From: Nitrosomonas europaea | Lineage (GTDB): Bacteria > Pseudomonadota > Gammaproteobacteria > Burkholderiales > Nitrosomonadaceae | Direction: 5' to 3' | Assembly: GCF_900167395.1 (NCBI RefSeq) | Contig: NZ_FUWK01000033.1 | Location: 1 to 32,000 of the forward strand | Length of the DNA: 32,000 bases | In this document: piece after piece, positions 1 to 32,000 of the stretch | Numbering within the stretch: position 1 is the first letter of the stretch | How the letters are laid out: each line of letters begins with the position of its first letter | The notes under the pieces: model-generated | Database searches by the model: none | What the model was told of the DNA's origin: nothing | Seen by the model: the letters and a program-made list of their open reading frames with translations, nothing else | Program-made: the position numbers and the translations under genes

Positions 1-348
1 CAGGCCGGTGATGCGCCAGAAGGACGAAAGTTGCTGAAAACCCTGGAGAATAAGGGATTCTCTGACACTCACGTGATCATGGATAAAGCGTATGAAGGGG
101 ATGAAACCCGACAGTTGGTACTTGATCTGGGGATGATTCCAGTGGTGCCGCCAAAAGCAAATCGTGTGTCACCCTGGGAGTACGACGTTGAAATGTACAA
201 AAAGCGTAATGAGGTGGAACGGCTGTTTCGTCGCCTGAAGAGATTCAGAAGAATCTTCTCTCGCTTTGACAAGTTGGATTCAGTTTTCCGATTCTTCATC
301 CATTTCGCTCTGATCGTAGATTATTTAATTAGTGTTAACAGGCCCTAG
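1..348 (+). CDS. IS5-family (IS427/IS1031-like) DDE transposase, C-terminal part; the 5' end lies outside the window
   Basis: Frame 1 is open from base 1 (QAGDAPEGRKLLKTL...) to TAG at 346-348. The tail DKAYEGDETRQLVLDLGMIPVVPPKANR...YKKRNEVERLFRRLKRFRRIFSRFDKL is the characteristic C-terminal DDE block of IS5-family transposases. The IS end should lie within a few tens of bp after the stop, but its partner IR is outside the window. Confidence 0.85.
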   Translation, partial: QAGDAPEGRKLLKTLENKGFSDTHVIMDKAYEGDETRQLVLDLGMIPVVPPKANRVSPWEYDVEMYKKRNEVERLFRRLKRFRRIFSRFDKLDSVFRFFIHFALIVDYLISVNRP

Positions 349-433
349 TTAACCGGCCGTCGGAGTGCCGAAAGCGTGGAGGGAACCTGCAAGTGCAGCT
401 TCTTGGCGGTCCGCTCGAAGCGACGGTTAGCCC

Positions 434-1048
434 TCATGCGGTACCTAGCAAAGAGTTAAGGGTTCTTGTACCTGAAGGCGATAATAACCAGCCGAGTGCT
501 CCGCAGTTGAGTATGACGGTAACCCAGAACGTGGTTTGGAATGACGCTTTGGCTGACTTGTGCCGAAGTAGTCGCTGTGCGGCCAGAGCACCGGGCCAAC
601 CACCGAGAAGGGCGAATAAATGCAATGTACTTTCCTGGATTCGCCATTGATTCCGTAAGGCTGCGGATTTGTCGAATGCGTAGGCGAAGAAGGCAACGAT
701 ACTTGCAATGGTGTAAAACGCGAGGACAGGACTGGGAAGCCGGCCAGCGACGACGACACCAACGACAAAGATCAGGAAACAAACAGCGAATAGTGGGGGA
801 AGGCTGCTGCGGCTCGGAGCCTTAGGCGGTGTGGGCTGTTCGCCAACAAACGCGACAGCTTTCGCTTGGGAGCGGCCTTTACTATCGACCGTGAGTTCAT
901 AGGTGACGAGTTCGTTTCCTTCTGGCCGGCGCTGCCGGCTGGAAAACGAGTTGATATGTACAAAGATTTGCTCTCCGCCGCCGTTGGGTGTGACGAAGCC
1001 AAAGCCTTTGTCATCCTTCCACGTGGTAATTCGGCCTTGATAACGCAT
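434..1048 (-). CDS. Cold-shock domain fused to a DUF1294 membrane domain
   Basis: ATG at 1048, TGA at 434-436. The N-terminus MRYQGRITTWKDDKGFGFVTPNGGGEQIFVHINSF is a canonical CspA-like OB fold (KGFGF motif). A Pro-rich linker is followed by several hydrophobic helices containing HLFALLGGWPGALAAQRLLRHKS, typical of DUF1294. The architecture is recurrent but functionally uncharacterised. Confidence 0.85.
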   Translation of the reverse strand: MRYQGRITTWKDDKGFGFVTPNGGGEQIFVHINSFSSRQRRPEGNELVTYELTVDSKGRSQAKAVAFVGEQPTPPKAPSRSSLPPLFAVCFLIFVVGVVVAGRLPSPVLAFYTIASIVAFFAYAFDKSAALRNQWRIQESTLHLFALLGGWPGALAAQRLLRHKSAKASFQTTFWVTVILNCGALGWLLSPSGTRTLNSLLGTA

Positions 1049-1132
1049 ATCGATTTGATGAGAGGGCTAACATCTAAATTCACCGGTGCGCCGCCGCAGC
1101 GCGTAGCGCGGAGGTGTCCGCCCCAACGGCTG

Positions 1133-1700
1133 GTTAGATTTCATTTTGTGATCTTGGCCTTTTCGGTGGCAGCCACAAGCCCCTTTAGGAATCGGATTCC
1201 CTTCTCCAGCTCGTCGCGTTTAACTTTGTGGGGTTCGGCGCTTGCATGAAGAGCGGTGTTTGCCTTATGGGCGGCGTCCCCGCGTTTAGCCACCAGTGAA
1301 TCCAGCACTTTCTTCGAGGTGCTACTGTCGTAATTCTCCCACACCCAATCCTTGGTGATGTCCACGTCGAAGTAGTCGATAAAGATACGCCGGGTACGTT
1401 CATCATTTGGGTTGAAAAAACGCTTGAGATCTTCCTCAAGACGGCGCCGTACAAATTTTCCTAGAGGGCTCCCTTCTACCGCTTGAAGCCACGTGTCAAT
1501 CTCTGACTGGAGACGATCCTTAACGTAGGTTTCCCATGCCGCCAGTGCCATGACCAGTCCAGCGCGCTTCAAGACTTCGCCGTTGTGGCCGTTTGGCACT
1601 GTCTTCTCCGCGTCGTGCCTCGCGAGGAGATCCTCAGCGTCTCGGATGGCTCTTTCGAATGCGTCGAATGCTTTGGTCATGGCTGGTAATGAAATCTAAC
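1133..1700. repeat. Perfect 13-bp inverted repeat pair bracketing the HEPN ORF (arms 1133-1145 and 1688-1700)
   Basis: Plus strand 1133-1145 reads gttagatttcatt. Plus strand 1688-1700 reads aatgaaatctaac, its exact reverse complement. One arm overlaps the stop codon; the other ends 7 nt upstream of the ATG. Confidence 0.9.
1141..1680 (-). CDS. Stand-alone HEPN-domain protein (putative RNase), RiboL-PSP-HEPN-like layout
   Basis: ATG at 1680, TGA at 1141-1143; 179 aa, predicted all-helical. R133-GDAA-H138 fits the HEPN Rx4-6H motif in the C-terminal third. It is preceded by the conserved-looking helix LVMALAAWETYVKD. Family placement is from memory of HEPN architectures, not from a search. Confidence 0.6.
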   Translation of the reverse strand: MTKAFDAFERAIRDAEDLLARHDAEKTVPNGHNGEVLKRAGLVMALAAWETYVKDRLQSEIDTWLQAVEGSPLGKFVRRRLEEDLKRFFNPNDERTRRIFIDYFDVDITKDWVWENYDSSTSKKVLDSLVAKRGDAAHKANTALHASAEPHKVKRDELEKGIRFLKGLVAATEKAKITK

Positions 1701-1703
1701 GTT

Positions 1704-1725
1704 TATGCACCGTAAACGGTGCATA
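1704..1725. promoter_or_regulatory. Perfect palindrome (9-bp arms, 4-nt spacer) just upstream of the HEPN gene; candidate operator or 5' hairpin
   Basis: tatgcaccg-taaa-cggtgcata at 1704-1725. It lies 3 nt outside the right IR arm and 24 nt upstream of the ATG at 1680. Confidence 0.4.
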
Positions 1726-2010
1726 CTTCTTTGTAAAAGGGTGTATAACAAAACTCATTATTCAGTAAGGTTCTGAGTTAAAAAGAATTTAATAAATTAA
1801 ATATCGCGATCTTCTGTTTTGATGACACCTTGCTCATTCGATCAGCTTCGCGGCAGCCTGCTACTCTGAGCAGGAGAAAATCAGCTCCTTTAAAATTTCA
1901 GAAATGAGGTTTCAGGTATTTTGCTGCGTTTGCAGTTGATCTTAATCAGCGAGCAAAGGAGGAATTATCTGTTTATTGCGGTGAGAATGAGGGTGACTGA
2001 TATCCTGCCA

Positions 2011-2391
2011 TCAGCTTTCATCAAACGCGTTTCTGATCCATTCGATTTCATTTTCCCGGTTGCCACTGATCAGGACTGCATCGAAGCGGCAGGGAAAGTC
2101 ACCTTCATGTCCCGCCAGATAATGACGGGCGGTGCGTATCAGTCTGGACTGCTTGGCAGCGGTGATGCTGGCGGCTGCGCCACCAAACCGGTCACTGGAG
2201 CGCATCCTGACTTCAACGAACACTACTGTATCGTCCTCCCGCATGATCAGGTCGATTTCACCGAAGCGGCAGCGGTAATTTTTTTCCAGCAACGTCAGTT
2301 TCTGCTGCTGGAGAAAGGCAGCGGCGCACTGCTCGGCATCACTGCCTTTGTTTCCTGCGGATGACATGGGAGTGTCAGTAACTATTGGCAA
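2011..2391 (-). CDS. yraN: YraN family (UPF0102) endonuclease-like protein
   Basis: GEIDLIMREDDTVVFVEVRMRSSDRFGGAAASITAAKQSRLIRTARHYL...CRFDAVLISG...IEWIRNAFD closely parallels E. coli YraN. The start could be the second Met at 2367. Confidence 0.85.
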   Translation of the reverse strand: MPIVTDTPMSSAGNKGSDAEQCAAAFLQQQKLTLLEKNYRCRFGEIDLIMREDDTVVFVEVRMRSSDRFGGAAASITAAKQSRLIRTARHYLAGHEGDFPCRFDAVLISGNRENEIEWIRNAFDES

Positions 2392-2473
2392 AGGGTTCTG
2401 GATTGTTTCATCCTTTCAGGATTCGCAAAGACAGTTTTTTACGGTTACGCACCACATTCGGAAGAATCCATTT

Positions 2474-4261
2474 TTATCCATGCGCTCTCATCTTTTCTCC
2501 GGTTTGTACTTGCCACAGGTTGGTGTACAGACCGTTACGCGCCAGGAGGGCCTCGTGTGTACCGGTTTCCACTACTTCACCCTTGTCCAGTACATAAATG
2601 CAATGGGCATTACGGATGGTGGAAAGACGGTGTGCGATCACAATGGTGGTGCGGCCAACAGTAATCCGTTCCAGAGAACGCTGGATGGCTGCTTCTGTTT
2701 CATTATCCACTGCTGAAGTAGCTTCATCGAGTACCAGCACCGGCGGATTCTTGAGAACAGCACGGGCAATCGAGATGCGCTGTCGCTGGCCGCCGGAGAG
2801 TTTCTGCCCGCGTTCGCCTACGATGGTCTGATAATCATCCGGCAGTTCCATGATGAAATCATGTGCCTCAGCTGTTCTGGCTGCGGCGATGACATCTTCC
2901 ATATGGGCGCCGGACGAACCATACGCGATATTTTCATACACCGTGCCATGGAACAGATAAACGTCCTGGCTGACCAGACCGATCGATTTGCGCAGATCAT
3001 GCAGGCGCAAATCACGGATATCGTGACCATCCAGCAGAATACGTCCTTGTTGCGGCTCGTAGAAACGGAGCAGCAGTTTGACTATCGTACTCTTGCCGCT
3101 GCCGGTAGCCCCGACCAGTGCAATTGTCTGGCCGGCATGAACAGTCAGGGAAAGATGGTTCAGTGTCGATGCGCGCCGCTCATAGTTGAAGCTGATATCG
3201 TCAAAAATGATTTCGCCGCTGACCTGTGCCGCGGGTAGTGTTTGCGGCCCGTCTGTAATGGTCGGTTGAGCCTGTAATAAATCCAGCACGCGGTGTGTGG
3301 AGGCCATCGCGCGCTGGTACAGATCGAGTGTTTCCCCCAGGCGAGTGAGCGGCCACAGCAGGCGCTGGGTCATGAATACCAGAATGCTGTACGCGCCGAC
3401 ATTCAGTTCGCCGCCAGCAGCCATTAGCCCCGCTGCAATCATGATGGCACTGAAACCGAGTGCGATCACCATACGGATGATCGGTACAAAGGCAGCACTG
3501 AGGGCAATCGCGTGCTGATTCTTTTCCTGATAGATCTGGCTTTCGCGCTCAATCTGGCGTAATTCATACGGTTCAGTCGTATAACTTTTGATGGTGGCAA
3601 TGCCGCCAAGATTATTGGACAGATAGCTGTTCAGAATGCTGACCTGTTCGCGGACGGCCATATAGCGCGGAGCAATGCGTTTCTGAAACAGGTAGGAACC
3701 GGCCACGACGAATGGCATGGGCAATAACGCCATCCATGCCACGCCAGGTGTCAGGTAGATGAACATGCCACCCACTGTGATGACGGTGGTCAGAAGCTGA
3801 ATGAGGTCATTTGCTCCGACATCCAGAAACCGCTCCAGCTGATTGATGTCATCGTTCAGGATCGCCATCATCCCGCCGGTGCTGCGTGCCTCGAAGTAGG
3901 CCAGCTCCAGTTTCTGAACATGATCATAGGCATCCAGGCGCAACGTATGCTGAATACTCTGCGCCAGGTTGCGCCAGCAGAGCTTGAGCAGATATTCCCA
4001 GATGGATTCGAATCCCCAGACGATGAGGGTGATCGTAGCCAGTATCCAGAGCTGGGTCGAGACCTCCGGAAATCCCAGCCGGGCAAATACCGAAGATTGC
4101 TGATTGACGACGATGTCTACTGCCATCCCTATCAATACCGGCGGCGCCAGATCGAACAGCTTATTGAGAATCGAAAATAATGTAGCCAGCCAGATACGGC
4201 CGCGAAAAGCATGGCCGTAGCGCAGCAGGCGAATCAGCGGAGCGGATGAATGATTGGACAT
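2474..4261 (-). CDS. ABC exporter, fused permease/ATP-binding protein (MsbA/MdlB-like)
   Basis: Six-TM domain followed by Walker A GATGSGKST, signature LSGGQRQR, Walker B VLVLDEATSAVD and the H-loop IAHRL. The ORF is open to 4423. I place the start at ATG 4261 (MSNHSSAPLIRLLRY...) because the 54 upstream residues look non-native and would almost reach rsmI. Confidence 0.85.
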   Translation of the reverse strand: MSNHSSAPLIRLLRYGHAFRGRIWLATLFSILNKLFDLAPPVLIGMAVDIVVNQQSSVFARLGFPEVSTQLWILATITLIVWGFESIWEYLLKLCWRNLAQSIQHTLRLDAYDHVQKLELAYFEARSTGGMMAILNDDINQLERFLDVGANDLIQLLTTVITVGGMFIYLTPGVAWMALLPMPFVVAGSYLFQKRIAPRYMAVREQVSILNSYLSNNLGGIATIKSYTTEPYELRQIERESQIYQEKNQHAIALSAAFVPIIRMVIALGFSAIMIAAGLMAAGGELNVGAYSILVFMTQRLLWPLTRLGETLDLYQRAMASTHRVLDLLQAQPTITDGPQTLPAAQVSGEIIFDDISFNYERRASTLNHLSLTVHAGQTIALVGATGSGKSTIVKLLLRFYEPQQGRILLDGHDIRDLRLHDLRKSIGLVSQDVYLFHGTVYENIAYGSSGAHMEDVIAAARTAEAHDFIMELPDDYQTIVGERGQKLSGGQRQRISIARAVLKNPPVLVLDEATSAVDNETEAAIQRSLERITVGRTTIVIAHRLSTIRNAHCIYVLDKGEVVETGTHEALLARNGLYTNLWQVQTGEKMRAHG

Positions 4262-4443
4262 AAGAACGGTGGTTGGTTTGAATTGGGATTGAGCAAATCC
4301 GAAAGATCGGAAGCGGTATGGAACAGCCTTATCTGTTTTACCGGCAGCATCCGGCACATTGGAAAAAGCGGGCAACTGCCGTATAGTGCGCCCACACCCG
4401 CCGAAAACACCGGGATCAGCCATTTTCAGTCAGGGCCACGAAT

Positions 4444-5322
4444 ATGCCAGCTGCAGCAGGAGTATCCAAAGGGACATTATATGTGGTTGGTACCCCCATC
4501 GGGAATTTGCGCGACATTACCCTGCGCGCATTGGAAATATTGTCTGCGGTCGACTGTATTGCGGCTGAACACATTCAGCATGCGCAAAAGCTGCTGGCAG
4601 GGCATGCTTTGCATACCACGTCTACCCGTATCATGCCATTACATCAGCATAACGAAGGCAGCGCGGTGGAGAAAATCATCGAACTGCTGGGGAGCGGCAA
4701 ATCGGTCGCCCTGATCTCCGATGCGGGCACTCCGGCGATTTCCGATCCAGGCGCCTTGCTGGTGCAGCAGGTACTGGCGCGAAGCCTCCCGGTCGTGCCC
4801 ATTCCTGGCGCCAATGCGGCGTTGTGTGCTTTATCCGCATCCGGTCTGATTGCACCGCATTTTTTCTTTTATGGATTTTTACCGGCAAAAAGCGGGGAGC
4901 GTCAGCGCAAGCTGGCCGGTTTGAAAACGCTATACGCCTGTATCCTGGTTTTTTATGAAGCACCGCACCGTGTACTCGAATGTGTTGCGGATATGGTTGC
5001 CGTATTGGGTACCACCCGTGAAATCACGTTTGCCCGTGAACTGACCAAGCTATTCGAGACGATTCATACCTGTGCGCTGGGAGAAGCGCTGGACTGGCTG
5101 CAGGCCGATGAAAACCGGCTGAGAGGCGAGTTCGTTCTGTTGCTGGCGCCGGCAGAAGAACCTGGGCAGGAGGACATCAGCCCGCAAGCTGTACATGCGC
5201 TTGCCATCCTGCAAAGAGAACTGCCTTTGAAACAGGCGGTGCAACTGGCTGCAGAAATTACCGGTGAAGGCAGAAAAAAGCTCTATGCCCGGGCGCTGCT
5301 GGAACGAAAAACGGAAACATAG
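4444..5322 (+). CDS. rsmI: 16S rRNA (cytidine1402-2'-O)-methyltransferase RsmI
   Basis: GTLYVVGTPIGNLRDITLRALEIL...AEHIQH...ALISDAGTPAISDPG...VVPIPGANAA...GFLPAKSGERQ...FYEAPHR...ARELTKLFETIH matches E. coli RsmI almost block for block. Confidence 0.9.
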   Translation: MPAAAGVSKGTLYVVGTPIGNLRDITLRALEILSAVDCIAAEHIQHAQKLLAGHALHTTSTRIMPLHQHNEGSAVEKIIELLGSGKSVALISDAGTPAISDPGALLVQQVLARSLPVVPIPGANAALCALSASGLIAPHFFFYGFLPAKSGERQRKLAGLKTLYACILVFYEAPHRVLECVADMVAVLGTTREITFARELTKLFETIHTCALGEALDWLQADENRLRGEFVLLLAPAEEPGQEDISPQAVHALAILQRELPLKQAVQLAAEITGEGRKKLYARALLERKTET

Positions 5323-5343
5323 ACAATTATCCACTCGCAATGA

Positions 5344-6396
5344 TCATGAGTCACAATCTTTTTCTTTCCTGCGATTAAACTCGCGATAAATGCTCGGCGC
5401 CACGCCGATCCAGCGCTTGAAGGCGAGATTGAACGCCGGGAGTGCCGTATATCCCAGCAGGCCACAGATGTTGCTGATGGGAACATCGGTCGTTTCCAGC
5501 ATCTCGCATGCAAGTGATTCCCTCACCTTGTCCAGGATCGCCGAAAAGCTGGTGTTTTCCTGCTGCAGCAGGCGCTGCAGCTTCTTTGGACTGAGTCCCA
5601 GCGATACCGCGAAGTACTCGAGATTGCACAGGCTGGTATTGAGCACGATCGGGATGCCAGCGGCGACGGTTGCCGCGACCGACTGATCATAGAGCGGCAT
5701 CTTGGCAATCCGGTAACGCAGATAGAGATCGAGCAATGGCTCGAGTCCGGCCAGGCGACCATTGGTCGGTCGATTGAGATATTCATGCGGGAATACGAGC
5801 TCGTTGTGCGCAGCTTCGAACTCGACCGGGCAGTCGAAAAGTGCTTCATGCGGTTGCGTGTCACAAGGACGGGCATGGCGGAACCGGATGAGATGGGCTT
5901 TTTCATCTGTAGCATCGATCACGGTTCTGGCCATTCGGTAGAATGTAGCGACCAGTCCTTCTGTCTGCTGGCGCGGGGATTTTGCCAGGGGATCCTTCAA
6001 CAGCCGCACGTATGCGAACGGGCCGCCGTCCCTGATCAGTAACGGAACCCAGGCATTCGTGTAGTAGCGCGCGTAGCGCTCGCATGCGTCAAGCCATTCT
6101 TCAAAGGTGTGCGTGATCTGTGAAAGAAAGATTGCTGCTCCTGCGGTGGGATAAGTATTCGGCAGCGAAAAAGCATGATCCAGGCCGAAGTTCGGACGTC
6201 CTAGTTCCTGCGCCGCTAGTTCGCAGAATATACCCTGGCGGGGCCAGGAGATGAGTATGTCGGGATTGCTGAACGCTTCCCTTGGCAGCCCTGCCTGGTC
6301 GGCCAGGGTATGGAGATCACCACCGGATGAATGGACGAGATCATCGAATCCAAACAGGCAATTCGGACGGATGTAGGGCTCTCGCCGCCCAATCAT
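5344..6396 (-). CDS. AraC-family transcriptional regulator with an N-terminal AraC-binding-like domain
   Basis: C-terminal HTH ...SNICGLLGYTALPAFNLAFKRWIGVAPSIYRE. The ORF is open to a TTG at 6534. ATG 6396 (MIGRREPYIRPN...) gives a typical length of about 350 aa, and the extra 46 aa are low-complexity. Confidence 0.8.
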   Translation of the reverse strand: MIGRREPYIRPNCLFGFDDLVHSSGGDLHTLADQAGLPREAFSNPDILISWPRQGIFCELAAQELGRPNFGLDHAFSLPNTYPTAGAAIFLSQITHTFEEWLDACERYARYYTNAWVPLLIRDGGPFAYVRLLKDPLAKSPRQQTEGLVATFYRMARTVIDATDEKAHLIRFRHARPCDTQPHEALFDCPVEFEAAHNELVFPHEYLNRPTNGRLAGLEPLLDLYLRYRIAKMPLYDQSVAATVAAGIPIVLNTSLCNLEYFAVSLGLSPKKLQRLLQQENTSFSAILDKVRESLACEMLETTDVPISNICGLLGYTALPAFNLAFKRWIGVAPSIYREFNRRKEKDCDS

Positions 6397-6573
6397 TCTT
6401 TTGTCTGCCAGAAATCTTCTCCTTCTTTTTTGGGCCGCACCTCTACCTGATGGGCGCGAACAATCGTGAAGGGAAGAAATATAGCGGATAAAACCTGCAT
6501 CGGAATCGCAGGTAGCCCCTTGATTGGGCTTCAATGTCTCAAATTATGAAGTATAAGGGGATGAAAATTAAAG

Positions 6574-6602
6574 AATCCCGGCGAAGCACTTAATAATCCC
6601 GG
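6574..6602. promoter_or_regulatory. Direct repeat aatcccgg x2 spaced 21 bp apart, in the AraC/autotransporter divergent region; candidate operator
   Basis: aatcccgg occurs at 6574-6581 and 6595-6602, with starts 21 bp apart (two helical turns). This fits the direct-repeat geometry common for AraC-family sites. Only 8 bp, so weak. Confidence 0.2.
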
Positions 6603-6675
6603 ACCTCATAACGATTAAGAATTCGGTGACAACCGAAAATAGTATCCCGTTTCGTTATGAAAAAGATGTGCCCGT

Positions 6676-9600
6676 ATGAAATTTTCCACAATCCTTACCT
6701 TCCTGAGTGGTACCACCTTCGTATATCCTGCCGCATTTGCGCAAAGTATCATCGCCAGCGGTAATATTCTTCCCGGTATCCCGGCGCCGCCTCTTGCGCT
6801 ATGGCAACCTGCCAATTTACGTGTGGGCGTGAATGCAGCGGGCACGCTTTCCATTACCGATGGTGGTATGGTTGCCGGTCCGGGTCAGGCGCTCCTCGGC
6901 TCTGCCGTTGGTAGTTCTGGCACGGTGATGGTCAGTGGTAATGATTCCCTGTTCTCCACCGTATTGCAAATGCACGTGGGTAGTAGTGGCACGGGCACTC
7001 TCAAGATTGAGGACAGGGGCACCGCCAATATCGGTACATTCCTTTATATCGGCCGTTTCATTGGTTCCGATGGCCTCGTGACTGTGAGCGGCGCGGGATC
7101 GAGGCTGACCAACGGCAACATGATGCAGGTCGGTAGCGAAGGCACCGGCGCTTTGATCATCGAAGATGGTGCAACGGTGAACAGCACGAACGTGACCCGG
7201 ATCGGCTGGAGCTCGACAGGTATAGGTACGGCTATCGTTCAGGGTTCCGGTTCAAGCTGGACAACGAACAACTCGATGTCCGTGGGTTTCGGCGGCTCTG
7301 GCAGATTGCTGATCGTAGATGGTGGCGCTGTAAGCAATGTCGAAGGCTTTGTCGGCCGCGAGACCGGATCGACCGGCGAGGTGACGGTCTCAGGCGCGGG
7401 TTCTTCCTGGTCGAACAGCGCGGCCCTTGAGATCGGCAGTTTCGGCATGGGCGAGTTGATGGTCGAAGACGGTGGTGCACTCAGCAACACGGATGGCCGG
7501 ATCGGGCGGGAGGCCGGCGCTATCGGTACCGTGACGATCAAGGATGCGGGTTCCACCTGGAGCAACACGGGTACGCTCTACATCGGCGATCTCGGCAAAG
7601 GTACGCTGACTGTTGCCGATGGCGGCAAGGCGAATATCGTGGCCAGCTTCGTGATTGGCCGCCAGGCGGGCGCCGAAGGTCTCGTGACCTTAAGCGGCGC
7701 GGGATCGAGCCTCATCAACACCAGTTCCACGCAGGTCGGCGGCGCGGGCAAGGGTACGCTGATCGTCGAGAATGGCGGCGTGGGCCAATCGAACAACCTC
7801 TCGGTCGGGGTCTCGTCAGGCAGCACCGGATCGGTCGCGGTTCGCGGCGCCGATTCACGCTGGATCGCAGGCAGCATCCTGACCATCGGCGCAAGCGGCC
7901 ATGGCACGCTGACGATCGAAGACGGCGGCTCGGTCACCAGCACTCTGACCACTATCGGGTCCAACACTTCGGGTCTCGGCGAAGCGACCGTCTCAGGCGC
8001 GGACTCCACCTGGACCAACAGCGGCGCCCTCATTGTAGGAGCACTGGGCAACGGCACGCTCACCGTCTCAGACGGCGGCATGGTTTCGAATGCAACCGCA
8101 GGTATTGGCGTCGGTACAGGCCGCCAGGGCGTGGCCCTGGTTTCCGGCGCTGGCGCACGCTGGATCAACAGCGGTGATTTAACCGTCGGTACCAACGGCA
8201 GCGCCACCCTGACCGTCGCAGACGGTGGCCATGTTAGTGTCGGCGGCGGCAACGGCATTGTTCATGTCGCTGAAGCCGCGACAGCAAATGGCGTGGTGAA
8301 TATCGGGGCTGCGGCGGGTAGTGCGCCGGTCGGGGCCGGCACGCTGGGCGCCGCCGAAGTTCGTTTTGGCGACGGCACCGGCAGGCTTAATTTCAATCAT
8401 ACCGATAGCGCCTATCTCTTCTCACCCGTCATCACCGGAAACGGGGCGCTCAATCACTATTCCGGCACGACCATCCTGACCGGCGACAACACCTATAGCG
8501 GTTCTACGATGATTGCGGGCGGTGTGCTCCAGCTCGGCAATGGCGGCACGAGCGGCTCGGTCACCAGCGACATCCAGATCGACAGCACAGGAACACTGCG
8601 CATTGATCGTTCAAATGACTGGACCTATGCAGGTATCCTTTCCGGGACTGGCGTCTTCGATCAATTGGGCACCGGTACGACGATGCTCACCGGCAACAGC
8701 GCTGCTTTTAACGGTACGACGACGGTTACGAATGGCCGTCTGATCGTTGGCATGGGCGGCGCCGGGACGCTCGGCGGTATGGTCAATGTGCTGGATGGCG
8801 CAACACTTGGCGGTTCGGGCACGGTCGGTAGCGCCGGGGCCGACGTCACCATCCTTGGCGGCGGTGTGCACGCGCCGGGTAACAGCGTTGGCGTTCAGAC
8901 CATTGCCGGCAACTACGTCAATTACGGCACACTGCGAATCGACGGTACACCGGCGGGGACGGACATGCTCATTGTGCAGGGTGGCGTCGATATTACCGGT
9001 GCCACCCTCGATCTCCAGCTTTCTCCTCCCGTGGCGTCGGGCTGGAATATCATCAACGGGCCGTTCACTATCATCGACAAGCAGAGTGCCGGCGCAGTGG
9101 CTGGCAGCTTCGGCGCGGTCAACAACAATCTGTTGTTCCTCGATCCATACGTGAATTATGCTGGTGGCGATGGCAACGATATCACGCTCGATTTCGTGCG
9201 CAATGACGTTGCCTTTGCATCGGTCGCGCTCACTCCGAACCAGATCGCGACGGGCAGGGGAATTGGTACGCTGCCTTATGGCCACCCGATATGGAACACG
9301 ATTGCGCTCATGAGCGATGAGGTCGCCGTGCGCCGGAGCTTCGACTTTCTTTCGGGAGAAATCCATGCCACTGCATCCAGCGTGCTGCTCGAAGAAAGCC
9401 GTTTTCCGCGCAGAGCAGTCAATGACCGGCTTCGATCCGCGTTTGACACAAATACCGACACTGCATTCTGGGCACATGGCTATGGGGCCTGGGCCGGTTG
9501 GCAGAGTGATGGCAACGCTGCCTCCCTCAAACGCGATACTGGCGGGTTGCTCCTGGGCCTCGATGGTCAGCTTGGCAACTGGCGGACAGGCGTCATGACC

Positions 9601-10275
9601 GGCCGTAGCTGGACTGGTGTGACGGTTGCTGACCGGGCCTCGACCGCCGAGGCCGGAACGTGGTATGCCGGTCTCTATGGAGGCACCCAATGGGGCGATC
9701 TGGGCTTGCGTCTTGGTTTGTTGCATGGCGAGCATGACATCGACACCCGGCGCACGGTTGCCGTCCCCGGTCTTTCCGGAACTTTGCGCAGTACTCATGG
9801 TGCGAGTACGACCCAGGCTTTCGGAGAGCTGGCTCACACCCTCCATTTTGGCATTGTGCGCTATGAGCCATTTGCTAACCTCGCCCATATTCACACACGT
9901 TCGAACAGGTTTACCGAAACCGGGGGCAGTATGGCTCTGGCCGGCCGACGCAGCACGATGTCTGCGACTGTCATGACGCTGGGCCAACGCATCGAAGCTG
10001 CACATGTTTTCCGCGGGACAGGCATCAGAACCGTTGGCATGATCGGTTGGCAGCATGTTTGGGGTGATGTGATTCCGCGTTCGACCCATCGCTTTTCCAT
10101 GGGTGATCCCTTTACCATCGCCGGTACGCCACTCGCACGCAACAATCTGCTGGTCGAGGGCGGGTTCGAATTGTCACTGGGCAGGCGTGCGGCGATTGGT
10201 GCCAGCTATACCGGCCGCTTCGCACATAACGGGCATGATCATGCCGCTACTGCAGTGCTGCGCATCGGTTTCTGA
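6676..10275 (+). CDS. Autotransporter (type Va secretion) outer-membrane protein, 1199 aa
   Basis: Signal peptide MKFSTILTFLSGTTFVYPAAFA-QS. Ten Gly/Thr-rich passenger repeats of about 50 aa follow. Next come autotransporter-associated beta-strand repeats (YSGTTILTGDNTYSGSTMIAGGVLQLGNGG). The C-terminus is a beta-barrel translocator ending ...AATAVLRIGF with a terminal Phe. Confidence 0.9.
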   Translation: MKFSTILTFLSGTTFVYPAAFAQSIIASGNILPGIPAPPLALWQPANLRVGVNAAGTLSITDGGMVAGPGQALLGSAVGSSGTVMVSGNDSLFSTVLQMHVGSSGTGTLKIEDRGTANIGTFLYIGRFIGSDGLVTVSGAGSRLTNGNMMQVGSEGTGALIIEDGATVNSTNVTRIGWSSTGIGTAIVQGSGSSWTTNNSMSVGFGGSGRLLIVDGGAVSNVEGFVGRETGSTGEVTVSGAGSSWSNSAALEIGSFGMGELMVEDGGALSNTDGRIGREAGAIGTVTIKDAGSTWSNTGTLYIGDLGKGTLTVADGGKANIVASFVIGRQAGAEGLVTLSGAGSSLINTSSTQVGGAGKGTLIVENGGVGQSNNLSVGVSSGSTGSVAVRGADSRWIAGSILTIGASGHGTLTIEDGGSVTSTLTTIGSNTSGLGEATVSGADSTWTNSGALIVGALGNGTLTVSDGGMVSNATAGIGVGTGRQGVALVSGAGARWINSGDLTVGTNGSATLTVADGGHVSVGGGNGIVHVAEAATANGVVNIGAAAGSAPVGAGTLGAAEVRFGDGTGRLNFNHTDSAYLFSPVITGNGALNHYSGTTILTGDNTYSGSTMIAGGVLQLGNGGTSGSVTSDIQIDSTGTLRIDRSNDWTYAGILSGTGVFDQLGTGTTMLTGNSAAFNGTTTVTNGRLIVGMGGAGTLGGMVNVLDGATLGGSGTVGSAGADVTILGGGVHAPGNSVGVQTIAGNYVNYGTLRIDGTPAGTDMLIVQGGVDITGATLDLQLSPPVASGWNIINGPFTIIDKQSAGAVAGSFGAVNNNLLFLDPYVNYAGGDGNDITLDFVRNDVAFASVALTPNQIATGRGIGTLPYGHPIWNTIALMSDEVAVRRSFDFLSGEIHATASSVLLEESRFPRRAVNDRLRSAFDTNTDTAFWAHGYGAWAGWQSDGNAASLKRDTGGLLLGLDGQLGNWRTGVMTGRSWTGVTVADRASTAEAGTWYAGLYGGTQWGDLGLRLGLLHGEHDIDTRRTVAVPGLSGTLRSTHGASTTQAFGELAHTLHFGIVRYEPFANLAHIHTRSNRFTETGGSMALAGRRSTMSATVMTLGQRIEAAHVFRGTGIRTVGMIGWQHVWGDVIPRSTHRFSMGDPFTIAGTPLARNNLLVEGGFELSLGRRAAIGASYTGRFAHNGHDHAATAVLRIGF
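6838..8236 (+). repeat. Ten in-frame tandem repeats of about 150 bp (about 50 aa) in the autotransporter passenger, T5SS/PEP-CTERM-associated repeat type
   Basis: Recurrent unit G-x-G-x-L-x-[IV]-x-[DN]-G-G ... G-x-x-G-x-V-x-V-S-G-x-x-S-x-W-x-N ... [IV]-G. Ten unit starts are visible: AGTLSITDGG, TGTLKIEDRG, TGALIIEDGA, SGRLLIVDGG, MGELMVEDGG, KGTLTVADGG, KGTLIVENGG, HGTLTIEDGG, NGTLTVSDGG, SATLTVADGG. An identical 17-mer agcggcgcgggatcgag occurs at 7087-7103 and 7693-7709, 606 bp apart and in frame. Confidence 0.8.
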
Positions 10276-10352
10276 CGATTAGCGACGATAATATGTGCTT
10301 TTTTAGCAAGCGATCTGTTGTCACCGCTCGTCATTAGTTTTTGCGCAATTCT

Positions 10353-11816
10353 TCAGAGAACGGGCGGCATCATGCCGCGATGAAATATCCATGCAACCCC
10401 GTAAGCAATCGGGGCAATGATGCCGAACAGCGCAATTGCATAGAGTAATGCCAACTTCCCCATTCCTTTGAGCTTGCTGAAGTCAGTTATGATGCCGATG
10501 CTGATAAAGGTGAGCATGAACATCATGTTACGCATTGGCCCCTCGACTGCGGCAGCAGCTTTATGCAAGGTTTCAGCGGCTTCTGATCCGCTGGAGGCGA
10601 GCATGATGTACGAAAACCAGACCAGGAGATAACCCAGTACAAATTTCGGGAACCGGTGCCAGATTTCCATCAGTCCGATTTTGGACTGGCCGGGTTTGCG
10701 TTCTACTTTATATACCCACACCAGCGCCAGAACGAAGGCCCAGACACCGATAAACATATCGATCCAGATTTTCGTGGTCAGTGATGCCATCAAAATCCAG
10801 CCTTCTTTCCATACGATGCCCAGGTTGGCCTCGGCATTGGCACGCATCAATTCATCCAGCATGGCTCCGGCAGCTGCATCGGCACCATCTGTCTTGACTG
10901 TCAGCCCCAGAGCGGAGCCGTTGACGATAGGCTGCTCCGGTGCTATTGCCGTATAAAACCCCGGCAGGATGATGAGTTCGAACATGGCGAAGATCACGAC
11001 CAGAATCGAGACGAATGCCGGAAGTGCCGGGCGGGCACGAATGGCACCGGCGGTGGCGATGGCAGCCGATATGCCGCAGATGGAAATGCCGGAAGAAAGG
11101 ACCGCTGCGGCATCACGTGATAAATGGAATACTCTGCGGCCAAGCGCATAGACGATCGGCCAGAACAGCATATAGGCGACAAAAGTAGCCGCAACCCCGG
11201 TCATGACCAGTTCTGTAATGAAACCGGCTGCTTCGATGGACATGACGCCGATTTTGATACCCAGGAATACGATTGCCGTTTTGATGAACCATTCCGGTTT
11301 TGCTGCTTCGTTGAGAAATCTGGCGGTATTTTTGAAGAAATTGCCGATGACGAGCCCGACCAGCAACGCCAGCAGGTAAGAAAAACCGCTGCCGAGAGAC
11401 AATCCCCAGGACAGGCCATATTTGTCCATTTCATAGACAGAGGCTTTGAAATGAGCTTCATTGCCGATGATCCAGATGACCCAGGTCATGATGAAAAGAA
11501 TGGTCCAACCGATAAAAAACTGTTTCAGGTCAAATTTCATCGACCATGCTGCCAGACAGGTCAGGGCGGTAAATACCAGATAAGTCACCAGTAACGACAA
11601 TGCCGGATGCCATTCCGGCTTGCCACTGGATTTCAGTACGCCTTCGATGGAAAATTTTTCCCATACCCAGGTGTCGGGTTTGGCCATCCAGCCGGTCAGC
11701 TCCCATCCCCAGAGTGAACTGACGCTCGCCATGAACATGATCAATCCCAGCCAGACTGCCCACCAGTCTTCCGTTCTGGCCATACCTGAATACCATTTGT
11801 CATTCATTGCATTCAT
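10353..11816 (-). CDS. YeiH/UPF0324-family (putative sulfate-exporter family) integral membrane protein, extended 487-aa form
   Basis: Polytopic membrane protein with the family-typical SSGISICGISAAIATAGAI motif and an inserted soluble loop (APEQPIVNGSALGLTVKTDGADAAAGAMLDELMRANAEANLG). The SD GAGGAAAC lies upstream of ATG 11816. Confidence 0.7.
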   Translation of the reverse strand: MNAMNDKWYSGMARTEDWWAVWLGLIMFMASVSSLWGWELTGWMAKPDTWVWEKFSIEGVLKSSGKPEWHPALSLLVTYLVFTALTCLAAWSMKFDLKQFFIGWTILFIMTWVIWIIGNEAHFKASVYEMDKYGLSWGLSLGSGFSYLLALLVGLVIGNFFKNTARFLNEAAKPEWFIKTAIVFLGIKIGVMSIEAAGFITELVMTGVAATFVAYMLFWPIVYALGRRVFHLSRDAAAVLSSGISICGISAAIATAGAIRARPALPAFVSILVVIFAMFELIILPGFYTAIAPEQPIVNGSALGLTVKTDGADAAAGAMLDELMRANAEANLGIVWKEGWILMASLTTKIWIDMFIGVWAFVLALVWVYKVERKPGQSKIGLMEIWHRFPKFVLGYLLVWFSYIMLASSGSEAAETLHKAAAAVEGPMRNMMFMLTFISIGIITDFSKLKGMGKLALLYAIALFGIIAPIAYGVAWIFHRGMMPPVL

Positions 11817-11837
11817 TTCTTGCTTGTTTCCTCGTTT

Positions 11838-12116
11838 TTATTGCACCACTGATACAGGTGATTTCAAGTCCAGACGGATGTAACGGTTGAAGTAATGGTA
11901 GGCGTATTGGCGTATCCAGGCGGGAATGCAGCTATGATCGAAAATCATGAATACTGTCACGCAGCTATTTTCCGGAAATAATTGCCTGTCCAGCAGATAC
12001 CGGATCAGAGCCTGATCCAGTTCCGCCAGGGTTTGTCCGCAAGCTTCGAAGTCCTGATGGTATGCGATCCATTTGATCCCATCATGTATCAACCGAACTT
12101 CCAGATCAGCTTTCAT
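11838..12116 (-). CDS. Small hypothetical protein with a HicB/UPF0150-like N-terminal fold (92 aa)
   Basis: MKADLEVRLIHDGIKWIAYHQDFEACGQTLAELDQALIRYL follows the HicB-like pattern (strand, strand, x-C-x-x-x-G-x-T-x-x-E-A-helix). ATG 12114-12116 overlaps the TGA of the upstream ORF (ATGA). The longer 120-aa reading is rejected because it would overlap that ORF. Confidence 0.5.
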   Translation of the reverse strand: MKADLEVRLIHDGIKWIAYHQDFEACGQTLAELDQALIRYLLDRQLFPENSCVTVFMIFDHSCIPAWIRQYAYHYFNRYIRLDLKSPVSVVQ

Positions 12117-12340
12117 TTTTGTCCCGGAAGGAGGAACCAGTCCACCAGAATACCCAGAATGACCAGTGCCGCGATACCGATTCCTATACTCCACAGGCAC
12201 AGGCTGGTTTCCCAGCTTTCCCAGGGCTCGGGCTCTCCCAGCACGGACTGATCGGGTAATAATCTGCTCATGTCATTTTCGAGAGACTGGCTGTAGGTCT
12301 CGTTATCTGCATCATTGGGTGTCGTCATCGTCGTTCTCAC
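12113..12340 (-). CDS. Small single-pass membrane protein (75 aa; acidic N-terminus, C-terminal TM helix)
   Basis: MRTTMTTPNDADNETY...EPEPWESWETSLCLWSIGIGIAALVILGILVDWFLL. Its stop is coupled by a 4-bp ATGA overlap to the next gene. No family recognised. Confidence 0.5.
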   Translation of the reverse strand: MRTTMTTPNDADNETYSQSLENDMSRLLPDQSVLGEPEPWESWETSLCLWSIGIGIAALVILGILVDWFLLPGQK

Positions 12341-12719
12341 ATAGAAAGAGAAAGTATTCCTTTTCAGAAGGATTCATTTCATTCACATTTGGTCGAGGCA
12401 GGCTTCCGGATTTTCCGGGAAGGATGTCATCCTATCCCGCATGATCGGCGTTTGATTCGCACAATACGTATCTCGCACTGGCCAAAGATGTAGGGCGAAG
12501 TTACCTTTCAACCTTATCATAAATAATCTCGTATCCGGAAACGAAAGAAGCTTGTTTATGGATCATCCTGTTTCTAAAGCAGTGCAGCTGAATGAGGCTG
12601 AAACAGGATGATGACCCTCTGATAGTAGCGTATTACATGAAAATACGAACAAAGTCGGGTGGAACCGGAATTTATTCCAATTGATTACCGGAGAAGTTTG
12701 TTTAGTCCGGGATGGGTTG

Positions 12720-12749
12720 TTGACAATGATTCTCATTATCTGCTATTTT
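12720..12749 (+). promoter_or_regulatory. Sigma70-like promoter (TTGACA-N18-TATTTT) overlapped by a near-consensus Fur box (12722-12740)
   Basis: gacaatgattctcattatc matches the 19-bp Fur consensus GATAATGATAATCATTATC at 16 of 19 positions. TTGACA sits at 12720-12725 and TATTTT at 12744-12749. Confidence 0.5.
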
Positions 12750-12971
12750 TCGAAAAAATCGGATTTGCATATAAATGTTTCTTGTTGCAGCCGGCTGATT
12801 GGCTGACAGTTTCAAATTTCCGATAAATATTTTTTCACGGCCGGGAAAGCATTCTCTGGTTTTCTACCCGGCCGACGCTTTCTGCCAGCTTTCGCCTGTT
12901 TTTTGCCAAGCCAGCCTCGTATTTCGATATTGCCAGCCAGACCCTGTTTTCGGTCCGCCAGCCCTTGGGTG

Positions 12972-13241
12972 GGAACCTCTGCACGAATCCCACATGGCCG
13001 CACACTGTGTTTTGCGGATGGAATGCAAGGCGAGTGAGGTAGTGAATGGTGACCCCTTCACGACGAACTCAACGCTGCAGTCCGTCTGCAAAATCAGTGC
13101 CCTCAGGGTTGTGGCAAAATCACGCGCTCGCTGTGTCGTGCGCCTCGGCATCGTAGAATAACTACGACCTTCGTTGCGCTCCTTGCGATCATCATGATTT
13201 TGCCCGCAATGCGGTTCATGGAGGATTCGTGCAGAGGTTCC
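12972..13241. repeat. 270-bp non-coding element bounded by 19-bp perfect inverted repeats (MITE-like or structured RNA)
   Basis: ggaacctctgcacgaatcc at 12972-12990 and its exact reverse complement ggattcgtgcagaggttcc at 13223-13241. Pairing continues imperfectly inward (catgg/aaccgc). An internal imperfect hairpin spans about 13113-13204, centred on tcgtag-aataa-ctacga. Confidence 0.7.
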
Positions 13242-13297
13242 TTAAAAATCCGTCAGTACATGTCGTGCTGTCAGTTTAATTTCAGGAGCGTAATCGT

Positions 13298-13996
13298 ATG
13301 TTGTCTTTATGCAGAATCATCATCAGTCTCTTGCTGGTCGGCTTGAGTGGTCAGGCTGCTGCCGATATTTCCAACAGCCCGAATCCTTATGATGCCGGGT
13401 ATGGTTTCGATACACCGGATGAGGCCGGCTGGGGTGGCTGGATGCGAGGTGGTGCAAGTACGCTTTATGCCGAGTGGGATACCATTTCCGATGCCAGTTA
13501 TGGTGGTAGTGGTGATCGGACAGCTGCGCCTGATATAGGTACCCATAACGTGGCTGATGCTTATCTTAGTTGGAACCCGGGTGTTTTTGTCACCAGCACG
13601 GGTAATCTCATTACCCCTAGTGTAGTGCAAGAATTCTTCATTCGTATATCGCCCGTATCTTTGTTCAGCGGCCCGCTCGTCGTTGCATTGCAGGTCGAGA
13701 TGTGGGGAGATGAGCCTGCTGCGCCTCTGCTCAATGGTCTTGCTGCATCCAGCTGGACCAGGACTTTCACGGGCACTTCCGTGACCGATCATGATTTGAA
13801 CCAGTATCTTGGGCTGTGGTATTTTGCCAACACGGTAAATCATTTCGAGTTTGATCTTACAAATCAACCGTTTATATCGCTTGCGCAAGTGGCGGTGGAT
13901 ATCGCCCAGGTATCGGAACCGTACATGCTGGCTATCATGCTGACTGGCCTGATTCTGATTGGATCGATGACACGGTACCGCAGCAGACCAATCTGA
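13298..13996 (+). CDS. PEP-CTERM sorting-domain protein (exosortase substrate), secreted
   Basis: Signal peptide MLSLCRIIISLLLVGLSGQAAA. The C-terminus VSEP-YMLAIMLTGLILIGSM-TRYRSR has the (P/S)EP motif, TM helix and basic tail of the PEP-CTERM signal. The SD AGGAG lies 9 nt upstream of the ATG. Confidence 0.7.
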   Translation: MLSLCRIIISLLLVGLSGQAAADISNSPNPYDAGYGFDTPDEAGWGGWMRGGASTLYAEWDTISDASYGGSGDRTAAPDIGTHNVADAYLSWNPGVFVTSTGNLITPSVVQEFFIRISPVSLFSGPLVVALQVEMWGDEPAAPLLNGLAASSWTRTFTGTSVTDHDLNQYLGLWYFANTVNHFEFDLTNQPFISLAQVAVDIAQVSEPYMLAIMLTGLILIGSMTRYRSRPI

Positions 13997-14071
13997 GGAG
14001 CAAAGTCTGCGTGATGTTCCGGATTCCATGACGTATGCCACCCGGATGACATATAGTGGCTGATTCTTACT

Positions 14072-15142
14072 TTGAATCAGCGAGGCAACAAATTGAACGA
14101 CACAGCAGACAAGCTGACTTTTACCCGTCCGGATGACTGGCACCTGCATTTGCGTGACGGTAACGCCATGCGGTCGGTGTTGCCCGATACCGCCCGGCGT
14201 TTTGCGCGCGCCATCATCATGCCGAACCTCAAGCCGCCCATCGTGACGACTGAACAGGCAGCTGCCTATCGTGTCCGTATTCTGTCTGCTTTACCGGCTG
14301 AGCTGGCCGGGCGGTTCGAGCCGCTGATGACGCTATACCTGACGGATACGACATCACCCGAAGAAATTACTCGGGCTCAGGCAAGTGGTATCGTGCAAGG
14401 TATCAAGCTCTACCCTGCTGGAGCGACCACACATTCCGATGCGGGTGTCACGGATATTGCACGCTGCGAGGCTACGCTGGAGAAGATGGAAGAGCTCGAC
14501 ATGCCTTTACTCGTGCATGGAGAAGTGGTCGATCCTGCAGTGGATGTTTTCGACCGGGAAAAAATTTTCATTGACCGGGTACTGACGCCGCTACTGCAAC
14601 GCTTTCCCGGGCTGCGAGTGGTATTCGAACATATCACTACCAGAGAGGCAGTCGAGTTTGTGCAGACGGCTCCAAACCGGATTGCTGCCACGATTACCGC
14701 ACACCACCTGATGCTGAACCGGAATGCCCTGTTTACCGGCGGATTGCGTCCGCATCATTACTGTTTGCCGGTACTGAAACGGGAAATACATCGTCAGGCA
14801 CTGCTGGAAGCAGCGACCAGCGGTCATTCCAGATTCTTCCTTGGTACCGACAGCGCACCACATCCGGTCAGAGACAAAGAATCAGCCTGTGGGTGTGCGG
14901 GTATTTACAGTGCTCATGCAGCCATCGAATTTTATGCCGAGGTATTCGAACAGGCTGGCCGGCTCGATCGACTGGAGGCTTTTACCAGCTTTCACGGCCC
15001 CGATTTCTATGGTTTACCACGTAATACCGATCGGATTTCCCTGATCAGGGAAAGCTGGCAGATTCCGGAGCAGGTCGAATTGGGTGAAGAAAAATTGATC
15101 CCCCTCAGAGCAGGGGAACACGCTCGCTGGAAACTGGCATGA
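14072..15142 (+). CDS. pyrC: Dihydroorotase, homodimeric (class II) type
   Basis: RPDDWHLHLRDGNAMRSVLPDTARRFARAIIMPNLKPPIVT..., KLYPAGATTHS and FLGTDSAPH match E. coli PyrC. No ATG is available at the N-terminus. The start is TTG 14072 or in-frame TTG 14093; the latter has GAGG 7 nt upstream. Confidence 0.9.
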   Translation: MNQRGNKLNDTADKLTFTRPDDWHLHLRDGNAMRSVLPDTARRFARAIIMPNLKPPIVTTEQAAAYRVRILSALPAELAGRFEPLMTLYLTDTTSPEEITRAQASGIVQGIKLYPAGATTHSDAGVTDIARCEATLEKMEELDMPLLVHGEVVDPAVDVFDREKIFIDRVLTPLLQRFPGLRVVFEHITTREAVEFVQTAPNRIAATITAHHLMLNRNALFTGGLRPHHYCLPVLKREIHRQALLEAATSGHSRFFLGTDSAPHPVRDKESACGCAGIYSAHAAIEFYAEVFEQAGRLDRLEAFTSFHGPDFYGLPRNTDRISLIRESWQIPEQVELGEEKLIPLRAGEHARWKLA

Positions 15143-15169
15143 ACCACTGTCGACCGGATACCGGGAAGA

Positions 15170-16426
15170 TCAACGGAAGGTGAGTGTGGCTTTGGTGCCA
15201 CCGGATTCCAGACTGTCGATATCCAGGCGCCAGCCCAGATGAGCGCATGCCCGGGCGATCAGTTCGAGCCCAATGCCACCGGCTGCAGCGGAGCCAGCAC
15301 GTGCAAGCTGTGTATAAATACGACTGCGTTCGCTTTCTGAAACACCATGCCCGGAATCCTGAACGGTGACACCGGAACCGGTGGTGATCACACGAATCGT
15401 ACCGTGCTCGCTGTTTTCAATCGCATTGCGGACAAGATTGCCGATGGTGGCACTCACAATCTGGCGAGGAGCGTGGATTGAACAAGGGGGCGTTGTGATG
15501 ATGTCGAAAGCCAGTTCCTTTGATCCGGCCAGCAGCCGATGATCCTGGACGATGGAGGGTACCAGCTCAGCCAGGTCGACCAGTTCCATCATCGACTGCA
15601 GGCGTGCAGGGTCTCTGGCAAGAGCGAGGAGAAGTGTGACCAGATTCTGCATTTCGTGAGCCGTTGCCAGGATGCGGCGCAGGTGTGCTTCGGTTGAATG
15701 CGGTGATACCAGGGGGTCGAGTGCCACCTCGGCGGTACTGACGACCACGGCAAGCGGGGTGCGCAATTCGTGACTGGCCATGCGGATGAATTTGCGCTCG
15801 CGCTCCACGAAATCGTCGATCTGCACGAGATAGGAATTGAGCCTTTCAGCGATGACCTGGGCTTCTTTCGGGGCATGTGGTTCAATTTGTACACGCTGTC
15901 CGTTCTGATCGGGTGACAATTCTGCAATTGCTCGTGCAAGGCTGTTCAGCGGTCGTACCAGTCGTCTGGCACCGAAAATCGTAACCAGAACGAGGATACA
16001 TACCAGTACAGCAGCGGATCCGAGAATCATCCAGATGAGCTGCCGTTCCACTCTTTCTATGTTCGTAATGTCCAGTGTCATCACACTGCGATCCGGGCCG
16101 ATACCACTCGCCAGCACGACGAATTGTTTCTTTTCGACAGATATTCCGTCATGAACTCCTGCTGGCAGATCGAATTCTGCAGGAATGGGTGTATCGCTGC
16201 CTTTTCCAAAGAGTCGCAGCAGCTCCGTGTCATCCCATCGGTAACCGGCTTCGGTGCGCTGGCATTCCAGGAAGTATTCGAACTCACTCCGCAGCAGTGA
16301 CTCCCAGATAAGGTGTTCCACATTTTTGATCACGGTCACGCCGTAGGTTGCTATCCCGAGTGAAAGCAGCAGTGTGTACGCCAGCATTCCGAGCATGATC
16401 TGTCGTCGCAGGCTTTTGGTCGCCAT
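15170..16426 (-). CDS. Two-component sensor histidine kinase
   Basis: Two TM helices flank a periplasmic domain of about 110 aa, followed by a HAMP-like linker. H-box MASHELRTPLAVV, N-box LVRNAIENS, G-boxes QDSGHGVS and GGIGLELI. I place the start at ATG 16424-16426 (MATKSLRRQ...), which overlaps the regulator's TGA by 1 nt. Confidence 0.85.
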   Translation of the reverse strand: MATKSLRRQIMLGMLAYTLLLSLGIATYGVTVIKNVEHLIWESLLRSEFEYFLECQRTEAGYRWDDTELLRLFGKGSDTPIPAEFDLPAGVHDGISVEKKQFVVLASGIGPDRSVMTLDITNIERVERQLIWMILGSAAVLVCILVLVTIFGARRLVRPLNSLARAIAELSPDQNGQRVQIEPHAPKEAQVIAERLNSYLVQIDDFVERERKFIRMASHELRTPLAVVVSTAEVALDPLVSPHSTEAHLRRILATAHEMQNLVTLLLALARDPARLQSMMELVDLAELVPSIVQDHRLLAGSKELAFDIITTPPCSIHAPRQIVSATIGNLVRNAIENSEHGTIRVITTGSGVTVQDSGHGVSESERSRIYTQLARAGSAAAGGIGLELIARACAHLGWRLDIDSLESGGTKATLTFR

Positions 16427-17118
16427 CAGTTTTGCTCCTGCACAGCAAGGCGATAGCCGACACATCGAAGTGTGTGCAGCAGTTTTTCTTCCTGCTCTCC
16501 GTCCACAGCTCGCCGGAGTTCATACATATGTGAGCGGAGCACATTGCCTTCCGGTGGCTCGTCACCCCAAAGCGTTTCTTCGAGTTCAGGACGAGAAACG
16601 ACTGACGGGCTTGCGCGCATCAGTACTTCCAGAAGCCGTCGCTCACTTGCGGACAGTTGTATCTGCCGTGATCCGCGCCATATATGCTGAGTATCCAGAT
16701 CGAATGAAAGGTCGCCCACAGTGAGCTTGCGCCTTCTGCCACGACTTCGGGCAAGCAGCGCTTCGATACGCACCTCAAGCTCTGCGAACGCGAATGGTTT
16801 AATCAGGTAGTCATCCGCACCTGCTCTGAATCCGGAAATTTTGTCATCGAGATCGTCGCGAGCGGTCAGCATGAGGATGGGTATATGGCAGTCCCGTGCA
16901 CGCAGAGCGCGGATGACATCTACTCCTTCCTTCGTTGGCAGCCCCCAATCGATGATCAGCGCATGGTAATTCCCCTGCTGTGCAAGCGTAAGACCAGCAA
17001 GACCATCCTGGGCTGCATCCAGCAGGTATCCCCGCGGTTCCAGGTAGGCAAAAAGGTTGGCAACGAGGCTGGCATTATCCTCGAGGATGAGAATACGGGC
17101 TTGAAAAGAAGGATTCAT
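16426..17118 (-). CDS. OmpR/PhoB-family response regulator
   Basis: Receiver domain (ILILEDN..., ALIIDWGLP, phospho-acceptor Asp context, KPF) plus a winged-helix C-terminus (LSASERRLLEVLM...VLRSHMYELRRAV...LHTLRCVGYRL). Confidence 0.9.
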   Translation of the reverse strand: MNPSFQARILILEDNASLVANLFAYLEPRGYLLDAAQDGLAGLTLAQQGNYHALIIDWGLPTKEGVDVIRALRARDCHIPILMLTARDDLDDKISGFRAGADDYLIKPFAFAELEVRIEALLARSRGRRRKLTVGDLSFDLDTQHIWRGSRQIQLSASERRLLEVLMRASPSVVSRPELEETLWGDEPPEGNVLRSHMYELRRAVDGEQEEKLLHTLRCVGYRLAVQEQN

Positions 17119-17266
17119 GGTTTATTTCAGACGTTGCTGACAAAACGACGACATTTCGGTTTGTATCATAGCAAAAACACGAACGATTTCTGTTTATATT
17201 CATAGTGCCATACGGTAGAGAGTGCCGTGGGCTGATTGTACCGTGCGAGTGTGGAGGGGATAAATA

Positions 17267-17845
17267 ATGGGTTCCAGAGCGGGTCATCCTTGTTCTTTGA
17301 AGTTGCAGGCAGCGGGTTTGCGCTCCACATCCACACGATTGAGCATACTGAAAGTCCTGGAGGCTGATTCGCAAAGATGGATTGAAGGTGAGGCGATCTT
17401 CAGGGAACTGATTGCACGCGGGACGACCATCAGCCTGGCAACTGTATATCGTGCGCTCAAGGATCTCGATCATCGCGGGGTGCTGTTACGTGAATGGCGC
17501 GTCGGGGCCAGTGGTGGAAAGGCTGTCTACAGGTTGAGCTCGCATGATTTGCAAGATCGTAAAGGAGCCATCGTATGTCGTCAGTGTGGAGCCAGTGTGC
17601 CTATGGACGATTCTGTATTACTGCATGAACACCTGAGACAACTCGCTTCCAGGCATGGTTTTGTCCTGACGGAACAGCCCGTGACGATTCATATGACCTG
17701 TGGTCGTTGTGCAGGGGCGTCAGACAAAAAGGCTCTTCATGAAAAGAATACTTCTCCGACACTTCAACATTCCATGCCATTACTCCCTGCCAGGCGCCGA
17801 AAGAATAAGGCATCTGATGTGACCTGGCCAATTGAGTGCGAGTGA
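17267..17845 (+). CDS. Fur-family regulator paralogue with a degenerate metal-sensing site and a C-terminal extension
   Basis: The winged helix LSILKVLEA...ISLATVYRALKDLDHRGVL and both structural CxxC pairs (CRQC, CGRC) are present. The HHHDH block of E. coli Fur is replaced by SSHDLQDRKGA. The Glu of VFEL reads VYRL. A basic tail of about 45 aa follows the last CxxC. Confidence 0.75.
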   Translation: MGSRAGHPCSLKLQAAGLRSTSTRLSILKVLEADSQRWIEGEAIFRELIARGTTISLATVYRALKDLDHRGVLLREWRVGASGGKAVYRLSSHDLQDRKGAIVCRQCGASVPMDDSVLLHEHLRQLASRHGFVLTEQPVTIHMTCGRCAGASDKKALHEKNTSPTLQHSMPLLPARRRKNKASDVTWPIECE

Positions 17846-17987
17846 AATGAACAGCCAAAATGAAGGGGCGTATGTGCTATACATTTTTCCGGTATTCCCG
17901 GCAGCAGGGAGGGGCATCACACCCGATCCAGCGGATGGGCACGATTCAAAAACAGGAGTATTCAGATGAAAAAACAATGATTGTCAC

Positions 17988-18006
17988 CTGATTGATACTC
18001 ATATTT
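17988..18006. promoter_or_regulatory. Weak Fur-box-like sequence upstream of the TonB-dependent receptor
   Basis: ctgattgatactcatattt matches the Fur consensus at about 11 of 19 positions. A second overlapping partial match (caatgattgtca) lies just upstream. Confidence 0.3.
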
Positions 18007-18077
18007 TCTTTGTATTTACTATTTTTATAACAAAAATTTGGTTTTCAACCAATTATTTAACTTAAGGGAGATTGAAA

Positions 18078-20297
18078 ATGGCAAAGGTGTCTTCTCGTTC
18101 ATGGGGGATATTCCCGATCAGGCCGGTTGTATCTGCATTGACACTGGCTTTTGGTGGGATGGCAGGTGCAAATGCAAGTGAGCCTGTGCCGCTACCTGAA
18201 ATCAAGGTCAAATCAGGGAAAACCAGTGAAAGAAGCAATGAATACAAGGTAGATAAATCTGCCAGTCAGAAATTTACCGCTCCGCTCATTGATACACCCA
18301 AATCGATCACTGTCATTACCGATGAAGTCATCAAGGATAGCGGTTCGCTGACGTTCCAGGATGCGCTGCGGACCACACCGGGGATTACTTTCGGTAGTGG
18401 TGAAGGGGGTATTGCGTCAGGTGATCGCCCGTTCATTCGTGGATTCGACGTTTTTTCATCGATTTATGTGGATGGTTTACGCGATCTCGGTACTCAGACA
18501 CGTGAAATCTTCGCAGTCGAGCAGATGGAAGTACTGAAAGGCCCGAGCGGTAGTTTTGACGGTAGAGGTTCTGCAGGGGGTAGTATCAATATCGTCACCA
18601 AGCAGGCGCGGGCAGGCAACTTTTTCAAGGGTTCTGCCGGGCTCGGTACCGAAAAATTCAAGCGCGGGACAATCGATGGTAATTATACGATTGGGGAAAA
18701 TGTTGCTGTCCGTCTGGTAGGAATGGCACACAAAGCGGATACCCCGGGACGTGATGGCGTCGATGTTGAACGCTGGGGGTTGATGCCTTCCATTACTCTG
18801 GGACTGAATACCGCGACCAGTGCTACCTTCAGCTGGTATCACTTTGAAACGGATGATAAGTCGGACTGGGGAATTCCGTTCATTCAGAATACTGCAAATG
18901 GCGGCATTCCGGAAGGGAAGCCGGTGGGTTCCAGAAGCGCCTGGTATGGTGTTAAGGGCCGGGATTTTCAGGATACTTCAGCCGATATCGGTACATTCAA
19001 AATTTCACATGCATTCAGCGATAATCTGGTCGTGCGCAATACTACGCGCTATAGCATCACGACCAATGAATTCTTCGTCGGTCGCCCTAACATCAGCAGT
19101 GCTGATTTTGCAGCGGGCCTTGTGAACAGGGACGCTACGAGAAACCGTGGCACCAGAACCGAGACGGTTGCCAACCTGACGGATGTATCGTTCATCTTTG
19201 ATACCGGGTTCATCAAACATAGTTTGAATGCCGGTTTCGAAGTCAGTTGGGAAGATTACCGGAATCGCACTTATGCCGGTGGTGCGATTATCAACCCGGC
19301 TGATCGTCTAACGCCGCTGGGTAATCCTGATTCATCAGTTGCGTTCGATCCCGTCACCCGCAACGCGTATCCCAGTGCGGAAATAGAAGCTCATAATAAA
19401 TCGGCTTATATATTCGATAGTATGGAGCTGACAGAAAAAATACTGTTCAATGCCGGTATTCGATTTGATAATTATCAGGTCGATTTACAGAATCGCAATG
19501 CCAGTACCGGTGCCAATACGACTTCTTTCAAGCAAAACAAAAGTTTCTTCAATTATCAGGTAGGGGCTGTTTATAAGATGCAGCCCAATGCGAATATTTA
19601 TGCAGCCTTTGCCACATCTTCTTCACCTGTCGGTTTGTCCATGGGAGATTTCGGTTATGCGGGCGGTGATCTAAATGCTAATACAGAAAGTTTGAAGCCA
19701 GAACGTACCGAAACTTATGAAGTAGGTACCAAGTGGCATGTATTGCACGATCTGGCGCTGACTGCCGCAGTGTTCCACACGATCAAAACCAATGCACGCG
19801 TCAACGTGGGCCCATCTGTTGAGAATGCAGGTAGAGCTGTAGTGAATGGTTTTGAACTTGGTTTTGCAGGGAATGTGACTGATAAGTGGAATGTATTCGG
19901 GGGGTATACCTTCCTCGATGCGGAACAGACTCGGGTAGGCGACAGCACCGATCAGAATGCAGTGGGTTCAGCCGGCAGTAAAGGTAAACAGCTGCATGGC
20001 ACTCCCAAACATGCTGCCAGCTTCTGGTCTACCTACAAGGTGTTGCCACGTGTAACGCTCGGTGGCGGGTTATTCTATACCGGCAAGGTATATGCTGATC
20101 CCAGTAACAATGGCTATCTCCCGTCCTATGTGCGTTTCGACCTGATGGCAAAATATAACATTAGCCAGAATCTGGACGTGCAGTTGAATGTTCAGAATCT
20201 GACGGACAAACGTTATTTCAATACGACCTATTTTCGCCACTATGCTATACCGGCACCGGGACGTGTTGCGTTTGTCAACCTGAACTTAAAATTCTGA
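18078..20297 (+). CDS. TonB-dependent siderophore receptor
   Basis: Signal peptide, then a plug domain (PKSITVITDEVIKDSG..., FRGF, EVLKGPS) and a 22-strand-type barrel. C-terminus NLTDKRYF...PGRVAFVNLNLKF with a terminal Phe. ATG 18078 has GGGAG 7 nt upstream; the TTG at 18072 is less likely. Confidence 0.9.
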   Translation: MAKVSSRSWGIFPIRPVVSALTLAFGGMAGANASEPVPLPEIKVKSGKTSERSNEYKVDKSASQKFTAPLIDTPKSITVITDEVIKDSGSLTFQDALRTTPGITFGSGEGGIASGDRPFIRGFDVFSSIYVDGLRDLGTQTREIFAVEQMEVLKGPSGSFDGRGSAGGSINIVTKQARAGNFFKGSAGLGTEKFKRGTIDGNYTIGENVAVRLVGMAHKADTPGRDGVDVERWGLMPSITLGLNTATSATFSWYHFETDDKSDWGIPFIQNTANGGIPEGKPVGSRSAWYGVKGRDFQDTSADIGTFKISHAFSDNLVVRNTTRYSITTNEFFVGRPNISSADFAAGLVNRDATRNRGTRTETVANLTDVSFIFDTGFIKHSLNAGFEVSWEDYRNRTYAGGAIINPADRLTPLGNPDSSVAFDPVTRNAYPSAEIEAHNKSAYIFDSMELTEKILFNAGIRFDNYQVDLQNRNASTGANTTSFKQNKSFFNYQVGAVYKMQPNANIYAAFATSSSPVGLSMGDFGYAGGDLNANTESLKPERTETYEVGTKWHVLHDLALTAAVFHTIKTNARVNVGPSVENAGRAVVNGFELGFAGNVTDKWNVFGGYTFLDAEQTRVGDSTDQNAVGSAGSKGKQLHGTPKHAASFWSTYKVLPRVTLGGGLFYTGKVYADPSNNGYLPSYVRFDLMAKYNISQNLDVQLNVQNLTDKRYFNTTYFRHYAIPAPGRVAFVNLNLKF

Positions 20298-20351
20298 TGT
20301 TGTATGGCCGGCAGATAAGTATCCTGCCAGTCGGGTGAATACAAACCTGGG

Positions 20352-20388
20352 CAACCTCTGCGGGAATTTATTTCCGCAGAGGTTGTTT
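20352..20388 (+). terminator. Probable intrinsic terminator / palindromic element between the convergent receptor and selU genes
   Basis: 12-bp perfect stem caacctctgcgg (20352-20363) / ccgcagaggttg (20374-20385) followed by ttt. The T tract is short. Confidence 0.5.
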
Positions 20389-20448
20389 GGCTGTGACCAG
20401 ATGTGCCGCTATTGGGCTCAATATTGCGGGACTGCGTAATATAGAGCC

Positions 20449-21606
20449 TTATTTACGAGCCTGAAGATAATCCATTACGGCCTGCCCCGATCCTTTGAAA
20501 CAGGGGTTTACGCGACGGCGCTGCAGTGATCCGAGATACAGTGGGTCGTAGTAGTATCTCACCAGTTTTTCGATCCAGATTTTGTTCGATTGAATTTCAT
20601 TTTTGTTTTCAAAGTCGGATCGTGCATTTTCCAGATCTTCTGACACTTCCTGAAATCTGTCTCCTCCCAGTTTCTTACTGATTGCCTGCAAGGCACCGGC
20701 GTATTTGTCAAATAGCTGCCTTGCCTGCTGACGCAGTATTTCCCGAGTTTCAACCGTTGAAGCCAGTGGCGGGATCGCTTGCCGAATCCGTTGTGCCTGG
20801 CCGATCGGTGTAGTGAGGATGTAATCCTCAAAAATGTTATCTACTCGGGTGGCAAGGGGTTCATCTACCCAGATGATTTCCGAATTGCGCAGATGATGGA
20901 AAAAACTGTCAGGCAAATATACTTTGCCGGTATGCCGGCTTTCATCTTCCACGATTACCGGTTCAGACAGGTTGTTTTGTTCCAGCTTGAGCAGGTTGAC
21001 GGCCAGGTGGTTTTCGAAATCGATTTGTGAAGGTTGAGGAACAGACATTCCGCCGAAGGCGGAGCCGCGATGCCGGGCAAGGGCTTCGATGTCGAGGACT
21101 GGATGACTGTTGCTGATGTCGTGGATCAGCCGAGTTTTGCCGCTGCCCGTCGGCCCGGTAATCACCAGCAGTTTACGATGTTCACTGAACCGGTCGATGG
21201 TACTGATTAAAAATTGTCTTGCCCGTTTATAACCGCCGGTGATCAGGGGGCTGTCAATACCGGTATCCCTCAGCCATTGCTGTGTGATCTGTGAACGCTT
21301 GCCCCCACGGAAACAATACAGTATGGCTCGAGGGTGCTGATGGATGAAATCGAGCCACTGCTGCAGTCGATTTTGTTTGACTGAACCCGAAACCATCTCA
21401 TAGCCCAGTTTGATGGCCGCTTCAGAGCCTTGTTGCTTGTAGGTGGTGCCGACAAGGGCACGTTCCTCATCGTTGAGGATGGGCAGATTGACTGCACCGG
21501 GCAGAGATCCTTGCGTGAACTCGACGGGTGCACGTACGTCGATCAGCGGCGTATCTGCTATGAATAAGGCCGTCAGGTCATCGATGCCGATGTCTGGATT
21601 ACGCAA
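20449..21606 (-). CDS. selU: tRNA 2-selenouridine synthase
   Basis: N-terminal rhodanese domain with the active-site loop YCFRGGKRS, and P-loop GPTGSGKT. ADTPLIDVRAPVEFTQGSLPGAVNLPILNDEERALVGTTYKQQG parallels E. coli SelU/MnmH (YbbB). The only available start is TTG 21606, which overlaps the selD 3' end by 8 nt. Confidence 0.85.
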   Translation of the reverse strand: MRNPDIGIDDLTALFIADTPLIDVRAPVEFTQGSLPGAVNLPILNDEERALVGTTYKQQGSEAAIKLGYEMVSGSVKQNRLQQWLDFIHQHPRAILYCFRGGKRSQITQQWLRDTGIDSPLITGGYKRARQFLISTIDRFSEHRKLLVITGPTGSGKTRLIHDISNSHPVLDIEALARHRGSAFGGMSVPQPSQIDFENHLAVNLLKLEQNNLSEPVIVEDESRHTGKVYLPDSFFHHLRNSEIIWVDEPLATRVDNIFEDYILTTPIGQAQRIRQAIPPLASTVETREILRQQARQLFDKYAGALQAISKKLGGDRFQEVSEDLENARSDFENKNEIQSNKIWIEKLVRYYYDPLYLGSLQRRRVNPCFKGSGQAVMDYLQARK

Positions 21607-22648
21607 ACTGTACCGCTTTGTCTTGATGGGGGTGAACGGTTCCCACTATGACGGCAGACGGGAACCGGGTGTGCAACGCCTGCAGCATGGTCTGACTGGT
21701 TTCGGGTGCTACACTCAGCAGCAAACCGCCGCTGGTCTGCGGGTCATGGATCAGTAGTTTATGCAGCGCATCCAGTGTTGAATCGTCGATGTGTGGTGTG
21801 GTGTATTCCGCGTTTGTCCGGTGTGCTTTGGTCAGGCAACCGTTTTCCAGGCAATGGAAAGTCTTGTCAAACCGGGGGAGGTTGCCGGTTTCGATGCACA
21901 GGGTGACATCACTGGCATTCGCCAGTTGCATGGCGTGGCCGGAAAAACCGAATCCCGTGATGTCGGTGGCAGCGTGAATGGATGCCTGTAAATCCGGCGA
22001 CATGCAGTCGATAGCGTTATTGATGGCTGTCATGCTATCGAGCGCTTCGATGATGTCTTCCTCACGCAGTTGCTGTCGTTTCACTGCGGCTGTCATGGTG
22101 CCCGTTCCCAGCGCCTTGGTCAGAATCAGATGATCTCCGGGTCTGGCGCCAGCGTTGGTCCATACCTGACGAGGATTGACAAACCCGGTGACCGACAGGC
22201 CAAACTTCAGGGTGTCATCGTCGATCGAATGGCCTCCAACGAAATTGGCACCAGCTTCGGCAATCTTGTCGCTGGCGCCTTGCAGAACATCGACGATGAC
22301 CTGTTCGGGCAGAGCCGCCAGCGGAAATGCCAGAATACCCATGGCTGTCACCGGTCTGCCGCCCATGGCATAAACATCGCTGAGCGCATTGGCGGCAGCG
22401 ATTTCACCGAAAAGCTTCGGGGTATCGACGATTGGCGTGAAGAAATCCAACGTCTGTACCAGAGCAGTTTCTTCATTGACCCGGTAGATGGCAGCATCGT
22501 CGAAATACCGGCCATCCACCATCAGTGCGGGGTGCGCAGCTGGAAAACCGACCTGCTGCAAAATCCGGCGCAGTTCCGTTGCTGCAACCTTGGCAGCACA
22601 CCCGCCTTTCTGTACCGTCTGGGTCAGTGCAATTTTTTCTGAGGGCAT
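21599..22648 (-). CDS. selD: Selenide, water dikinase (selenophosphate synthetase), Cys-type
   Basis: N-terminal loop TQTVQKGGCAAKV (Cys, not Sec, at the catalytic position) and the AIR-synthase-like fold motifs. The ORF is open to 22741, but ATG 22648 (MPSEKIALTQ...) gives the canonical length of about 349 aa. Confidence 0.9.
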   Translation of the reverse strand: MPSEKIALTQTVQKGGCAAKVAATELRRILQQVGFPAAHPALMVDGRYFDDAAIYRVNEETALVQTLDFFTPIVDTPKLFGEIAAANALSDVYAMGGRPVTAMGILAFPLAALPEQVIVDVLQGASDKIAEAGANFVGGHSIDDDTLKFGLSVTGFVNPRQVWTNAGARPGDHLILTKALGTGTMTAAVKRQQLREEDIIEALDSMTAINNAIDCMSPDLQASIHAATDITGFGFSGHAMQLANASDVTLCIETGNLPRFDKTFHCLENGCLTKAHRTNAEYTTPHIDDSTLDALHKLLIHDPQTSGGLLLSVAPETSQTMLQALHTRFPSAVIVGTVHPHQDKAVQFA

Positions 22649-22845
22649 GATTGTTCGAAAGAGAAAGCGTTCTTGAGAGGAAGAAGGTATAGGGAATGAG
22701 GTTGATGTGTCAAATACTCCGGCAGTACCGGCCCATGGCAAATTCAGTGGAATTGCGGTTGTCTGCTGGCGGACTGAAACCCCATGGTCGGTGACGGTAT
22801 ATAATAGCGCCAGGGTTAACCTGTCTCGTTATCAATAATTCTGCC

Positions 22846-24786
22846 ATGCCACTTCTTACGCTCGACAACGCCTGCCTGGCTTTTGGTCATCATGCTTTAC
22901 TCGATCATGCCGCGCTTCAACTCGACCCGGGTGAACGGATCGGGCTGATCGGGCGCAATGGTGCCGGTAAATCCAGCCTGTTACGCGTTCTGGCAGGTGA
23001 GATCAAGCTGGATGATGGACAACTGTGGGTGGCGCCAGGGATGAATGTCGCCTACATCCCGCAGGAACCGACGCTGGATGAGAGCGCATCCGTATTTGCC
23101 GAAGTGGCGCGCGGCCTGGGTACGCTGGCGCAGACTCTGCTGGATTATCATGAAGTTTCTCACGCACTGGGAGAGGAGGGGGCGGATACCAAAGCACTGC
23201 TCGATCGCATGCAGCATTTGCAGGGAGTGCTGGAAGCCCAAAATGGCTGGAGTCTGCATCATAAGGTGGAAACAGTGATCAACCGGCTCGAACTGCCGGA
23301 AGATGCCATTGCGGGCACATTGTCAGGGGGGGCCAGAAAACGGGTGGCGCTGGCACGGGCACTGGTTGTATCGCCAAACGTGCTGTTGCTGGATGAACCC
23401 ACTAATCATCTGGATTTTTCCTCCATCGAATGGCTGGAAGAAACATTGCAGAATTTTCCCGGCAGCGTGATTTTCATTACCCATGACCGGCGTTTTCTGG
23501 ATAACGTGGCGACCCGTATCATTGAACTGGATCGCGGTGAGCTGAAAAGTTTTGCTGGTAATTTCTCTGCATATCAGCAAAAGAAAGCTGAATTGATGGA
23601 AGTCGAATCGGTTCATAACAGAAAGTTCGATAAGGTACTGGATCAGGAGGAAGTCTGGATACGCAAAGGCATTCAGGCCAGACGCACCCGCAACGAGGGC
23701 AGGGTAAGAAGGCTGGAAGCACTGAGATTGGAACGTGCTGCCCGGCGGGAGCGGATCGGTAATGTCAATTTCCGGGTGGATGCCGGGCAGCATTCCGGGC
23801 AGCTGGTCGCGGAACTGGAGCATGTGACCAAAAGTTTTGGAGATAAGACCATCATTCAGGATTTTTCCTGTCGCATCATGCGGGGTGATCGTATCGGATT
23901 GCTGGGCCCCAATGGTGCTGGTAAATCTACCCTGCTGAAACTGATACTGGGCGAATTGCAGCCGGATAGCGGGATGGTTCGGCTGGGTACCCGCTTGTCC
24001 GTTGCCTATTTTGATCAGTTGCGAGAGCAGCTGAATGAAGATATGACGCTGGTCGATTCCATCAGCCAGGGCTCGGAGTTTATTGAAATCGATGGTAAGC
24101 GTAGGCATGTCATCAGTTATCTGGAGGATTTCCTGTTTCCGCCTCAGCGTGCCCGCTCACCCGTGAAATCTCTGTCCGGTGGTGAACGCAACCGGTTGTT
24201 GCTCGCTCGCCTGTTTACGCGTCCGGCCAATGTGCTGATTCTGGATGAGCCTACCAATGATCTCGATATCGAGACGCTCGAATTACTGGAAACGTTATTG
24301 CAGGACTATACCGGCACACTTTTTCTGGTCAGCCATGATCGTGCCTTCATTGATAATGTGGTTACTCAGGCCATCGTATTTGAAGGAAACGGGCATTTGC
24401 GTGAATATGCCGGCGGCTATCAGGAATGGCTGCAATCCAGATCAGCTACGAAAGCCATCCGAAAAGAGAACAGTGATTCTCCCGTGCCGGTAGCCGGACT
24501 CGGCCAGATCAGGAAAGACAAGTCATCCCTTCCTGCCGGTTTGAGTTATCAGGAGACAAATGAGCTTGCAGCGCTGCCGGGGAAAATCGATGTACTCGAA
24601 CAAGAGCAGATAGTGGTTACCCGGAAACTGAGTGATCCTGCCCTTTACAAGAATAACCATAATGAAGCAATGGAATTGCAGGCGCGTGCTGCAGCACTGG
24701 AAAAGGAGCTTTCCCTATACTATACTCGCTGGGAGGCGCTGGAACATAAGCAGACCATGGCAGAATCAGCCCGCAAGAAGAACTAG
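22846..24786 (+). CDS. uup: ABC-F family ATPase Uup
   Basis: Two NBDs (GRNGAGKSS / GPNGAGKST, LSGG signatures), the inter-domain linker QEEVWIRKGIQARRTRNEGRVRRLE, and a C-terminal coiled coil. Collinear with E. coli Uup. Confidence 0.9.
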   Translation: MPLLTLDNACLAFGHHALLDHAALQLDPGERIGLIGRNGAGKSSLLRVLAGEIKLDDGQLWVAPGMNVAYIPQEPTLDESASVFAEVARGLGTLAQTLLDYHEVSHALGEEGADTKALLDRMQHLQGVLEAQNGWSLHHKVETVINRLELPEDAIAGTLSGGARKRVALARALVVSPNVLLLDEPTNHLDFSSIEWLEETLQNFPGSVIFITHDRRFLDNVATRIIELDRGELKSFAGNFSAYQQKKAELMEVESVHNRKFDKVLDQEEVWIRKGIQARRTRNEGRVRRLEALRLERAARRERIGNVNFRVDAGQHSGQLVAELEHVTKSFGDKTIIQDFSCRIMRGDRIGLLGPNGAGKSTLLKLILGELQPDSGMVRLGTRLSVAYFDQLREQLNEDMTLVDSISQGSEFIEIDGKRRHVISYLEDFLFPPQRARSPVKSLSGGERNRLLLARLFTRPANVLILDEPTNDLDIETLELLETLLQDYTGTLFLVSHDRAFIDNVVTQAIVFEGNGHLREYAGGYQEWLQSRSATKAIRKENSDSPVPVAGLGQIRKDKSSLPAGLSYQETNELAALPGKIDVLEQEQIVVTRKLSDPALYKNNHNEAMELQARAAALEKELSLYYTRWEALEHKQTMAESARKKN

Positions 24787-24838
24787 AAAAATAAATTTCC
24801 TTATACACAACAGGGACATAGCGATAGGCTTCATTGAC

Positions 24839-24873
24839 TAAACGACCCCCATCGTTTAAAGTTCGCTTTTTTT
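24839..24873 (+). terminator. Possible uup terminator
   Basis: 7-bp stem taaacga/tcgttta (24839-24858) with a T7 run at 24867-24873. The T run is 8 nt from the stem, so this is weak. Confidence 0.3.
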
Positions 24874-24890
24874 GAGAGGAGGATGCAAAA

Positions 24891-25217
24891 GTGAAAAAGG
24901 CAGCAGCCATTAAACTACTTATCGCTTCTGGCATGATTCTGTCGTTTTCCGGCATGGCAAGTGCAGCCGGGAATACTGATTCGGTCCAGAGCAAAATTGT
25001 CATGTGCCAAGGCTGTCATGGTATAGAGGGATATCGTACTGCGTACCCACATGTTTATCATGTGCCAAAACTGGGTGGACAGCATTCAGCTTACCTGGTC
25101 AAAGCACTGAAAGATTACAGATCCGGAGAGCGTAACCATCCAACCATGGTTGGTATTGCAGGGACACTTTCCGATGAGGATATCGATGCGTTGGCTGCTT
25201 ATTACGCCGGTAATTGA
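24891..25217 (+). CDS. Monohaem class I cytochrome c (cytochrome c4 half-domain-like)
   Basis: GTG start 8 nt after AGGAGG. Signal peptide, CQGCH haem site, PKLGGQ...Y, and the Met ligand in HPTM. Confidence 0.85.
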   Translation: MKKAAAIKLLIASGMILSFSGMASAAGNTDSVQSKIVMCQGCHGIEGYRTAYPHVYHVPKLGGQHSAYLVKALKDYRSGERNHPTMVGIAGTLSDEDIDALAAYYAGN

Positions 25218-25250
25218 TTACTCTTCTTAATCCAGGGGGATATAAACAAC

Positions 25251-25577
25251 ATGAAAAGCTATTTGGTGGCCGCAGTCAGCGGGTTGATATTTTTTTTATC
25301 GGGACAGGTAAGCGCAGCAGATATTGAAGCCGGGAAAAAGAAAGCAGAGGAGATATGCTCATCCTGTCACGGTCTGGATGGCAACAGTCCGGTGCCAATG
25401 TTTCCGAAAATTGGCGGCCAGCCCAGAACCTACATCGAGAAAGTATTGAAAGATTACAAATCAGGGGTACGTAAGGATCCGGTCATGGCTGGTATGGCAG
25501 CTGCCTTGAGTGCGGAAGATATCGACAATCTGGCGTTTTACTATTCCAGCCAGTCAGGATTACAAGTCAAGCGGTAA
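25251..25577 (+). CDS. Monohaem class I cytochrome c (second c4 half-domain-like paralogue)
   Basis: Signal peptide, CSSCH, PKIGGQ...Y, DPVM. Same 108-aa length as the upstream gene and collinear with it. Confidence 0.85.
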   Translation: MKSYLVAAVSGLIFFLSGQVSAADIEAGKKKAEEICSSCHGLDGNSPVPMFPKIGGQPRTYIEKVLKDYKSGVRKDPVMAGMAAALSAEDIDNLAFYYSSQSGLQVKR

Positions 25578-25608
25578 AACCGCTTCCGTTATTTATACGG
25601 AGGCTGAG

Positions 25609-25652
25609 AAGCGGAGTGTGTCCCGGGGTCGGGTACATTCCGCTTTTTTATT
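25609..25652 (+). terminator. Intrinsic terminator after the cytochrome c pair (overlaps the stop of the convergent DUF1841 gene)
   Basis: Stem aagcggagtgt (25609-25619) / acattccgctt (25635-25645) with one mismatch, followed by ttttta-ttt. Confidence 0.6.
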
Positions 25653-26085
25653 TGTTTCCAATGCGTTTATCCATACATTCAAGATAAATTCCAGCATCAG
25701 GCGCAGTCTGGTTGCGCTGTGAATGCCAGAGCATCTCTGCAAGGCATTCCATTACGTGATGCATCGCTTCGTGTTCATCTCCCTGCAATCTGGTTTTCAG
25801 TTGCTCAAAACGCTGCAAGATACCAGCCGGCTGATCAATGGCAAGCTGCTCGCGGATAGCGACATGCATACTCATGTGCAGAAAGGGATTCGTCTCACCC
25901 AGTTCAGGCGGGAAGTCTTTGTCGAGATAACGTTCCACGTCCTGCAGCATGGAATGATATTCCGGGTGCTGCAGAATGACTTCCAGCGCAATGGTTTCCA
26001 TGCCGGATAACGGTTCTTTTCGATGATATTTCTGCCAGGTATCAAAAAACAGCCGGCGTGCTTGATCTCTCGATGGGTTGAACAT
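25648..26085 (-). CDS. DUF1841 family protein
   Basis: MFNPSRDQARRLFFDTWQKY...HPEYH...NPFLHMSMHVAIREQL is typical of DUF1841. The ORF is open to 26205, but ATG 26085 gives the usual length of about 145 aa. Confidence 0.75.
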   Translation of the reverse strand: MFNPSRDQARRLFFDTWQKYHRKEPLSGMETIALEVILQHPEYHSMLQDVERYLDKDFPPELGETNPFLHMSMHVAIREQLAIDQPAGILQRFEQLKTRLQGDEHEAMHHVMECLAEMLWHSQRNQTAPDAGIYLECMDKRIGNK

Positions 26086-26327
26086 TACCGCAGATTTTGT
26101 AAAGGGTGATACCAGAAGATGACAGGATAATTCTGCTGTCATCATACACCGAAGAAAACATGATTTCCGGTAAAGGTGGAACTGCGCAATTTCAACCTGA
26201 TTCATGACGGGTGCATGAATATCCCTGCCCTGATTTGATCGGGTAGGTTTGAAGTGCTTACCTTTCCTGATCGATGGAGTACACTAGACTGGCAACACTC
26301 GTGTTTTCTGTCAACGGATGTTTTTTA

Positions 26328-27149
26328 ATGATGAGTCGGGTATCACAAGCGCTTGCGCCCGTTTTATTTTTACCGCACGGTGGCGGGCCGTTACCTGTTC
26401 TGGGTGACAAAGAGCATGAGAAGATGGTCTCCTTTCTGAGAGAAATCGCGACCGAGCTGGGTGAACCGCCAGCAATTCTGATTATCAGTGCCCACTGGGA
26501 AGAGGAACAGGCGACGATAACGAGCAATAGTCAACCTGGAATAATTTATGATTATTATGGATTTCCTGCTGCGGCTTACGAAATTCAATATGCAGCGCCT
26601 GGTCATCCCGGGCTGGCGAATGAAATTTATACCCTGTTGACAGCAAACGGTATTCCGGCGAGACTCGATGAACAACGCGGTTTCGATCACGGGATGTTTG
26701 TACCGCTCAAGCTGATGTTTCCACAAGCCCGGATTCCTTGTGTCCAGTTGTCGTTGTTGAATAACCTGAATCCTCGAATGCATATTGCGCTTGGCAAAGC
26801 CATTACCGCTTTGCGAAGCAGAAATATTCTGATCGTCGGTTCAGGCATGTCATTTCACAATTTGAAAGCATTTTTCTCGAGCACGGTTGATGGCCGCGGA
26901 GAAAATGAGGCATTTGACAACTGGCTGATTGAAACATGCACCCATCCGGCAATTGCGCCCGAAATGCGTGAACAGCGGTTGATCGAGTGGGAAAAGGCGC
27001 CTTTTGCCCGATTCTGTCATCCAAGAGAAGAACACTTGTTGCCATTGCATGTCTGCTATGGTGTCGCTTGTGTCGATACCCCGACAGCACGGACTGTATT
27101 CAACGGAGAAATCATGGGCAGGAAAGTAACGAGCTTTCTCTGGCAGTAG
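26328..27149 (+). CDS. Class III extradiol ring-cleavage dioxygenase (YgiD / 4,5-DOPA dioxygenase-like)
   Basis: FLPHGGGPLPVLG...ILIISAHWE...IYDYYGFP...FDHGMFVPL...GSGMSFHNL...EHLLPLHV carries the His ligands typical of LigB-type/YgiD proteins. Start at ATG 26328 or 26331 rather than 26274. Confidence 0.8.
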   Translation: MMSRVSQALAPVLFLPHGGGPLPVLGDKEHEKMVSFLREIATELGEPPAILIISAHWEEEQATITSNSQPGIIYDYYGFPAAAYEIQYAAPGHPGLANEIYTLLTANGIPARLDEQRGFDHGMFVPLKLMFPQARIPCVQLSLLNNLNPRMHIALGKAITALRSRNILIVGSGMSFHNLKAFFSSTVDGRGENEAFDNWLIETCTHPAIAPEMREQRLIEWEKAPFARFCHPREEHLLPLHVCYGVACVDTPTARTVFNGEIMGRKVTSFLWQ

Positions 27150-27228
27150 GCTGCTGACGGAATATGCGAATTCAGTATCATCGGCCTGGAACATTTGGAA
27201 TCGTGATGAAACTCAGTGGAGAATCCGT

Positions 27229-27555
27229 ATGAAAAAACTGAAATTAAAAGCCGCGGTATCTGGTTTCCTGTTTACTGCCATATTAATGAACAGTGCATGG
27301 TCGGCACAAGAAGAGAAGCCCGGTACCGGTTTCGCGTGGAAGGATGGTGCAGAAATTTACGCCAAAATCTGTGCTTATTGTCATGAGGCCAATGTCGGGC
27401 CGCAAATTCGTAACCGTGAACTTCCTGCAATCTATATCCGTGCGATCGTTCGTAATGGAAGCCGGGCCATGCCCGCTTTTCGCTCTTCTGAAATCGACGA
27501 TGAATCACTGGCAAAAGTGGCAGATTTCATTTCTCAGAAAGCATCTCAGTATTGA
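27229..27555 (+). CDS. Small periplasmic cytochrome c, PchC-like (cytochrome subunit of p-cresol-methylhydroxylase-type flavocytochromes)
   Basis: Signal peptide, CAYCH, and IVRNGSRAMPAF...DDESLAKVADFI. From memory this resembles the PchC C-terminal region. The gene sits two genes upstream of the flavoprotein. Confidence 0.75.
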   Translation: MKKLKLKAAVSGFLFTAILMNSAWSAQEEKPGTGFAWKDGAEIYAKICAYCHEANVGPQIRNRELPAIYIRAIVRNGSRAMPAFRSSEIDDESLAKVADFISQKASQY

Positions 27556-27570
27556 AGGAGGTCCTGCTCC

Positions 27571-28518
27571 ATGGATGAAACCCGACGTGACTTCATCAAA
27601 GGTATGTTTGCCAGTGGAACTTTCCTGGCTCTTGGTGTGCCCGGAATTGCTCGAGCGGCATCGGTTGGGCCGCTTTTCGACAGCACACGAAATTGCCGGC
27701 TATTATTGGGAAATACCACCGGTGCCGAATCATTTGCAAAAGGTGTGCAGTCTGCCTGTTTCAACCATGGCAGCCGCCATCATGGTGCGTTACCGGTATT
27801 CCGGTTCGAAAGTGAGTTATCAACCGGTTTTTTGCATTTGGTCGATTTGTTGATGCAATCGCGGAATACGCGCTGGATTGCTGTCATGGATCATGCCGAT
27901 GCAGCCATATTTACTGAGCTGATACGAAATTCCGCCGCTCATCTGCTGGCATCAGGCTCACATACTTTTGCAGCCGGTGATCATGCGGCTCTGCCGTTGC
28001 GTCATGTATGGGCTGCGGCATCACCAGCCTACAGTACAGGAGGGTTACTGGCATCGATGCTGGCTCGCGAGCAGTACAGTTTCTCGATTGTCGAACGTTT
28101 TCTCACGCAATCAGCGGGGGAAAGTATAGAAAATGCTGCACTATCTCTCCCGGAATTTTTGCCGTATCACCGGGCTGATCAGCCTGTAACCCGTTTGTAT
28201 TGTGCTGGTGTACCGCTTCCGGAAGCCGGCCGGCTGCTCGGCTGGGAAACATCAAAAAATCAGGAATCCTTATTTTCCCGGACCATTGCCTCTACTGCCA
28301 GCCGGAATGAAACAGCAGGTAGTACGACAGTTGAATATCCGCAATCCGGTGACTGGGTTGAAGCTACCGGTTATGCAGTTGCAGCAGCTGCACTGGGGAT
28401 GAAAATAAACCGGGAATCATGTTCTGAGCGCGCATTCGTATATCGGTCAGGCCAGGGTCATCCGGATCATAAAGGGTTGTCGGGAGTAAATTTCGCCTCA
28501 TTTGTAATCGACGTGTAG
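27571..28518 (+). CDS. Tat-signal protein of unknown function (in the position of pchX)
   Basis: Consensus twin-arginine leader MDETRRDFIKGMFASGTFLALGVPGIARA-AS. No cofactor motif recognised. The SD AAGGAGG lies 9 nt upstream. The gene is tightly packed between the cytochrome and flavoprotein genes. Confidence 0.7.
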   Translation: MDETRRDFIKGMFASGTFLALGVPGIARAASVGPLFDSTRNCRLLLGNTTGAESFAKGVQSACFNHGSRHHGALPVFRFESELSTGFLHLVDLLMQSRNTRWIAVMDHADAAIFTELIRNSAAHLLASGSHTFAAGDHAALPLRHVWAAASPAYSTGGLLASMLAREQYSFSIVERFLTQSAGESIENAALSLPEFLPYHRADQPVTRLYCAGVPLPEAGRLLGWETSKNQESLFSRTIASTASRNETAGSTTVEYPQSGDWVEATGYAVAAAALGMKINRESCSERAFVYRSGQGHPDHKGLSGVNFASFVIDV

Positions 28519-28530
28519 GGAGAATACAGT

Positions 28531-30075
28531 ATGGCCAGTAAATATATTGCATTGCCGAAAGGAGTATCAGAAAAAGATTTCGAGGCGGCTGTCGGTCATT
28601 TTCGCGGAATATTGGGCGATGACGCCGTACTCACCAGTGCGGAACAGCTTATACCCTATACCAAGACCATGATGCCGGTTCCTGATGCCGAGCATACGCC
28701 CTCCATCGCATTGCTGGCGACAACGGTTGAACAGATCCAGAAAATCGTTGCGGTTTGTAATCAGTACAAGATACCGGTCTGGACGATTTCCACCGGCAAA
28801 AATTTAGGTTATGGTTCGGCAGCTCCGGCGGAGCGCGGTCAGATAGTGCTCGATCTCAAACGTATGAATCGTATCCTCGAAGTGGATAAGGATCTGGCCT
28901 TTGCCCTGGTTGAGCCCGGGGTGACGTACCAGCAGCTCTACGATTACATCAAAGAACATAAACTGGGTCTGTGGTTATCCATGCCTGCGCCTTCAGCCAT
29001 TGCCGGGCCGGTTGGTAATACGCTGGATCGTGGTGTCGGGTATACACCCTATGGAGAACATTTTCTGTTCGCTTGCGGTATGGAAGTGGTGCTTGCCAAT
29101 GGTGAAGTGCTGCGCACGGGGATGGGATCGATGCCTAACTCTAATACCTGGCAGGTATTCAAATGGGGGTATGGCCCCTATCTGGATGGTATTTTTACGC
29201 AGTCCAACTATGGCATCGTTACCAAATTCGGATTCTGGCTGATGCCTGAACCCCCGGCGTTCAAGCCATTCGTGATTCAATACGAACATGAAGAAGACAT
29301 CGTGGAAATCGTGGAAACGATCCGCCCGCTGCGTATCAGTGGAGTCATTCCAAATGCAGTCGTTATTGCACATGCGCTGTATGAAGCACCTGTGAAAGCG
29401 CGGCGGGGTGATTATGTGAGCGGACCGGGTTCGATTCCGGATGAGGCCGTTTACCGGATTATGAAAGATCATAAACTCGGGATCTGGAATGTGTATGCGG
29501 CGCTCTATGGCACGCAGGAACAGATTGATGTGAACTGGAAGATCGTGACACAGGCATTTGGTCAGTCGGGCAAGGCCAAAATCCTGACAGAGCAGGAAGC
29601 GGCAAATGATCCTGCATTTGCTTATCGCACCAAGCTCATGCGTGGAGAAATGACATTGACAGAATTTTCGCTGTATAACTGGCGTGGAGGTGGCGGGTCG
29701 ATGTGGTTCGCACCTGTTTCCCAGGCGCGAGGAAGCGAAACACTCAAGCAGATGGCGCTGACCAAGCAGATTCTTGCCAAGTACGGGCTGGATTATTCCG
29801 GTGAATTTATCGTCGGGATGCGTGATATGCACCATATCGTCGATGTCTTGTACGACAAGACCGATGCAGAGCAAACGAAAGCAGCCTATCAGTGTTTTGA
29901 CGAGTTACTGACCGAATTTTCTGCACGAGGGTATGGAATTTATCGTGTCAATACGGCGTTCATGGATAAGGTGGCTGAAACCTATGGCCCGGTACAGAGA
30001 AATATTCACAGAACACTTAAAAAGGCGCTGGATCCTAACGGGATCCTGGCACCGGGAAAATCAGGCATTCGTTGA
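28531..30075 (+). CDS. FAD-linked oxidase of the VAO/PCMH family, PchF-like flavoprotein subunit
   Basis: FAD-binding PCMH-type domain (PVWTISTGKNLGYG, VEPGVTYQQL) and a cap domain with LYNWRGGGGSMWFAPV. Tyr382 sits about where the FAD-linked Tyr384 of PchF is expected. There is no N-terminal signal peptide. Confidence 0.85.
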   Translation: MASKYIALPKGVSEKDFEAAVGHFRGILGDDAVLTSAEQLIPYTKTMMPVPDAEHTPSIALLATTVEQIQKIVAVCNQYKIPVWTISTGKNLGYGSAAPAERGQIVLDLKRMNRILEVDKDLAFALVEPGVTYQQLYDYIKEHKLGLWLSMPAPSAIAGPVGNTLDRGVGYTPYGEHFLFACGMEVVLANGEVLRTGMGSMPNSNTWQVFKWGYGPYLDGIFTQSNYGIVTKFGFWLMPEPPAFKPFVIQYEHEEDIVEIVETIRPLRISGVIPNAVVIAHALYEAPVKARRGDYVSGPGSIPDEAVYRIMKDHKLGIWNVYAALYGTQEQIDVNWKIVTQAFGQSGKAKILTEQEAANDPAFAYRTKLMRGEMTLTEFSLYNWRGGGGSMWFAPVSQARGSETLKQMALTKQILAKYGLDYSGEFIVGMRDMHHIVDVLYDKTDAEQTKAAYQCFDELLTEFSARGYGIYRVNTAFMDKVAETYGPVQRNIHRTLKKALDPNGILAPGKSGIR

Positions 30076-30126
30076 CTGTATTTGTTCTTTGTACAAGAAA
30101 TGACCATCTCAAAGCGAGGAGTACAG

Positions 30127-31242
30127 ATGAGACGAATCAGGGCTGCAGTGGTTTACCAGAAAGGCGGGCCTTTTCAGATCGAAGATCTGAGGCTGGAAGC
30201 GCCGCGTACCGATGAGGTGCTGGTACGCATCGTAGCGACCGGGATGTGTCATACCGACATGGTGGCTCGTGACCAGCTTTATGATGTACCGCTACCGGTA
30301 GTCCTCGGGCATGAAGGTTCAGGTATCGTTGAACAGATCGGTGATGGTGTAAGAAAAGTGGCAGTTGGTAACCATGTTGTACTTACCTATATGTGGTGCG
30401 GTCATTGCAAACCCTGCCTGCGTGGCGATCTGACCTACTGCGAGCATTTTTATGCGCTGAATTTCGGGGGAGTACGTGAAGACGGCAGTACTTCGACCTG
30501 TCTGGCAAACGACACCCGGAGACCGATTCACGATCATTTTTTTGGACAATCATCATTTGGCACATTTGCTCTGGTGCATGAACGCAATGTGATCAAAGTA
30601 CCCGAAACTGCACCACTGGAACTACTTGGGCCATTGGGTTGCGGCATTCAGACGGGTGCCGGGGCGGTCATTAATACACTTAAAGTCAGCCCGGGCAGCA
30701 GTTTTGTAGCATTCGGCGGGGGTGCGGTAGGATTGAGTGCGGTGATGGCGGCACATGCTGCCGGTGCTACGACAATCATTTCTGTCGATGTAGTTCCTTC
30801 ACGCTTGGCGCTGGCAATGGAACTTGGCGCGACCCATACCATCAACAGTCGTGAAACGGATCCTGTTGAAGCGGTTCACAAGATTATTAATGGAGGGGCT
30901 GATTTCACTTTGGAATCGAGTGGACGCCCGGCCGTATTGCGCCAGGCCATCGATGCACTGGCGATCCGGGGGACATGCGGTATCGTCGGCGCGCCTGCAC
31001 TGGGTACTGAGGCGAGTTTCGATGTTAACGGCGTAATGACGACAGGCAAGCGCATCATCGGGATCGTCGAAGGGGACAGTAAGCCGGACCTTTTCATCCC
31101 GGCACTGGTCGAGCTCTACCAGCAAGGGAAATTTCCTTTCGACAGGCTGGTGAAGTTTTATTCCCTCGATCAGATCAATCAGGCTGCCGAGGATAGTGAA
31201 AAGGGCATCACGATCAAGCCGATCATCCGGTTGCAGTCATAG
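30127..31242 (+). CDS. Zn-dependent aryl/benzyl-alcohol dehydrogenase (MDR family)
   Basis: GMCHTD, GHEGSGIV, structural-Zn Cys cluster CGHCKPCLRGDLTYC, Rossmann GGGAVGLS. ATG 30127 is preceded by GAGGAG; TTG 30082 is unlikely. Confidence 0.85.
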   Translation: MRRIRAAVVYQKGGPFQIEDLRLEAPRTDEVLVRIVATGMCHTDMVARDQLYDVPLPVVLGHEGSGIVEQIGDGVRKVAVGNHVVLTYMWCGHCKPCLRGDLTYCEHFYALNFGGVREDGSTSTCLANDTRRPIHDHFFGQSSFGTFALVHERNVIKVPETAPLELLGPLGCGIQTGAGAVINTLKVSPGSSFVAFGGGAVGLSAVMAAHAAGATTIISVDVVPSRLALAMELGATHTINSRETDPVEAVHKIINGGADFTLESSGRPAVLRQAIDALAIRGTCGIVGAPALGTEASFDVNGVMTTGKRIIGIVEGDSKPDLFIPALVELYQQGKFPFDRLVKFYSLDQINQAAEDSEKGITIKPIIRLQS

Positions 31243-32000
31243 ATTTTATACTTCACCTCCTGCCTCGTAAATCTGCACGAAATCTGGAAATCGACGCCTT
31301 TGCGGCGTGTTTCTCCCAGGTTCTGCGTTGCATTGGCGCTCGGCAGGTTGGCGACCTCGGCAGTGGCATCCTGCTGCCAGAGCGCGATTCGGGCTTCTGT
31401 CCGCTTAGTCAGACGGAACTTGGTGCCCAGTTCGATGCCGGTATTGATTGACGGCTTGATTTCAGCAGTACCAGTAGTCAGGTAGGCCGGTGAGCGGGAT
31501 CCGGTGACGATCTGGAAGGTACGTCCCCAGTTGCCATAGACGCTGAAGGCTGCCGACGGACTATATACGATGCTCAGCTTGGGCTGGTTGATCCAGTCGT
31601 AATCTTGCAAGGGATAGGTCTGTCCGGTCGCGTTGAGCGTGGTGTGTCCCTTGAACGTGTCAGTTCGGATCGCTGGTACGATCTTCCAGGATCTACCCGG
31701 TTTGATGACTGCCTGAACGTAGGCGCCGAAGTTGTCGAGGGTATAGCTGTCGTCGTTGGCTGTCGAGGCAGGTGTGGAGAAATTTATCGGCTCGGCATAG
31801 GCGTAACGATAGCGACGATAGCGGTTGTTCTGGTGTTCGTAGTTGAAGCCGCCCTCGATGGCGATTTGCTCGTTAGCCTGCCAAGTCAGTGTGTTGATCC
31901 AGCCCAGGTGTTTCTCGTTCCATAGGCGGCGTTGGCGTGGCAGGGTACTGCCTGAGTAGCTGCTGTAGGTGACATGACGATCATCATTGATGCTGTTGTA
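31179..32000 (-). pseudogene. TonB-dependent receptor, barrel fragment; the N-terminus lies beyond the window and the C-terminal 120-140 aa or so are missing
   Basis: My hand translation shows the minus-strand frame open from 32000 to the stop at 31179, with barrel-like sequence (...NYEHQNNRYRRYRYAYAEP...YSPSAAFSVYGNWGRTFQ...GETRRKGVDFQIS). After the RGxE/D-type motif the reading turns into unrelated sequence that overlaps the ADH 3' end by 64 nt. It ends ...SLSSAA instead of the terminal aromatic residue. Confidence 0.55.

Follow-up and report, generated by a model that had tools for sequence, protein, structure and literature searches.

An HEPN gene and a neighboring cold-shock-DUF1294 gene of Nitrosomonas as probable separate cassettes of an integron-type array

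Do an HEPN gene and a gene for a cold-shock protein with a membrane domain, lying side by side next to an insertion sequence in a Nitrosomonas contig, act together as one toxin or defence module? A preliminary description of the 32-kb stretch of DNA analyzed here (the window) had proposed that they do and had regarded the pair as a GC-rich insert of imported DNA. We examined the two proteins, the intergenic sequences and the occurrence of both families in other genomes by computational analysis. Related loci are referred to by number (L011, etc.).

RESULTS

Genes and base composition

As had been described, two ORFs were present on the same strand. They were separated by 92 bp and were bordered on one side by chromosomal genes, as follows.

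434 to 1048, minus strand: CSD-DUF1294 gene, 204 aa (Pfam CSD and DUF1294)
1141 to 1680, minus strand: stand-alone HEPN gene of the RiboL-PSP family, 179 aa, with an R133-x4-H138 motif (Pfam PF18735)
2011 to 2391, minus strand: yraN, the chromosomal flank (NCBIfam YraN, 150 bits), beyond which lie an ABC transporter gene and a divergent rsmI gene (Pfam annotation)

The host is a Nitrosomonas, and its RsmI shares 87% identity with N. eutropha RsmI.

The G+C contents that had been counted by hand for three 60-nt lines were accurate (71.7%, 56.7% and 21.7%), but the conclusion that the composition of the pair stands out from its neighborhood was not borne out. The two-gene segment had a G+C content of 54.2%, compared to 54.1% for yraN, 53.9% for the ABC transporter gene and 52.6% for the whole window; it ranked at the 68th percentile among equal-sized windows, and its GC3 lay within the range of its neighbors. 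The 72% line (1081 to 1140) corresponded to an attC site separating the two genes and the 22% line (1741 to 1800) to a noncoding spacer. Base composition was rejected as a sign of import because G+C and GC3 match those of the flanking genes. The suggestion of imported DNA held insofar as this DNA is horizontally mobile but lost its G+C argument. Scans for sigma-70 promoters (300 to 2100) and Rfam families (1 to 2600) gave no match.

Predicted properties of the two proteins

A profile search matched the 179-aa protein to Pfam HEPN_RiboL-PSP (PF18735) with 79 bits (E 5.5e-22; cut-off 28.4), confirming its earlier assignment as an HEPN protein. The match covered residues 12 to 174 and positions 3 to 187 of the 191 positions of the profile, and the same domain was present in all 120 among the homologues listed. 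Both residues of the motif that had been proposed, R133 and H138, were invariant across 28 homologues with identities down to 55%. An AlphaFold2 model was all-helical (pLDDT 84, pTM 0.82), with the Rx4H motif closing the helix at 119 to 138, before a loop. This is the position described for HEPN proteins, in which core helix 3 ends with the Rx4-6H motif (PMC3710099). HEPN toxins ranked first when the model was compared with the PDB by Foldseek, at nonsignificant values (E ~0.8, TM 0.45/0.58). A profile of the family yielded only chance matches among PDB sequences, and 3jrt was not one of them. A search of PHROGs with the protein gave no match. The protein may credibly be regarded as a candidate toxin or defence protein.

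The 204-aa protein combined an N-terminal CSD (residues 4 to 65; 42.5 bits, cut-off 27) with a C-terminal DUF1294 domain (residues 116 to 170; 84.5 bits, cut-off 25), and both parts of the earlier assignment therefore exceeded the Pfam thresholds. A hydropathy scan detected hydrophobic segments at ~85 to 126. More than 7,600 homologues were found, many of them titled "cold shock and DUF1294 domain-containing protein," and this architecture was seen in all 120 among the homologues listed. The only PADLOC match was a generic one to CSD_V (25 bits), confined to the cold-shock domain. The protein is predicted to bind single-stranded nucleic acid while tethered to the membrane.

attC sites downstream of both genes

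Candidate attC sites in other genomes were picked with a scanner that combined a regular expression with folding. It was used for the selection of seeds only, as it produced 314 matches in real loci versus 197 in shuffled loci and its pattern is strand symmetric. Eighteen seed sites were aligned with MAFFT, those that aligned poorly (five) were dropped, and a covariance model (R1) was built solely from sites in other genomes. Of the 20 base pairs in this model, 12 showed compensatory changes, and its covariation score was reached by no shuffle. In an unfiltered 64-kb search of the window with R1, each of the two top matches directly followed the stop codon of one of the two genes and lay on the same strand as the gene. 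A refined model (R2), for which the other 30 kb of the window served as a negative control, gave exactly two matches at E<=10 in the window, each 2 nt past a stop codon. The window scores were modest (16 to 20 bits), and the R2 E values are rough owing to a shortened calibration. The sites and the cassettes that they delimit were as follows.

1065 to 1139, minus strand: attC-1, recombination site of the HEPN cassette (R'' ATCTAAC, R' GTTAGCC; R2 match), with the crossover between G1071 and T1070
1071 to 1699, minus strand: HEPN gene cassette of 629 bp, consisting of one ORF, a 19-nt leader and attC-1
345 to 432, minus strand: attC-2, recombination site of the CSD-DUF1294 cassette, truncated (R'' GGCTAAC at 432 to 426, L' ..GGTTAAC)
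345 to 1070, minus strand: CSD-DUF1294 gene cassette, starting with TTAGCC (1070), its 3' end broken by IS5

For attC-1, scores of 16.1 bits (E 0.15) with R2 and 14.9 bits with R1, the top match of that model, were obtained. Its L stem was somewhat degenerate, with two mismatches, and the site was 85% identical over 46 nt to a 69-nt attC family of the L011 array. The best R2 match in the window was attC-2 (20.5 bits, E 0.017; 14.3 bits with R1), with a match spanning 432 to 333 on the minus strand; an intact 98-nt copy at positions 1376 to 1473 of L090 scored 26.9 bits. The two sites, of 75 and 98 nt, had no sequence relation, and neither was among the terminator-like structures (a stem followed by a T run). 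Folding of the two palindromes as single-stranded DNA was set aside as evidence, as they paired end to end with nonsignificant z scores of -0.3 to -1.3.

Both ORFs were thus followed by an attC site on the same strand, the arrangement of a gene cassette. The start of the HEPN cassette (TTAGATTT) and the R'' of the same cassette (AAATCTAA) were complementary to each other, a feature to be expected of a circularized cassette. Cassette boundaries at G/TTRRRY (the slash marks the boundary), with the same cassette in differing contexts, were detected for both genes. The HEPN cassette of L011 was homologous over 1098 to 1702 of the window, and three Nitrosomonas-like loci (L091 to L093) shared with the window only 426 to 1071, at 94.3% nucleotide identity. 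In these loci the identity began at G/TTA, the upstream gene was a different one and the boundary read GTTAACC, compared to GTTAGCC in the window. Cassette 1 (1699 to 1071) is a solitary RiboL-PSP HEPN gene and cassette 2 (1070 onward) a CSD-DUF1294 gene. These results indicated that 345 to 1700 is very probably the start of an integron-type array of two independent cassettes, each of one ORF and an attC site, which would have become neighbors by shuffling and not through function.

HEPN cassettes in other genomes

The survey covered 80 species whose genomes encode an HEPN homologue, with each locus oriented on the HEPN gene. Of these loci, at least 22 had an attC site starting within ~10 nt past the HEPN stop codon, and at least 12 of these also had an attC site ending 6 to 27 nt upstream of the ATG. 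Across the 80 loci, 140 of 141 R2 matches lay in the HEPN direction. Single-ORF HEPN cassettes were present in at least 12 other arrays, and long cassette arrays were seen in L011, L087, L075, L025 and L086. Divergent genes for IntI homologues were located at most 6 kb upstream of the HEPN gene in L068, L077, L082, L086 and L087; in these loci and in L099, IntI adjoined homologous cassettes. The RiboL-PSP HEPN family can now be regarded as a recurrent one-gene integron cassette (at least 22 of 80 species) without a partner gene.

The CSD-DUF1294 gene was also found as a cassette in "Ca. Accumulibacter," with an attC site at its stop codon (48.9 bits) and an IntI matching TIGR02249 with 489 bits (cut-off 265). 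The attC model detected no attC site at the Thauera and Sterolibacterium CSD-DUF1294 loci, indicating that not every member of this family is cassette borne.

DISCUSSION

Possible roles of the HEPN cassette

The lack of an MNT or other small antitoxin ORF, which had been remarked upon in the preliminary description, was confirmed. The HEPN cassette is a single ORF with no antitoxin-like ORF, and no MNT gene was present in the cassette or the window region or was conserved nearby in the 80 genomes. The protein could reasonably, if tentatively, be seen as a self-contained, antitoxin-less RNase that stays idle until triggered and then cleaves RNA and halts growth. The trigger might be, for example, phage infection or stress, and the outcome abortive infection or dormancy. 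A broader and more doubtful possibility is that RiboL-PSP HEPN proteins are autonomous antitoxin-less anti-phage or growth-arrest RNases that integrons have spread, as a cassette of ~630 bp, through numerous genera belonging to at least five phyla.

It is also possible, though rather unlikely, that the cassette encodes not an immune effector but a dormancy RNase induced by stress, or else a selfish toxin that stabilizes the array. A stress dormancy induced by HEPN domains of integron cassettes was proposed in 2013 (PMC3710099). The arrays are rich in toxin-antitoxin cassettes, with yefM-yoeB next door and BrnT/A, MazEF and RES-Xre in L109, and the HEPN protein had no match among the PADLOC-DB 2.0 models. 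A stabilizing toxin, however, needs a labile antitoxin, and none was found in the HEPN cassette or conserved nearby. Moreover, HEPN-only integron cassettes that have been published, such as Esos from the chromosomal integron of Vibrio cholerae, act against phage (bioRxiv 10.1101/2024.07.02.601686), and protection against phage has been described for the AbiU2-HEPN cassette of V. mimicus (bioRxiv 10.64898/2026.03.17.712381).

Adjacency of the two genes

The proposal that HEPN and CSD-DUF1294 form a single toxin or defence module, with the membrane cold-shock protein as sensor, antitoxin or second effector, now appears most unlikely. In its favor are the adjacency and common orientation of the genes, the retention of the pair throughout one Nitrosomonas lineage (five contigs, namely the window, L090, L104, L108 and L110, 96 to 99.7% identical) and a plain cold-shock gene that lies two cassettes after the HEPN gene in L040. 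Outside this lineage no adjacent pair was found. None of the 80 species loci carried DUF1294 at 6 kb or less from HEPN, and the sole CSD-only match was that in L040. The preliminary description had named a lack of neighboring copies in other genomes as grounds for abandoning the module, and the proposal falls on this survey. No partner gene of any kind was conserved, the largest neighbor cluster comprising 4 of the 80 loci. The 92-bp spacer is itself an attC site, the closest relatives of the HEPN protein (89% and 78% identity) have other neighbors, and the CSD cassette also occurs alone. In the sole integron with both genes, the Accumulibacter variant L102, HEPN is a separate cassette, and two cassettes and an IS110 element lie between it and CSD-DUF1294. 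Finally, a sister strain lacks both genes at the same junction. The pairing of HEPN with a membrane cold-shock protein is therefore best viewed as an accident of cassette shuffling and not as a new defence architecture, and a false lead has been removed.

Origin and ends of the array

The two ends of the array were as follows.

1694 to 1700, minus strand: junction core GTTAGAT, at which the array meets a constant left arm, with the crossover between G1700 and T1699
1700 to 2003, minus strand: conserved, multicopy AT-rich noncoding element of ~310 bp, ending at the junction
1 to 344, plus strand: 3' part of an IS5-family insertion sequence (NCBIfam transpos_IS5_3 positions 169 to 257 of 258; Pfam DDE_Tnp_1)

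The array starts at a conserved G/TT junction downstream of yraN. An alignment of five loci was identical through ...AACGTTA and unrelated beyond it, and L106, with 95.7% identity to 1696 to 6000 of the window, had a different cassette past the junction. Copies of the ~310-bp element (86 to 97% nucleotide identity) were found in seven metagenome loci with three distinct upstream contexts, and no integrase adjoined it. The junction region (1600 to 2100) was ruled out as an attC site, as the attC model gave only 3 bits. With the same arm and differing first cassettes, the element behaves like attI and is a candidate for such a site. It might conceivably serve as an orphan attI platform that lets one trans-acting integrase seed several arrays per Nitrosomonas genome, although we consider this doubtful. 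Such a multicopy attI-like element may explain the seeding of integrase-less arrays in ammonia oxidizers.

IntI was absent from the 32-kb window (Pfam search of 20 ORFs and tblastn), and the array is consequently of the CALIN type and not a complete integron; no intI was found in L104 to L110 either. Leon and Roy, as cited in PMC3108266 and PMC3001079, reportedly worked on the integron integrase of N. europaea in 2003. The cassettes would have been captured singly by IntI-catalyzed attC x attI/attC recombination, with an integrase that either worked in trans or disappeared later.

At the other end of the array, an IS5-family transposase remnant had been described at 1 to 348. The C-terminal part of such a transposase does occupy these positions, but the term "remnant" was not confirmed. 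The frame is open from base 1, so that the insertion sequence continues beyond the window edge, and the stop codon (346 to 348) lies within the CTAG target. L090 and L108, contigs that lack the IS, shared identity with the window from base 345 on. IS5 sits in the CTAG of the attC-2 L'-R' spacer, with the R' box (GTTGAGG in L090) lying beyond it, and this insertion probably immobilized cassette 2. Given the split attC-2 and the L-stem mismatches of attC-1, present-day mobility of the cassettes is doubtful.

That there is no integron here, and that a small islet was carried in by IS5 or another route with palindromes that are terminators or REP-like repeats, is highly improbable: IS5 directly adjoins, intI is lacking in the 32 kb and the attC scores and folding z scores are modest, but the same array exists in IS-free copies (L090 and L108), the IS interrupts an attC site and does not bound the islet, the palindromes fit a structure model trained elsewhere on the right strand and at the right position, homology breaks at G/TT and neither site is terminator-like.

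Comparison with known systems

With its co-oriented cassettes, attC sites and lack of a nearby intI, the locus resembles CALINs, a term that is said to originate from the IntegronFinder work. It differs in beginning at a conserved, multicopy, ~310-bp attI-like element, with the same arm and differing first cassettes; we know of no description of a CALIN with such a starting element. The term is used for a cluster of attC sites without an integron integrase in bioRxiv 10.1101/2024.07.02.601719.

The CSD-DUF1294 protein has an architecture, a CSD joined to a YsdA/COG3326-type membrane domain, that it shares with thousands of proteins in proteobacteria; the copy described here is cassette borne, whereas no attC site was detected for the Thauera and Sterolibacterium copies. 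Its CSD weakly resembles the CSD effectors of type V retrons (PADLOC CSD_V and NCBIfam retron_eff_Se72), but the matches are to a generic CSD and far under the cut-offs, and a reverse transcriptase is not adjacent.

The HEPN protein resembles HEPN-MNT toxins in being a small HEPN protein and a predicted RNase toxin, and its best structural neighbors, which are weak, are 8xeh, 8xdj and 7bxo; it differs from them in lacking an MNT gene, whether within its cassette, elsewhere in this region of the window or as a conserved neighbor across the 80 genomes. Like the single-gene abortive-infection proteins AbiD/AbiF, to which the RiboL-PSP family is described as distantly related (PMC3710099), it is a solitary HEPN without a partner, but it is smaller and had no Abi-type Pfam or PADLOC match. 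The RiboL-PSP family has been described in endoRNase L-PSP fusions or ParB operons and not as cassette genes, and 3jrt represents a separate "Integron cassette HEPN" family (PMC3710099). In common with the HEPN-only integron cassettes (3jrt, Esos and AbiU2-HEPN), the cassette consists of one small HEPN ORF and an attC site, lacks an antitoxin and belongs to a chromosomal array; it differs in its HEPN family (PF18735, RiboL-PSP). As integron cassettes have lately been shown to be rich in very small anti-phage systems, the 179-aa protein would be an inexpensive and clearly defined candidate to include in screening.

Features and proteins of the two-gene region

The host is a Nitrosomonas, since its RsmI shared 87% identity with the N. 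eutropha protein. The left end of the window was resolved as follows.

Features in minus-strand order, starting from the chromosomal flank gene
2391-2011, minus strand: yraN
2003-1700, minus strand: AT-rich non-coding element of ~310 bp, ending in ...ACGGTGCATAAACG at the junction with TTAGAT
1699-1071, minus strand: HEPN cassette, after the 310-bp element
1141-1680, minus strand: HEPN ORF, 179 aa
1070 onwards, minus strand: CSD cassette, after the HEPN cassette
434-1048, minus strand: CSD-DUF1294 ORF, 204 aa
1-348: C-terminal third of an IS5-family transposase, with a frame open to base 1, so that the IS runs off the window

The Pfam model HEPN_RiboL-PSP (PF18735) matched almost the full length of the 179-aa protein (E value of 5.5e-22; 79 bits, with a cut-off of 28.4), and the 204-aa protein contained CSD (residues 4 to 65) and DUF1294 (residues 116 to 170) domains, both over threshold. 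The HEPN protein was solitary, with an intact Rx4H motif; R133, H138, R39 and a WETY block were invariant across 28 aligned homologues (to 55% identity). In a confidently predicted all-helical model (pLDDT of 84), the motif ended a long helix ahead of a loop, which is the position given for HEPN (PMC3710099). The top structural neighbours of this model, as weak matches, were HEPN toxins from HEPN-MNT systems; no relative was found by sequence in the PDB, and searches of PADLOC and PHROGs with this protein gave no match. The CSD-DUF1294 protein had at least two strongly hydrophobic segments, and its cold-shock fold is cytoplasmic. The closest named HEPN homologues were from Methylomonas (89% identity), Verrucomicrobiales, Methylobacter, Zhongshania and Anaerolineae, and a species-genome scan extended this patchily distributed subfamily to Synechococcus, Vibrio and other genera. 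The nearest relatives of the CSD-DUF1294 protein were betaproteobacterial, with Nitrosomonas (93%) followed by Azonexus, Accumulibacter and Thauera.

The preliminary description had joined the two genes into one GC-rich, possibly imported candidate toxin or defence module. Its ORFs, domains and three hand counts of G+C content (71.7%, 56.7% and 21.7%) were correct, but the compositional contrast inferred from these counts was not, and the observation was therefore confirmed only in part. The module had a G+C content of 54.2% compared to 54.1% for yraN, 53.9% for the ABC transporter and 52.6% for the window; it lay at the 68th percentile among equal-sized windows, and the GC3 values of its genes were inside the range of neighbouring genes. 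The gene that did stand out in composition encoded a 1,199-aa autotransporter (6676-10275; Autotransporter beta-domain, PATR repeat), with 60 to 62% G+C against the 52.6% mean of the window.

Absence of a conserved gene pair

One genome per species was scanned, and 80 loci with a HEPN homologue were obtained, each with 6-kb flanks. A tblastn search of these loci with the CSD-DUF1294 protein detected no DUF1294 in any of them, and the sole match was a plain cold-shock gene in a Marinobacter locus (L040). This gene of ~66 aa was situated two cassettes downstream of HEPN (L040 region 6528-7281), with an attC, the integron cassette recombination site, at 6960-7046 between the two; cold-shock proteins may also be cassette-borne travellers. 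Across the 80 loci, every ORF lying up to 1.2 kb from HEPN was entered into a clustering, which gave no conserved neighbour. The biggest clusters comprised four loci, and one of these clusters was the integron integrase. An alpha/beta hydrolase gene came after HEPN in Methylomonas, and HEPN sat amid unrelated hypothetical genes in Verrucomicrobiales. The proposed two-gene module thus failed the test of adjacency that had been set for it (0/80 species loci); the reading of each protein held, but the assembly of both into one system did not.

Two cassettes in an integrase-less array

The two genes are independent integron cassettes in an integrase-less Nitrosomonas array, with an IS5 within the second attC. 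The spacer of 92 bp opened with ATCTAAC, in agreement with the RYYYAAC consensus. A covariance model for attC was constructed from 13 seed sites, all from HEPN-homologue loci and with the window excluded. This model had 20 base pairs, with 89% of cells pairing compared to 27 to 47% when partners were slid; both sides were changed in 12 pairs, and the covariation score was reached in 0/500 shuffles. An unfiltered search of both strands of the 32-kb window gave 1139-1065 and 432-333, both on the minus strand, as the best two matches, with the next at ~8 bits. A second model, for which 124 hits were used in the rebuilding, detected the same two sites only (E ≤ 10; 20.5 bits for 432-333 and 16.1 bits for 1139-1065) and no attC in the remaining 30 kb of housekeeping DNA at this threshold. 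Both matches began 2 nt past a stop codon, on the gene strand. Because the scores were modest, with two mismatches in the L stem of attC-1, and the folding energy of the spacer palindromes by itself was not significant, the case for these sites was based on position, strand and comparative boundaries and not on E-values.

Homology breaks against other contigs were sharp. The start of the HEPN cassette, TTAGATTT, was complementary to its own R'' box (AAATCTAA), as would be expected for a circularised cassette. The 5' break of the CSD cassette (marked by a slash) was G/TTAGCC in the window versus G/TTAACC in L091 and conformed to the canonical integron boundary G/TTRRRY. Nitrosomonas-like contigs L091 to L093 shared just 426-1071 with the window (94% nucleotide identity), that is, the CSD gene alone, and had a different upstream gene. 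Contig L090 was 99.7% identical to 345-1807 and then had a yoeB gene where the window has the IS. Intact attC-2 sites, in L090 and L108, ended with L'(..GGTTAAC)-TAGCAC-R'(GTTGAGG). In the window, the IS5 stopped at base 344, directly against the CTAG of the L'-R' spacer, indicating that the IS5 is inside attC-2 and cuts the site from its R' box. No integrase was detected in the window by Pfam analysis of 20 further ORFs or by tblastn with IntI, and the array was therefore classed as CALIN-type.

The two attC sites were unrelated in sequence, with attC-1 but not attC-2 resembling the attC family of L011, which points to separate origins. L011 is a gammaproteobacterial MAG (OZ257136) with a 14-cassette array (14 attC sites of 69 nt, one per 500 to 700 bp) and also has a HEPN cassette (85% aa identity). 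Over 46 nt, attC-1 (1065-1139) was 85% identical to the homogeneous 69-nt family at L011 1703-9608, and several more copies of a ~50-nt sequence resembling the 92-bp spacer were present in L011. Such similarity suggests that the HEPN cassette may have been born in an L011-like array.

Both genes as cassettes in other genomes

In the 80 HEPN loci, 140/141 attC matches (E ≤ 0.1) ran in the HEPN direction, as did 123/124 with the first model. In at least 22 species, an attC began no more than ~10 nt from the stop codon of HEPN; at least 12 of these also had an attC ending 6 to 27 nt ahead of the ATG, and the cassette in these species is therefore HEPN alone. Further attC arrays were present in L087, L075, L025 (Vibrio diabolicus), L086, L066 and L053. 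Divergent IntI homologues were located ≤6 kb upstream of HEPN in L068, L077, L082, L086 and L087; a further five loci had fragments.

For CSD-DUF1294, a copy with 82% identity was found within a complete chromosomal integron of Ca. Accumulibacter, with a bona fide integrase (TIGR02249; 489 bits, cut-off of 265), an attC of 48.9 bits after the stop codon and, in the same array, a cassette for the antiviral reverse transcriptase Drt5 (652 bits). A variant, L102, had a HEPN_RiboL-PSP cassette two cassettes and an IS110 from the CSD cassette. In these contigs (L099 to L103; e.g., L099 1062-10442), IntI was divergent from the array, the Drt5 cassette was 1.5 kb, a DUF4145 cassette directly followed CSD-DUF1294, and IS110 and IS66 were inserted. 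No attC was detectable at the Thauera and Sterolibacterium copies, indicating that this family also lives outside integrons.

Cassette variation and the 310-bp element

When metagenomes were scanned for a 30-mer taken from the non-coding element, seven loci were found. L104 and L110 had the same arrangement as the window (96% identity), and L108 was the IS-free version, in which HEPN and CSD were followed by opposite-strand yefM-yoeB, a VOC-like ORF and a yraN pseudogene of diverged sequence. In the IS-free contigs (L108 1-1490; L109 10100-11760), the opposite-strand yefM-yoeB and VOC-like ORF were 3' of the CSD cassette; the second yraN copy was 10 to 13% diverged (frameshifted in L108), and the 310-bp element was likewise present a second time, with further cassettes after it. 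The upstream region of L109 was dense in toxin-antitoxin pairs (MazEF-like, RES-Xre and BrnT/A). A sister strain, L106, was 95.7% identical to window 1696-6000. At the same junction (L106 6521-7166, compared with window 345-1700), a single other cassette, encoding 105 aa and with a strong attC of 50.6 bits, took the place of HEPN and CSD, with yoeB following in both versions. Cassette content is polymorphic here within a single lineage.

Copies of the 310-bp element (window 1700-2003, minus strand) in L104 to L110 were 86 to 97% conserved in at least three upstream contexts, and one 133-kb contig carried two. Those in L105, L107 and L109 (86 to 92%) were in other contexts, with a different cassette after each. 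The element had a constant end, ...ACGGTGCATA(CTG)AACGTTA. Since identity stopped directly past AACGTTA and different cassettes followed, the element behaves like an attI, in that its arm is constant, the cassettes vary and the crossover falls at G/TT. Yet it occurs in multiple copies and lacks an adjacent integrase. As an attC it scored 3 bits with the attC model and was rejected; no Rfam family or consensus promoter was matched. This orphan attI-like element is one of two leads to be passed on.

Function and comparison with known systems

In Pseudomonas syringae pv. porri, loss of a DUF1294 domain protein by transposon knock-out was reported to confer full resistance to phage KIL5 (one of eight clones; PMC7216180). 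This was the sole functional clue obtained for the CSD-DUF1294 protein, and it hints that DUF1294 membrane proteins can matter in phage infection. We tentatively infer, giving it slightly less than even weight, that the HEPN protein could be a self-contained RNase, silent until triggered and then causing growth arrest. The HEPN cassette, the other lead, is a candidate for defence screens. Phage protection has been reported in recent preprints for HEPN-only cassettes, namely Esos (10.1101/2024.07.02.601686) and one of AbiU2-HEPN type (10.64898/2026.03.17.712381). A separate "Integron cassette HEPN" family (3jrt), with dormancy as the hypothesis, has been named (PMC3710099); the window protein belongs to a different HEPN family, which is new to the set of HEPN genes carried on cassettes.

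Follow-up and report, generated by a model that had tools for sequence, protein, structure and literature searches.

The HEPN gene of the window analysed here, a 32,000-nucleotide stretch of Nitrosomonas europaea DNA, very probably (about 0.9) makes up the first integron gene cassette of a small array. The 13-bp inverted repeat that brackets the gene is best read as the signature of the cassette ends. The gene (1141..1680, minus strand) encodes a 179-aa RiboL-PSP-HEPN protein (Pfam PF18735, E = 5.5e-22). Reading of the sequence and a repeat finder agree with the initial annotation that the repeat is perfect. Its arms, GTTAGATTTCATT at 1133-1145 and AATGAAATCTAAC at 1688-1700, are complementary at 13/13 positions, with 542 nt between them; the left arm spans the HEPN stop codon (1141-1143) and the right arm stops 7 nt short of the ATG (1678-1680). 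The HEPN finding itself is ordinary integron biology. The unusual part is a conserved entry site without an adjacent integrase gene.

On the coding strand, the arms read GTTAGAT(TTCATT) and (AATGAA)ATCTAAC, and both fit the GTTRRRY / RYYYAAC core consensus. The 5’ arm (1688..1700, minus strand; coding strand GTTAGATTTCATT) begins with the core site R’ GTTAGAT (1700→1694), 20 nt ahead of the ATG. The 3’ arm (1133..1145, minus strand; coding strand AATGAAATCTAAC) holds the stop codon TGA together with the inverse core R’’ ATCTAAC (1139→1133), and the attC of the HEPN cassette opens with this box. Crossover takes place between bases 1 and 2 of GTTRRRY (PMC8876359); here, it corresponds to the junction between G1700 and T1699, and the HEPN cassette begins at T1699.

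A 13-bp match placed so exactly around one ORF had been considered very unlikely to arise by chance. The bare repeat is not rare in 32 kb: dinucleotide shuffles yielded a mean of 0.59 perfect 13-bp inverted repeats (gap of 100-1000 nt) per 32-kb window, 35% of them had at least one, and the window itself holds two further repeats of this kind. What is non-random is the position of the arms, one at either end of a single ORF, for which we estimate, without a formal computation, a frequency of ~1e-5 per ORF. To this are added the core consensus found in both arms, the similar bracketing of the neighbouring ORF, and covariation of the arms in homologous and unrelated cassettes.

The whole HEPN cassette (1071..1699, minus strand) measures 629 bp; it starts with TTAGAT... 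and its last base is the G of the following core site. Its 5’ boundary lies inside a GTTRRRY core (G|TT). At the 3’ end, a 75-nt attC (1065..1139, minus strand) runs from R’’ ATCTAAC, complementary to the first bases of the cassette, to R’ GTTAGCC (1071→1065). This attC is homologous to that of the orthologous cassette of locus L047, but the window copy is atypical, in that its L’ half is decayed and does not pair with L’’. A second cassette (354..1070, minus strand; 717 bp) follows in tandem. It contains a CSD-DUF1294 ORF (434..1048, minus strand), bracketed by its own 10-bp inverted repeat, GTTAGCCCTC (1071→1062) and GAGGGCTAAC (435→426). The second attC (432→348, minus strand) extends from R’’ GGCTAAC to R’ GTTAACT, and its circular form gives a hairpin with z = -4.35. 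Both R’ boxes, GTTAGCC and GTTAACT, fit GTTRRRY at 6/7 positions. Directly after R’ of the second attC, at CTAG (346-349), sits the end of an IS5-family element (1..349, plus strand; transposase C-terminus at 31..348, Pfam DDE_Tnp_1), which is missing from IS-free relatives (L057 vs L002). Overall, the HEPN unit resembles known integron cassettes by its G|TT junction, its attC started by RYYYAAC, its compact single-ORF layout and its recurrence in other arrays. It differs from them by the decayed L box of its attC and by the lack of an integrase in cis.

A covariance model that we trained solely on attCs from outside the window placed its best window match at 1139→1045 (minus strand), starting exactly at 1139, with a modest score (18.4 bits, E = 0.013, best of the 64 kb searched). 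In the Nitrosomonas loci that bear the platform described below, the model also picked up numerous independent attCs, which lie on the cassette strand, and it missed the second attC (432→348). When reconstituted as circular bottom strands, the attCs of L047 (-32 kcal/mol, z = -6.5) and of L055 (z = -7.6) fold into classical attC hairpins with single-base bulges. The circular form of the window HEPN attC closes the 13-bp R stem only (z = -2.7), and in the array context, folding of the single-stranded DNA gives no hairpin (z = -0.6).

The following mechanism would account for the position of the arms. Integron integrases cut the GTTRRRY core between G and TT, and integration of a circular cassette splits its own attC at this point. 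The R’ remainder (TTAGAT and the next 6 nt) would thereby become the 5’ end of the linear cassette, whose 3’ end would keep the rest of the attC, from the complementary R’’ (ATCTAAC, preceded by AATGAA with the stop codon). Once the cassette is excised as a single-stranded circle, the arms would pair and give the folded attC, which the integrase recognises, its outer (R-box) stem, and selection on this DNA hairpin would maintain their complementarity. The earlier suggestion of recombination sites of an excisable cassette was essentially right, except that the arms would be two halves of one attC R-box stem and not partner sites. The array joints were probably made by an IntI acting in trans. 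We infer that the N. europaea copy of the HEPN cassette now has low mobility, given the decayed L box of its attC and the deletion of 3 nt from the platform spacer.

The same pairing is found in other cassettes. Comparison of 15 cassettes showed 5-13 contiguous paired terminal bases, the 13 bp of the window HEPN cassette being at the top of this range. In this set, 87% of cells were paired, with compensatory change in 9/13 pairs, and paired cells fell to 19-41% in slid controls. The covariation score was 0.464 versus 0.123 in shuffles, and 0/500 shuffles reached the observed value. In integron arrays, cassettes with unrelated genes have the same pairing at their ends. Terminal complementarity of 10-13 bp, well past the 7-bp core and in many cases taking in the stop codon, is therefore a common and covarying property of cassettes.

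The HEPN unit also occurs in different arrays and contexts. In L047-L049, an 84%-identical HEPN lies in another array, preceded by the attC of another cassette, and is bracketed at the same offsets by GTTAGACCTCATT/AATGAGGTCTAAC, with two positions changed on both sides (TT/AA to CC/GG). L055 is a textbook array with ParE and HicAB cassettes, in which the HEPN cassette is bracketed by GTTAGAGCTCA/TGAGCTCTAAC, and the HEPN cassette of L053 is bracketed by GTTAGAGA/TCTCTAAC. The neighbours of the HEPN cassettes of L047-L049, L055 and L053 differ. Four independent HEPN cassettes have nearly the same span, 566-568 nt when counted from the upstream core-site G to the last base (C) of R’’. Hence, the covarying arms that the initial annotation proposed to look for in homologous HEPN loci do exist, and they are explained by DNA-level attC structure. 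Conversely, the close relative L021 has the matching chromosomal context (autotransporter-AraC-rsmI-ABC-yraN-platform) with a different occupant: at the HEPN site, a 98-aa cassette with a 59-nt attC replaces HEPN and CSD, and is followed by the same YoeB/YefM.

The repeat had also been likened to the fold-back of hok-type toxin mRNAs. According to this reading, the arms would pair in the HEPN transcript, enclose the ORF and mask the ribosome-loading region, so that the toxin stays silent. The 13-bp helix is indeed present in both the MFE and the centroid structures of RNA 1712→1120 folded in silico, giving this mRNA of a putative toxin a predicted long-range 5’-3’ helix as in hok/sok. However, the total fold energy is the same as that of shuffles (z = +0.19), meaning that the helix forms in an RNA no more stable than shuffled sequence. 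The missing Shine-Dalgarno sequence was borne out, since reading of the sequence found no AGGAG-like motif ahead of the ATG (TTCATTACCAGCC-ATG), and an attC hairpin within an mRNA is known to hinder the ribosome (PMC8876359); both points favour fold-back. On the other hand, the 5’ arm leaves the AUG uncovered, and the 3’ arm holds the stop codon, so that each translating ribosome would open it. Covariation of the arms among HEPN orthologues would suit an RNA helix, but terminal pairing of 5-13 bp around unrelated genes argues against gene-specific regulation; the helix is a generic cassette feature with canonical core sites in its arms. In addition, a sigma-70 scan of 1000-2500 predicted no promoter from which an RNA with fixed ends could arise. 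HEPN, at 179 aa, is not a small membrane peptide, and neither a mok-like overlapping leader frame nor an antisense RNA was seen. Rfam returned nothing on 1-2600 at permissive E-values or on the whole window at gathering thresholds, so the region matches no known RNA family. We consider silencing by fold-back improbable as the reason for the repeat. A perfect repeat bracketing a toxin gene would instead be left behind by integron recombination rather than mark a new riboregulator, which spares a false lead.

Two further readings of the arms, both put forward with the repeat, can be given almost no weight. Perfect inverted repeats at both ends of a single gene could be the recombination sites of an invertible HEPN switch, but every contig displayed (22 + 23 contigs read) has HEPN in one orientation with respect to yraN and CSD, no recombinase gene is adjacent, and the related strain shows a replacement, not a flip. 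Moreover, the core sites already account for the arms. A 13-bp terminal repeat around a small unit present in many taxa is likewise what a miniature transposon carrying HEPN would show. Yet the flanks (...AAC|GTTAG and CTAAC|CAGCC) contain no target-site duplication, no further copies are found in the window, and there is again no recombinase nearby. The sequence of the repeat varies between copies with compensation, while complementarity and the GTT/AAC ends are kept, as is typical of attC and not of ends recognised by one transposase.

The HEPN cassette is preceded by a conserved non-coding segment of 310 nt (1701..2010, minus strand), hereafter named platform, which extends from the yraN stop codon to the crossover and is a candidate attI-type entry site. 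The yraN gene (UPF0102; 2011..2367, minus strand) is directly upstream. Platform identity is 83-92% between copies and species, and yraN third codon positions are less conserved (70-81%). A second yraN+platform copy lies ~4.9 kb past the left edge of the window, with a third attC behind it (L002, about 11354-11411). The two N. europaea copies share 93% identity as far as GTTAG, after which their sequences are unrelated. In the alignment of 12 platform copies, conservation ends exactly after GTTA, and each copy then has a different cassette. At least 12 different first cassettes follow ...GTATGCACCGTTTRCGGTGCATA-N3-6-GTTA, all joined exactly at G|TT; judged from these junctions, the platform behaves like an attI site. 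Upstream of it, yraN stands where a cognate IntI gene would be expected to adjoin an attI site.

The platform ends in the palindrome tatgcaccg-taaa-cggtgcata (1704-1725), which is present as initially described. Elsewhere, it has a 10+4+10 organisation (GTATGCACCG-TTTR-CGGTGCATAC), followed by CTRAAC and then GTTA; in the window copy, the spacer is AAC, 3 nt shorter than in other copies. Its proposed role as an operator of HEPN does not hold, since it is conserved ahead of many different first cassettes, at least 12 in number. We also rejected the palindrome as an attC, as it has no R’’ partner upstream and the 310-nt span is far too long, and as the core of a tyrosine-recombinase site, as its spacer is just 4 bp.

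We infer that the yraN-linked platform, with its terminal palindrome, serves as an attI-type entry site. Tentatively, yraN, the 310-nt platform, the 10-bp palindrome and GTT may together form a previously undescribed cassette-capture site of Nitrosomonas, that is, an orphan attI-type site without a cis integrase, present in at least two diverged copies per genome (some embedded in cassette arrays) and used repeatedly. It could be argued that there is no dedicated site at all, and that one insertion at a secondary attG-type GTT site after yraN was later duplicated, the platform being conserved for an unrelated reason, for example as a yraN 3’ UTR or terminator. The absence of an adjacent intI would suit such an origin, and the palindrome is mutated, truncated or absent in some copies (L057, L061, L060). 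In addition, RNAalifold on the 12 platform copies gave no informative covariation, the sequence being too conserved, and the only terminator-like match in 1000-2500 is the palindrome read on the plus strand. However, the same nucleotide is joined to at least 12 different first cassettes across strains and species, which requires repeated insertion and not a single event, and the platform is better conserved than yraN synonymous sites. We therefore regard a duplicated secondary-site insertion as unlikely. A bolder version of the capture-site proposal, much less likely than the one above, is that the always-adjacent YraN, a predicted nuclease of the restriction-endonuclease fold, takes part in cassette recombination.

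As for the integrase, Pfam and tblastn searches, the latter using IntI1, detected neither an intI gene nor an intI pseudogene, whether in the 32-kb window, in the 6 kb left of it or in any of the loci with a platform, and Pfam found no tyrosine recombinase in the window. The IntI1 query matched an IntI1 cluster at 100% identity; in a protein search, it returned only relatives with identities of 74% or more, and Nitrosomonas was not among their sources. Hence, the element lacks the intI beside attI and array that defines a complete integron; with at least two clustered attCs and no intI in the window or in the platform loci, it is an integrase-less cassette array (CALIN). CALINs are abundant. 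The platform is not known to resemble attI1 or other described attI sites. The array conforms to CALINs as defined with IntegronFinder (PMC4889954) by its number of attCs, its lack of a nearby intI and its associated IS elements. Unlike them, it starts at a conserved and reused entry site (platform, palindrome and GTT), found in at least two copies per genome, each behind yraN; a site of this kind goes beyond the definition of a CALIN, which neither demands it nor accounts for it. In a passage of PMC9229058 that cites Leon & Roy 2003, N. europaea is said to have a chromosomal integron and integrase elsewhere. A CALIN with a defined, conserved and reused entry site makes the feeding of such arrays by a trans-acting integrase directly testable.

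The layout of the platform can be compared with attI1 and ORF-11 of class 1 integrons (PMC8876359). In both cases, a conserved segment ends at the GTT crossover, with different cassettes beyond; unlike attI1, the platform has no divergent intI and carries a 10-bp perfect palindrome. The platform also contains a putative short ORF (MSFVIHPFTKKYAPFTVHKR; 1696..1758, minus strand), whose stop codon TAG corresponds to positions 3-5 of the core site GTTAGAT, 15 nt before the start codon of HEPN, itself without an RBS. Any resemblance of this layout to ORF-11 is speculative, and by analogy the leader may deliver ribosomes to cassettes without an RBS, such as HEPN. Its coding status is unproven, because a Shine-Dalgarno sequence cannot be recognised and a second reading frame is open as well.

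The content of the array is reminiscent of the toxin and defence cassettes of sedentary chromosomal integrons. HEPN, with its R-x4-H RNase motif, lies beside YoeB/YefM and CSD-type cassettes, and homologous arrays contain ParE and HicAB. Unlike these toxin cassettes, the HEPN cassette contains no cognate antitoxin or partner gene. A conserved partner upstream of HEPN was also considered and rejected, as the ~326-aa genes found there in Methylomonas and in Vibrio are mutually unrelated. PADLOC gave no match, and neither PADLOC nor NCBIfam provided a functional name for the protein. A plasmid search returned distant HEPN homologues only. Methylomonas has homologues with up to 89% identity, and further ones are found in Verrucomicrobiales, Zhongshania and Vibrio, a taxonomic spread that fits horizontal movement. 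The R-x4-H motif (R133...H138) is invariant in an alignment of 18 homologues. The analysis thereby adds a record of a RiboL-PSP-HEPN gene that stands alone, keeps its R-x4-H motif intact and travels widely as a cassette.

The window corresponds to about 772,680-804,679 of N. europaea ATCC 19718 (AL954747). Its minus strand encodes a 179-aa RiboL-PSP-HEPN protein (1141..1680; PF18735, E = 5.5e-22), whose R-x4-H motif is invariant in an alignment of 18 homologues. Reading of the sequence and a repeat search confirmed the perfect 13-bp inverted repeat that the initial annotation had described around this ORF. The left arm, GTTAGATTTCATT (1133-1145), shares bases with the stop codon; its perfect complement on the right, AATGAAATCTAAC (1688-1700), stops 7 nt short of the ATG. 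The 9+4+9 palindrome at 1704-1725 was also found, and inspection upstream of the ATG showed no Shine-Dalgarno sequence. The repeat had been considered unlikely by chance. This holds for its position around the ORF and for its content, but not for the bare repeat: dinucleotide shuffles of the 32-kb window contain a mean of 0.59 perfect 13-bp pairs with a gap of 100-1000 nt. Such a repeat is not rare by itself, and the weight rests on its placement and on what the arms spell.

On the coding strand, the upstream arm starts with GTTAGAT and the downstream arm finishes with ATCTAAC. By their sequence, these are an integron core site (GTTRRRY) and an inverse core site (RYYYAAC); the integrase exchanges strands between bases 1 and 2 of GTTRRRY (review PMC8876359). 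The next core site, GTTAGCC (1071->1065, minus), is located 75 nt downstream of ATCTAAC. After 16 nt (1049-1064) comes the ATG (1048) of an ORF for which a domain search identified a cold-shock domain and DUF1294 (CSD-DUF1294; 434..1048, minus). A second perfect inverted repeat of 10 bp, GTTAGCCCTC (1071->1062) / GAGGGCTAAC (435->426), brackets this ORF and overlaps its stop codon, as the HEPN arm does its own; it is the same cassette-end signature. Beyond GAGGGCTAAC, an 85-nt imperfect palindrome finishes in GTTAACT (354->348), directly followed, at CTAG, by an IS5-family element (window 1-345); in relatives without the IS, the sequence at CTAG is uninterrupted. The core sites, the paired bracketing and the attC-like ends therefore define two integron gene cassettes in tandem, the first of 629 bp and the second of 717 bp.

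The HEPN repeat is genuine and has an explanation in known biology: its arms are the ends of an integron gene cassette. The proposed mechanism follows the established integron model, with support here from sequence and comparison. The 13-bp repeat would exist because integration splits the cassette attC at G|TT: the distal part of R' (TTAGAT + TTCATT) would become the first bases of the cassette, while R'' (AATGAA + ATCTAAC) would be left on its 3' side. Excision as a circle would bring the arms together again as the outer stem of the attC fold, and selection on this DNA hairpin would account for their conservation and covariation.

Comparison with other loci bears on this reading. In loci L047-L049, a HEPN protein 84% identical to that of the window is found in a different array, with the attC of another cassette upstream. 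Its arms, GTTAGACCTCATT/AATGAGGTCTAAC, have identical offsets and differ from those of the window at two positions altered on both sides (TT/AA -> CC/GG). In locus L055, a textbook array that also holds ParE and HicAB cassettes, the HEPN cassette is 74% identical and its arms are GTTAGAGCTCA/TGAGCTCTAAC; those of the L053 cassette are GTTAGAGA/TCTCTAAC. All four HEPN cassettes measure 566-568 nt between the G of the core site upstream and the C of R''. Contiguous terminal pairing spans 5-13 bp (median 10) in 15 cassettes carrying unrelated genes. In the aligned arms, 87% of cells are paired, with compensatory changes at 9/13 pairs and a covariation score of 0.464 versus 0.123 when shuffled (0/500 shuffles reach 0.464); sliding one arm as a control lowers pairing to 19-41%. 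Folding of the L047 and L055 attC bottom strands in circular form predicts classical attC hairpins (z = -6.5 and -7.6), in which the two arms make the R stem; a small internal loop comes next, and then an L stem that contains single-base bulges. A covariance model trained on 13 attCs, all outside the window, shows the R/L architecture that such sites should have, with covariation. Across 64 kb of window sequence, its top match begins precisely at 1139, minus (18.4 bits, E = 0.013), and the model also detects numerous independent attCs in Nitrosomonas loci, on the cassette strand. In addition, a close relative (L021) shares the autotransporter-AraC-rsmI-ABC-yraN-platform context, but in place of HEPN and CSD it carries a 98-aa cassette whose attC is 59 nt long; the same YoeB/YefM genes come next, at the junction G|TTCGGT.

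These data also bear on the other explanations of the repeat. The initial annotation favoured a hok-like fold-back of the mRNA that silences HEPN translation. In silico folding does predict a 13-bp helix in an RNA spanning both arms. However, this RNA has the same total stability as its shuffles (z = +0.19), the AUG lies outside the helix, the stop codon sits in the 3' arm, and the same kind of terminal pairing is found around genes of unrelated function. There is thus no need for a hok-like mechanism, and arm pairing may at most have a minor effect on HEPN translation. The covariation proposed as a check exists in related loci, but an attC hairpin at the DNA level accounts for it. An invertible segment is contradicted by the constant orientation of HEPN in all contigs read. 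A miniature transposon with the arms as terminal inverted repeats is contradicted by the lack of a target duplication, and also by the arms themselves, which vary yet stay complementary. The palindrome, suggested as an operator, cannot be that of HEPN, since at least 12 different cassettes follow it; in some copies it is mutated, truncated or missing. The excisable cassette, a further alternative, stands in the form of an integron gene cassette, given the core sites, the terminal pairing and the other arrays.

The N. europaea copy of the HEPN cassette looks partly fossilised. The L''/L' complementarity of its attC is lost, no hairpin folds in the array context (z = -0.6), and the circular form folds weakly (z = -2.7). 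The platform spacer beside it carries a 3-nt deletion (AAC vs CTGAAC), seen only with the HEPN insertion. HEPN homologues occur in Methylomonas (up to 89% identical), Verrucomicrobiales, Zhongshania and Vibrio, and several of these have only a decayed R'' remnant after the stop codon. Those of Methylomonas and a Verrucomicrobiales MAG (L035 5619-5640; L038 5541-5560) keep TGA-GGTCTAR, the 5' arm and the remainder of the attC being gone; they have the appearance of fossil cassettes that became fixed in an ordinary chromosomal setting.

Searches of the window, of the 6 kb on its left and of all platform loci found neither a gene nor a pseudogene for an integrase, so that the array is a CALIN (cluster of attC sites lacking integron-integrase) by IntegronFinder definitions (PMC4889954). 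Passages of PMC9229058 and PMC3053210, citing Leon & Roy 2003, describe a chromosomal integron with an active integrase in N. europaea. The HEPN cassette in an integrase-less Nitrosomonas array is an addition to a known kind of element. Potential novelty lies only outside the initial interpretation, in a conserved, putative entry platform that is linked to yraN and occurs in several copies.

In the window, the HEPN cassette is preceded by yraN (UPF0102) and then this platform (1701-2010), 310 nt of non-coding, AT-rich DNA with the palindrome at its end. A second yraN, 88% identical (L002 10221-10577, ~4.9 kb left of the window), has its own platform (L002 10578-10895) and palindrome. Between the two copies, identity is 93% from a point ~60 nt upstream of the yraN ATG through GTTAG, where similarity ends abruptly; copy 2 has a different first cassette (134 aa), with a 58-nt attC very similar to the classical 59-base element of the aadA type. 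Pattern scans also found the platform in N. eutropha Nm24 and Nm57, one Nitrosomonas MAG and many metagenomic contigs (further copies: L011, L012, L013, L020-L024, L027, L033). Twelve aligned copies are conserved through ...GTATGCACCGTTTRCGGTGCATA-CTRAAC-GTTA and then enter twelve different cassettes. From its sequence, the platform appears to behave like an attI-type site. Its identity among copies and species is 83-92% versus 70-81% at yraN third codon positions, and it is therefore under constraint. The platform gave no Rfam match, predicted promoter or RNA covariation; its sole apparent role so far is to end at the cassette junction. Platforms are also found inside arrays, downstream of other attC sites (L023, L033, N. 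europaea copy 2).

A short ORF (1696-1758, minus; MSFVIHPFTKKYAPFTVHKR, then stop) contains the palindrome at codons 12-19. This ORF, of 20-26 codons (14 in palindrome-less L060) and reading MSFVIHPFTKKYAPF(T/A)VHTER, is open in 16/16 distinct platform copies. In most, its stop, TAG or TAA, occupies positions 3-5 of the crossover core (TAG in the window), and the HEPN ATG lies 15 nt past it. The arrangement, with the stop inside the crossover core, is the one described for attI1, whose ORF-11 provides translational coupling into cassettes without a ribosome-binding site (PMC8876359). In favour of coding, the 3-nt spacer indel is in frame, a copy without the original ATG has gained another in the same frame, one codon further upstream, and the two spacer substitutions of copy 2 are synonymous. 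Against it, the ORF has no Shine-Dalgarno sequence and a second frame is likewise open. A coding, ORF-11-like leader is a lead, not a result.

Copy 2 lies at the distal end of the first array and starts a second one (L002, L057, L060, L061, L064), whose first cassettes vary by strain (134 aa, DUF4136, DUF2846). The palindrome is dispensable or decaying in some platform copies: it has two uncompensated mutations in L057/L064 (~5400-5425), is truncated in L061 (~3895-3925) and is missing from L060 (~5369-5400; ...ACAAAGAAGA|GTTCGAAATG). In metagenome contig Ga0169447_103611 (L005), the upstream context of the copy-2 yraN (YoeB/YefM, 84 aa) is joined to HEPN-CSD, through either recombination between two yraN-platform copies or assembly collapse of the repeat.

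IS elements directly follow attC R' sites at window 1-349, L002 7333-9160, L033 12177-12840 and L057 3694-3845, positions that may reflect IS targeting of attC ends. An IS5-family element and an rve-type IS are found after the CSD attC, at CTAG. In L033, an IS with a transposase starting MARFKP... abuts another attC; IS-free strains have a fragment of this same IS between the CSD attC and the YoeB cassette. Elsewhere in the window, a perfect 19-21 bp inverted repeat, GGGAACCTCTGCACGAATCC / GGATTCGTGCAGAGGTTCC (12970-12990 / 13223-13243; no Rfam match for 12970-13243), brackets ~230 bp of non-coding DNA upstream of the gene at 13298..13996.

Follow-up and report, generated by a model that had tools for sequence, protein, structure and literature searches.

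p-Cresol methylhydroxylase (PCMH) is a textbook flavocytochrome that has been studied since the 1970s and for which crystal structures are available. It is a periplasmic α2β2 complex of the flavoprotein PchF and the cytochrome PchC in which the cytochrome alone carries a signal peptide, and a 2025 preprint credits the localization of the enzyme to the Sec signal of this cytochrome. The cytochrome's Sec signal cannot carry a folded FAD protein, and in the literature that we searched we found neither an explanation of PchF export nor a role for the neighbouring gene pchX; a Tat or hitchhiker function for pchX was also not found there, although an earlier mention in the older primary papers is possible. 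The question of how the flavoprotein reaches the periplasm, and of what the product of the middle gene does, is raised by three tightly packed genes on the + strand of Nitrosomonas europaea contig NZ_FUWK01000033.1 (GCF_900167395.1), at positions 27229–30075 of the 32000-nucleotide stretch of DNA analysed in the present study (the window). A comparison of related loci joins PchF export and the role of pchX into one testable hypothesis, and on this evidence, which is comparative and circumstantial, we consider it rather likely that the middle protein, X, would serve as a dedicated Tat hitchhiker escort for the signal-less flavoprotein of a periplasmic PCMH-type flavocytochrome c.

The ORF list of the window contained the three reading frames at exactly the coordinates that an earlier note on this DNA had given, all on the + strand, and the order claimed there, i.e. 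cytochrome c, Tat protein and flavoprotein, is the pchC-pchX-pchF order of the literature. The cytochrome gene is separated from X by 15 nt and X from the flavoprotein gene by 12 nt, with the Shine–Dalgarno sequences AGGAGG and GGGAG respectively. The first gene (27229..27555, + strand) encodes a pchC-like monohaem cytochrome c subunit of 108 aa, which matches the Pfam family Cytochrome_CBB3 (E=1.6e-19) and PchC of Pseudomonas putida (PDB 1dii_C, E=2.9e-19), the latter match beginning at residue 36, past the leader. Its haem c attachment motif, CAYCH (Cys48–His52; 27370..27384, + strand), aligns with CGHCH of PchC, and a Sec-type signal peptide, MKKLKLKAAVSGFLFTAILMNSAWS then AQ (27229..27303, + strand), could be read from the sequence with a putative cleavage site. 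It thus has the features of a PchC-type subunit, being a small class I cytochrome homologous with PchC that has a CxxCH motif and an N-terminal hydrophobic leader, and the Sec-type leader together with the haem c motif indicates that this cytochrome matures in the periplasm.

The third gene (28531..30075, + strand) encodes a pchF-like flavoprotein of 514 aa with the VAO/PCMH fold, as judged from PDB and Pfam matches, which begins MASKYIALPKGV. Its residues 7–513 align with P. putida PchF (PDB 1dii_A and 1wve_A) at an E value of about 8e-233 and ~70% identity, and it contains the Pfam domains FAD_binding_4 (E=3.3e-28) and FAD-oxidase_C (E=2.2e-11). Alignment to PchF confirmed the proposal that Tyr382 in LYNWRGGGG (codon 29674..29676, + strand) is the equivalent of Tyr384, the 8α-O-tyrosyl-FAD residue, and further showed that the phenolate-binding residues Tyr95, Glu380, Tyr473 and Arg474 of PchF are kept as Tyr94, Glu378, Tyr471 and Arg472. 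The PDB sequence matches identify the flavoprotein and the cytochrome as PchF and PchC orthologues, in agreement with the PCMH type proposed for them. The enzyme would oxidize a 4-alkylphenol and deliver the electrons to periplasmic c-type cytochromes.

The earlier statement that the flavoprotein has no signal peptide also held, as no signal model matches its N-terminus, and the 35 homologues whose N-termini were read likewise lack a signal peptide. An N-terminal extension or signal peptide is moreover impossible because an in-frame TAG lies 12 nt 5′ of the ATG. Read-through of the X stop codon into the flavoprotein, which is in frame here (TAG and 12 nt apart), was considered as a candidate and rejected, since the two genes have a common frame in 27 of 74 loci, which is the level expected by chance.

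The middle gene (27571..28518, + strand) encodes X, a protein of 315 aa with a twin-arginine signal peptide at residues 1–29 (27571..27657, + strand, the RR being encoded at 27583–27588), which was assigned from the sequence itself, its homologues and the TIGR01409 model. The leader starts MDETRRDFIKG, with TRRDFIK at residues 4–10, and continues with an h-region, GMFASGTFLALGVPGI, to residue 26 and the cleavage motif ARA followed by A. When the 201 six-frame ORFs of ≥50 aa from the window were scanned for [x]RRx[FLIVM][LIVM]K, the Tat consensus, a single one matched, namely X, at residue 4. TIGR01409 (TAT_signal_seq) matched residues 4–29 with 15.8 bits, slightly below its cut-off of 16.7 bits. 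The RR is invariant in all 43 of the 43 X homologues and in 20 distant X proteins that were aligned; PF10518 matches 4 of 20 distant members, TAT_signal being the sole family found there. No other Tat signal was seen in the operon. Tat proofreading chaperones of the TorD/DmsD/NapD type are cytoplasmic, signal-less proteins that bind the signal peptide of their substrate, and this role was rejected for X, which has a signal of its own and matched none of those Pfam families.

X is genetically inseparable from the PchF-type flavoprotein. Among 79 PchF-homologue loci having at least 1.4 kb of upstream DNA, automatic scoring found a Tat-motif ORF immediately 5′ of the flavoprotein gene in 73. Inspection of the other six revealed such an ORF in five, of which two had been missed by the filter, one has a frameshift, one an in-frame stop and one the gene order X-C-F, so that a Tat-motif ORF adjoins the flavoprotein gene in 78 of the 79 loci overall, the remaining locus being N-masked at this position. 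Seven more distant plasmid homologues from Alpha- and Beta-proteobacteria, with flavoproteins 33–49% identical, all have an adjacent Tat-motif ORF as well, in the gene orders X-F, X-F-C, C-C-X-F or F-X. A Sulfuritalea locus has two flavoprotein genes (C-X-F-F), and both X and a cytochrome are missing from a Gram-positive oxidase-type homologue. Because a Tat-signal gene adjoins the signal-less flavoprotein gene in essentially every related operon examined, X is probably the carrier of the flavoprotein.

Such strict linkage would equally be expected for any dedicated accessory factor, and X could accordingly be a Tat-exported periplasmic assembly or accessory protein that is not itself the export vehicle, the flavoprotein being exported by some other route. 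It might hold the flavoprotein for docking on to the cytochrome, tether the enzyme or make contact with the physiological electron acceptor; the predicted AxA cleavage site, which implies a soluble periplasmic X, and the two-domain long forms of X, which exceed the needs of a bare adaptor, are consistent with a function of this kind. However, as X has the only Tat signal seen in the cluster, the export of a signal-less FAD-containing protein of 514 aa would then be left unexplained in all ~86 loci, and the smallest forms of X (126–181 aa) retain hardly anything beyond the signal and a single small domain. We consider this explanation unlikely, although it is the strongest of those that compete with an escort function.

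The family to which X belongs comprises at least 225 clusters at 50% identity. The full protein, compared with Pfam, NCBIfam and the PDB sequences, matched no domain family and no cofactor or enzyme signature. Its AF2 model (pLDDT 71, pTM 0.77) is α/β with a Rossmann-like first domain, and a Foldseek comparison of this model with the PDB returned nothing significant (best E=0.12, TM <0.25). The earlier note had made the carrier reading depend on the middle protein being free of clear homology with an unrelated enzyme family, and by Pfam, NCBIfam, PDB and Foldseek it has homology with no enzyme family or solved fold. Among the related loci X varies in length from 126 to 346 aa, a nearly 3-fold range, and it diverges quickly, the median identity to the window proteins being 78% for the flavoprotein, 60% for the cytochrome and 41% for X. 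Long and short forms are nevertheless homologous over the signal and the first domain (hhalign 99.7%, E=4.5e-26). The RR signal is common to the homologues, most of which also have a small α/β domain, and a C-terminal strand is usually present; the RR is the sole feature that is invariant across all those aligned. An adaptor therefore fits X better than does a catalyst, given that only the RR is invariant, divergence is fast, length is variable and no cofactor or enzyme signature is present.

Conservation of another kind is seen within the nitrifier clade, in which His131, Arg144, His145, Asp107 and Glu175 of X are invariant, and a G-x-H...R-H motif recurs in most, though not all, of the distant members. 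This conservation, which is an observation against an escort, might reflect a site for binding or catalysis that belongs to some separate function. It would suit an independent Tat substrate in 4-alkylphenol metabolism, linked metabolically and not physically to the flavoprotein, whose role might be that of a small enzyme or of a binding protein for the substrate or for its reactive products (quinone methide or aldehyde); the predicted Rossmann-like domain, with its weak Foldseek resemblances to dehydrogenase and solute-binding folds, none of them significant, points in the same direction. We regard this as a distinctly improbable account of X, because neither the structure nor the sequence searches assigned it to a family, because such rapid divergence and so wide a range of lengths are unusual in enzymes, and because the linkage is still seen where flavoprotein identity has fallen to 33%, in operons whose substrates plausibly differ. 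It is very improbable that the flavoprotein is cytoplasmic here, as an oxidase or dehydrogenase working without the cytochrome and with the genes neighbours by descent only, for although it lacks a signal and has cytoplasmic oxidases among its VAO-type relatives, nothing specific favours this, whereas the cytochrome is a specific PchC homologue, nitrifiers share the C-X-F order, the close spacing and the ribosome-binding sites, and the Tyr for cytochrome-dependent flavinylation is kept, with a different motif in the oxidase-type relative.

If X is a Tat escort, it would bind the folded flavoprotein, carrying non-covalent FAD, in the cytoplasm, and its signal peptide would take the X–flavoprotein pair through TatABC before being cleaved at ARA, before A. 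The periplasmic flavoprotein would then dock on the haem-loaded cytochrome, an event that for PchF triggers covalent flavinylation; covalent attachment of FAD to PchF is reported to require the cytochrome subunit. Purified P. putida PCMH is an α2β2 complex that has no third subunit, so that X would afterwards be displaced or at most weakly held.

In classical Tat hitchhiker pairs, such as the small and large subunits of hydrogenases or DmsA and DmsB, the partner with the RR exports the signal-less partner as a folded, cofactor-loaded complex. The signal-bearing partner in these pairs is a redox subunit of the final enzyme, whereas X has no cofactor motif and is apparently a carrier only. PchF and PchC suffice for the reconstitution of active PCMH, and X is therefore dispensable for catalysis, which has no bearing on export. 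Also to be set against an escort are the position of the X leader just under the Tat HMM cut-off, the lack of natural fusions, none joining X to the flavoprotein having been found as Rosetta-stone evidence in the best 150 of the 225 family clusters (all ≤343 aa), and the fact that X is unreported in purified PCMH; the escort must therefore be released, unlike the classical hitchhiker subunits.

A precedent for the mechanism is the γ subunit of the FAD-glucose dehydrogenase of Burkholderia cepacia (BcGDH), whose Tat signal serves for the hitchhiker export of an FAD subunit that lacks a signal and afterwards associates with a cytochrome c subunit; γ is described as being needed for the folding and secretion of the catalytic subunit. 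The likeness lies in the gene neighbourhood, in which a small protein with a twin-arginine leader accompanies an FAD subunit that has no signal and a cytochrome c that is exported on its own. However, γ is all-α, with five helices, whereas X is predicted to be α/β, and the two have no Pfam family, sequence or fold in common; the partner in BcGDH has the GMC fold and a 3Fe-4S cluster, compared with the VAO/PCMH fold here, and γ remains a subunit of the finished enzyme, in contrast with X, which is absent from the purified PCMH α2β2. With fold and sequence unrelated, X is an analogue of BcGDH γ and not a member of its family.

The nearest known operon is pchC-pchX-pchF of P. putida NCIMB 9866/9869 (PCMH, PDB 1DII/1WVE), which shares the gene order; homology of X is established only to the X proteins of other PchF operons, and P. 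putida PchX is likened to it by position. The flavoproteins are ~70% identical with the catalytic residues kept and the cytochromes are homologous, and in P. putida too only the cytochrome of the two has a signal peptide. The Nitrosomonas host is, however, chemolithoautotrophic, and its locus appears chromosomal whereas that of P. putida is plasmid-borne; a PLSDB plasmid search gave a best flavoprotein match of 65%, and no P. putida pch record was found there, among the 80 genome loci retrieved or among the names of the profile matches. There is also no adjacent pchA aldehyde dehydrogenase gene here, a Zn-dependent alcohol dehydrogenase gene coming next instead. The anaerobic p-cresol methylhydroxylases of Geobacter metallireducens (pcm) and Thauera aminoaromatica (Tmz1t_1839–1842), which we compared by description, are linked to an aldehyde dehydrogenase, and in Geobacter also to membrane-anchoring genes; the Geobacter pcm cluster encodes two flavoprotein paralogues, PcmI and PcmJ.

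Should X prove to be an escort, the X proteins would form a new family, that of the Tat carriers of VAO/PCMH-type enzymes, and would add a case of a carrier outside the final enzyme. This would also matter for the heterologous production of 4-alkylphenol, eugenol, bisphenol F and lignan hydroxylases, which are now expressed without X. The module is conserved in nitrifiers of two phyla (Nitrosomonas, Nitrosospira, Nitrotoga and Nitrospira), which raises the question of the role of a phenol-oxidizing flavocytochrome in chemolithoautotrophs. More tentatively, and with appreciable doubt, the PchX family might represent a new class of dedicated non-catalytic Tat escorts that hand the flavoprotein to the cytochrome and are then released, in which case the nitrifier enzyme could be a shield, placed in the periplasm, against 4-alkylphenols that inhibit nitrification, or could feed auxiliary electrons into the cytochrome c pool.

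Two further features flank the three genes. A weak σ70-like promoter match (9 of 12 matches) lies 5′ of the cytochrome gene (27154..27181, + strand), and as promoter-like sites in the region are no more numerous than in shuffled sequences it is merely a candidate. On the other side, the Zn-dependent alcohol dehydrogenase (30127..31242, + strand), assigned from profile matches and locus comparison, takes the fourth place in the module in those nitrifier loci that were examined, its position being shared with the Nitrosospira and Nitrotoga loci. The ORF of this gene opens with a TTG at 30082, and its probable start is the ATG at 30127, which lies behind GAGGAG.

The pchC-like cytochrome c gene (108 aa; 27229-27555), the gene for the middle protein X (315 aa; 27571-28518) and the pchF-like flavoprotein gene (514 aa; 28531-30075) all lie on the forward strand, and the three ORFs agree exactly with the coordinates assigned to them in the earlier note. 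They are tightly packed, with intergenic gaps of 15 and 12 nt and a good ribosome-binding site at each gap, and we found no terminator-like site between the genes of the operon; the promoter-like site upstream of the cytochrome gene (27154-27181) is only weak. Downstream of the flavoprotein, on the same strand, is a Zn-dependent alcohol dehydrogenase gene, the ORF of which opens at 30082 and has its probable start at the ATG at 30127, behind GAGGAG. The flavoprotein contains the Pfam domains FAD_binding_4 and FAD-oxidase_C and matches the crystallized PchF of P. putida (1dii_A and 1wve_A) over residues 7-513 with an E-value of about 8e-233, and the cytochrome, which has the CAYCH motif and typical Sec-type leader already read from the sequence, matches PchC (1dii_C; E=2.9e-19). 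Counting through the alignment with PchF, Tyr382 in LYNWRGGGG does correspond to Tyr384 of PchF, the FAD-linking residue, and PchF Tyr95, Glu380, Tyr473 and Arg474 are likewise conserved. The locus is a further instance of the known pchCXF-type operons.

The flavoprotein was also found to lack a signal peptide, as had been claimed: an in-frame TAG 12 nt upstream of its ATG leaves no space for an N-terminal signal, and signal-peptide models gave no match to its N-terminus. All 35 homologue N-termini extracted are leaderless and start like M(A/T)SKYIALPKGVSE. X and the flavoprotein share a reading frame in the window, with the TAG and 12 nt between them (28516-28533), but conserved read-through to a Tat-signal fusion was rejected, as the two frames coincide in 27 of 74 loci, which is the chance level, and the shared frame in the window is a coincidence and not a conserved feature.

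The N-terminus of X reads MDETRRDFIKGMFASGTFLALGVPGIARA, with predicted cleavage before the A that follows; it has a near-perfect twin-arginine consensus and an AxA cleavage motif at the predicted site, in keeping with the earlier reading of this leader. Of the 201 six-frame ORFs in the window, only X has the twin-arginine motif, and TIGR01409 scored 15.8 bits on X, below the cut-off of 16.7. The earlier note had proposed X as a Tat piggy-back carrier or assembly chaperone for the signal-less flavoprotein, and had counted clear homology of X with an unrelated enzyme family against this. We found no such homology, since X matched no domain family in Pfam or NCBIfam and no PDB sequence, and a Foldseek comparison of its model with the PDB gave nothing significant (best E=0.12, every TM <0.25). 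The AlphaFold2 model itself, built with 43 homologues, has a mean pLDDT of 71 and a pTM of 0.77 and shows alpha/beta domains behind a disordered leader.

The closest homologues of X among the matches listed are from Nitrosomonas MAGs (98%), and nearly all of the best 120 matches belong to Nitrosomonas, Nitrosospira, Nitrotoga and Nitrospiraceae, which identifies the window as Nitrosomonas DNA. When 1.84 billion representatives were searched with a profile, 225 clusters were obtained at E <1e-3. No fusion of X to a larger protein occurs among the best 150 of these 225, as each is at most 343 aa long, and many of the 150 are of 170-290 aa and match just the first ~180 profile positions. Profile-profile comparison (99.7%, E=4.5e-26) established homology between the long (nitrifier) and short forms across the signal and the first alpha/beta domain, and most members have a recurrent C-terminal strand like SFV(I/M)D(V/I).

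The main new evidence is the co-occurrence of X with the flavoprotein. We retrieved 80 genome loci with PchF homologues (66-95% identical), to which plasmid and metagenome loci were added, and restricted the count to the 79 loci in which the sequence extends 1.4 kb or more upstream of the flavoprotein gene. A PchC homologue was present in 78 of these 79, and in 73 automatic scoring detected an ORF with a Tat motif that terminates immediately ahead of the flavoprotein gene. Manual inspection of the remaining six revealed the order X-C-F in one (Novosphingobium pNL2), N-masking, an in-frame stop and a frameshift in one each, and a Tat motif missed by the hydrophobicity filter in two. These data show that the linkage is essentially universal among the related loci examined. 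In addition, the association holds for flavoproteins of far lower identity (33-49%) that are encoded on plasmids of Novosphingobium, Sphingobium, Paraburkholderia, Rhizobium, Roseomonas and Caballeronia, in the orders X-F, X-F-C, C-C-X-F or F-X, and the five of these seven flavoproteins that were read have a signal-less N-terminus. Distant X homologues chosen from the profile search also lie between cytochrome c and FAD-oxidase genes. The one Gram-positive homologue examined, of the oxidase type from Rhodococcus, was accompanied by neither cytochrome nor X. A Sulfuritalea MAG (locus L087, 2075-6246) has the order C-X-F-F, with two tandem flavoprotein paralogues behind a single Tat-signal X, an arrangement reminiscent of Geobacter PCMH, for which two isoforms of the flavoprotein have been reported.

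X is the fastest-evolving of the trio, with a median identity to the window of 41%, compared with 60% for the cytochrome and 78% for the flavoprotein (46, 68 and 89% respectively in the nitrifier clade), and its length varies between 126 and 346 aa. The invariant columns of the 43-sequence alignment include Arg5 and Arg6, and in an alignment of 20 distant members only the RR and one Gly are invariant. Strict linkage, the invariant RR, a conserved core that is small, with little constraint outside it, and the lack of a cofactor signature together point to X being an adaptor rather than an enzyme. His131, Arg144, His145, Asp107 and Glu175 are invariant in nitrifier-clade X, and the majority of distant members have a similar G-x-H...R-H motif; this conservation would be compatible with a further or different function.

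Sec substrates translocate unfolded and haem attachment is periplasmic, so that the signal of the cytochrome cannot carry a folded FAD protein. A preprint describes PCMH as a periplasmic alpha2beta2 PchF-PchC complex with a signal peptide on the cytochrome only, notes the same for PcmI/PcmG and BpfA/BpfB, and takes the signal of the cytochrome to direct the whole complex. Covalent flavinylation of PchF is reported to depend on the cytochrome subunit, so the flavoprotein would cross folded around non-covalent FAD and would have to use Tat. As X carries the sole Tat signal of the operon, export by hitchhiking is the simplest model: X would bind the flavoprotein while both are still cytoplasmic and cross the membrane with it via Tat, the leader of X would be cleaved, the cytochrome would then dock onto the flavoprotein and X would be released. 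On the basis of the linkage, the leader pattern and the divergence of X, the earlier interpretation of X as an export carrier of the flavoprotein is the best-supported explanation, and one towards which we lean.

A close parallel in mechanism is offered by the gamma subunit of the B. cepacia FAD-glucose dehydrogenase, a Tat-signal 'hitchhiker protein' needed to secrete the signal-less FAD subunit, which then joins the cytochrome c subunit. X is unrelated to this all-alpha protein and, whereas gamma stays in the mature enzyme, X is apparently not retained. The role proposed for X would follow the known Tat-hitchhiker principle, performed by a protein family without a Pfam or PDB match. Judged by its position, which agrees with that given for pchX in the literature, this family is probably PchX. 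No link of PCMH or pchX to Tat or hitchhiking was found in the literature searched. The long-standing gap concerning pchX function and the export route of PchF becomes directly testable.

The C-X-F cluster recurs in nitrifiers of two phyla (loci L003, L005, L026, L029, L035, L045 and others; window 27229-31242), namely in Nitrosomonas, Nitrosospira and Nitrotoga of the Betaproteobacteria and in Nitrospira of the Nitrospirota, and the Zn-alcohol dehydrogenase follows it in those Nitrosospira and Nitrotoga loci for which flanking genes were read. This recurrence, together with a flavoprotein identity to the window of 79-94% in nitrifiers compared with 66-72% in heterotrophs, suggests that the module has spread laterally and been retained and selected among chemolithoautotrophic nitrifiers. 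We found no mention of it in nitrifiers in the literature searched; one idea for its role there is that it detoxifies phenolic nitrification inhibitors.

Directly upstream of the operon lies a LigB-family extradiol ring-cleavage dioxygenase gene (26274-27149, +), which is 4,5-DOPA-dioxygenase-like but under the NCBIfam cut-off; the Nitrosospira module instead has an intradiol-dioxygenase-like gene, an aldehyde dehydrogenase and an FMN reductase downstream, and is flanked by a full TonB receptor. In the window, a 143-aa ORF (31179-31610, -) matches a TonB-dependent receptor in the middle part of the barrel only, and its 3' end shares ~60 nt with the end of the alcohol dehydrogenase gene; it is probably what is left of a receptor gene, or a frameshifted gene. 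Two monohaem c-type cytochromes of 108 aa, encoded in tandem (24891-25217 and 25251-25577, +) and both signal-like at the N-terminus, precede a strong terminator with an 18-bp stem (25606-25648); they weakly resemble the halves of the dihaem shuttle PdsA and could accept electrons from the flavocytochrome in the periplasm. The flanking genes are ordinary chromosomal ones (among others ABC-F ATPase, Fur, a two-component system, TonB-dependent receptors and DUF1841). An autotransporter of 1199 aa (6676-10275, +) with a beta-domain and PATR repeat has ~62% GC against an average of ~50% in the rest of the window, and at 434-1680 (-) a cold-shock-domain/DUF1294 protein adjoins a HEPN RiboL-PSP protein. 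At 20449-22741 (-), an AIR-synthase-family gene adjoins a rhodanese and P-loop (AAA-type) gene, a pair which looks like a putative selenophosphate synthetase (selD) and tRNA 2-selenouridine synthase.
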